Positions 1-64,000 of a stretch of DNA of 64,000 bases are shown in pieces. Numbering within the stretch: the stretch's first letter is position 1; each line of letters opens with the position of its first letter. Under the pieces are notes generated by a model. That model searched no databases. It was given only the letters and a program-made list of their open reading frames with translations, and had not been told where the DNA came from. The position numbers and the translations under genes were made by a program. The stretch covers positions 63,798,001 to 63,862,000 of the forward strand of contig OX597814.1 of the NCBI GenBank assembly GCA_951406725.2, written 5' to 3'. The stretch is from Octopus vulgaris (lineage: Eukaryota).

Positions 1-59
1 AATAACTACAAAACAATCAAAAAGGAAAAGTAATCCTTTTAATGATAAACTGCACTGTA

Positions 60-545
60 ATATATCTCCTGGTACATGAACAGGATGTTCCCCGAAATAT
101 GTGAATTCTCAGGTGTCCACTAATTGCACTATTAGTGGTTCATTTCGCCATTTAATTTAAATGTAACCACATAAATAAAAACAAAAGTTTTTGTGGGGGA
201 AAGTATGAATCTTCTTCACAGCTTGACAAGTACCACGAATATAACTCCCCACATTGGTCGGGGGTCATCTTTGCTGAGAGCATAAACTCTTGGAATGTAA
301 CAGTTGCAATGTCAGCTCTGAAAAATACACAATGGATGCATGATTTTAAAATTTATATCTCACGACACGGCGGCGCACAGGTATACCTAAATATTTTGGC
401 ATACATGGGTCGTACCTTTCTTGATTTGTGAATCTTCCGAAACTTTTGAGCAGATCCAACTGCTTTCAATTAATCTGTAAATCGAGTGATAGTAAGTAGC
501 ATTGGTGGATCTATTGGAACTCCATCTTAAATTATCTCTACACTT
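60..545 (-). pseudogene. Degenerate Tc1/mariner-superfamily transposase remnant
   Basis: Frameshifted minus-strand translation gives 'PPMLLTITRF', 'ALSKDDPDQCGELYSWYLSSCEEDSYFP' and 'TFKLNGEMNH..C.WTPENSH'. These resemble the HALNEDDPDRR..F / SDEATFKLNG..N.HNC.YW..ENPH motifs of Tc1/mariner-type transposases. Confidence 0.6.
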
Positions 546-548
546 CCG

Positions 549-657
549 TGTATGTATGTATGTTTGTATGTATGTATGTATGTATGTATGTATGTATGTA
601 TGTATGTATGCAAGTATGCATGTATGCATGCATATATATATATATATATATATATAG
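549..657. repeat. (TATG)n/(TA)n microsatellite
   Basis: Directly visible. It represents dozens of similar (TA)n, (CA)n and (TACA)n tracts across the window. Confidence 0.95.
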
Positions 658-1668
658 CATGAATGTACACATATTTCTACATACATATACATGACCCTGT
701 ACTATACACACATTTAGTCATGAAAATTAGCCTTCAACAAGCATTGAATTATTTAATTTTCTTTGCATTTACAATTCAGATACTGAATTAAATTTATTTT
801 TCGATTCATATATTTTTACACTTCTGAATGATTTGATATTTTGACGAGATCTATTTTCATACTATATCATGTGTGATTTTCTGCCTACAGTCAAATTTAT
901 TACTCCATTATGGATTGCGAGTATATATGACACTTCGTTTTTCAAAATTTGCATTGTATCAGCATATGTGCACTTGCTAGAGTTAATAACCCCCACTAAG
1001 AGTATTACTTGCATTTCAGACATACATACATACATACATACCTACACACATTCATACATATATGTGTGCAAGTATACATGTATATTTGTGAGTATACGTG
1101 TACTTATTTATTTTATTGTGAATTGACTGCTTAAAATATTGCCACTTGTATACTATGTAAAAGTATAACATGTACTATGGTTTCATAATAATAAGCAATA
1201 AAAATAATGCAAACAATAATAATGACAATTATAAAAATATGTGGTGTATATGCATGTATATAAAAAAATATACACAGACACACAGACACAAGCAGACACA
1301 CGCACACATAGACGCACACATATACACACCCACATTTATGCATGCATAGGTATGTATGAATGTATATATCTGTATGTACATATTGTTTGTAGACGGACAA
1401 ACTAGTAAAAAACATATGAACTTGTAATATCGCAGAAACTGGAGCCGTAATAAAATGCATCATTGTTAATATATTCTAATTGAATATAATATAATATATA
1501 ATATATTTACCATACTTACCATGTTTACCAAAGAACTTGGTTTGCTTTGTCTACTCTTGTTACAGTATTACAGCGCCTTCCTTATTACTGTTCAGTTTTT
1601 ATGTTGATATGCATATATACTTGCATAGTTTCATGCTTATATACATACATACATACATACATACATAC

Positions 1669-1739
<71 letters not shown>

Positions 1740-1821
1740 CATACATTCATATGTATATATACATACCTATCTATCTAACTATATGTATATATATATATAT
1801 ATATTCACACAAAAAACAACA

Positions 1822-1985
1822 ACAAAAGACGAAGACAGGTAATGTAGAAAACAAACAGATGTATTAGTATAACGCTCGGGAATTGAAAAAGTCTTTAACG
1901 TTTCGAGCCTACGCTCTTCCACAGAGAGGAGCACAGAAAGAAACAAGGAGAGAAAATAAAGAATGTATAGTGGCTAGCGATACAG
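1822..1985 (-). mobile_element. Dispersed repeat (probable PLE 3' UTR/pLTR fragment) with atypical hammerhead-like motif
   Basis: Homologous to 22975-23140 (-), 26030-26185 (+) and a degenerate copy at 37400-37500. Carries CTGTGGAA-GAGC-GTAG-GCTC-GAAACGTT on the sense strand. Confidence 0.7.
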
Positions 1986-3199
1986 TTATTATTATTCAAA
2001 TGTCTCATTATTCTTCCATACTTTCATTGCAGTTTAAACCACAGATCAGTAGACCTTGGCAATGTACAATGACATGTTTAGATTTTGTATTTATAATCAA
2101 ATGATCTACATAATCTACTCGCTGGTCTATTTTTGTTAACGTCCAAAAACCTGTGCCCAGGCAATCTAACCAAATCGAGGCTACAGACTCTAGATATACT
2201 CTATCGCACAGAAGTGCTCCTGCGCCGAACAGGCCTAGATGTGAACAAAGCGACGAATTCCAACTCTGTGCACTCGTGCATTGTTCGATTATTGTTGATT
2301 TGTGGAATTATGCTTAGCAGTTGGTTTCCTTTCTGTAATGATTCCGGTTATTACCTGAGTTTGTAGCGGATGTAGCTTCAATGTATGCATTTAACAATTC
2401 CGGACAGGCAATGTTTCTCAGTCTACTGGCTATGATGAATGAGGTTGTGTGGTGGATGATTCTTAAATGATTGATGGCAGATATTATCTTCTTTGTTCAA
2501 GCCCACATCGACATTTTCAAGTTTCACTTAGAAAGGAAAGTTAGAATAGAGACATAGGCGAATTTCTCAAACGGTAAAGGACTGTTTTAAAAATGGTTAG
2601 AGTGAATGGAACTTATATAAATAAACATCTTTAAATTAGAGAACAGGAGTTAATCAAGGTGTGGTATCCTTCGTTGTCAGAGTGAATCTAGAACTGGTGA
2701 TGGTAGTAGTAGGGGTGGCGGTGGAGGTGTCCTTGGTTGGTCCTAATTGGACACTCCTCCATTCTGAGAACATCGTTATGCATATATTCACACATGGAAT
2801 CGCTTTTGCTAATTCCCATAATTTGATTGGTATTGTTTATTATATCAGATTTTGTACGAGTTGTCTGCCTCATTCAGTACATCTTTTCGATACCCCTCTT
2901 CAATGCTCTTTTCCTTTTTTCTGCATTATTTGTACATTTGCGGCTAATAAATAAAGATGTGTTATTATTGTTTTACATCTCAGAACGCTCGATCTTGTTT
3001 GCTCTGTAAACTCTGTGAGAATGGGCAGCAGCTTGCTGTCAGAGGTCTCACGGGCTCTCTTTCCGCACATTATAAGCTTTGGTACTTGGTTGTTAATTAT
3101 CGTAGGAAACATGTCTCAAAATCCTAGCTGTCCCAAGCAGTGCAGTTTTTTGGGCTTGCTCTGCTCTCATGTCAATTCCAACTTCTCTGACATATTCCG

Positions 3200-3450
3200 C
3201 GAACTTGGTCGTTAGAGCTCAGAGTAACCCTGCAACCACTGGAATGATTCACATTCTCCTCATAGTCCACATTCTTGCAATTTCGTCTTTTAGTAGACTG
3301 TACTTTTCAATCTTTTCTAGTAGTTCTTTATCATTTATGCGTGCATCTCTAGGTATTGCTATATCTTTAATATTGGTTTCCTTGTTTCCTTTATCTATCA
3401 CAACAATATCTGGTCTACGAGGCTCAATTACGGAGTCACATTGAATTGTA
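3200..3450 (-). pseudogene. R4/Dong-like LINE fragment, restriction-like endonuclease (REL) domain
   Basis: ORF 3249..3680 contains 'FTIQCDSVIEPRRPDIVVIDK...DIAIP...EKIEKY..LKDEIARMW', the PD-(D/E)xK motif. Confidence 0.85.
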
Positions 3451-3679
3451 AAATTATTATTATCTTTGTGCTTTGGGTACGTGCTGTGGTTTGCTGTGAT
3501 GCTCTTATGGCTACTGTATTGAAAGTGTTTTGCGTAGGATGTGTGCAATGCCAAGTATTGCAATTTTCTGTATGTTATATAAGTAAGTCTCGGTGTTTTT
3601 CTTATGTATTTGTCTGAATATTTTTTATCATACCTAATGCGCCTACTATGATAGGAATTGTTTCTGTTTTTAGATTCCA

Positions 3680-4230
3680 CATTCGAGTTACCTCTATTTC
3701 TATGTCTTTGTATTTTGAAAGTTTCTCCATTTCTTTTAGAGAAACGTTGTTATTTGCTAGTATTGATACATCAATTAGAAAGCATATTTTTTCTTCATGA
3801 TCTCTGACAACTATATCTGGCCTATTGGCCTAAATTTCTTTATCTCTGTATTGGCATATCCCATAGTATGGTTGCTTTCTCGTTTTCTGTGACCTTTTCT
3901 GGCGTGTGCCTATACCATCTTTTTTCTGTTGTTATTCCATAGTGTTGGCATAGCTCTCAGTGTATGTAGGTCCCAACTCTTGTCGTGTCTGTGAATATAT
4001 TCCTTCTTAGTCAGGATTGGGCAGCCAGAGATAATATGATTTATTGTTTCTTGTCCAACTCCACATATTAAGGATATTGTATTTGTAACTTATAACTGGG
4101 ATGGCTAAAGTGTTAATACCTATTATCTTGTTTTTAGCATTGAACTCTGTTTTCAGTATTGATCTAACTCGTCTATAGTACTCTTTCTTTATTTTCTCTT
4201 TCATTTCTGTGTGTTGTATCATATCTAGTT
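3680..4230 (-). pseudogene. Second R4/Dong-like LINE fragment (post-RT region and REL)
   Basis: Minus-strand translation gives 'YIHRHDK..GTYIH', 'NRPDIVVRD' and 'EKLSKYKDIEIEVTRMW'. ORF 4007..4423 gives 'KEYYRRVRSILKTEFNAKNKIIGINTLAIPVISY'. It abuts (ATT)n. Confidence 0.85.
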
Positions 4231-4250
4231 CATTATTATTATTATTATTA

Positions 4251-4317
<67 letters not shown>

Positions 4318-4318
<1 letters not shown>

Positions 4319-4873
4319 GAGTGAGAGAGCAGTACATGCCATCAAAGTGACACTGGGGTAAAATATACGAAGCCCAGTATACCCATCATGACTACCCATC
4401 TGATAAGGGTGCACCAGGCACATGCATCATAACCAAGTGTGAGCGACATGGTGATCACATATCAAGATAAACAGCGCATGACCTTGCAGGTGGGGCCCAG
4501 TTAGAATTTTCTTCTTGTCGAGTAACCCATCCCGCTCAAAAGGTCCATGAATAAGCGTTGTTTAAGGATGCTGAACGAACCACCCATGTTTCCAGAAGTG
4601 AATTATTCAAACCCCAAAGAATCCCTCTCAACACATGGCTATGATGGTCCCCCACTTCATCTGCCCGTGATCAGAGATGCACATACTGTCAGCCACTAGG
4701 GGACATGGTCAATTGGTTAAGGTCAAACAACTGACAAGCAAATCTGTGGTATTGAGCAGAATATTTGCTGTAGCCCATCTTTTATACCAAGACAAAACAA
4801 TGTACATGATAACACTTCCAATCAGTTAACATCAGAAGCTACGAGAGCCACTGCCTGGTACTGCATCAGGGCA
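4318..4873. mobile_element. Non-coding ~555 bp insert bounded by (ATT)n on both sides (probable non-autonomous retroelement)
   Basis: A GC-richer block precisely flanked by (ATT)n tracts, with no ORF. Confidence 0.45.
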
Positions 4874-4962
<89 letters not shown>

Positions 4963-4964
4963 AG

Positions 4965-5165
4965 TATACAGTGGTGATTTGACAGAATAGTTAGCACACC
5001 AGGCAAAATGCTGAGCGGCATTTCGTCTGTCTTTACATCCTGATTTCAAGTTTCGCCAAGATCAGCTTTACATTTCATCATTTCGAGGTCGACAAAATAA
5101 GTACCAGCTGAGAACTGATGTTAACCCTCCAGCGAAATTGCGGGCCTTGAACCAAAATTTAAAAC
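4965..5165 (+). mobile_element. tRNA-derived SINE, family A
   Basis: Shares 'gcagaatcgttagc...gttcaaat..gccgagg..gactttgc.tttcatcct...gataaaataagtaccag' with copies at 16922, 21470(-), 53200(-) and 55925. Confidence 0.75.
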
Positions 5166-5234
5166 CATTATTGTTGTTGCTGTTGTTGTTGTTGTTGTTG
5201 TTATTATTATTATTTTTATTATTATTATTATTAC

Positions 5235-5338
<104 letters not shown>

Positions 5339-6439
5339 GTTGTTGTTGTTGTTGTTGTTGTTGTTGTAGTCATGATCTGAGTAACATATTAAGAGATAAT
5401 CGTATGAGACACATACAAAATTCTCAAGGTACAAAGAAGTGTGAATGTTCTAAGAGATCTTATTAAGTACGATAGTTTTTTCTACCTTCTGGAGCGTGAT
5501 AATCTGTATGAGAACTAGCAACCTGACGATGCATTTAAAAATATTATGACAGGATCATTATTATAAATATATGAATTGGATATACTTAACCCGGTTTCTA
5601 AGGCATCTAACCGAGAACAAGGTTTCATCCTTGAGAGTGCAAGGCTGGGATGACAACTCGCTGCAACGTTAACCTCCACCTACTGATGGCACTTGTCTCA
5701 ACTGAGTAGAGTGGATTAGCATCCAAAGAAAGTACCTGGCTCAATGACAACACAAACTGCCCGTCCACCAATCAAACCCACGATCTTACGGTGGTGAGCT
5801 CATTACTCTACATACTAGGCGCTCGCATATAAAATTCCATATCTTAAAAATGGGAAAGCATATTGCAAAGTATAGTTAAGTTACACTATATGAAATATGA
5901 CCGGTTGGGGACATCTGGATGACTGTTTATCATAGATAAGCTCTCACAAAGCAATGGTAATGCCATTAATAGCGCTGACACCACAAATACAATGCCCTCA
6001 TTAAGAATAGCCTCCAGAAATAGCCACGACAATAAACCCGGCCTGAACCAGCTTTTAGTCGAAGACATTAAGGGAAGATAAACCAACAAAAGAAACTCTA
6101 AGTAGTCACTCGACCTTCTAGAAATAGTAGCAATTTTGCAACGCCACAAAAAAGAAAATAACACCCTCGTATTCATAAAAGGTTAGGGTTACATTGAATG
6201 CCATAATCATATATGCAGAATGTCATGATGATTACAGAGCATTGATTTTCCTAATCATGGTTGTCCTTGAGATAAACAGTAACAGTAATCACGACCTTGC
6301 TGTTCAGAAACTCACATTACAACTGCTTGAACTTAGGTTCGATTTCAATGAGCAGTATCTTGGGAAAGTGTTTGTGGACGGAATCCGATGTTCGACTTAA
6401 CACCACCATCTGACTATGGGATTCTTTAGCAGAGATTAC

Positions 6440-7020
6440 TGTAATGACAGGAATATTTCCACGAATCTCTACCACTACGATCACGGCCAGCACTACCACC
6501 ACTAACACCATCAACACAACCATAATCATCATAACCACTACCATCGCCACAATTATAATTACATCTACAACTTCCACCACTACCATAACCATAGCTACCA
6601 TACCTACCATACCAACGCCACAGCCACCACCACCACAGTTACCACCACCATCACAGCGATCACCACCAACATCATCATAGCCCCCATGGTCACCACCAAC
6701 ACCAACACGAACTACATAGCAACAATCACTACAACCTATAATACATGACCACAACACTTCCGATACTATAGTAGGAACACCTCTTCGATCCCCTCCCCCA
6801 TGGTCACCACTATCACCATTTCCCCTAATTGTGATCAACTCCAGCATCAAACTTATTTGCAAACACCACCACCGCTTCCAATACTATAATGGCTTCAACA
6901 ACACTACAGACACCACTGCCACCGCACTCACTAATACCACCTGTACCACTGTTATGACATCAGTCTCATCACCACACCAAACAACGCCACCACCAGCTCC
7001 ATTACTGGCACAAGTACCAG
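6440..7020. repeat. Degenerate (ACC/ACT/ATC)n low-complexity tract
   Basis: Trinucleotide-periodic sequence that produces spurious Thr/Val/Gly-rich ORFs. Confidence 0.8.
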
Positions 7021-7835
7021 CAACGAGCCTCTACGCGCTAACAAGGGAGACTTTATTTGGTTCGTGTGACATACTAAAAATAGCAGCCAAATCTCATTCC
7101 GTTATCACTCAGCGGGCTTACAAATGAAAGGACATGGAATAATTATGTATGCAGAACGCAGTAATTGTTTCTCATGAAGATTACGGTTGAAATTGCTTAA
7201 TTCGGGTGTGCACTTGCTCAGTACCGGCCTAGAGCTGAAAAAACATCAAAAAATCATTTTGGCTGCTAAAATTTGCAGCCAAAAGTACCTCAACATAGTC
7301 ACTTAAATAGCGCAAAGGAAATGATGCTGTCATAACAGACCTATACCAGAAAATAAGACTGCATAGCCATATATGAATGTCTTTGATGCTAGGCTCACCC
7401 GAATAGATTCGACCTAGGGTTAAATATCAATAACAACCATAACTTCAACTACAACTGCTATCTCAGACAGACTGATTTTCTGCCAACAAACCTCTAGCTT
7501 TCGCTATCTCAATCACCACAACTACCAAAACATCTATCAGCCCCAACACCACCATCACTACTACTAAAACCGTACCACTATAACCATCATCATCATCATC
7601 ATCTCAATCTAGACTACAAGCTACTTTCCCCACCGCCACCACCATCACAACTACTTCACTACTGCTAGTCTGCACCAACGTCACCGCATCTTTTACTTCG
7701 TCATTTGCCCCTCCCTTTCGCCCTTCTCCTCCACCTGCACAAATACATACAACGTGCGCACACACGCACGCACACATGCACACACGCACACACGCACACA
7801 CACACGCACACAAAGACAGATATATATATATAGCT

Positions 7836-7890
<55 letters not shown>

Positions 7891-8419
7891 TCTTCTCTCA
7901 CCCTCATGTTACTATTTCTTCATTTACCGGGCCTCTTCTACAAGCTCCTGAGCGAATATCAATACGCACATACACACACACACACATACACTCACACACA
8001 CATGCTCACAGACATACACACATATATTCAAACATTCAAATAAACATACATGTGAACACATATTCAAACATATCCAAACGCATACACAAACTCGCACGCA
8101 CACACACACACAACTACCATTTTATCTTTCTCGTTTGTTCCCCTGCTGCACTGTAGCTGATATTCCTACTTCGTCTGCTGTTTCCATTCTGCAGAAACGA
8201 TGAGTCAGCATTTGCATGGAAGCAACCCTTGATCCAACACCGCTTGCAAACCACACAATTAAACTGTTTGGCTTTTAGATTCGCTCTCTCAGATTCTTTC
8301 TATCTCTCCACCTCTATATCTCATTCAAACTCTGTCTCTGTACACAGCCATACCTTCTATGATAATTACATAGACGCCTATGCGTTCAAACGTGCATAGA
8401 GATATATACGTATTTAATA

Positions 8420-8482
<63 letters not shown>

Positions 8483-8493
8483 GTATATATGTA

Positions 8494-8552
<59 letters not shown>

Positions 8553-8679
8553 TACATATATACATATATATATATATATCATATATACATATGCATGTAT
8601 ATACAATACTTATAAACATATGTGTATATATATATATATCATATATACCTATACTTATATACATGCATATATACATGCA

Positions 8680-8723
<44 letters not shown>

Positions 8724-9257
8724 GAGAGAGAAAGAGAGAGCATGTGTGAAAGGGAGACTCAGAGAGAAAATTAGAGCCGGACAGATGCGAAGTCGGGGTG
8801 AGAGAGAGAAAAGCAAGACAGAGAGTATGGGCATTCATATACGTATAAATACAGCTACATACATAGATGAACACATACATAAGATGTGTATGCTCATCTG
8901 CATACATGTGTATGTGTGTGTGTGTCTATGTGTCTGCGTATGTGTGCTGTGCGTGTGTGTGTGTGTATTGAAATATATACGTAACAAATATGTATATGCA
9001 TGCACAAGTCCATGTCTATATATGAATATGCGTGCGTTGATACACTGGTATATAACTGTGCTCTTGTATATGTGTGTCGAACTATTCTATGTTTATATAC
9101 TTGTGAAGAACGAGTTCTGATCTGTGTGTCTTAACACTAGATGTCTATACATTGACATCTGAATATATGTCTCTGAGTATATGAAATTGCTATGCCTATA
9201 AATATCTGGACACGCACATACATGTACTTATACATACATTTATATATACATGCATAC

Positions 9258-9318
<61 letters not shown>

Positions 9319-9377
9319 CACATGTGCACACATACACTTATGCAGTGATATATATATATATATATATATATATTTAA

Positions 9378-9739
9378 ACACATAAGAGATGGCCATAATA
9401 GGACATCTGACTCACTAGAAAGAGCAGTTAAACTCCAAACCACTAATAGTTGTAATTCTGAATTGGAAAGAGAAATAAAAACGTTTACCCTATCTTTCCT
9501 GGACTATGCATAGTTTCGGCAATCTTTTGTAAATAAGATAAAATTATTTTAATTTACGATTGGCGTTGCCATCTTCAGCAGGAAGCCAAGGAAAGCATAT
9601 TGGCACGAGGCGATATGCTATAACTTTTCAAAATCCACCACGCTCGCGCGGTTTTTCAGCAGTAAATATAACTGCCGATTTAATTTAAAAATTAGCCAAA
9701 AAAGCCTTTTATCATTAATTAATAAATTTTAGGTATAGA

Positions 9740-9745
<6 letters not shown>
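9378..9745 (-). mobile_element. Non-coding HHR-containing element (family B) between (TA)n tracts
   Basis: Homologous along its length to 49001-49415. Contains a canonical hammerhead. Confidence 0.8.
9496..9584 (-). ncRNA. Type I hammerhead ribozyme with extended stem II
   Basis: Minus strand reads ttcctg-CTGAAGA-T-GGCAA...TTGCC-GAAAC-TATGCATA-GTC-caggaa. Stems I and II pair, stem III is palindromic, and the cleavage triplet is GUC. Confidence 0.85.
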
Positions 9746-9781
<36 letters not shown>

Positions 9782-9790
9782 GTATATATA

Positions 9791-10381
9791 TTAGAAATAT
9801 TAAAATAACTAAGTCTCTCTAAAAGAGAACAGCGGCAGCGTTCCCGGAAAATAACAGTTATCGCCATACTAATATGGCATTCTTATAAAAATAAGAAAAA
9901 AGCTGTCCGCTTATTAGCTCCATGAGGCCATCGCCTTAAGTTAGCTATTTGATACACAAACTGTATCCATATAACCTTCGAACAAGGGAGGTCAGTCGCT
10001 CCACACTACTGACCGGCAGCTACAGACGCGTTTCGGGGTATTGCCCCTTTTCAATGCAGCGTAGCCAGCCAGTAGGTGTCGCTTCCGACAATCTCTGTTC
10101 GATGGTTTTATTTACCTAGTTTCGGTGGAATACATCCACTTGTTTTCAATAATAGAAATATTAAAATAACTAAGTCTCTCTAAAAGAGAACAGCGGCAGC
10201 GTTCCCGGAAAATAATAGTTATCGCCATACTAATATGGCATTCTTATAAAAATAAGAAAAAAGCTGTCCGCTTATTAGCTCCATGAGGCCATCGCCTTAA
10301 GTTAGCTATTTGATACATGGAGCTAATAAGCGGACAGCTTTTTTCTTATTTTTATAAGAATGCCATATTAGTATGGCGATA
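9791..10381 (-). mobile_element. Non-coding HHR element (family A): 361-bp monomer, ~165-bp terminal redundancy and ~65-bp 5' inversion, in (TA)n
   Basis: 9792-9956 repeats at 10153-10317. 10316-10381 is an inverted copy of part of that repeat. TA tracts lie on both sides. Confidence 0.85.
10019..10060 (-). ncRNA. Minimal type I hammerhead ribozyme (U3-A8 variant)
   Basis: Minus strand reads gctgca-TTGAAAA-GGGG-caata-CCCC-GAAAC-GC-GTC-tgtagc, with palindromic stem III ACGCGT. Confidence 0.85.
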
Positions 10382-10410
10382 ATATTATTTATATATATAT
10401 TATTATTATT

Positions 10411-10461
<51 letters not shown>

Positions 10462-10462
<1 letters not shown>

Positions 10463-10780
10463 CTGGCACTCCGTCAGTTATGACAAGTACTCCAGTTGGT
10501 CCGATGAACGGAACACCCTGCTCGTGAAATTAACGTACAAGTGGATGAGCTCTCCACAAACACGAATACCCTTAACGTAGTTCTAATGGAGATTTCACAT
10601 GATACAGAACGTGAGAAGGTTGGCCCTTTAAGATACATGCATTACTCATTTTTACCAGCTGAGTGGACTGGAGCAACATGAGATACAGTATCCTGCTCTA
10701 GGTCACAGCGCACGCCGGGTATCGAACTCACAACTTTACGATTGATAGCCGAATACCTTCACCGCTAAGCCAAGCACCTT
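10462..10780 (-). mobile_element. tRNA-derived SINE, family C
   Basis: tRNA-like head (ggcttagcggt...gagttcgatacc) on the minus strand. Homologous copy at 59040-59330 (+) and a fragment near 5640-5830. Confidence 0.7.
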
Positions 10781-11121
10781 CACACACACACACATACACA
10801 CACACACATGTGAATAGATGCTTATGATTTTGGCATATTTACAACATTTGTTTATAGCAAGAAATTTTCTTCAAGACAAAACACTGTGAATATCGTTGTT
10901 ACGGGTTCGAAATGCCCCAAGAATATTTGACTGTTCATAACCTTGCATAAATACATATGTACGTACAGAGATTTTAATATTTCGCTGATGCATTGCAATA
11001 CAAATAACCTGGTGTAGAACTCAGTATACATAGGTTTCAGAACAAAGTGTTAACTGAGTATAGAACAGTAATAAGGAAGAGAGATGACAAAAGAATGAAT
11101 GATTATCGTGTGAACTTCATT

Positions 11122-11202
11122 AGCTTACAGCTGTTTCTTCTATGAGATGCAGTGGTCTTATAGTTGTGTGCCTTAATAACACCTTATAGCTTCACCAGAG
11201 CT
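11122..11202 (-). ncRNA. Degenerate hammerhead motif
   Basis: Minus strand reads agct-CTGGTGA-agctataag...ctcatagaa-GAAAC-AGCT-GTA-agct. The core has A6>G and stem II is imperfect. Confidence 0.5.
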
Positions 11203-12151
11203 TCAAATATGAAGTGCAAATTAATTTGGAAAGAATTACATTTGTGCCTATATATATATGGAACAGCAACAACAATGAGAAAAGCCAATACAGATGCATA
11301 TAAGAAAAGTGTACGTCCAGAATGTAATTTGTGGAAATATATGTGTATAAGCGTACACACGTAGTACGAGTATCCACAGTTACAGAAAGACACACACGCA
11401 AAAACACAACTCGCAGACATACAGAGACATGCACACGCAACGGGACATACGTGCTCTCACTTTTTATCCCGCCGTTTGTCCTATTGTCATGACATTGTTA
11501 CCTTCACGCTGATTCTGGAGGAATGACTTGGGATATCTTGTATGCATTAATTCTTGGCATGCATTTGCCTAGTAATTCTCAGCCATATGAGCGACGTTTT
11601 TTTTTTTTTGCCTTTTTTCTTTTATCAGACTTGTTTCTGCCAATGTCTGCCTACTTCACTTGGGAAACTTGGCAAGCTGACAATTAACTCCCTTCCTGGA
11701 GCGTTCGCATCCTGGGATTTTTTTAAACAGAATATCCATAATACCACCGTTGATACTGCATACTTTTTCTGTAAAATACGAATACTACCTCTTTCAGATT
11801 GTAGCTATACATGCAACCTCGTTAAATTCCGTTTAGCTGCTCTAGATTTTTCTTCACAACGAATTCCTAACATCTTGAGAAAGAAACTAGAGGCTTTTAT
11901 TGGCTATCATCATTTATCTCTTGAGTGCTGATTGATTTGATTTGAACTGAATTTATTTTTCTTTTCTTTTGTCAACAATCTTCTGTACAAGGAGTTTCTC
12001 ATTCTTTCTTGACAGCCATAAATATATGGTCAAGCATTCACTTTATGATACCATCTTTTTATTCTTGTATTTCATAGTTCAGTTTTAGCTGATGAAACGC
12101 ATAACAATCTGTTTATTTATTTATTTATCCATAAAATAATAATAATAATAA

Positions 12152-16891
<4,740 letters not shown>

Positions 16892-16921
16892 CATTATTAT
16901 TGTTATTATTGTTATTATCAT

Positions 16922-17110
16922 TGAGGCGGTGAGCTTGCAGAATCGATAGTACACTGAACGAAATACTTAGCGGTATTGCGCCGTCGCTACGTTCTGGGTT
17001 CAAATTCTGCCGAGGTTGACTTTGCTTTTCATCCTTTTGGGGCCGATAAAATAAGCACCAGTTGAACACTAGGGTCGATGTAATCGACTCATCCACACTT
17101 CCCACAAGTC
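16922..17110 (+). mobile_element. tRNA-derived SINE, family A
   Basis: A/B-box-like head 'ggcggtgagcttgcagaatcg...gggttcaaattc', preceded by (TTA)n. Confidence 0.8.
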
Positions 17111-17114
17111 GCCC

Positions 17115-17351
17115 TTACTTTTTCTTTGTCAAACAAACATACATTTTGTCACGCATGAAAAGCTCAAGGTGAGGAAATATATGTTCGTAGCAAGCCTGGA
17201 GAACATATAGGAAGATCTTTTGAAACTTAGGTTTGGTGTGATTTGCGATGTAGGGTCTGTCATTGACGTGCAAGAGTGTAAGTCCTTGTCTGTTTATCAA
17301 TGCCAGACGTTTCCTGGATAATGTAGAAATGAGAGCAGTAGACCTTCCCAA
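17115..17351 (-). pseudogene. Mariner transposase fragment
   Basis: 'LSRKRLALINRQGLTLLHVNDRPY' resembles the mariner KRP.L.NRKGVILHHDNARPH motif. Confidence 0.65.
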
Positions 17352-18989
17352 AAAACGTAAGCTTGGGCGTAAAATATGATTGTTTTACAAATGATACGAG
17401 TATAAATGTCGGCAACATCTACATTGGGAAAATATCAAATCGCAAAGTTCAACAGCGTATAAGCGATGAGCATTAGCGTAAATGACTTCTCCAGTGATAC
17501 TGGAAGTTGCTCAAATCCATTAACGAAATGAATGCCTTTTAATCAATGGTTAGGAATGTATTCGTTGATACGTAAGGCATCCTCTTGGTCAAGCCAAATG
17601 TAATACTTTTGTCACATTAGAAATTTGTAGACGTTTCTCACATTAGAAATAGTAGCAGGTACTATCATCTAAAAACAAATATTTTAAATAATGTAATCCA
17701 AAGTACACTATTCTTAAAAATTAAAACTGGTCATGATTTGGATGTTTTGACCACACGTCTTATCGAATAAGACAAACTTAGAAGGAAATATTGACATCAA
17801 TATTATTTATTATTGTGAATATATTCAATTTAAAACACTATTTTAATACTTATATTTTTAAAAAAAAGTTATTTTATGCTTCGATGCCCAAATTTGCATC
17901 AATTTTCCGGTTAAAACGATGAAAATTACCCTATGAATCATTTTTGCTGTACGGTTATGAACGTGCAGCCCACAAAAAAAAAAGGAGAAAAATGTTAAAT
18001 TGATTAGTTGAGAGAAAACATGTTCCAACAAGAATAACCTATTTTCTTAGTGTCTAGAAACATTAAAAACCGTATAATTTGTTATCAAATAAGTCGTATC
18101 AACAGCTACGAGTTGGGTGATAGCATCTTTTCTAATTAAAAATTGTATTGTCTAGTTTTCTATAAGACTTGCATAGTTCTTTTCGGAAAATAAATGTTTG
18201 TTTAAAATATATACCTTCCCTTGAACACTGTTTCTTTTTGCCTCATTGTTCCATATACTATCGTGTCCATGCCTCTATGATGAAAAATCCTGTTCCATTT
18301 TCGTATTGTAGCCCCATGCCCGTATATTTCCAATTCCAGCTTACCGTTACAAAGTTCGGCTAGAAGATAGCTCCATCACTTGATATGTTTTTTATTTGTT
18401 TTGTTTATATTAGATTTGATTTGTTTTATTAGGTGGAAACTTTGACTTTCTGATTTCAAATTCCACAGATTAACATGCTCCCGACAACACAGAGATATGA
18501 AACAACAATGTACCGAAATTGATTAAATCATTATTAAGTCTCATAAGTCTTTGACATTTCCAACATATTAACAGTGTGCTAGTGATGGTTCAGATTATAA
18601 CAAGTGTACTGCATTGATTCACAGTGTTATCGAAGTATGTATACCAGGTCAATTCTGACGAAGCAGAACTACGGTAAGCTGGTTGCCGACTAGGTGCAAT
18701 CTACATATCTATTATTCTCGATATATCATGCTTTCGCCTGGGAGAGGACCATAATCAATATCCAAAATTGTTGCTATTTTATCACAAACTCACCACTGCA
18801 CAATCTATTTATGTTATCCAGTATTTTCTAGCTGTTGTCACAGCGAAGATGAGCATGGAAGACTCAAATTTTCACTATATTTACTATTCCTCTGCACTCG
18901 TGAATGTTATTGTGCATCAGAGGACTGTTCTAAGGATCAGTGAAACAATTAAAGATGATAATATTTCTAATTTTTGTTTTGTTTTCATC

Positions 18990-20380
18990 TTTTTTTGTAG
19001 CCTGGATCAGTTGTAGTGTTTTGATGGAGTATAGCAAGACGGTAGCTTGAACACTTAAATGTACTTTATTTTGTCGACCCAGTAGATAAGGGCCCATCGG
19101 ACGGCTTTCCTTCTCCCATGTCTTAGTGCCCATGCCCTAGCCCCGACAATGCAACCTTCGTGCTTGGCATTGCAGAATCAATGACGAGCCAATTTCACCG
19201 CTTGCGTGTCTTCTAGGTACCTCTCGTAGCTTCTTAACTAGGCTGCTCTCTATCCTGTATTCCTCTGACGCTATTTCTTTCCTAAACCTTAACGCCTTTA
19301 CTTTAATAGCCTTTTCAGGGCTATCCACCATCGTGACTGTACCTGAAAACTTTCGTTGGACTAACTTATTAACCCGGTCTCTGAAAGCTGGACGCACTGG
19401 GAAGGACGCATTCAGCTTCCAGTATGGATCCTGTCTAGGTCAACCTTACAGAATACACATTTGACTTGATTGATGGACAACATATAATTGGTGGACAACT
19501 TATGCTACTTCTATTTACAGGCCTAAAAATGACTTTTATCTAGAAACAATCTGGAGTACCCGATGCGGTTTGCTCATGTCCACATTAGTGCATTCGGAAA
19601 ATCAGGTCGGTACCTGTCTGCCATCTCCGATCATCTAGGCCTACCCTATACAGGTGTGTGTTTAAGATGACGTTCCAGTTGCCCACTAGAACTTAAAAGT
19701 GAGACGTCCCAAGGAAAACTTCCAAACCTTTGAAGAAGTCTGGCTGCCCTGCCCAGTCAGGACATACACAACAACTAGTCTAAAACCACCTGATTTTCTA
19801 TTGCATACATCCAGGACCATCTATATCCAGGAAGATCATTGGTACCTTGAGATTTAGGCATTTCCTAAATAGCCCTACCACTCCGATTCCTATTCCAGGC
19901 CGACTAAAAGATGTGAAGATCTTAAAATTGTTGAAAATAAGAGTTGGATAGTGTGTGTCGAAAATCTGGCTTTGTTGACAGTCGTCACATCCACACTTGA
20001 TGACCTAAGGTTGTTGAGCAAGTAATCTTCCCTCCAAGGCGTCCTTGCTTCCAGGGCAACCCAATGTCACGAATTATAACATGCAGTTCTTCCCCCGGAA
20101 GGTGAAGGAGATCCGAAGTCTTGTGGATTGTGCCTGGTTTAAAGTGGAGTAGTACCTCCAGGCTGATCTCAGACAAATTTTCATAACGAGTCCGCTTCAC
20201 CTGCAGGATACTGTTACTCCCTTAAAAAACGATACACGTAAAATTCCTACATAAATGTATTATCGGAGGAATTCTTAAGATCTTTTTCCTCCTTCATTAA
20301 TACGGTGGATGGAACAATTTTTCTCACCAAGAGGGAATCACGGAATGTTTAGCGGCCAGAGCTTCAGTCATGAAGAGCAC
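18990..20380 (-). mobile_element. Decayed Tx1/L1-like LINE (ORF1 and APE endonuclease region)
   Basis: 'YWKLNAS' at the end of the APE domain precedes ORF 19137..19397. The organisation is similar to the element at 31.2-33.9 kb. Confidence 0.65.
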
Positions 20381-20386
20381 TAAAAT

Positions 20387-20426
<40 letters not shown>

Positions 20427-20444
20427 CAACAACAACAACAACAG

Positions 20445-21440
20445 CAAAAGCACTCAGAGTGCGTAAACCTCCGCCAAACCTCCGCTAAACATCCCCCTTA
20501 ACGATTAGCCGGAGATTATTTTTAAAAAGAGAATATCTGAAATAAACTCGACTGCTCTCACAAACGAGAGTACTAAAAATGAGACCGACTGCTCTCAAAA
20601 ATTAAGTAACATAGAAACGGGAAAATAATCCAGAATCCTTGTCCGATACCTGATCGATCAATGGAACGTGAAGGTGGGTGTACGGACCGTGTTTGTAAGG
20701 CTGTTTGTGTTGTCTGCAGTGGGAATAGGGGCAGTTTTCTCTATGAATGGCTTTTGTAGTCTATCCACTAATATAGTGTCTTTACGACAATTAAGGCTAC
20801 CGTGAAAAATTTATCCATGCGAGAAAAAAAAACGGAAAGGACCTGTATACGGTGCTGGTAACGGAGGTTTAACAACGTCATTGCACACAAAAACGTGAGT
20901 CCAAGAAGTAAAGCTTCCTTCAAGGCAGAGCTAGAAATGCAATTGCCAATAAGGTAAGATGTTTTAAACAAGAGCGATATACTCAAATTTGATAAAACTA
21001 ATTAATTTTATTATTGTTGCTGAATATATTAGTGTTATTTAATTTCTTAACGGTTTTGCTGTCATTTGTTTGTGTAGTTTGATGTTTTTATCCATTAGTT
21101 TCTACATAGAAACGCGAGTAAAATGAATAATACAGAAACGAAAATTAAACTTTTGAAACAGTATCGCCGCCATAACTTACTTGTAAACCAAGAGCGGGAT
21201 TTCAAGGGAGATAATCAGAGAAAGACTTGAAAGTGAACGAAAGATCCTAATAGTTCATGTAAAGTAAATATAACAAATAATTCAGAATCCTTGTCCGGTA
21301 CCGGATCGATCCCCAAATCTAACCACTTCGTTCCAGTCACGAGGCCAAACATCTCTGAAAGTGTCATCCGAATCCATCCAGCGATTCTTAAGTTATCTTG
21401 TTCACGGACAAACAAGTAAACAAGCAGAACTGAAAAGCAA
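20445..21440 (+). mobile_element. Probable Helentron-associated (HINE/DINE-1-like) non-autonomous element
   Basis: Internal repeat 'aaataat.cagaatccttgtccg.tacc.gatcgatc' (20625 and 21280) and a 3' motif 'aaatctaaccacttcg...catccgaatccatcc...agttatcttgttcacggacaaacaa'. Confidence 0.5.
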
Positions 21441-21469
21441 CACTAATGGCTACTAAAGGTACAAAGCCT

Positions 21470-21635
21470 GGACCGTTGAGGGATAGAGCTAGCTGGTTAC
21501 ATCGACCCCGTGAGTAACTGATACCTATAGCATCGACCACGAAAGAATGAAATGCAAAATTGTCATCGTCAGCATTTGAACATAAAATCTACAGCCGGAA
21601 GAAACGCAGCTAAGCATTTTGTCCGGCATGATAAT
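21470..21635 (-). mobile_element. tRNA-derived SINE, family A (diverged)
   Basis: Reverse-complement similarity to 16922-17110, followed by long (AAT)n. Confidence 0.6.
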
Positions 21636-21648
21636 TATTCTGATGATG

Positions 21649-21717
<69 letters not shown>

Positions 21718-21719
21718 GT

Positions 21720-21793
<74 letters not shown>

Positions 21794-21810
21794 TAATAAT
21801 AATAATAATG

Positions 21811-21858
<48 letters not shown>

Positions 21859-22233
21859 TGGTGATGATGTTGATAATGATGATAACACCAGCGGTAACAA
21901 CAACAACTAAAATAACAGCAACAACCACAAGAACAATAACATCAACAACAACAGCAACAACAATAATAATAATAATAATCATAGTCAGAAGATGAAGAAG
22001 AGGAAATAAAAGCTGCTGCAAAAAAGTAGAAGAGGAGACCAATTATACCTCTTTATGATATAGCAGCCAGATAAACATTCACTTATTGGCTAGACAGTAC
22101 ATAAATTAATGCGTCGATGTGTTTTGAAAGATAAAAGAAGAAAAAAAACAAAAAAAAAACAAACAAAACAATTATATAAATGTGGATGAGGCAAGAAAAA
22201 CAGAGCACAAAGATAAAAAGAATAGATGCACAG

Positions 22234-22283
<50 letters not shown>

Positions 22284-22565
22284 AGCTGCGCTACTAACAC
22301 TCAACAAATGTTATAGAGGAAGAAAATGTCGAACAGGAAGATTATAGGAGTTAAATGCTAGAGAAGCCTAATGAACAAAAAGTGTACCATTTACGGACGC
22401 GCTCGCGTGCGTTTGCATGTGTTTGGTGTGTGTACCTATATATGCCAATATTTGTTTGCTTATACACATGCAAATTCATAGTAGACATAGAAATATATTT
22501 ATACATACAAACATACATACATACATACATACATACACATATACATATATATATACATATATATG

Positions 22566-22672
<107 letters not shown>

Positions 22673-22974
22673 GTATTTAGAAGGTTGAAAAGATGAAAAG
22701 AAACACACGAGTTGATATATATGCCAAGAATTCACAACGATCTCGACCCCACAAGAGTAAACAAGGGACACAGAGACAGGTAGAAACAGGAAAATGTCCA
22801 TTGTATTTGAATACTATGCCAATATTCTTTGAAAAAACTTTTCTTTTAAGTTTTCCAAAATTTTATTGTTTTCCATACTTACATTTGAAAATGTCTCAAT
22901 GACTGAAGCCGGTAGTTAAATGTTTTTTTATAAAATTATTTTAGCATTTTCTACCTTGACATTTTTTACGAAAA

Positions 22975-23140
22975 AGACAAAAGACGAAGATAGGTGGTGT
23001 ACAAAACAAACAGATGTATTAGTATAACGCTCAGGAATAGAAAAAAGTCTTTTACGTTTCGAGCCTACGCTCTTCTACAGAAAGGGACACAGAAAAAGAA
23101 GGAGAGAAAAATGTGTGTAGTGGCTAACGATCTAACATGG
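22975..23140 (-). mobile_element. Copy of the PLE-UTR-like repeat with hammerhead-like motif (23049-23084)
   Basis: Minus strand reads cttt-CTGTAGAA-GAGC-gtag-GCTC-GAAACGT-A-aaag. Homologous to 1822-1985. Confidence 0.7.
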
Positions 23141-23159
23141 CGACTAGTATATATATATA

Positions 23160-23217
<58 letters not shown>

Positions 23218-23835
23218 AGAGAGAGAGAAATGGAAAACGGAGACAAATGCGCAGGATGTAATTTAAACCATTTATATCGCTGACATATGTTTCGATGGAT
23301 ACAATAAAATTAAACCGGGAGGACAAATTATGCGGAATGATGTACCAGTCTCCAGGGAAGAGATTATAAATAACAGTCTTCATTAATAAGCCATTTATAT
23401 GGATGTAAGAAATTATAATATATATATGATATTATAATATATTGTAATTTCTTATATCTGTAAAACTGGCTTACATAGCCTAAAATAGTAGGTAGCAGAA
23501 AGTAGTTAACAACCCTCACCATATAATGTAATATCTTTGAAACAAAACCCTACCTTTCTCGTCTTGCATTGAGTATTACTAAACATATATATATATATAT
23601 ATATATATACATATCACGAGACTAATATCAATTGGCGCTTCCAAGCATTTCCTTAAACCATATTCAGTTAAATATATCCATGAGTCAAAGATGTAATCAT
23701 AAATAGTCATAGGTAATATACCGACCAAACAATCTACATACACAACTAGCACTCCGTCGGTTACGACAACGAGCGTTCCGAATACGCTAACCAAATACGC
23801 TAACCACCAAGCAACACGCCTTCATTACATACATA

Positions 23836-25056
23836 CGAGGAATGTTCATTAAATATTTTCCTTGACCCATTTCCGGTTATTATGGAAACGGAACTTGAAC
23901 ATGTATAATTATATACCTGCCACATTGTAAATTGCAGCTTTCCACTTGTACTCGTGTGTCTTTTACGACTGTTTAAGGTGTTATAACGGAGGTAGTTGAA
24001 TGCAGATCAGCGATTAGGTTGTTATACTCGAAAGGTTCTACGCCAAATGAGATTTTCGATGAGATGAAAGAGGTATATGGTGACGATGCACCATCATACG
24101 ACGTAGTCAAGCACTAGCATCACCAGTTCAAATGTGGTCTGACATCGGTGGAAACTGCTTCTATTCCTAGACGACCATATTCCACCACTGATAACGACAC
24201 CGTCCATATAGTGGAATCCATTATTTTGGAGAATCACTGCATAACTATTCGGCAACTAGCCCAAGAAGTGAAGATAAGTTTAGGGTCCGTGGAAAAAACA
24301 TTCACGGAAGTTGTCTGTACGATAAATTTCCCAGATGTTCACACATTTTCAGAAGTAGGAACGAATCCATTCCAGGCTCTTTTGGCAATGTTCCGAGAAA
24401 ACGAAGAGTGCTTTTTTGGCAGACTTATCATACAGACTGAAACATGGATCCATCACTATGATCCTGAGAGTAAAGTCCAGTCGAAGCAACGGAAGCATGA
24501 TAACTTACCACCTCCAAAGTAGGCTCGTTACCAAACCTCAGCAGGCAAAGTGATGCTCGCAGTCTTTTGGGATCAGCTCAGAGTAGTGATGATTGATTTT
24601 CTGGTGAAGAGTACCACGATTAACGTCTCTGCTGCAGTGATTGCAGGACGACGTCAAAGCTGACCAAAGGAATCCGCCTCCTCCAAGGCAACGGCCCAGT
24701 TCACAATGCGCATGTTGCCTAGATGAAAGCACACTCCTGCAGCTACGAAATCCTTCCTCACCCTCACTTACTTTCCCGATCTCGCACCATCTGACTTCTA
24801 CCACTTTCCAAACATGAAGTCTTTTTTGAAGCGGAAGCACTTTTCGGATGATGATGAACTTATTTCCGAGGTAAAGTCTGAGCTCCAGATACAACCTACC
24901 GGCTTCTACAGACGAGATGTTCATAGCTGCATAAAGCGATAAAGTGTGTCACCACTGGTGGGGGCTATGTAGAGAAGGACTAATAATTTTCCCAAGTTTC
25001 GTTTATCCCAGTCCTTGGGAAGTGGGTCAAAGGAAATCTTTAATGAACACCCTTTG
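23836..25056 (+). mobile_element. Full-length decayed mariner transposon with TIRs and TA target duplication
   Basis: Left 'TA|cgaggaatgttcattaaatattttccttgacccatttcc' matches the reverse complement of right 'ggaagtgggtcaaaggaaatctttaatgaacaccctttg|TA'. Transposase motifs 'ETWIHHYDPESKVQSKQ', 'AGKVM...FWD' and 'PDLAPSDFYHFP'. Confidence 0.92.
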
Positions 25057-26029
25057 TATTCACATGCATGCATATATACATACATTCGTGCATACATACA
25101 TACATACATACATACATACATACATACATACAAACATACATGCATTTATACATACATACATACATACATATATACATACATACATACATACATACATACA
25201 TACATACATACATACATACATACATACAGAACATACATGACAAACTGGGAAAACAATTTTTCTTAGAAATAAAAATCAACCAGCTAGCATACGCATTAAA
25301 AATTCAGTCTGTAAGAAGAAAAGTAAAAATCTATATGACTTTTCTCAAGTTTAAAATGTGACATTGCTTTTGTTAACTATTTTTCAACAATAAAGCTTAA
25401 CAATTTTGTTAGAAACGAGCTCGTTGCTTACAAGAGGATTTCAAATTATTATAAATAAGAAAGTACACACACATATATATCTACATATGGACATACATAG
25501 AGAACATATATGTAGCACATATTTATATTCATAATTATGTAATTTTCTTATGAATAGTCTTTATCTTAAGTCATCACCTTCCGTAACTTCGATGTACAAT
25601 TTTCATTAGGGTACTATTCTCCTATAAAGAATAATATTGGTGATAAATGTAAATTATACACCAAAATTCGTGGGAACTTCAGCTTTGAAACATGCCGAAA
25701 AAGTATTTCTGAATTTGAATGTACTTGTAAACAAGGATTGTTCGTGGAATATTCCTATCAAATCTTATACGAAATGCTTTTATAAATTACTCAGATTAAA
25801 AATATATAAATTAAGTTTGTATCTATACTTTCCAGGAACTTAGCTATGTTGCTAAATGTCTAAACAGGAATCAACAAAAGCTGATTTCCCTTTTAATCAA
25901 AACATAAGGCCAACCAAAACTACTTCCGCAAATATAGTGCGAAAAATCAAATAGAAACGTAAAAATAGTTGCGCAGTTAAAATTTCGCTTTGTAAACGTC
26001 TGGTAACAGGTTCGTTCTCATTGCCTGTT

Positions 26030-26185
26030 AGTTTCTTTCTGTGTTCCTTTCTGTGGAAGAGCGTAGGCTCGAAACGTTAAATACTTTTTCAATTCCCGAG
26101 CGTTATACTAATACATCTGTTTGCTTGTTTGTTTTCTACACCACCTGTCTTCGTCTTTTGTTTTTTTGTTTTCGTAAATTCTCCC
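26030..26185 (+). mobile_element. Copy of the PLE-UTR-like repeat with hammerhead-like motif (26047-26082)
   Basis: cttt-CTGTGGAA-GAGC-gtag-GCTC-GAAACGTT-A. Homologous to 1822-1985. Confidence 0.7.
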
Positions 26186-26426
26186 CTATGTGTTATAACC
26201 TCAATGTGGCCAAAATTTGATAGACAGTAAGCGAGCTGAAACCCGTTATTTCAACATATACACAAAAACACACACGCATGCACACAGACAGAGACACACA
26301 TGTATATATCTGTATCTATATATTCATATGTGTGTGTGTGTATACATACATACATACATACATACATACATACATACATTCATGCATACATACATACATA
26401 CATACATACATACATACATACATACA

Positions 26427-26458
<32 letters not shown>

Positions 26459-27789
26459 CACACACACATATATTTATATATACATTTTCCCTTTTTGAGG
26501 CGTGAAAACATTCCTGTGCAGTTCTTTCAGTAATTCCACCTTTTCTGTGCACTGCACGAATATCTCGAGTCGTTGTGGCAGATTTGGAACATTATACTAA
26601 TTTTTTTATACTTGAAACTTCATCGTCCTTTGACTGAAAAAGGCAAATTTTATTGAAATTTCTGAAACGGACGAAAGTGCTTCAAAAACAACCATAAAAC
26701 GCGACGATAATGATATTTTTCATCTTAGTTCAAATGACATTGGAAGACCGATAAATGAAATTATGTGACAACCCAACGCATTCATAAATACATGGAAAAA
26801 CGTACAAACAGTAATTACAACTACGTGAACAGTAGTCTTGCAGATAACAATAACAGTTTTAACGGAATTAGATTGCAAAATGGCATTATGTAGTAATTAT
26901 ACAGACCTGTATATGGTCTGTAAACCGGGATTTTTACTGGGTTTTTACGATTATTAGCAATAAAATTCGCAAATATTTGTTCTACAAGTATTTCAGAGAA
27001 GATCCAGTCTATTTTTGACAAAGTCTGCATATATGTAACAATACGAACAGTGAATCATATCACAAATGAAGCAAGGCGAAGCTTTTAAACACGTCTCAAG
27101 TAAAAGTCATATGATTCATTCAAATGTAGACGTTGTCAAGTTTTAAGGCAGTCGTTACCGCTCTGCTTACTAAGATGTAATCCGTTCTCACCGATGTTAT
27201 CTTTGCTTTTCATTCTTTAGTGAGTTTCCGATAAATATAGTATCCTGACTGGGGTACCTTATCGCCAAATAAAGGATGAAATCGGCTGTGGTTAGACGGA
27301 GATAGCGACAGGATCCACAAAATTTAGATATCCAAAACACGCTCTATGTCACAGCGATGCCCTTACGACCATATTAAATGTTTAGACCCCAAATCACGCA
27401 ATAGTATGCTTGATAATAAACGCATCACATGTGTTCAATAGCGAATGTATAATAATCGTGTGAAAGTATTTTACATGAGTATTAAACAGAACTTACATGC
27501 ATGTTTTGTATCACAGAAAATAGACCTTTCAAAGAGAATGTGAATTGAAGGGTTGATTATTATTATTGTGGGTATAACATACTCATTTCGGAAAACGAAA
27601 TGCAACGTAAATACTATTCAAAAGAGACATGAGTCTCATCACTTATCAGTCGTGTTAAAATATGCTACCTTTCCATTGCATTTCATACAAAATGATTTTC
27701 AACCTAATAAAAGACGTAAAGACATTAATAGTTAATTAATAATATTGATTGTTAAATTTTAGTATCTATCCTACTAGTTGTCTGCACTT

Positions 27790-28190
27790 CGATGCCATCT
27801 TGTTAATGCGTTAAAATAGATACTGATCCACTATCACTGCCTATGATTCTGGGATTGCAGTGCCTTTGGGTCCTCTATATGCAAGTTGCGGTTCATTTGA
27901 GAGCTGATAGTGCAATGCTTAAAATTTTCTAACGTTAACCTGCATGCCTTTCACTTCAGCCCACTTGTATGTAGCATACAGATCCATCTGGATTCTTGTG
28001 ATAATTTTGTATGATCAGCGTAGCTAGCGACAGTGGCTATCTAAAGTGACCATAAGAGAGCTAAAATAATAGCAATGGTCACAAGAGCTGGGGGGGGGGT
28101 ACTTAGAATTTGCAGTCAACGGCCTGATTCTGTTTTTAAGGAAGTTATGCAGGCACTCATTTTACCAGGTCTCGTAGCTTGTGATATATC
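27790..28190 (-). pseudogene. CR1/L2-like LINE RT remnant
   Basis: Frameshifted minus-strand translation gives 'ATVASYADHTKLSQ' (YADD-like) and 'QMDLYATYKWAEVKGMQVNVRKF.ALHY'. Confidence 0.6.
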
Positions 28191-28543
28191 ATGCAATGAG
28201 TCTATATATATATACTTAAGCTCACTCATATTTCGGGTTCTATATTTCTTGTTTGCATAGCCAAATCTCTCACACACACACGCACAGACACACACATATA
28301 CTACTACTACTACTACTACTACTAAGTGACAAACGTAAGAAAAGGACATTCTACTGTAGGAGTTACACGTATTAATATTTCAAACTGTTTTCTCCAACTT
28401 AGTTTCGCAAGCTTCTAACTGAAACTTGTCTCATTCAGGATTAGGTCACCAGATCTAAGTCGTGCAAATTTAGCCTGTCAGGAACAGGTTTCAGTAAGAA
28501 GCCCGTGAAACTTCAAGTAGCATTGAACCGGATCAAACTGTTT

Positions 28544-28585
<42 letters not shown>

Positions 28586-28620
28586 GTATGTATGCATGCG
28601 TGTATGTATATATGTATATA

Positions 28621-28662
<42 letters not shown>

Positions 28663-28688
28663 CATGCGTGTATGTATATATGTATATA

Positions 28689-28758
<70 letters not shown>

Positions 28759-31229
28759 TGTGTGTGTGTGCATAAATACATACATGCATAGGTAGATAGA
28801 TATATAGATAGATAGATACATACATACATACATGCATACATGCATACATAAAGACAGACAGACATTCAATTATAGGTAACTGAGCTAACGTAGAGGCGTC
28901 TATAGATAGTCGTATAACAAGTTGGCAGAAGATGAATCGGATGAAAAATAATTGTAAAATGCTAACACGTATGAAGCACTTCAGAACTCTCTTGAAGCGT
29001 TGGATAACCTTCCTTTTCTTTCATTCTTTCTTGTCGTCCTTTTTTTTTTTGTGACTTCGTTTCTTTCTTTGTGTATTTTCTCCCTCCACTCATTCTTCGT
29101 TTCATTCTGTCTGCTTGTCTCTCTTCTGTGTGTATGAGTGTGTTCGTGCGCGCATGCGTGTTTATTCTCTCTACTCTTTCTTTCTTCCTTTCTCTGTTTC
29201 TTTCTTTCCTTCTTACTTTCTTTCTGTCTGTCTGTCTTTCCTTCCTATTTATTTTATTTTCATTTATCTAGCGTTACCTAAACCATTCTTTATTTTTTCT
29301 TTTCCTCCTTCTCCTTTTTATTGTTCTTTTTCTTTTTCTCCTCCTCTTCATCATCATCATTGTCTTCTTTCTACTACTACTACTACTACTACTACTACTA
29401 GTACCTTACTGTTGCTGCTGCTGCTGCTGCCGCTGCTTGCTGCTGACAATGGTTCTTTGCTTCTTTTTTATGTTTGTGGGATGGGAAATTTTTCAGTCGT
29501 TCCCTCTATTTTCTGTTTTCCTTACTCGATCATAATCTTCTATCCCGTTCTTTCTTTCACTCATTCTTTGTTTCGTTCTTTCTTTCTCCTGCTTTGAAAG
29601 TTTATTTGCTACTACAGCTTTTGTAGTGTATTTTCTATTGTTTCTTCTTGATTTTCATGTTATTTCTGTTGTTCTTTTTATAATTATTTAAAAAAGTTTG
29701 CTACTTATTCATTTTCTATTGTTATTTATGTTTCCATCCTGTTGCTCTTTTTTTTTATCCCATTTTCATTCGTCGTCTTTTTTACATCCTCATCATCTCA
29801 CCTTCCTTTTTCTTTCCTTCTTCTTTCTCTTATTTCTTCTATTATCCATATGTTTTGAGGTAATGCCGTACCCCTGTGAGCTGTGCAGTATTCTCTTACA
29901 GCTATTTACAGTGAATGTCCAGACAAAGGATATAAAGTAAGATATGATGATGTTATTTTGGCACAATGTTTAGTTATAAAACAAATAAATATAATAAGAA
30001 ACAAATATAAACTCCGAAATAAAATAAAACGAAGAAAAACAGAAACAAATTATGCATTCGTTTTGACTAAGCACAAAGCCAGTTTATATAGGGGCGGGAA
30101 TATTGTTCACTGAATCAATCCCCACTATGCTGCTGGTAGACTTTCTTTACACTCTTCTCTGTTACTGTTTTTGGAACTTAGTCTGAGTAGGAGGAGCAGT
30201 AACCATAAACTTTACAGCCCCCCCCCCCCAGGCTACAGGCATATATGCGGTTAATGCTATTGATACGGTTCATCTTGAACATCTGTAGGTTGACGTCTGT
30301 AGGGAAAACCATACGCACAGAATAGTTGCAAAATCGCAGTTCTGTACAACTCACAGGAATACGGCTTTACTTGGGAGAATTGTTTGCTGTTAGGATTTGC
30401 TTGAAACACAATAGCTGTAACGAGAGAAGGAAATACGGAAGAACATTAAGGTGGTGTATTTAACACACATTTCCGAGTTCGGATAAGTGCGAACCGGTGA
30501 AAAAACGGTGTAGAAAAGATAAAGAGTGGATGTAAAGATAGAGTGAGCTAGTTTGGTATTGAATCATCATCTACCAATAAAACGGAATTGTTCCATATAC
30601 ACGAAGTTGTGTATGTGTGTGTGAGTGTGAATGTGTGCGTGCGCGTACGTGTGTGTCGCAATGTGTAGATATGTAAGCAATACTGTAAGATATAGACTGC
30701 ACATTTGGATTTCTGATGTGTTCAGAAAATATTCAGAGTTGAAATATTTCCGCGTCTTGGTGATGTAGTCTAGGCTCTCGGATACAATTATATCAATTAT
30801 GAAAATGTTCGATTTTCGTGAAAGATCATCAATTATCGTAAGACGAGATGTTGGAAATGAAGTTAACGATTTTAGCACTGTATTAATTATTAGGAGGAAA
30901 CATGTAATACTGAACAGGTATATCCTTGATGAATACAATGGTAGAACAGTGCTTTAGCGTTGCTAAATGAAGTTTCTTTGCTCTCCTTGTAGTTTTCTTT
31001 GGATGTTTTTGTGGGAAACTAACTTGTCAACGACAAACATCTACCATTGCTGGATGTTTTCGTAGTCGACAAATTAGGGAACGACAACACTGGTAGTAAT
31101 CTCTGTCAGTAAACGATAAACCTAACTCGCAAGTGCCTAATATATCTGGTTCTAAATTACTACAATAGTAATGTAAACTTTACTGATGTGTACAGTTAGT
31201 GGTATTGTTAAAAATATACAGTAGGCATA

Positions 31230-33860
31230 GTTTTTTTTTTTAAACAGCTATGCCCACTTCAAATAAGGGGAACCGGGCTAACAAAGCTGCCGTAAGGCAG
31301 AAAAAAGACAGAAGAATTAACAAAAGGCAATCCCAAGACGGAAAACCTAAAACAAGCAATAAAATAGTTACTCAACTTAGCAGCCGAAATAACATGTCCG
31401 TTCAGTTCCAGATGATTGTAACAACTATTTCTTTATTGCCCACAGGAGGCTAAACATAAAGATGCCTGTCAGGATTCCTTTCACACGGATCTTCCATACC
31501 ACTTCTTTCGCTATAGCGGCCACAGCAAGAAAATAAGCCTTGCCTTCTTTTTTAAAAGAGGGAGGTCTCGAGGTGGTGGTTAGGCGCCATTCTCGCAGCT
31601 AACACTGTGGGTGCGGAGCCAGATTCCAGTGCTTCGTCTACAGTCCTAACTAAAGCCCTTCCTACTCTATTTTTCTAAGCCACTAATTCTTTATTATACC
31701 TAATAGACTCAAATTTTATGGCTCTTGGGGGGGGGCATACCACCACTGTAGTTAATAATGGTACCATACAATGCTCTCACCACTAACTGTCTAACCCGAA
31801 TCCGTACTTATGAGTCTATGGTAATCCTCCAAGCCACTTGTAGCCGGATCCCTGTCTACCTAACTATCTAAGTTCAGCCTACAGGTCACAAATTTGTGGT
31901 CTCTGTAGCTGACATAGTAAAATTGTGGACGACTAACTAGTTTTTTGTCTATTTCCCTAATTAGAATCCTGTATAAGTAAGACCTAGATGACCCATCGCT
32001 ATTAGTTCATGTCCACAAAGTATTATCTGGGACATCTAGTCTGTAACGGTCTGCTAGCTGAAATCGACTGAGCATATTGAAGTATGGATTTCCCCTCCTA
32101 TTAGTAGACGAGACAACGTAATCTACATGTGCATCGCAGATTACGTTAAAGACACCTAACATTACTATGGTGTGAGAAGTCCCAAGAAACCTCTCCAGAC
32201 CTCGAAAAAAATCAGACTGTCCAGTTCCCGAGGGCGCATAGACAGCTACTTGCCTGAAGACCTTACCGCTGCTTAGTGTCACGTCAAGAACGACCAACCT
32301 ACCTTCCGTGTCGATGAACATCGTTCTTGTCTCTAAATCCACATTTTTCCTGAGCAGTACAGCAACGCCTCTCTCTCCTGGTAGGCATGGAGAAATAATT
32401 TATTTCGTAATCATTTAGGAGTGGGGAAAGAATCTTTGACTTCTCAGTCTGGACTCTATGGCAACTATAATATCCATTCTATGCGACCTGAAGTCATTAA
32501 GGAAACGACCTTGTTTCCACTCTGACCCCAGGCCGCGTACTTTCAAACACCCTACATTAAGAATATCCATGATGGTTATACTTACAGTTTGAGATGGGGT
32601 GGTACGTTCATCTCATTCCTTTTGTTTTTCGTCCGGGGCCTGTGAGGTGTCGTTAACTAGGCCCTCAAACATTAATGGGGAAAAGTCTTTCTTCAGAGGA
32701 CCCATGTCGTTTTTAAATCGGTTTGCCAACATGTTATAGTTGGCTTTGTCTATTTCCTAAATAGCAATGTTTTGGGTGCTGTCATTTCTTTCGTAGTCTT
32801 TGGTTGCGTTGGCCGCATACGGTATGTCTTTTAGTCACTGTAGGAGTGACTTGTAAGTCGTCACTTCTGCAGTATAATCCATGTCTAGATGAGTGGAGAA
32901 CATTTTGGGCTGGGATTCGTTTTTCTTTTTTGTAGTTATGTGATCTATTTGTTTTATTTTTTGCTTTAATGTAGGGCTAATGGGGTTGGATGGGGAGGGG
33001 TTTTTCTTTTTCTGGAGAAAATTTCCCACCTTTCTCCTTGAGCTTCCTCCACTTCCTCTTCCTCCGTTTTATTTTCCGACATTTGATTCTGCGTTTCACC
33101 TGCAAGCTTCTGTTTGTTTTTCTTCAGGTGGGAAAGCCGCTGCGTTTCGGGAGGAGGTTTGCACTCGGACCTAATGTGGCCTTTTTGGCTGCTTTTGTAG
33201 CATCGAGGCATTCTCCCCTCTACCGTGACTCGCAGCTTAGTCTCCCCCATCTGTATAGTTTCTATAATATTTTCTAAATCAGCCTGTAAAATCATTTCGA
33301 AGCCTTGCCCCTGCCAATTCTGCAGTCCAAGTGTTGAGGCTTGGAGAATTGTGATCTTCTCCACCAAGCCGTTTATTATGGCTGCCACCAGCCAAGTGGG
33401 AGCTACTTCGGGTGGGATGTCTCTTACCTTAATCTTGGAATTCTGTCTTCCAAGATAAGTAGGTAGGAGAACCACCTCCGCAGTTTTAATGGCTCCGTTG
33501 ATGCTTGTTTTGCCTTTTCTTCGGTTTTAAAACGGACTTCTATTGTGACATACTTCACTCCTCTTGTGATGTATGCCACATCATTCCAAACTGGACGGAG
33601 GAAGCTTCGCCGCCTCTTGTGTTATTCAGTTTGTTTGTTTTTTTTGTTTTTTTACTTTGATCAGAAATGATTTATATATCATGCAGTGAATTCTGCGTCG
33701 TTTCACAGGGAGAGTAATCACTGTTTCGCTCCCCTCTCTTTTCATCATAGCTTTGTATTTTCTGAGCTCATCGCTTCCACGATTTATTGTCTCTTTTGAA
33801 ACACCGGCCGCTGCTGAAAAATTGCTAGCTTTTCTTCCTTGCATAAACTCCTGTCGGCAT
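31230..33860 (-). mobile_element. Internally deleted Tx1/L1-like LINE (ORF1 with Zn knuckle, APE endonuclease, 3' tail)
   Basis: ORF 32966..33475 has 'CYKSSQKGHIRSEC'. The APE start 'MDILNVGCLKVRGL' lies near 32570. ORF 32007..32342 has 'EGRLVVLDV...VAVYAPS...LGVFN'. A poly(A) tail appears as T-run at 31230. Confidence 0.85.
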
Positions 33861-33956
33861 GCTAATTAAAACTGTGCTGTTTTATCCGCTTCTGATATCT
33901 TCTCATTCACTTGAACCAGGTTCACTATTGGTCTTGGTTTTCATAGGGGATTTGTC

Positions 33957-34130
33957 TTTTTTTTTTTTTAAAATACAACAGTATTTCCCCCCTTCATACA
34001 AAGGGGAAAACGTTAACAAAGGTCTGCCACAAGCAGGAAAATAGGTGTTTAAAAACACTCAACAAAAGTTCAACAACGTAATTTATCAACAGTGCAAATT
34101 CAACAATTACACACAAATATTACAACTTAC
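33957..34130 (-). mobile_element. 3' tail of a related Tx1-like LINE
   Basis: T-run followed by 'ccccttcatacaaaggggaaaacgttaacaaagg.tgcc..aagcagg', similar to 31240-31300. Confidence 0.5.
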
Positions 34131-37100
34131 GCCAAACCTTTCGAATAACGCACAAACATACACGACATGATCGTAACAACATTAAAAAATATTAATGTTA
34201 ATTTATTGATGCATTTAGGCAAGTTTATGTCTGTACTATCAGACAATTGCAAAAAATGTTTTAAAAAATTGAAAACTCTGCAAAAATCATGTAGAAATTC
34301 TTCATAGTTCAAAACTTGCTTACTTTTTACTCAACCTGATAATAATCAATAGATTATGTAAAAGGCGCGGATAATGTCGGCCTTCGGATATATCTCTCAG
34401 TATTTATGCTCTTTATTTACGGATAAAAAAAATAGACAGATGTAAGATAAAAAATGAAGGTGTGTTGAAAATGGACCTATTGTGAGTAAACTAAAATGCT
34501 ATTCATTTTTATTTTGCACAAGAGCAACTCTTGAATGAATTGGTATATTTTTTCAACTGAATACATCCCAATATATTAGAAATATCTTTTTGTAGATCCA
34601 TCATACTATGGACGTATGAAAGGAAAGTCGGCTTCATTGTCGGTTTAAAAATCTGAACCTATATCAGAGAATTTGTAGAATACATGTCACTGAATAACTC
34701 AAGTAACAGATCACAAACCAAAGGTCAGTATTAACATAACGTGTTACCTGAAATGCAATGTGTTCTTTACGGACCAATGTTATCTTTAAATGACTTGGCT
34801 GTAACACTAAGTGGCATAATTTATCGTTATGTTCTATACCAACAGCGAAGGTAAACTCAAAGTCTTAAGTTCTATTTCTGTAGTACGAAGACAACTTTCT
34901 TGGGCAGTGAGAATATTTATTCCAAATATTTAACAGAACTAAGACCAAGATACGCTTTGGTTGAGGAGAAATTTAATGAAACCAATTTTTTTCACGTCAT
35001 AATTTTTTTTTCAATGTTCGGATAATTTTCATCTAGATTTAATTTGTTGGCAGTAAATATCTGGAAACATTGTGAAAAATTAAGAACACTGATTACCCTA
35101 ATTACCCTAAAGCAGTTCTGATTCAAAGATATATTTACCGGCCTTCTCGATGTAGCTATAAAAAAAGAGCAAACGTGGGGCATCTGTATGGTGGCTCGAT
35201 CTGTTAGAAATAATTGCCAGATCCTCCTGAAGTTGCAACCGTCTTAAAAATGGGGCAGAAACATTATAACATTAGATAATGTGGTTATAGATAACCTTAA
35301 ACAGATGAAATAACTTAGCTGATAGCAATGCTCAATCGGTTCTGACCTGAGCTACTCTCACAAAAATAAATGACTGAATCATATTACATATGCTGTAAAT
35401 AACCTTTCGTTAAACCTAACCAGTCATTAGGTTACATTTATATATAAGTCTATTGGTGCAGAGCTATTAATACTTTCTTACAACAGTAACAATCCATAAT
35501 TCTTGAATCGGTCATAATCTATAACTAATATTTATTTGAGGTGTAGTTTGCAATAGCTTATATCTCACGATTAGTTAATGAGATGTAAAAAGGCTGAGAT
35601 GGTGCATTACAAACCTTGAAATCCCTATTTGTAGATGATACACTCTAGCGAAAATCTAAACAATCCAATTAGATACGAAGAATTTATTACGTTACCGTTT
35701 ATATGAGTATTTACTTAAATAGTCGTACGGATAGTTAACACTAAATTAGAGAGTGCATGTCGTTTATCTTCACGTGAAACTTAATAAAGAAGATCCATTG
35801 TTCTAGTTGCCATCGTTTCATGTTATCTTTTCAAATAGAGTATCTGTTTCTACAATATAGCGTTTGACTTGAGGGAGATTTGCCTGCTATTTCGTGCATG
35901 TTGGACGATCACATATTTCAGAGGACGTCAGCCTGTTTGCATCTGTGTGTAGATAGCTTATTAATGAATAGACGGCGCCAAATAAATGCCACAACATATT
36001 TGAAAAATGAGAATTATCTATTTAAATACACCGAGTTAGAATTTCTTTTATCGAATCAGCAAAGGAGGCGAGCTAGAAGATCCTTTTAGTTTGTAGATTA
36101 TTAATCAATAAATTCAATTATTTCCCCATTTATTTTAACTAGGACATCTTTAGAATCTATTAAAAAGACATAAGCATTATTTAAAACATAAAAAGAATGA
36201 ACATGGAGAGTTGAATAGGGGTAAATTATGTATAATAAAAAGTATATTTAATTTCAATGCCTCAGTCGATGAATCAATGTCAAAATCGATGTTATTTATT
36301 GCTTGAAAGAATATCAATACTGGGTGTCAAGTAGACTGAGGTCAATGACGAAACATCATCCAAATGGGATCAGTTAATTTTGTTTTCTAATAGTATTTGA
36401 TGCGCAATATTTTTGAAAATATATCTTCACACAACTGCTTTCTGTCAAACAATGATGACATCTTTTATACATGGATGATAAATTTGGAATATTTCTCACT
36501 TGGATGTATATATAATTATGCACTGGAACTAGTCCTTAATCGGCTGATGAAATATATTTTACTCCACATAATTACAATAATAAACAGCTTGAACGCACAT
36601 GCTTAGCGAAAATCGGGTGAAAATTCTTTTCTTAATTCTTGAACCATAGTGTCAAAAATGTTTGATACTTAACAGCTGCTACACACCTCTTCAGAAATTC
36701 TAGTTTCCTACTGTTCCCGAAGAAGAAATAACCTGGTGTACAAATATCTTGAAAATATGGGCGCTCGGCGTCTAAGTTCCTTCGTTTTGCATTCAATTTT
36801 GTTTCTCGATTATATTCCAAAAATAGTTATGAACAAGTATCCTGATGTGAAGAGCTGACAGAAAACTGTGCAACAACGTCAACAATACAAATTTTTTCAC
36901 TGCTTGTTCAAAAGCCAGTAAAAATATAAGTAACTGCCAATAACATAAGAGAAATACGTGTATGCTTTACATGTATTCTTTAAATATGTCGTGTTATTCT
37001 TCCATAAGTTTTGTTTATATAAAATCTTTCCATATTAGAGGGTTTTTTTTTCATTGGTAAGTCAGGTCTTTTTTCTGTAGTATATATACTCGCTGGTTTC

Positions 37101-37923
37101 AATAATCTTGTCCGCTCCGATCGCATTATGAATGGGTGCTTCAGAGAAAGCTATCGATTCCTACACAGCTGAGGACAGAGATGTCTGTCAGCAACATCGA
37201 TATATACAAAAAGCTTACATTAATGGGATTATTAGCCAATTTATTTTATATGGTAACGTTCAACATGCATTCGACCGGTTAATTTTTTCCAAAAATTTTC
37301 ATCATAACCCAAAGCAATTCTTAATTTGTTGTAAACCAGTGAAATAAATAAATACTTACACAGTTGAATTAATATATAGCTTGTTATTTTCTCTTTATTT
37401 TTCTCTTTCCTCATGTATACTTTCCGTAAAGAGCAAAGGCTCGAAATGCTAATGATTTCTTACAATTTTCATGAACGTCAGCCTAATATATTATTTCTTT
37501 CTTTCTTTTTTTTTACCTCATTTTCGTATTTTTGTTTTGTACCACATATAATATAAGCTCACGTGGTCACACCACTTTGATCTTGTCTGATAGAGGTAGT
37601 CCAAATGGAGTTCCAGGGGTAATCCGAATAGAATTTTTATGGTAAGGTAGTCCTTGAGAGGTGGTAATGGTCTAAGATGTAGGACGAAGACAGAGGGAGC
37701 CCGAAAGAGGATTACCTCTGTTACTCTACTTGGAAGATCACCTTCCTGGATCTTACTCTGCATTGTTGTTAACCTATATCATGCAAACACAGAAACATTA
37801 TACATATAAGCACTAAGGTTAAACATAACAAGAATATATAAAACTGTAATACACATCTTATACATACATAAACACGCACACATAAATTATGTATATACGC
37901 ACAGATACACACACATAAGTATT

Positions 37924-37974
<51 letters not shown>

Positions 37975-40900
37975 GGAGGAGAGAAAGAAAGTGATCCTGA
38001 ATCTTAAATGAGTTTTTAGCTAGAGTTAAACTTTACTACGTCTACACTTTGCATATTTCTCTCTTTGTATTTAAACATATGTCTATGCGGTATCATTTAG
38101 CTTTCCTTCATTATATTTTTATCTATATATTCTGCTATTTAGACATAAAACTGTTACACTGTAGCTGTTGTTTATTTCACTATTGCAAACAAGTGACAAA
38201 GGATATAGGTGTTTTATATGTTAATAATTCTTGTTGCGCACTCTAATGTGATAATACGTATTTTCTGGTGCCAACTAGACTTCACTGTATTAGTTTTCGA
38301 CAACTTGGATTCTCTTTAATTTGTATTTAAGCTCGTTAATCACAATACACAAACAGTCAAACTATAAGAAGTTGCACATAAAAAAGAAGTGAAGAAATAA
38401 TCCTTAACTAAATAAAATCAAAATATAATCTAAAATATAAAATGTAAAAAATATATCGTCAATGGTTAAATAAAATACAAAAAAGTACAAAAATTATTTT
38501 AAATAAAATATCTTTGGTTTGATAGAAATTGCATTGAATAATTATATGGAAAGAAATGGGGAAATAATAGAAGGGAAACATCTAAAAATAAATATAACAC
38601 CATTCGTTTATTTTTACTCTTTGGAGGTCTGTTAATCTGTTACAATATATCTATCTATTTTTCTTAAAGACTACTTATATCGCAATCAATCTATTTGTAT
38701 ACCAGATTATTTTACTTGCGTTCACTATTGAACAGTTGCAATTAATGAAAATTTGAAAACTCAGATATTGAGAAATTTTGGCGGTTTAGTAAATATATTC
38801 AGTGTCTTGCATATGTATCCTTAATACGTTCCAGCAGATTTGAACAGGAATTTACTAATCACTGTTCTCTATCACGGGAGAACAACTTCATGTTTATGAA
38901 GAATGTGTGTTCATAACACATTCTATTCATTTTTACAAAGCATTCTGGGACAACCGGTGTTTCGACATCGTTGTATCCCGTCAGCGAGAAGCATTTCCTG
39001 ACCATTGAATTTAACAAGAGCTGATGTATATGTTTATCTCTTCAGCGAGCACACTGTTCCCTGGTCCATGTTGATATCTGCCTGCTATATGCATGGTGAA
39101 CTGCATGAATTAAAATAAGATTTGCAACTATTGTTGTTATTTCACAGTTCGCGTGAGATATATGAAAATCAAAAGACTTTAGCTCTTCGTGGTGAGCAAT
39201 TTAGAACAAAATGAGTGAGATTTTTCTAAAGCCCAAACACGCATAATTATACGTTTAAGGAAGGAGATGTCTATGGCAAATTCACTCCAATATGTGGAAA
39301 AATCTCTTGGCGGGGAAAGAAGTTCCGCTAGAAGTAAACATCTGATGGCTGACAGTTTCACAAACATACTATATGTAGGAAAGTCACACTGGAAGAGCTG
39401 CGAGTCAGGTACTGCTAAAGGTGTGATCATACAAACAAAATCTGGAATCATTAAGAAAGTATCTGACGTCTTATACTCTCCAAAAAAGCGTAGTTATCCA
39501 TATTAGCGGACGATAAAAACTTTAAAAGTCGTCTATGCAGTGTAAAGATCCATTTGAAGGCTTTCTAACCACAACAAAAACGGATGAATTACAGCAGAAC
39601 TGCAATCCTACAGACCCCACTCAAAATAAACATCAATCATTATAAAACCAACAGCAAAGCCCCACAAATGCAACAGTCAAGGATGATGCAAAATATGTGA
39701 CAACAGCATCAGCAACAAGAAATCTGTCAAATACTACAGAAACAGTGCCAACTAAAACTGCAACAATAATTACTACAGCAACAGCTCCAACAACAAAACA
39801 GCAGCAACAACAGTTAAAGGCATCTCTGAATTAATAAGCGACTCGGTTACCAAACATTCCTTAACAGAAGATCATCTAGAATGCTCTCAAATCTATCACA
39901 GCAAAGTACAAACACAACTGGGCACATATTGACAGATTCACCTCTAAATGCTGCTAAAGCATACTCTGAATCAGAGATATTGCCGAGTGACATAGTGCAG
40001 TCAACATAGCAAATTAAAGAGTTCTGTGACAGAAAGAAAATATAGATAGAAAAGAGCCATCATAAGATTAAAGCCTGTATATTTAAAGGACTCTTAGGCG
40101 TTCTCCAAAACCACAATATACTCACACAGCCACCAGTCCACATTACATAAACGTCTGATACACAACCAGAAACATAAATTCAAAACAAACTAATTAAAAG
40201 AAAATCAATTACAAGTACTCAGAACGTAAAGAACTGGGAAAATAATACCACTAAGCAAATAGTCCAACGTTCACGGACTGCAATTTTGCGAGACAGGGAC
40301 TCAGTGATAACATCGATTTTAGCACTTTGCTGTATTTATTTTATAGAATTTCTTGGAATCGACCTCTTTGGAATTTGAACTCAGAAGGTAAACATCCAAT
40401 AGATGAAATGGCTCTTAAAGGACTAGGATCGTTTGCCATTAAGTAAAAATGATCAATCTTTGCCAAATTGTATTGTGAGAGAAGACATTAATGTCATGTA
40501 AAAGCCCCTGGTATTAACACACACACACGCACACACACATATGTAACAATATATTAATAATAATTATTATTTGAAGAAAATAAATGTTTGTGTGTTTCTT
40601 TGCTTTTTGTTTGTCTGTTTGTGTGCACGTGTGTGTGGTATAGGTTTACTTATTCATAAAGGTAAACTTCTCTATGAACGAAGACTTAAATGAGTTTTAT
40701 GGCAGAGCATGTTACTTGTATTTCAGAGTTTTGAACATTTTCTGACTACCGCTCCCTAGATGAAACAACGCCTAACTTTACTGTAAGACAGCATATATGT
40801 CTGTGCGTGTGTGCGTGCGTGCGTGCGTGCGTGTATGTGTGCGTGTTTTTGCGTGCGTGTGTGAGTGGTGATGTTCGATATATTATTCGTGCGTGCTGGA

Positions 40901-41330
40901 GGAAAGAGAGGGTTTCTCTGAACGTATCGAGAAGATTAGAGATTGTATTGCAAAAGTCAAAACTAATCCATCATGATATTTTACCAATTCTGAATAAGAT
41001 TACAGTACTTCTGTGCTGGAAGAGTATCTTTCTAGGTTTGCATTGATATATTAGCACTATTCATTCTCTCACAAGAAACCATATACTCACTTGAGCGTGC
41101 GTATTTTAGATGATACATACATACATACATACATACATACATACATACATACATACATACATACATACATACATACATACATGCATACATATATATATAC
41201 ATATATATAAATTCCCCTTTTTATCTATAGATACGAACATACGTATTATATACGTACGTACGTACATATATAAAATACAATATATATATAAAATATATAT
41301 ATATATAAATATATATACATGTGTATGTAC

Positions 41331-41363
<33 letters not shown>

Positions 41364-41430
41364 TACATGCATATATATGCATATATAAATACACACACGC
41401 ACACATATATATATACACACACACACACAG

Positions 41431-41494
<64 letters not shown>

Positions 41495-41497
<3 letters not shown>

Positions 41498-44064
41498 CAT
41501 ACCTCAGCCTACGTTGTTAACTGGTTTCAGGAGACACGACTTAAGTCGAATTAACTTGTCTCTAGACTAGGCTAGGCCGAATTACGTATCTCTAGTCTAA
41601 ACCGATAATAACCATTTCCAGTTCTGTACTTTATTTATGAATGAATTTTCAATAATACATTGTTAATAAAAACCTATTTTAAGCTTACAAGTAAATAATT
41701 TTCCTTTTTTAACACAGTACAGTCAAAAAAAGTAGTCTAAATTTACGAATACTATTTAGCGTTGTTTTCCGTACATCAAAGACGCTTTATTTATGAATGC
41801 GGTTTGCAATAAGACATGGTAAAATAATAGCCATTTTTATGCTTAAAAACCAAATTCATTAATTATTATTATTTTGCAATACTAAAAAAAGAGTAAATTA
41901 TTTCAAATTTACCAGTACGTACATACAATTTGTTGTTTGCACAGCAGATGAAGATGGCTGTAGATCGTCAACATCAGCGGCTGACTATGGCTGCTGTTGT
42001 TCGATGCGCTTAAAAAGTCGGTTTTGAGTTCCTTGAATTGTCTTATTCTTCTTTTCCTCAAGGATTACATTATAAGGACCAAAAGCTTCGTGAGAGCTTC
42101 CGCCCCCTCAATCTTGGGAGAGCGTTGAGCATTGGGATCCATATCCTCGAACATAGAAAGACTTTTTTCGATATATGCAAATGCTTGCTACATTTTCTTA
42201 ATCGTAAAATAACGTGGGTCAGGTTCGACTTCCTTTTCTTCTTTATTTTGATGCTCGTGAAGCTCTATTCAATCATCGTTCGTCAGGGGCTGCTTGTCGT
42301 TTTCAAATAAATCTGTGAAATCCTCCTCCTCCAAATCCGTTTCCAGTTTTTTTTTGCTCGTAGTTACCAACGTTTTGTTGATGTCAACGTTATCAAACCC
42401 CTATAAATCATTCACGAACTGCGAGCAAAGCTTCTTGCATAGACCATTCATAGCTGTGCTCTGCATATCATTCCATGCCGCTTTTATGTCCTGCACAGCC
42501 TTGTAGATATCGTATCTCTTCCAAAAATCACGAAGTGTGATGGACTCATCAAGATCAGCTCCAGATATTGCTTGCCGCAGCGTACGCTTGAAGATAGCAG
42601 TTATTCCCTGATCCATTGGCGGCAGAAGAGATATAGTGCCCGTAGGGAGGTACACGACGGTAACGTTGGGGTCAAAATCTAGGATGCTTTTCGGGTGGCT
42701 AGGAGTATTATCTAAGATAAGGAATTCCCTTCTCCTTACAGTACTTCTCTGCTGCTGGGATAAAATGATTGAAGAACCAATCTTCAAAAGCAAGAACAGT
42801 TACACACGCTTTTGAATTAGCCATCCAGACAGCAGGGAGAGATGCCTTGGGTATGTTCTTCAGGGCACGGGGTTGTGTGCATGATACACAAGCAATGGCT
42901 TTAACTTAAAATCTCCTGCACAATTACCTCCTAACATAATGGTCACACGTTCTTGAGACCTTGTAACCTGAAATAGTTTTCTCCTCCTTGGAAATGAATG
43001 AACGGTGTTGCAATTTTTTCCAATGCAATCCAGTTTATTCTACGTTAAAAAACTGTTCGTGAAGAAAGCCGTTTTCTTCGATGATTTTCTTTAATGCATT
43101 AGGAAATTCCGCTGTTGCTTGTTCGTCAGCTGATGCAATTTCACCTTGCTATTTAATGGAGTGATAACCTCTTCGCTCCTTAAATCTCATGACCCATCCT
43201 TGACTTGCCTTGAACTCCACATCTTTGTCATCTGTATATTTTTTCTTCATGTCCTCAAACAAAGACAACGCTTTCTCTTGAATGATTTCTTGACCAAAAG
43301 TAGCCCGTTGACGATTCAACCTAGCAATCCAAAGAGACAGAAGACTTTCCATTTCTTCAAAGATTTTACTCTTTTCTTATTAATGACAGTGTTCTTAATC
43401 TCTGGGGCTTAAGATCTTGTCCTTATTATGTACAATCGTCAATACAGTTGGCAGATTCATCCCAAATGGTCGTGCAATTGCTACCGTTTTCACCTTTTCA
43501 CCGTTTTCATGGCGTTTTGTCATAGCCAGTTTATCTTCCAGCCTTATAACATGTCGCTTAGCACTTTCACTATGAATTCCCTTCGGAGCCATGGGGGCAA
43601 AAAATAAATTCGCAAATGAATGAGAATGAGAAAGTAGCCGATAAACAGACGTAAAGAAATCTGAATTCAAAATAATCCTGGGAATCATGAGTGATAACGA
43701 GGCCTAACGGTAGCAATTTGAACTACAGTACAATATGAGCTCCGAAAGACCGATAGATAAGACAACATAGCTGATTTCATGATTTCGTTCACTAAGCTAC
43801 AGTACTTTATGGTGTGTATCTTAACATGTACTGCACTTATTTTAATATGATTTTATACGCTTAGACTCTTGTTTATTGTAAGGTAGCATGATTTTATGTG
43901 TTTCTAATGGTTTTCTAGTGATTTTATGATTCCAATATTTGTGGCGGATAGACGTGAAGCTGAGTGAAAGGATTTAACTTAATTTTTTATTTCATTATAT
44001 ATTACTTTTTGAAAACCACGTATTATCGAAGACGACTTAAAACGAAACGACTTGCGTCGAAATA

Positions 44065-44068
<4 letters not shown>
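41495..44068 (-). mobile_element. Tigger/pogo (CENP-B-like) DNA transposon, decayed
   Basis: ORF pieces give the HTH 'RHVIRLEDKLAMTKRHENGEK', 'FKASQGWVMRFKER' and DDE 'LILDNTPSHP...YLPTGTISLLPPMDQGI'. The left end 'aggcatacctc' is Tigger-like, subterminal 'acgactt..gtcgaa' motifs occur at both ends, and it is flanked by (TA)n. Confidence 0.88.
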
Positions 44069-44136
<68 letters not shown>

Positions 44137-44489
44137 CTACCCGTGACCCGATTTATGCGAAACTTGTTTTATTCTTCTTGTAGTCACGTTTCTTTGGGAC
44201 CTTACTTTCATAGTATTTCCTCATTATGTGCCTTTTTGGCTATTTATAAAGGTGTTGACAGTAAAGGAAAAGAAATTTAGACTTCACTGCTTAAACTTGT
44301 GGAAACAAACCCCAAAACCCCGGGTATCTCGGGAATCCATGGTCCGATTTACGCGAAACTTGTTTTATTCCGTTTGTTTTCACATTTAAGGTGTGCCTTA
44401 CTTCCAGAGTATTTTCCTATTATGCGCCGATTTGCTTGTTTTAAATTACAGTGAAGAACGCAAACAAATATGGCTATCACAGAGTTTTG

Positions 44490-44542
<53 letters not shown>

Positions 44543-44944
44543 TATATATACTACTAATTATTTGAGGGAATATTATTCCTAACTTACAGGGAAAATTCAA
44601 TTTAGAAATACTAAATCAAATTTCACAAAATATAATATATATATATAAAAATTGGAAAAAAAACACCTTTTATCAATTTAAAATGAACAATTATATTACA
44701 CCATCTAAACAATTACATATAATAGAAATATTAAAAATAAAATAACAATAATATACCAATGACTAAGTAAATTGCAAAATAATAAAAAAGTATATATATA
44801 TATATATATAAGAAAATAGTAAAGTGTGAAAAAACGACAGAAGGCTTAAATGTTAAAAAATATATATATTTGTGTCAAAATGTCTGGAGAATATTGGAAA
44901 ATTTTTTTTCCTTTCCTTAAAATGACATAATTTAAAAATTTTTA

Positions 44945-44984
44945 AAGAAATTACCGGTTTCGCGTGTAGCTTTTCAAATTTCTT
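44945..44984 (-). ncRNA. Minimal hammerhead ribozyme (PLE 3' UTR, inverted copy)
   Basis: Reverse complement of 48760-48799. Confidence 0.75.
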
Positions 44985-45120
44985 GTGACGTTATGTTTAT
45001 ATTGCATGGAATTATCGTTGTTTTTATTTCCAGGAGATTTCTAAATAAGGGGAGGTAGTGAGTGATTTTTTCCGGTGTAGGGGAGATAATCGCTTAAAAA
45101 TTTTTTTTCCCATTTCCTTG

Positions 45121-46641
45121 TTAATTTCTCTGTGTCAGTATGTTCGGATGGTTGAGTCTGGGTTTGTACTTTTCAATGAAGAATGTTTCCTTGTTCAGTC
45201 TCATTTGTGTTGATGATCCGAAAGCACATTGGTAGAATGGGAAGATTAAAAATTGTGGCAGTAGTTGCTTTGCGCATTTCTCAATGTGCTCACTAAAAGG
45301 TATCATTCTATATTCTGGGAATGCAATCTGTTGTCGATGCAGTGTGCATCTGCGCCTGAGTGATAGTCCCGTGGAACCCACGTAGTCTTGGTGGCAGCCC
45401 GAGCATTTAATAACATAAATTATGTTTTCAGAGGCACAAGTAAAGTTAGATTTGATCTTAAATTTCTGTCCCTCTTTAAAGAAGAATTCTGATCCTTCCA
45501 ATAGGTTAGGACATGTTGCACAGTTCGATCTACCACATTTTTTTACTTTTGCATCCGTAATTTTAGAAGACAATTTTGCCTTTGTGAGAATCTTTTTAAG
45601 TGATTTAGGCTGTTTGTAGCTTTTAATGATTTGGTGTATGTTTAGAATTTCCTTTAATTTTGGGTTTTTATGAAGTATTGGTAAATTCTGGGTGATGATG
45701 GTGAAGGCTTCTTTGTTTCTGGGGTTGTATGTAGATATGTAAGGTAGTATTTTCGGGGAAGGTGTGTTGTTGTGTTGAACTTTTCTTAACGTTTCTATGT
45801 TGATTTCTGTTGCACGTCTGATCCCATCCTCTATGAGTTGAGCTGGGTAATGTCTGTCAATTAGGGTGTTTTTGAGTTCTTGCAGTCTAAAGTTCCTGGT
45901 ATTTTGTTCTGACACTATTGTGCATATCCTTCTTGCAAGGTTGAAGGGGATGTTTGTTTTAGTGTGTCTTGGGTGGCATGAATTAAAAAGAAGGTATTGT
46001 TTGGCGTCTGTGGCTTTGTAAAAAATGTCTGTTTCTATTTTAAGGTTAATTTTTTTAATTAGTATATCCAAGAACGGGAGCTCCTTTTGGTTGTATTCCA
46101 TTGTGAACTGTATATTTGGGTTTATGCTGTTCAATAGGTTTTTAAATTTTAGGAGTTTATCTATGTTTTCATTCCAGAGAATGAAACAATCGTCTAGGAA
46201 TCGTTTCCAATTCTCTTTTATGTATTGAGAGAGGGAGTTTCCAAAGATTGATAGAGATTCCTGGTAAATGATTATTTCCATGTATCCCATTGTTAAGTTC
46301 GCAATGACTGGTGCTGCCCTTGTACCCATAGCAATTCCGGATTTTTGACGGTAAAATGTATTGTCAAACATGAAGTGGTTATTGTGTAGGATGAATTCAA
46401 TTGATTTAGTAATGAATTCCTTACTGATCCTTTTTGGTATTTCTTCCGGAAATTGGTCTAACCAGAATTGTATTGCCTCCAGTCCATAATTATGAGGTAT
46501 ACTGGTATACAAGTTGACTACATCAAATGAAACCAGGATTGTTTCTTCCTTGGTTTTTTTTGGAAGGTGGTTTAACATATCTAAGTCATCTCTGATATGG
46601 CTATCGATATGTTTAAGGAAGGGTTTCAAGAGGATGTCCAT
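45121..46641 (-). CDS. PLE RT/GIY-YIG ORF, truncated inverted copy (506 aa)
   Basis: Protein is identical to the C-terminal 506 aa of ORF 46773..48623. Confidence 0.9.
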   Translation of the reverse strand: MDILLKPFLKHIDSHIRDDLDMLNHLPKKTKEETILVSFDVVNLYTSIPHNYGLEAIQFWLDQFPEEIPKRISKEFITKSIEFILHNNHFMFDNTFYRQKSGIAMGTRAAPVIANLTMGYMEIIIYQESLSIFGNSLSQYIKENWKRFLDDCFILWNENIDKLLKFKNLLNSINPNIQFTMEYNQKELPFLDILIKKINLKIETDIFYKATDAKQYLLFNSCHPRHTKTNIPFNLARRICTIVSEQNTRNFRLQELKNTLIDRHYPAQLIEDGIRRATEINIETLRKVQHNNTPSPKILPYISTYNPRNKEAFTIITQNLPILHKNPKLKEILNIHQIIKSYKQPKSLKKILTKAKLSSKITDAKVKKCGRSNCATCPNLLEGSEFFFKEGQKFKIKSNFTCASENIIYVIKCSGCHQDYVGSTGLSLRRRCTLHRQQIAFPEYRMIPFSEHIEKCAKQLLPQFLIFPFYQCAFGSSTQMRLNKETFFIEKYKPRLNHPNILTQRN

Positions 46642-46772
46642 AAGTAGACTTAGTCTGTGTGTTTCACAGGTTGGGCCAGCTACAATGGGTCGTAGTTTTA
46701 GGTCCCCCGGATTAGGTGTGTGTATGTATGTCTTTGGTGATTTTTTAATGGTTTCATTGTCAGTTCCTTTTC

Positions 46773-48623
46773 ATGGGTTATCTTGTAATTTCCTTGCTTG
46801 ATGAAGACCTACATTATGAAAAAATTACCAACTACACCCCACAAAAAATAATGAAAACTCTATCTTCACTAATTAAAACCCATGAAAAGGAACTGACAAC
46901 CAAAGAGATTGATTTCCTAACAAACTTTAAATGCAAACCTAGCCTTTTCTATGGTCTGCCAAAAATTCATAAAAGTCAAATTATAAATGAAACCATTAAA
47001 AAATCACCAAAGACATACATACACACACCTAATCCGGGGGACCTAAAACTACGACCCATTGTAGCTGGCCCAACCTGTGAAACACACAGACTAAGTCTAC
47101 TTATGGACATCCTCTTGAAACCCTTCCTTAAACATATCGATAGCCATATCAGAGATGACTTAGATATGTTAAACCACCTTCCAAAAAAAACCAAGGAAGA
47201 AACAATCCTGGTTTCATTTGATGTAGTCAACTTGTATACCAGTATACCTCATAATTATGGACTGGAGGCAATACAATTCTGGTTAGACCAATTTCCGGAA
47301 GAAATACCAAAAAGGATCAGTAAGGAATTCATTACTAAATCAATTGAATTCATCCTACACAATAACCACTTCATGTTTGACAATACATTTTACCGTCAAA
47401 AATCCGGAATTGCTATGGGTACAAGGGCAGCACCAGTCATTGCGAACTTAACAATGGGATACATGGAAATAATCATTTACCAGGAATCTCTATCAATCTT
47501 TGGAAACTCCCTCTCTCAATACATAAAAGAGAATTGGAAACGATTCCTAGACGATTGTTTCATTCTCTGGAATGAAAACATAGATAAACTCCTAAAATTT
47601 AAAAACCTATTGAACAGCATAAACCCAAATATACAGTTCACAATGGAATACAACCAAAAGGAGCTCCCGTTCTTGGATATACTAATTAAAAAAATTAACC
47701 TTAAAATAGAAACAGACATTTTTTACAAAGCCACAGACGCCAAACAATACCTTCTTTTTAATTCATGCCACCCAAGACACACTAAAACAAACATCCCCTT
47801 CAACCTTGCAAGAAGGATATGCACAATAGTGTCAGAACAAAATACCAGGAACTTTAGACTGCAAGAACTCAAAAACACCCTAATTGACAGACATTACCCA
47901 GCTCAACTCATAGAGGATGGGATCAGACGTGCAACAGAAATCAACATAGAAACTTTAAGAAAAGTTCAACACAACAACACACCTTCCCCGAAAATACTAC
48001 CTTACATATCTACATACAACCCCAGAAACAAAGAAGCCTTCACCATCATCACCCAGAATTTACCAATACTTCATAAAAACCCAAAATTAAAGGAAATTCT
48101 AAACATACACCAAATCATTAAAAGCTACAAACAGCCTAAATCACTTAAAAAGATTCTCACAAAGGCAAAATTGTCTTCTAAAATTACGGATGCAAAAGTA
48201 AAAAAATGTGGTAGATCGAACTGTGCAACATGTCCTAACCTATTGGAAGGATCAGAATTCTTCTTTAAAGAGGGACAGAAATTTAAGATCAAATCTAACT
48301 TTACTTGTGCCTCTGAAAACATAATTTATGTTATTAAATGCTCGGGCTGCCACCAAGACTACGTGGGTTCCACGGGACTATCACTCAGGCGCAGATGCAC
48401 ACTGCATCGACAACAGATTGCATTCCCAGAATATAGAATGATACCTTTTAGTGAGCACATTGAGAAATGCGCAAAGCAACTACTGCCACAATTTTTAATC
48501 TTCCCATTCTACCAATGTGCTTTCGGATCATCAACACAAATGAGACTGAACAAGGAAACATTCTTCATTGAAAAGTACAAACCCAGACTCAACCATCCGA
48601 ACATACTGACACAGAGAAATTAA
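46773..48623 (+). CDS. Penelope-like element polyprotein (RT, Cys-rich linker, GIY-YIG endonuclease), Neptune-type, 5'-truncated
   Basis: Uninterrupted 616 aa with 'LRPIVAG', 'LVSFDVVNLYTSIP', 'QKSGIAMGTRAAP..ANL', 'WKRFLDDCF', 'LPFLDI', the linker 'CGRSNCATC' and 'NIIYVIKC..C...YVGST..L..R...H'. The start ATG comes from the junction inversion. Confidence 0.95.
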   Translation: MGYLVISLLDEDLHYEKITNYTPQKIMKTLSSLIKTHEKELTTKEIDFLTNFKCKPSLFYGLPKIHKSQIINETIKKSPKTYIHTPNPGDLKLRPIVAGPTCETHRLSLLMDILLKPFLKHIDSHIRDDLDMLNHLPKKTKEETILVSFDVVNLYTSIPHNYGLEAIQFWLDQFPEEIPKRISKEFITKSIEFILHNNHFMFDNTFYRQKSGIAMGTRAAPVIANLTMGYMEIIIYQESLSIFGNSLSQYIKENWKRFLDDCFILWNENIDKLLKFKNLLNSINPNIQFTMEYNQKELPFLDILIKKINLKIETDIFYKATDAKQYLLFNSCHPRHTKTNIPFNLARRICTIVSEQNTRNFRLQELKNTLIDRHYPAQLIEDGIRRATEINIETLRKVQHNNTPSPKILPYISTYNPRNKEAFTIITQNLPILHKNPKLKEILNIHQIIKSYKQPKSLKKILTKAKLSSKITDAKVKKCGRSNCATCPNLLEGSEFFFKEGQKFKIKSNFTCASENIIYVIKCSGCHQDYVGSTGLSLRRRCTLHRQQIAFPEYRMIPFSEHIEKCAKQLLPQFLIFPFYQCAFGSSTQMRLNKETFFIEKYKPRLNHPNILTQRN

Positions 48624-48977
48624 CAAGGAAATGGGAAAAAAAATTTTTAAGCGATTATCTCCCCTACACCGGAAAAAATCACTCACTACCTCCCCTTATT
48701 TAGAAATCTCCTGGAAATAAAAACAACGATAATTCCATGCAATATAAACATAACGTCACAAGAAATTTGAAAAGCTACACGCGAAACCGGTAATTTCTTT
48801 AAAAATTTTTAAATTATGTCATTTTAAGGAAAGGAAAAAAAATTTTTCCAATATTCTCCAGACATTTTGACACAAATATATATATTTTTTAACATTTAAG
48901 CCTTCTGTCGTTTTTTCACACTTTACTATTTTCTTATATATTCACCCACGTGCTTTACCAAACAAACTTTCTTATCT
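46780..48977 (+). mobile_element. Penelope-like retroelement (right arm), ending in (TA)n
   Basis: ORF plus ~350-bp 3' UTR carrying a hammerhead. (TA)n follows at ~48978-49000. Confidence 0.95.
48760..48799 (+). ncRNA. Minimal type I hammerhead ribozyme (U3-A8 variant) in PLE 3' UTR
   Basis: aagaaat-TTGAAAA-GC-tacac-GC-GAAAC-CG-GTA-atttctt: 7-bp stem I, palindromic stem III ACCGGT, GUA cleavage triplet. Confidence 0.8.
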
Positions 48978-49000
48978 ATATATATATATATATATATATA

Positions 49001-49413
49001 AATTAATCAATATAGGGTGGCATTGATTAATTATGAATTTTCTGGTTAATTCCGTAATGGAATCGGCGGCTTATATTTGCTGCCGATAAATTTGGCGCGA
49101 GTGCGATGATTTGAAAATTTTAGGTCAGATATTGCCGAGGCAGGGACAGAGGTGCCTCGTGATAATATCTGCTCGGATCTGGCTGCTTCTTACTGACGAA
49201 TCTATCGGCCTATGGAAGATTGGCTTGATTTAATTTAATCAGGTTAGTTTACCATTAAACAATAGATGAAACGGTGCATCGTATAAGAAATTACAGGGTA
49301 AATGTTTTTTTAATTTTCTCCTGGTTTGCGGAATTAATGTTATTTTGCGGTTGAAGCTTTGGCTGTTATTTCTAGTGGGTGAATGGCCTATTATGACCAT
49401 TCCTTGATTGTGA

Positions 49414-49415
<2 letters not shown>
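49001..49415 (+). mobile_element. Non-coding structured HHR element (family B) between (TA)n tracts
   Basis: Homologous to 9378-9745 (-). Contains several hairpins and a canonical hammerhead. Confidence 0.8.
49187..49289 (+). ncRNA. Type I hammerhead ribozyme with extended stem II
   Basis: ttctta-CTGACGA-ATCTAT...ATAGAT-GAAAC-GGTGCATC-GTA-taagaa. Confidence 0.85.
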
Positions 49416-49481
<66 letters not shown>

Positions 49482-49744
49482 AACAGCAAGTTGCAATGTT
49501 TCACCAAAAAGGAGAATTACAATTGTCACTCAATGTGAACATGGTGTTGGAAAATACCTATATTGTTAAAAATAAGAGTTGAAATGCAGTAATGCTGTTG
49601 TTAACGTACATGAATGAAAGCATATACACTAACAGGGATCTGAATCGTCCGCAAAATACCGATCCAGAAATCTTATATACCAATACAAACGCAAGTGTGA
49701 AAAGAGCCGAGATCGTGCTGGTTTAACTGTTGAGGCAACAGAAA

Positions 49745-49878
49745 ATGCTTACCAACCACATGGTTCCGGATTCAGTCCCACTGCGTGGCACCTTGGACAA
49801 GTGTCTTCTACTATAGCCTCGGGCCGACGAAAGCATTGAGTGGATTTGGTAGTTGGAAACTGAAAGAAGCCCGTCGTA

Positions 49879-49959
<81 letters not shown>

Positions 49960-50170
49960 TTGTTTGTCTGTGTTTGTCCCCCCAACAGTGCTTGCCAACC
50001 GATGCTGGTGTGTTTACGTCCCCATAACTTTGTGGTTCGACAAAAAAGACCGATAGAATAAGTACTAGGCTTACAAAGAATAAGTCCTGGGGTCGATTTG
50101 CTCGACTAAAGGCGGTGCTCTAGCATGTCCGCAGTCAAATGACTGAAACAAGTAAAAGAGTAAAAGAGTA
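49745..50170 (+). mobile_element. tRNA-derived SINE, family D (internal microsatellite, (AAAAGAGT)n tail), 5'-truncated
   Basis: Homologous to 51085-51515 (-), 60230-60615 (+), 60050-60220 (-) and 60620-60790 (-). Confidence 0.85.
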
Positions 50171-50177
50171 TATATAC

Positions 50178-50500
50178 TGGGTCATCCGATAAATAATTCG
50201 GTTTTTAGACTTTTATTTTTCAAAGTTAAGATCAACAAACTTGCTTTGTAACCTAAGATATACTCTCTTTCATTTTCTACAACACTCTTTTATTTATCTG
50301 GTAGAGATGCAATGCCCCTCTTCCAAAATGTTCCTCCAATACTGTGCTGATCTCGGCTACAGAATTCATATTTTTCCATCAAAAGACTACGGAATAAATG
50401 ATAATCAGATGGGGTAATGTCCGGTGAATATGGGAGGGGCATCCTTTGCCATTTAAACTGCTCCAGCCTTTGGAGTGTCATCCTCGCTGTATATGGCCGA
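50178..50500 (-). mobile_element. Mariner 3' fragment with one terminus
   Basis: ORF 50290..50481 has 'PYSPDITPSDYHLFRSL...WKRGIASLPDK'. A TA-flanked terminus lies at ~50178. Confidence 0.8.
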
Positions 50501-50502
50501 GC

Positions 50503-51306
50503 ACTATATATTACTCATAAAATATAGTGTACATTTAAACACATAAGGAATCCACTCGTGGAATTCAACACGCTAGAAAGAACAGCTAGGTTCTATAACC
50601 ACAAAATTAGGGATAAAATCCCGACATGAACGAAATGAAAAAAATAAAAACTTTTAACATCTAGTTTCTTGGACCAATTGGTTTCTGATTTTAGTTTAGC
50701 AAATAAATAATATTCGCTAGGTGCTTAACTGTACACTGTATTTTATGAGTAATACATTGTTTTTGGACTAAAGTTTTACACGCTAGGCCACTGGAAGTGA
50801 AAATTTCTATTAATTTCCATTTCCCTTCGATATGATTAAGTATTGGAAGTTTTTGGGTCATTTTTCGGATTTTAAAAGTTGGCATTCTTTTTATTGCCGA
50901 CGAGAGGCTGCATCTGCGCAGTAGATTTTGAAAAAAATTGGATCTATAAACAAGAGGCACATAGTTGATTGCCTCGTGTTTAATATATTTAATCTAAGGT
51001 GTACCTGTTGACGCAGATTTCACCTAGCGAATATTATTTATTTGCTAAACTAAATCAGAAACCAATTGGTCCAAGAAACTAGATACTCTTTTACTCTTTT
51101 ACTCTTTTACTTGTTTCAGTCATTTGACTGCGGCGATGCCGCAGTACCGCCTTTAATCGAGCAACTCGACCCCGGGACTTATTCTTTGTAAGCCCAGTAC
51201 TTATTCTATCGGTCTCTTTTACCGAACCGCTAAGTTACAGGGACGCAAACACACCAGCATCGATTGTCAAGCAATGCTAGGGGGACAAACACAGACACAC
51301 AAACAT

Positions 51307-51349
<43 letters not shown>

Positions 51350-51738
51350 TACGACGGGCTTCTTTCAGTTTCCATCTACCAAATCCACTCACAAGGCATT
51401 GGTCGGCCCGAGGCTATAGTAGAAGACACTTGCCCAAGGTGCCACGCAGTGGGACTGAACCCGGAACCATGTGGTTGGTAAGCAAGCTACTTACCACACA
51501 GCCACTCCTGCGCCTATGGTAAAAGTTTTTATTTTTTCATTTCGTTCCTGTCGGAATTTTATCCCTAATTTTGTGGTTATACAACCTAGCTGCTCTTTCT
51601 AGCGTGTTGAATCCCACGAGTGGATTCCTTATTTACACTGTATTTTATGAGTAATAAATAGTCTTTGGACTAAATTTTTACATCCTAGGCCACTGGAAGT
51701 GACAATTTTTATTAACTTCCATTTCCGTTCGATATGAT

Positions 51739-51741
<3 letters not shown>
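50503..51741 (+). mobile_element. Family B-related HHR element: 5' inverted arm, ~469-bp monomer and ~108-bp terminal redundancy, interrupted by a SINE
   Basis: 50509-50723 is the inverse of 51021-51656 (excluding the SINE). 50732-50839 repeats at 51634-51741. A degenerate HHR lies at 51002-51078. Confidence 0.8.
51085..51515 (-). mobile_element. Full-length tRNA-derived SINE, family D
   Basis: Head 'aggcgcaggagtggctgtgtggtaag...gggttcagtccc' and an (AAAAGAGT)n tail, flanked by an AT duplication. Confidence 0.9.
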
Positions 51742-51791
<50 letters not shown>

Positions 51792-51980
51792 GTTATCGCC
51801 ATACTATGTAAATAAGGAATCCACTCGTGGGATTCAACACGCTAGAAAGAGCAGCTAGGTTGTATAACCACAAAATTAGGGATAAAATTCCGACAGGAAC
51901 GAAATGAAAAAATAAAACTATTATTTTCCAGGAACGCTGCCGTGATCTCTTTTAGAGAGACTTAGTAATTTTAATATTTC

Positions 51981-52082
<102 letters not shown>

Positions 52083-52254
52083 ATGTATATATATATGCAT
52101 GTATATATATATATATATGAATGAATGTATACACGGATGTAGGTATGTATGCATATCAAGAAGCATATACGTAATTTGGATATTTATTACTTAGCCGATG
52201 TACGATTCGCTCCCACTTTCAAATATGGTAATAAATCATATATATATGGTAACA

Positions 52255-52301
<47 letters not shown>

Positions 52302-52315
52302 AAATGATATATATG

Positions 52316-52367
<52 letters not shown>

Positions 52368-52441
52368 TATATATATATGCATATATATATATATCTATAT
52401 AGGTATATATGTTTGTGCGTGTATGTGTGCATGTGTGTGTG

Positions 52442-52495
<54 letters not shown>

Positions 52496-52740
52496 TTGTA
52501 TATGTAATGTATGCATGTGAGGGTGTGTCCGTGTGTGCAGCGTATGTCTACACACATATATATCCACATACAAGTATACATCTTCATATTGGTATGCATA
52601 GACGAAAATAATGTGTAATTCAATGATGTATTCCAGTGCTTTCTTGCGTAATAGCTGAAGGAAAAGAAATGAATAAAATATATATGGATAAATATAGATA
52701 TATATACACATACACACATACACACATCTATAGACATACA

Positions 52741-52798
<58 letters not shown>

Positions 52799-53199
52799 TG
52801 TATATATATATCTGTGACAGGCGATGCGTCATATATTCCCAGGAACTAAGTTTGAAGTTTATTTCGAGCTTAATTTCTCTTGTGTTTATCATTATATTTC
52901 TGTTTCCTGATATTAAATATATTAATATATTTACTTACTTTCATTCTCCGATTATTTCCTTTTGCAGCTCGTATCTTTCCTTTTTATCTCTTTCTCAACC
53001 TCTTCTCTTACCTCTCTCTACCATTCTCTGTCTCTCTCACATATTTATGTATGTGTGAGTCTACATGTAAATACAGGTCTGTGTTTGTGTGTGTGTTTCT
53101 GTGTGCGTGCGTGTGTGTGTGAGTGTACGAAAACGCATGCATATTATTGAAACATAGATAAATAAAAAGAGGTATATGTTTGATATTTCTTTACTGCCT

Positions 53200-53400
53200 A
53201 CAAGGAGCTACACCCAGAGGGGACAAACAAGTAAAGACAAACGGATTAAGTCGATTATATCGACGCCAGTGCGTAAATGGTACTTATTTAATCGACCCAG
53301 AAAGGATGAAACGGAATTTGAACTCAGAACGTAGCGGCAGACGAAATACTGCTAAGCATTTCGCCCGGCGTGCTGACGTTTCTGCCGGCTTGCTGCCTTA
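53200..53400 (-). mobile_element. tRNA-derived SINE, family A
   Basis: Reverse-complement similarity to 16922-17110. Confidence 0.75.
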
Positions 53401-53413
53401 AAGAAGTGTATGT

Positions 53414-53448
<35 letters not shown>

Positions 53449-55924
53449 TGTGTCTGTGTGTCTGTGTCTGTGTGTCTGTGTTTATGTGTGTGTGTATCTA
53501 TGTTTATATACTTTTCTTCATTTACTACTTTGAGGAAATCTTTCACATTCTTCACCTTCTCAATACTATCATCGTTATTTTAAATATTCTCAGTAAGGCT
53601 TATACATATTTACATATTCAGGTAGAAATTTCTAAGATTTTCTTTTTCTTCATTTACAGCCACGTTTTGCAATTTTAATATAAATGACTAACATTTACAT
53701 TGTTCTTCTACATGACTAGAATCATATATTTGCAAAGGCCAGGGTGACTTTCTCATATGCAAACAAAAAATATATATACATATATATATATTTGAAAAAC
53801 CATTTTAAGAACTGTTGTCTCATCAATTCTTTATCGACTTTTAGAAATAACGTTAAAATTTCGAGCAAACATAAAATAATGTAATTTCCAGTTTCACAAA
53901 ATTCTTTTGGCTGTGTTATATAGACTGTGTTTATTTGAAAAAAAATTAAATATCATCCATTTAAGTGCTTCGGAATCAAGTGGCAGGGACATCAGTCAGG
54001 TAGCCAGGACATATATGTAAATGAAATGTACACCACCACCAATACATTGTCTCGTATCTTAGCATTTTGACAAAAGCATTTAGATAAGTATCAGTTTGTG
54101 AAAATAAGTTTTGACAGAGATACGATAGACTAAACTCTTGCAACCTCTAGGTCAATATAGCTGCTCTAATGACTGTACCCAGTAAAAGAAGAATAGAATT
54201 AATTTATAAAGACTGAATTTATATAGAAGAATATTTATATCAATTCAGTTGTACCTCTTAACTGGAATTATAATCCTGAATAATGCAAGGTATCATTTTC
54301 CCATAGTTTGGGTATGAAGCACCAAATCAAATTATTACAATAACTCTGCTAGGTTTTTAGCAAGCTAATATTTTGTCAATGATGCAATTACATGAAAAAA
54401 TTACGGCTCATATTTGGTCTGTGCTAGACGAAAACATTCACTCAAAATGTTTCCGGACTACCTTAGACAAACAGTTAAGTATCTTGAACCCCGAGTCATT
54501 CATGAGAAACTGAATGAAAAGCAAAGATCTTTTCGTAGTGACAAAAAAAAAAACCTTCAATTCGCTTATATCCGACTCTCATTGTAATCTAGACGAACAC
54601 GTAGAAAACTTTTGCATTGTGCGTTTGCGATTGTGAATGGTCTTTAATATCTCATTTATACTACAAAGACCTTCGCAAGTCAATGATTGCATTGTATCTT
54701 CTTCAAAGAAAACCTGTTTAGAAAAGGGTAGTCTTTCTACAGTTGTTTTCGTAAATGGTCGGAAATTAGCAAATCGCAATATTCACTGAATTGTCAATAG
54801 CTACCGCATGTATACGGTGTGAGTTTAGAATTATAAAAAAACGTAGAAAAGTGTACACTGTATTCAGTTTTTTCCCACATTCAAAAAGTTTCTTTTATAA
54901 TGCGCTACTTAAACCCTAAATAATATTAACATTGTCTTGAACTTCTGTTGTCCGATCAGGATTAAAGTCATAAAATAGGAAAGTTTCTGATATAAAGAAT
55001 TTCAAATTGAGTGGACGTCGAGACAAATTTATCAAACCGAAAAATATCGATCAGACCGCGACACATGGTCACCCTTGTCATTTCAATGAAATGTTTCACG
55101 ATAGACAATATGCTTGGTGTTTCTCTCTTCACATTTTATTTTGTTTTAAAATTTCGAAATAGTTATATTATGACACGCTCGATATGTTGAAGTAATTCAT
55201 TTAGAGAAACAAAATAAAAAGGGAAAACTTTATTCAATTCGTTCTTTGAATTCGCATCGACAACGTTTAGAACTAATAAGATTTGTGTTTTATACTTTTT
55301 TAGTTTATTCTTCCTCTGACATTACCGAAAACAATTCACTTTCAAATACAACAGTAGAAGAGTATGATGAAATGAAAATGATAACGTCGGGGTGACTGGA
55401 AGGAGAAAGAGAAAGATTAAAAGTAGTGACAGATTTACCAAAAGCTTCTGTAACACAATTCAATTGTAATTCTATTTTTTTATACTTGTTGAAACAACCA
55501 ATTTTTGACGGTGCTATATCAGTATGTAAAACAGTTACTTTTGCAGTTTGTAAGGTAAATATATAATTTACAACTTGATATACAAGAATAGTGAAATTCT
55601 AACAAGTCTTGAAATCATTGCTAATTGTGAGTAAAATAATTCATTAAATTGTGTACGGGGAAGTTTTAGCTATGACATTTCACTGAAATATTAACATTTC
55701 AGTTGACCAATTCATTTACCATTCGTTGTCTGCCACAACTATTACACATATACACGCGCATTTTCGCATACTTGAGAGATTTTATGTAATTTGGAAAACG
55801 AAGTTTCTTTCAAATCATCCAGAGAAGCAAGTCATAATAATGAATCTAGAATCTGGACTTGCAACGTTGTTTATGAAAAACATTATACATAAATGTAAAT
55901 ACTATGCAATATATACAGTGAGTT

Positions 55925-56135
55925 AGGGCAGCGATCTGGCAGAATCATTAACACATCAGGCAAAATGCTCAACAGCATTTCATCCGCTTTTACGTTTTGA
56001 GTTCAAATTGCGCCGAGGCCGACTTTGCTTTTCATCCTTTAGGGGACGACAAAACAAGTACCAGTTGAGCACTGAGGTTGATATAAGCGATTTCTTCTAA
56101 ACTCGCTGGCCTTTTGCCAAAATTCGAATCCAATT
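55925..56135 (+). mobile_element. tRNA-derived SINE, family A
   Basis: Similar to 16922-17110 and 4965-5165. Confidence 0.8.
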
Positions 56136-58358
56136 ATTATAGGGAGTTTGAATAACATAAAATATGTTTTAGTTTTAGTTAAACATCATTGAAAGATCAT
56201 TCATTGAGCCTTCTCCGAGATAATTCAAAAAGTGTCAAACAATATCTGCCTTTCTGAAAATGAAAATATAAGTAAAGTTGTAACTTTTTAATTCTTTCAA
56301 AGATTACTTTGAAATTAAACTGAATATTTTCTATATTAAAGGTAGCATATTAAATGGGCAATCAATTTAGATTTAAAATCTTATCATCTTGTCGGCAAAG
56401 TTAAAAGGTATCGAATTAAAATGTTCCATCTGCCGACTAAGTCGTCGTAATACTGCAATGATTTGGTGCTTATAGAATGGTAAGTTATGCCAGTTAAATG
56501 CTTTTTCTATGGTATTACTACTCATGAATACAGTTCCGAACTGTAGCAAATAAACTGCATAGAGAAAACTCGCCACAGGTACACTACATCGAAAAGTCTT
56601 TTAGTGGACCCAGCATCATATTAATGCCAACAGAACATATTCCTTCATTGATGTTCACGTGAAAAAAAATTATATATTGTTTGACGTCACCACACTAATC
56701 ATTAAATCTGTGATTCAGTATTTCATTCAATAAAGAGAAAACTTGTAAAAGAAAGAGAGAGATGAAAGAAAATGTGTGACAAAGGGAGATTTTACAAGCG
56801 TTATTAGTTTTTGTATGTGTGTGTTTCTGTTTTATAGTTGCAATCATTTAATTTACCAATTACTTTTAACTACCGACTGACATTGGTATGTAAAAGAGAG
56901 GGGATAATAAGTAAACGACTCCAGCGTTTTCCATTTAAAAGAGAAATAATCTCTACATATATTTATTACAGAAATGATGTTACATAGATCTTTGTGAGTG
57001 TCGAAATAACAATACAACTTTAGCTCTCTTACACTTCATTCTGAGTGAGTTGCCGCTCGTATCTCTTTCTTATGCAGTATCCTTTTCTTTTCTTTTCATT
57101 GTTCAAATTATATTCTCATTTCCTTTCGTCTGTTCTCATTTTATTTTATTTCATCTTACTTTTAGTTATTCCAGTTACTTTACGTTCAGTGTTCTATTCA
57201 GATTCAATTTATCTATTTATTTATTCATTCATTTATTTATTACATATCCTCACTTTTGCTAGTTTTCAACTTTGTCTTTATATTCTCATCTCTCTCTCTC
57301 TCTCTCTCTCTCTCTTTTCTTTCTCTACTTCTTTTTATCTATCTCTTTATTCATTTACTCATTCATACAATTTTCTTTATATTTTGAACCTTCAACTTAC
57401 AACTACTGCATTTGAACATTTACATTCGGTTTCAAGAGTACAATCTAAAAAGACCGACTCTTTTTGTAGAAATAGGCATTGAACCTTAAAAACACTCACT
57501 CATCTATGTATATAGATTCTTTTTTACTTTTATTATGTCTTTTTATTTTTCCTCTCCCCATCTCTTTGTGGTATTTTGTAGTATAATTGCTGTTGTTGCT
57601 GTTGTTGTAGCTATTATTGTTAGTGTTGCTTTTTTGCTTCCTATTCGGAACGAAGAGACCCCCACCTTTTCTTTCAGTTGAGCAAGTAGAGTGCTGTTAT
57701 ACCTGAAAGTGTTTCTTTTCTCTTGGCTTTATTTTATTATCTATTTTTTCCTTTCCGTTTTAACTAAGTGCGGGTCTCAGAGCGCGTTGTCAATGAACGA
57801 CATGTCACACGGGGCGTGATTAGCTGTTGAAAATTGCTTAATAAATACATAGACCCGGTGTGGGCCGGATGTGAATCAAGGTGCCACATTGTCCAATTGT
57901 TAAGAATCTTGGATTAAGAGCTTAAGCTATTCTTTTTCTTATTACTCTTCTCTTCATATTTTTGCCTGTTTTTTTTTTTTTTTTTTGCTGTGAGATTCTT
58001 TAAAATTGTCTTTAATGGTTGTGTATACGTTTTTGTGAGTATATCTCTGTGTGTGGTTTTATGTATCTGTGTGTGGTTCTATGCATCGGTGTGCATGTAT
58101 TTTTGTATATATGTGTGTGTTTATCTGCTTGAATACATTAGTTGGGGTGGGTGAGTGTACACACAAACGTATATTTCAAGATTTTTGTGTATAAATGAGC
58201 ATGTATATACGCTTACATATGACTGCGTGTGCATTCACATTCACTTCTTTGTGCTTGTATATTAATGTGGCCAGAGGTTTGCACAGTTGAATGTGTGTAC
58301 GAACAGCATATGGATAATCGTATATATTTGTTTATACATGCATATATGTATATCTATG

Positions 58359-58413
<55 letters not shown>

Positions 58414-59039
58414 TGCGTGAGTGTGTGTGTGTGTATGTATGCATATATATGTATGTATATATATATATATAATTTATATTCATATTTACACATATATACA
58501 TACACACATATATAAGTGCGTGCGTGTGTGTGTTGGATGTTAGTATGTCTGTGAATACATTAGTTTCCATATCGGTACGTTTCATTTCGCTGATTGTGTA
58601 CATTAGAACATATGTGCATGGGGATGAGAAAATACAGCAACATGATTTTCCCCGTTCTAGATAATAGCCCCCGCGACAATAAGTTGCAATTGTATCACTC
58701 CAACTATGTAACTATGTAACAACACGCTGAAGAGTTTTTTTTTCAAACTCATCTTTGGTCTATATCTTACAAGTATCATTCTATCATTTTCCTGCCGTAC
58801 CCCACGAATTGTGCACAGATATTCTAAGTCATATTCCTAAATCCAATACCAGCCAAATAGGACATAAATATCACGGCCACCAGAAACATCGTACAAATAT
58901 AGCCAATCTCACATGATTTGCAAAGGTTTTGTTACGACCCTTTTTTCGTGCCCGTTTCATACAGTTTTCCCGGATGAGTATCATCTCAAACATTAACATA
59001 CAATTTGTTATTGAGTTATGTCTTCTTGCTACTAGTACA

Positions 59040-59330
59040 ATGCAGGGCAGCGTGTGGATTACTTCTTAGGGTAATCAGTTCAAAATCGTTAGGTGGTGAG
59101 TTGTTTGTCTTTATTTCACATTGCTCCAGTTCCCTCAGCTGGTAAAAATGAGTTGTACGTGTATGTCAAAGGTCCAGCGTTGTGATATTGTGTCATGCTG
59201 AATCTCCTTCAGAACATTAAGAGTATGCTTGTTTGTGGAATGCTCAGCCACTTGCACGTGAATTTCACCAGCAGGCTGATCCGTTGACCGAATCATCTGG
59301 AACCCACGTCGTTGTAACCGACAAGGTTAT
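59040..59330 (+). mobile_element. tRNA-derived SINE, family C
   Basis: Reverse-complement similarity to 10462-10780. Confidence 0.7.
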
Positions 59331-60044
59331 TACCATGCAGGCATTTGAATTTCAACTTCCTTTTATTTACGCTCCCTGAGCAAAACTATACCTTGTAACT
59401 TAATGTCGACGGTTGGTTTAGTGTGCCGATATGCTGATTATACTCGGTTTCTCTCATACCCCATATTTTCCCAAGGTAATCAAGGGAGAAGGCTAAGTAA
59501 CATCAAACATCCTGGGGATATAAGAAGCACCTGCTGTCTGAACTGATGTATTAAGATCCATTCATTGCTAGAGGTATACATTTTATTCCCCACCTTACTT
59601 TGTAATATAAACTATATTTTGGAGGAAGAAGTCATCTTTTCGCTAAGTTGCTGTAGTCTTTTATCGTGGTTTCTTCTTTCTATTCTCGCGGCAGACGACT
59701 TACTAAAACAACATCAATGCTACGTCAGTATTTGTGAATTTTCTATGAGTTACAATTATCGTCACAAACTATTCGATTTCATTGATTGTGAAATCCGAAA
59801 AATCAAGCTTAATCTCAGGTTAAGACGTAAGCAATTCATCAGAGTCATGTTTTCATGTATTGCAAGTTTATCTTCGTTTCGTTTGATCGATCTATCTTGG
59901 TCAAGTAACCTTTTCACGAACATAAAAGGAGGATACGTTAACACTCTTTGGCATTTCCGCTTTTACGCTCTTTTCTTGGGTGCGCTTCCTGTTCTTTATT
60001 TAAGTATAATAACACTTTTAACATCATCCGACAGGAATTACTCA

Positions 60045-60312
60045 TTTCCTTTTACTTCTTTCAGTCATTTGACTGCGGACATGCTGGAGCACTGCCTTTA
60101 GCCGAACAAATCGAAGCTTATTCTATCGGTCACTTGTGTCGAACCGCTAGCTTAAGGGGACGTAAGTGCACCTACATAATTGCCAAGCGATGGTGGGAGC
60201 ACAAACACAGACGCACAAACATATATATATGTGTCTTCTACTATAGCCTCGGGCCGACCAAAGCCTTGTGAGTGGATTTGGTAGACGGAAACTGAAAGAA
60301 GCCCGTCGTGTA

Positions 60313-60395
<83 letters not shown>

Positions 60396-60790
60396 GTGGG
60401 TGTGTTTGTGTGTCTGTGCTTGTCTCCCCAACATCGCTTGGTAACCGATGCTGGTGTGTTTACATCACCGTAACTTAGTGGTTCGGTAAAAGAGACCAAT
60501 AGAATAAGTACTAGGCTTACAAAGAGTAAGTCCTGGGGTCGATATGCTCGACTAAAGGCGGTGCTCCAGTATGGCCACAGTCAAATGACTGAAACAAGTA
60601 AAAGAGTAAAAGAGTATATATATACGATAGGCTTCTTTCAGTTTCCATCTACCAGATCCGCTCACAATGATTTGGTCGATCCGAGGTTATAATAGAAGAC
60701 ACTTGCCCAAAGTGCTACGCAGTGGGACTGAACCCAGAAGCATGTTGTTGGGAAGCAAGCTTCTTACCACACAGCCACTTCTGCGTCTGT
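60045..60790. mobile_element. Cluster of family D SINE pieces in mixed orientation
   Basis: 3' half (-) at 60050-60220, a 5'-truncated copy (+) at 60230-60615 and a 5' half (-) at 60620-60790. This fits a + copy inserted into the internal microsatellite of a - copy. Confidence 0.8.
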
Positions 60791-61304
60791 TCCATATGTA
60801 AAAAGATATAGTACAGAAAATAATATTAGATGGAAAATCTATAGTTGACATCACAGCAATTTTTTGTTGACTTGCACAAATAATACGAAAGGTAGCTATG
60901 AAGCTTTACTAGTAGCAAATTGCAAGCCAAAAATCTACACAGAACACAAAGTAAACCAAAAATTTTACCTGTGCTTCACGCAGTATAATTTCTAAATCCG
61001 GCATCGAAGATGAATTTATATCAGTTTCTCATGATCTTTTGCGACCTACATTAAATTGCACAAAAATCCTATGACCATTTCGTTCATTTGTTTAAGTCCA
61101 AGTATCTCTTGAATCGTCAACGGATTAATGAATTTACAAAGAACTGAAAAATATAAAAGTTTTAATAAAACATCGCATCCAATATGCAGCCATATATTTA
61201 ATGCAACTTGTTTGAAATATGAGAAAAATATGTGAACTAATTAGTTGACAGAAATTGTGTGGAAGCCCGTCATATGTATATATGTATGTTGTACGTATGT
61301 ATGA

Positions 61305-61354
<50 letters not shown>

Positions 61355-61407
61355 GTGTGTGTGTGTGTGTGTGTGTGTGTGAGTGTGTGACAATTAGTTG
61401 GTTGTCA

Positions 61408-61470
61408 TAATAAAAGTCAGAGTTCCGGATGCCGGGACTGAAGTCTACTCCGGCATCTCATGAGTTATTA
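61408..61470 (-). ncRNA. Degenerate hammerhead in inverted pLTR
   Basis: Minus strand reads taataa-CTCATGA-GATGCCGG...CCGGCATC-cGGAAC-TCTGACTT-ttatta, with core mutations. Confidence 0.5.
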
Positions 61471-61494
61471 AGACAAGTGCTATAAAAATTACCG

Positions 61495-62773
61495 TTGAAT
61501 AAAGGGTAATTACTCCGATAAGCATGGGGAAAGTAATACTTCATTCGTAGAATTCGAACAGGCACACACACACACATATACACACATGTATGTATATATA
61601 TCTATATGCATACTCACACACTCGTGTACATATGCATACAAACACACATATATACATACATAAATCTACGCATACACGCACATACACACGCATATATACC
61701 CATGCACACATCACTACGCTCATTACGCATCTCTACACGCACACACATACATACGCGGATATACAAACGTAGTTTATACGAACGTGCATATACATACGCG
61801 GAAAGACGTATATGTAAATAAAAACACATACGCAAAAACGCACGCATCATTATGTTCATATACACATCTTTATACGCACATACACATACGCGGATATACA
61901 AAACGTAGTCTATACACACATGCCCATAGACGTTTATACAAATAAAAACACATACGCAAACAACATAAACCGTAAAACATTCACATTCGCCGCAAAACTA
62001 TGCTTCTATCTCTAAGGAACTGCTCGATAAAGCCCTCACGTTCGCAAGCGAAGTTATAGAAATTAGTACACAAGATAAGGACATCTTCCATGCTAGAAAG
62101 GTTTTACTCTTCGGTGAGAACGCAGAGTGGATTAACACAATCGATACAGAGGGTGCCTTCGATGTGAGCATGGGATCATATGATGGAGCAGGCATATGCG
62201 ATCTCATTAGACTATTCCTACTCGATACATTGAGTAAAACTTTATCTGGTATATATTTCGCCATTTACAAAGATGGAGCTCTAGCTTTAACTACGAACCG
62301 CAATGGACCAGCGCAAGATCGGCTTAGGAAGAACATTATTCAAATGATGAAAACATTTGATCTTAGCATAACAATAAATACCAACCTGACAGTTGTAAAT
62401 TTCCTGGATGTAGCTTAAGATTTAAATAAGAATATTTAGAAACCCTATAGAAAGCCCAACGATAGACTTAGCTATATTAAAGTAGGTTTCTGCCATCCCA
62501 CCATAGTATTTAAGAATTTAGTTAAAAACATTAGCAAGATAATTCCTAATATAAACATTTTTAATAGTGTTGCCCCAATATATAAAGCTCTAAAAGATAG
62601 TTTAGCGAGAAAATAATGCGAGGAAATAACTTATACACATGTTATTGGTATATATACGAATGCAAGACTCTACCCGTTGTACTTGTCTCCTTCCTTCATA
62701 CATATATGTATGTATATACGCTTATATATCTGCAAGTGTAGATGTGTTTGACAGACAGGAGGGTGTATTTGTG

Positions 62774-62805
<32 letters not shown>

Positions 62806-63310
62806 GTATATTCAAGTTTTGCGGCGAATGTGAACGGTTTACGGTTTATGTTGTTTGTGTATGTTTTTGTTTGTATATACGTCTATCCGCGTATATATGT
62901 GTATGTGCGTATAGAGACGTGTATATGAACATAATGATGCGTGCGTTTTTGCGTATGGGTTTTTATTTGCATATACGTATTTCCGCGTATGTATATGCAT
63001 GTGGGTATAAACTACGTTTTGTATATCTGAGTATGTATGTGTGTGCGCGTGTAGAGATGTGTATATGAGCGTAGTGATGCGTGCATGGGTATATATGCGT
63101 GTGTATGTGCGTGTATGCGTAGACATATATATATATAGGTGTATTTGTATGTATATGTACACGTATGTGTGAGTATGCATATAGATATATATATATACAT
63201 GTGTGTGTGTGTGCGTACGTGTATGTGTGTTTGTATATGTGTGCATATGCGGATTCTATGAATGAAGTATAGCTTTCCCATGCCTATTGGAATAGTTCCC
63301 CTTTATTCAA
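61495..63310. repeat. ~500-bp diverged inverted repeats (61495-61998 and 62816-63310) flanking the PLE RT fragment
   Basis: 'acattcacattcgccgcaaaac' pairs with 'gttttgcggcgaatgtgaacgg'. Similarity continues to 'ttgaataaaggg' versus 'ccctttattcaa'. Confidence 0.85.
61998..62620 (+). pseudogene. Decayed RT of a second PLE lineage
   Basis: 'YASISKELLDKAL', 'FDVSMGSYDGAGICDL', 'IYKDGAL', 'TNLTVVNFLDV' and 'KPYRKPND...HP'. Confidence 0.85.
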
Positions 63311-63369
63311 CTAATACACCTACTTGTTCCCTCACCTGTCTTCGTCCTTTATTTTCTGTACCCACCAGT

Positions 63370-63584
63370 CATCCTTCAGGTGGAAAGTAATAGATCATCC
63401 AGGCCCATATATTCATGAAAGAGGTCGTTGCAGAATCTACATCGCGGAGAGAGCCAGAATTCTTAAGGACTATACTAAACCTGGCGCGTTAAATAGTCGT
63501 AAAGAAGTTGTTTTTTTTTCTTCTAAATGTGTCCACTTCAAGCGCTACCTACTGGAAAATTGGATCTTCCCGTTTGCTAGTTAG
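63370..63584 (+). pseudogene. C-terminal end of a PLE GIY-YIG ORF
   Basis: 'FRWKVID...PY....RCRIYIAERARIL....ALNSRKE...SKCVHFKRYLL' resembles the PLE C-terminal W.I...Y....C.LC..EK..I...LN.R.E..SKC.H motif. Confidence 0.7.
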
Positions 63585-63740
63585 GCTTTTTCGGGTCTAT
63601 AAATGTCTTTTTTTTATCCTCTGGTTCAGGAGAGACAACCCGACCTCATTAACATTTTTCTACGTGTTAAGACTTAAATCACGATTTCTGAGCGTTTCCT
63701 CACGTACGCGACGTAGAATATTAATTTTTTTTGTCTTTGT

Positions 63741-63805
63741 ATAGAGGCTGTTGAGCTGTCCACAAGGCTTTGGTTTTGTGGATACGAAACTTTTGGTAAC
63801 TCTAT
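63741..63805 (+). ncRNA. Near-canonical hammerhead in PLE 3' UTR
   Basis: atagagg-CTGTTGA-gcTGTCCACAAGGC-tttg-GTTTTGTGGATAc-GAAAC-ttttg-GTA-actctat, with A6>U. Confidence 0.6.
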
Positions 63806-64000
63806 GCCCCAAATTAAAATTTTTGTTGTAATAATTACTGCTCTATTCTGTAGAGTGTGCTTCTTTTCTGATATGTGTTTTAATGTGTGCAAGTGTATGC
63901 GTACGTCTTTGAGTTTGTGTCTCACCGCTTGCAATTAATCTTTTAATATTTATTTGCATAACTGCAGTCAAGGCGTTTGGCAAAGAAATGATACTATAGA

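What the first reader, a model, noticed from the sequence alone, without database searches (positions are those of the whole stretch)
9791..10381. 361-nt HHR monomer inserted at more than unit length with a 5' inversion
Seen: a 361-bp period (9792 versus 10153) with ~165 bp nearly identical redundancy, an intact minimal hammerhead mid-unit (10019-10060, minus strand), a 65-bp inverted segment, (TA)n on both sides and no ORF. Inference: greater-than-unit, permuted copies are what reverse transcription around a circular or tandem RNA would give. The inversion mirrors the large PLE. Its UUGAAAA core is the same variant as in the young PLE, hinting at a partner relationship.
Basis: partly seen in the sequence, partly recalled or inferred. 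Interest (0 to 1): 0.75.

Follow-up and report, generated by a model that had tools for sequence, protein, structure and literature searches.

The report
Hammerhead retrozyme with two-ended Penelope footprint
This is one of many hundreds of young copies of a 362-base, protein-free repeat that carries a predicted self-cutting RNA motif and sits in TA repeats as two back-to-back arms ending at two different fixed points, a layout that likely shows a Penelope-type retrotransposon enzyme copying one small, possibly circular, RNA from both ends of a DNA cut.

Summary
In detail: 361-nt period, type I hammerhead at 10060-10019 (minus strand), (TA)n flanks, no ORF. It is not a local duplication: a 32-nt motif of the unit has 2,195 exact genomic matches. 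The reading 'permuted copies plus a 5' inversion' needs correcting. 5' ends vary, but 3' ends sit at two fixed sites, A (unit 362) and B (about 303). The 'inversion' is a second arm with its own 3' end. Of 43 sites on one chromosome, 31 are two-armed, all head-to-head, and all 28 classifiable ones pair A with B. The window's Penelope-like element (PLE) follows the same rule. Arms and units of one insertion differ by 0.5-0.6%, against 1.6% between insertions. Best reading: a non-LTR retrozyme written by a PLE enzyme priming both cut ends on one RNA, probably a circle. Cleavage, circle and the partner's identity are untested. The shared UUGAAAA core is weak partner evidence. Retrozymes, the one-sided PLE tail and the PLE link are in print; the strict A+B rule was not in the papers I read. 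This scan noted the same footprint before, for other families in this genome and in other genomes.

The parts
9745..9791 (.). (TA)n target repeat beside the A end
9792..10317 (-). Arm 1: 1.46 units (unit 198-362, then 1-362), 3' end at fixed site A (9792), 5' truncation at 10317
9792..9850 (-). About 59-nt segment between sites B and A, the equivalent of the PLE 'tail' (second copy about 10153-10211)
10019..10060 (-). Type I hammerhead, U3-A8 core, short palindromic helix III; predicted cut between 10025 and 10024 (after unit 128)
   Evidence: cleavage not tested
9974..10105 (-). Predicted long interrupted stem enclosing the hammerhead, conserved between young and older subfamilies
10316..10390 (+). 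Arm 2: unit 230-305, 3' end at fixed site B (about 10390); overlaps arm 1 by 2 nt at 10316-10317
10391..10461 (.). (TA)n and (TAT)n target repeat beside the B end
51786..51982 (.). Second insertion of the same family: 21-nt B arm and 68-nt A arm joined by a 117-nt inverted copy of nearby flank (51527-51643)
44812..48985 (.). Young two-armed PLE (RT and GIY-YIG-type end, hammerheads at 44945-44984 and 48760-48799), one arm ending at its B site and one at its A site 44 nt further; candidate partner, not shown to be the partner

Best explanation
This is a young copy of a non-coding, hammerhead-bearing 362-nt tandem element whose insertions have two outward-facing arms ending at two fixed sites, likely because a Penelope-like (PLE) enzyme cuts both strands of AT-rich DNA and primes one cDNA from each cut end on the same RNA, probably a circular monomer. 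Shown by sequence: the family, the two fixed 3' ends, the A+B pairing, variable 5' ends, TA targeting, 8-11 nt target duplications where readable, microhomology at the inner joint, and the close likeness of all units within one insertion. Inferred: multimeric transcripts self-cleave through paired hammerheads and the monomer is ligated; a PLE dimer makes a staggered cut about 11 nt apart; one end primes at A and the other at B, 59 nt upstream; both enzymes run the same way round the template, often more than once, and tend to stall at the big stem; host end-joining then links the two cDNA ends. My odds: two-ended priming by a PLE enzyme about 0.85; circular template about 0.6; the window's PLE lineage as partner about 0.4.
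For: End rule: 31 of 43 sites on C1 (every site among the first 100 listed matches) are two-armed and head-to-head; 28 of the 31 have two classifiable ends and all 28 are A+B (p=3.7e-9 against free choice). Other young copies: 34 A+B, 1 A+A, 2 unclear of 37 two-armed. Older subfamily, about 80% identical: 9 A+B, 1 A+A, 3 unclear of 13 two-armed among 22 loci (read by eye). Both A+A cases have an inverted copy of their flank (980 and 118 nt), as a later fold-back would give. The window's PLE has two ends 44 nt apart (14 A, 10 B, 1 running on, of 25 loci) and 4 of 4 two-armed copies are A+B. A purified PLE protein cuts and extends both strands, starts at two internal RNA sites that bound the tail, and is predicted to be a dimer (PMC11167929). 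One template: mismatch 0.53% within arms, 0.59% arm to arm, 1.64% between insertions; 8 of 62 insertions share a rare variant between arms; recurrent alleles agree between arms in 53 of 59 cases; 54 variants are array-wide against 13 partial and 98 single; L204 carries three rare variants in all 5-6 pieces. 163 aligned pieces run through the predicted cut site. Fold z -7.4; 98.2% of cells paired and 6 pairs with changes on both sides across 13 copies.
Against: A few unit-specific variants are shared between arms in register (L201, L005, L037, L195), which a linear multimer or later gene conversion explains better than a monomer circle; the test is inconclusive (5 of 52 in register with one alignment artefact, 2 of 80 within arms; p=0.21 for 4 of 52). 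5' ends show no sharp peak at the cut site: they cluster at unit 130-147 and 158-180, which stalling at the stem explains. The likeness of arms could also come from two RNAs of one source locus. The unit shares no sequence with the window's PLE beyond chance, and none of the unit-bearing loci had that young PLE adjoining. In PMC11167929 the two start sites showed no strand difference in vitro and hammerhead cleavage was not needed for insertion. In the 2026 preprint 8 of 9 tested Xenopus dimers did not cleave in vitro. The covariation set was partly chosen with a hammerhead pattern, which favours intact motifs.
Confidence: 0.6

Rival explanations
1. Same two-ended PLE priming, but on a linear multimeric read-through transcript of a genomic array; no circle is needed and the hammerhead may be idle during copying.
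For: Unit-specific variants shared between arms in register in 4 insertions. Arrays of 5-8 units exist as possible sources (L204, L178, L144). Uncleaved RNA was the dominant substrate for the anole PLE in vitro (PMC11167929).
Against: With 5' truncation, linear copying can only keep or shorten arrays and cannot spread a private variant to every unit, yet 54 variants are array-wide against 13 partial, and rare ones fill whole arrays (L204, L180, L115). In-register sharing is not significant (p=0.21). Stems are kept by compensating changes between subfamilies.
Confidence: 0.28
2. One priming event followed by an inversion of the 5' part (L1-style twin priming or self-priming fold-back), the first reader's '5' inversion'.
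For: Inner junctions show microhomology of 2 nt or more in 43 of 67 cases. Self-priming on an antisense template was proposed for head-to-head PLE ends (PMC3846280, passages). Fold-back does occur here (L012, L254).
Against: The inverted arm ends at a fixed site, B, not at a variable internal point (73 B ends at unit 288-307, 33 of them at 303). The arms overlap in unit coordinates instead of abutting, either arm can be the longer or multimeric one, and B arms also occur alone (3 of 43). Fold-back would give A+A.
Confidence: 0.07
3. A DNA-level repeat (local duplication, satellite or MITE-like element) with a chance hammerhead-like motif.
For: Rfam gave no hammerhead match in the rows shown; ends lie in AT-rich, unstable repeats.
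Against: 2,195 exact matches of a 32-nt motif and 1,369 of the hammerhead pattern, controls 0; dispersed copies about 99% identical on many chromosomes; 5' truncation with fixed 3' ends; strand-specific conserved RNA structure.
Confidence: 0.03

Closest known systems
Metazoan non-LTR retrozymes (Cervera and de la Pena 2020, PMC7229834: passages, sections 14 and 17 read; review PMC7761336: passages; Li, Clavereau and Pollet 2026, bioRxiv 10.64898/2026.07.22.740005: parts 1-3 of 5 read)
   Same: Non-coding tandem units of about 350-390 nt as in mussel, one type I hammerhead per unit, GC 42%, strongly self-paired, thousands of copies, dimers to multimers, PLEs in the same genome.
   Different: Circular RNA and cleavage are shown for coral, mussel and axolotl but untested here. 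Those papers infer the PLE link from co-occurrence and pLTR similarity; the parts I read give no insertion footprint. Here the footprint is explicit, while no sequence link to a PLE pLTR was found.
Endonuclease-bearing Penelope-like element insertions with inverted copy and one-sided tail (PMC8557442 and PMC3846280: passages; PMC11167929: parts 1-2 of 4 read)
   Same: Partial tandem plus inverted 5'-truncated copy, tail on one end only, two reverse-transcription start sites downstream of a hammerhead, AT-rich or (TA)n targets, 8-11 nt target duplications.
   Different: No ORF; tail about 59 nt rather than 30-40; both arms can be multimeric; the one-sided tail is here a near-absolute rule (28 of 28) rather than 'often' or 'optional'.
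Non-autonomous Chlamys-type PLEs such as MRC1 (PMC8557442, one passage)
   Same: Non-autonomous, multicopy head-to-tail insertions of PLE type.
   Different: Those share 3' sequence with autonomous families and their clade lacks canonical hammerheads; this unit has a hammerhead and no detected sequence link to the PLE tested.

Membership tests
Metazoan non-LTR retrozyme | Short non-coding unit (about 170-400 nt, GC under 45-50%) in tandem copies | tested here: met
   362 nt, 151 of 362 G+C, longest ATG ORF 38 aa, arrays up to 8 units
Metazoan non-LTR retrozyme | One type I hammerhead per unit | tested here: met
   conserved pairing across subfamilies; no Rfam match among rows shown
Metazoan non-LTR retrozyme | Dispersed high-copy mobile family without LTR, PBS or PPT layout | tested here: met
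   no terminal direct repeats around a distinct interior; PBS and PPT not searched separately
Metazoan non-LTR retrozyme | Highly self-paired predicted RNA | tested here: met
   z -7.43; circular fold -121.9 kcal/mol, 64% paired
Metazoan non-LTR retrozyme | Self-cleavage by the hammerhead | not testable with these tools
   needs an in vitro dimer assay; only contigs, no raw reads, were served
Metazoan non-LTR retrozyme | Accumulates as a monomeric circular RNA | not testable with these tools
   contigs cannot show circles and genomic multimers mimic the junction; indirect variant tests lean to a monomer template but are not decisive
PLE-mobilised insertion | 5'-truncated partial tandem with an inverted copy, head-to-head | tested here: met
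   31 of 43 C1 sites
PLE-mobilised insertion | Two fixed 3' ends with a tail on one side | tested here: met
   28 of 28 classifiable; spacing about 59 nt, longer than the published 30-40
PLE-mobilised insertion | AT-rich target and short target duplication | tested here: met
   36 of 61 A+B insertions have pure TA on both sides; 8-11 nt duplications readable by eye in 5 of the other 25
PLE-mobilised insertion | Terminal sequence shared with an identified autonomous PLE | tested here: inconclusive
   none with the window's PLE; other PLE families of the genome were not surveyed; one possible chimera with an older relative (L241)
Autonomous PLE | RT plus GIY-YIG ORF | tested here: not met
   no ORF in the unit

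The most novel reading that the evidence does not exclude
PLE enzymes integrate by a fixed asymmetric double priming: a dimer holds both ends of a staggered cut and starts them at two different sites, A and B, of one RNA. On a 362-nt hammerhead circle this becomes a twin rolling circle that writes both arms from a single molecule. That would explain the one-sided PLE tail, head-to-head inversions and retrozyme multimers in one mechanism, and the PLE lineage next door would be the enzyme source.
Probability: 0.4. Interest if true: 0.75.

Novelty: new member of a known kind. Interest (0 to 1): 0.5.

Why it matters
How animal retrozymes return to the genome is stated as open in the papers read: PLEs are named as the likely helpers from co-occurrence and repeat similarity. 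This family gives a large, young, clean set of insertions with the full PLE footprint and a strict rule, one arm from each of two start sites. The rule also holds in an older subfamily and in a coding PLE of the same genome. It turns the PLE tail from a description into a testable prediction, and a 362-nt RNA is a convenient substrate for the existing in vitro PLE system. The element class itself is known.

Tried and rejected
Rfam over the window: only microsatellite-driven microRNA matches, no hammerhead among the 150 rows shown of 163. Sequencing runs: no RNA holder listed on record. Contigs of 4 runs guessed to be RNA cover the whole unit but cannot show strand, ends, level or circles; part of that cover comes from one 5'-truncated copy whose flank matches L193. 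The same runs covered the PLE in 30, 18, 9 and 0 of 30 bins; no conclusion drawn. The empty allele was not examined, so the window copy's target duplication stays hidden in TA. A 70-nt DNA search upstream of B returned nothing because common words are skipped. Partner by homology: unit against the full window-type PLE gave chance hits only. The 18-nt match to site A at 44719-44736 lies inside another repeat family, not the PLE. The sequence in the middle of 51786-51982 is copied local flank, not a shared-tail family. An apparent excess of 5' ends at unit position 1 is an alignment artefact. RNA-editing marks, a lead from note e1-8662707: A>G in 2 of 5 rare array-wide variants, no signal. In-register test of circle against linear multimer: inconclusive. 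Literature searches for a retrozyme insertion footprint or an A+B rule (listings seen) gave nothing beyond the papers cited; most subscription journals are not in the library, PMC5785218 is not held, and no supplements were read, so supplementary figures of PMC7229834, PMC11167929 and the 2026 preprint could bear on novelty. Rows dropped before counts: pieces under 82% identity for end classes (this made L013 one-armed), under 90-93% for variant counts; L170, L022 and L012 left out; the two near-identical insertions in L205 counted once.

Full report
Observation. The window holds a 169-nt direct repeat at period 361 (9788-9956, 10149-10317; 2 mismatches) and a 67-nt perfect inverted segment from 10316, between (TA)n runs. 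Read against a typical copy (L002, 362 nt), the minus strand gives unit 198-362 and then 1-362, and the plus strand gives unit 230-305 at 10316-10390. A type I hammerhead lies at 10060-10019 with a U3-A8 core, 6-bp stem I, 4-bp stem II and short palindromic stem III. U3-A8 is a published variant, and this helix layout is described as the usual metazoan form that needs a second copy to cleave well (PMC4209133, passages). There is no ORF over 38 aa. The unit folds far better than shuffles (z -7.43). Across 13 young and older copies the stems are 98.2% paired, with 6 pairs changed on both sides; most of those copies were picked by a hammerhead pattern, so the core pairs are partly selected for.

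The family. The genome is 2.8 Gb. The label octopus comes from earlier scan notes, not from a call that names the genome. The unit gave 1,307 first-look candidates; the 40 scored held full units about 99% identical, on many chromosomes, often as multimers. A 32-nt motif just upstream of site B has 2,195 exact matches and the hammerhead pattern 1,369, controls 0. On C1 the first 100 motif matches fall at 43 sites in 125 Mb; scaling this suggests roughly a thousand young insertions (inference). An older subfamily about 80% identical has the same unit length and ends.

Two fixed ends. I fetched all 43 C1 sites. 31 are two-armed, all head-to-head with 3' ends outward; 12 are one-armed (8 A, 3 B, 1 at an assembly gap). 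28 of the 31 have two classifiable ends and all 28 pair A (unit 356-362) with B (285-308); the other 3 have B plus an unclassifiable end (p=3.7e-9). Among 47 other young insertions, chosen with queries biased towards A, 37 are two-armed: 34 A+B, 1 A+A, 2 unclear. In the older subfamily 13 of 22 loci are two-armed: 9 A+B, 1 A+A, 3 unclear. Both A+A cases carry an inverted copy of the flank (980 and 118 nt), as a fold-back would leave, though one A+B case (L200) also sits in an inverted flank. B ends cluster at 303 (33 of 73). Either arm can be longer (medians 392 and 317 nt, maxima 1,810 and 1,591). Inner junctions show 2 nt or more of overlap in 43 of 67, 0-1 nt in 10, and extra bases in 14. 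Of 61 A+B insertions, 36 have pure TA on both sides; in 5 of the other 25 a duplication of 8-11 nt is readable by eye. The window's second insertion (51786-51982) is a 21-nt B arm and a 68-nt A arm bridged by a 117-nt inverted copy of nearby DNA, which fits two separately primed cDNAs joined by repair.

The PLE link. The element at 44812-48985 encodes an RT with a Cys-rich linker and a GIY-YIG-like end (motif names recalled, linker as described in PMC8557442). Its copies end at two sites 44 nt apart (14 A, 10 B, 1 running on, of 25 loci), and 4 of 4 two-armed copies are A+B. In both elements the hammerhead lies about 150-175 nt upstream of B. In print: the tail is often on one end only (PMC8557442, PMC3846280; passages), and a purified anole PLE protein cuts and extends both strands, starts at two internal sites that bound the tail, and is predicted to be a dimer (PMC11167929, parts 1-2). 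The footprint therefore points to PLE machinery. Which PLE is open. The unit has no sequence link to the window's PLE. One locus, L241, joins an older-subfamily A arm to the B end of an older relative of that PLE with no TA between. That may be a chimeric cDNA, but two neighbouring insertions plus a deletion explain it as well, and none of the 19 other loci of that older PLE held the unit.

One template, circle or line. Units within an arm differ by 0.53%, arms of one insertion by 0.59%, different insertions by 1.64%. Rare variants are shared by both arms in 8 of 62 insertions, and recurrent alleles agree in 53 of 59 comparisons. At positions covered three or more times, 54 variants are in every piece, 98 in one and 13 in some. 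Array-wide rare variants (5 cases with three or more pieces) need a monomer stage, which a circle supplies. Against this, 4 insertions share a unit-specific variant in register between arms, which a linear multimer or conversion between inverted arms would give; the test lacks power. 5' ends cluster at unit 130-180 (53 of 149 arms, against 13 in 79-129; 29 of 83 long arms, p=1.6e-6 for a window chosen after seeing the data), without a spike at the cut site, and 163 pieces cross that site. Stalling at the 3' strand of the large stem is the simplest cause. Public runs could not test expression, cleavage or circles.

Mechanism. Likely cycle: read-through transcription of an array; cleavage by paired hammerheads; ligation to a 362-nt circle, in which the lone hammerhead would be poorly active; capture by a PLE dimer; a staggered cut in AT-rich DNA; priming at A and at B, each beside a short UAU-rich stretch that could pair with the TA end (seen in the end sequences); copying for 0.1 to 5 turns; joining of the two cDNA ends by microhomology. 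The end rule, target and variant pattern are shown. Cleavage, circle, dimer and partner are inferred.

Comparison and verdict. It meets every sequence-testable feature of a metazoan non-LTR retrozyme and of a PLE-type insertion, and it is not an autonomous PLE. The class and the proposed PLE link are published (PMC7229834; bioRxiv 10.64898/2026.07.22.740005). The strict A+B rule and the shared variants between arms were not in the parts of papers I read or in the listings. Earlier notes of this scan describe the same footprint for 310-495-nt families here and in other genomes; I had formed the two-site reading before seeing them and treat them as leads only. New member of a known kind; interest 0.5.

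Noticed in passing
L141:5325-8937 and L142 (longer copies of the window's PLE family): The PLE has a separate 451-aa first ORF overlapping the RT frame in the -1 phase in both copies, with a run of six T plus A in the overlap that resembles a slippery site (recalled); a contig spans the overlap without a gap. Published canonical PLEs have one ORF. One literature search (listing only) gave nothing clear.
   Followed up: partly
L241:1310-2199 (G000:C1, about 30.483 Mb): Possible chimera: older retrozyme A arm, inverted PLE ORF piece and the B end of an older PLE family in one TA site; 238 nt of its middle is also copied inverted into the left flank.
   Followed up: yes
window 44552-44790: Another high-copy AT-rich family (1,740 first-look candidates) that appears to have two fixed ends and two-armed copies as well; the young PLE inserted at its edge.
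   Followed up: partly
window 51500-51740: A further high-copy repeat (1,884 first-look candidates), 5' end in TA, often with inverted pieces; not classified.
   Followed up: partly
L026 and L157, A ends: Short repeated pieces of the A-end sequence outside the end, as if priming at A had started, aborted and restarted.
   Followed up: no
L193 (G000:C1, about 82.32 Mb): A 5'-truncated copy whose flank junction appears in contigs of all 4 runs guessed to be RNA, possibly inside a host transcript.
   Followed up: no
L141:5340-5471, run X13 contig: A contig joins the start of the PLE ORF to sequence resembling the PLE 3' region, which would give an internally deleted unit of roughly 480 nt; it might relate to the 485-495-nt hammerhead families in earlier notes. 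Speculative.
   Followed up: no
   Followed up: no
window 15905-16567: Fragment with a weak zf-RVT match, probably a decayed LINE.
   Followed up: no
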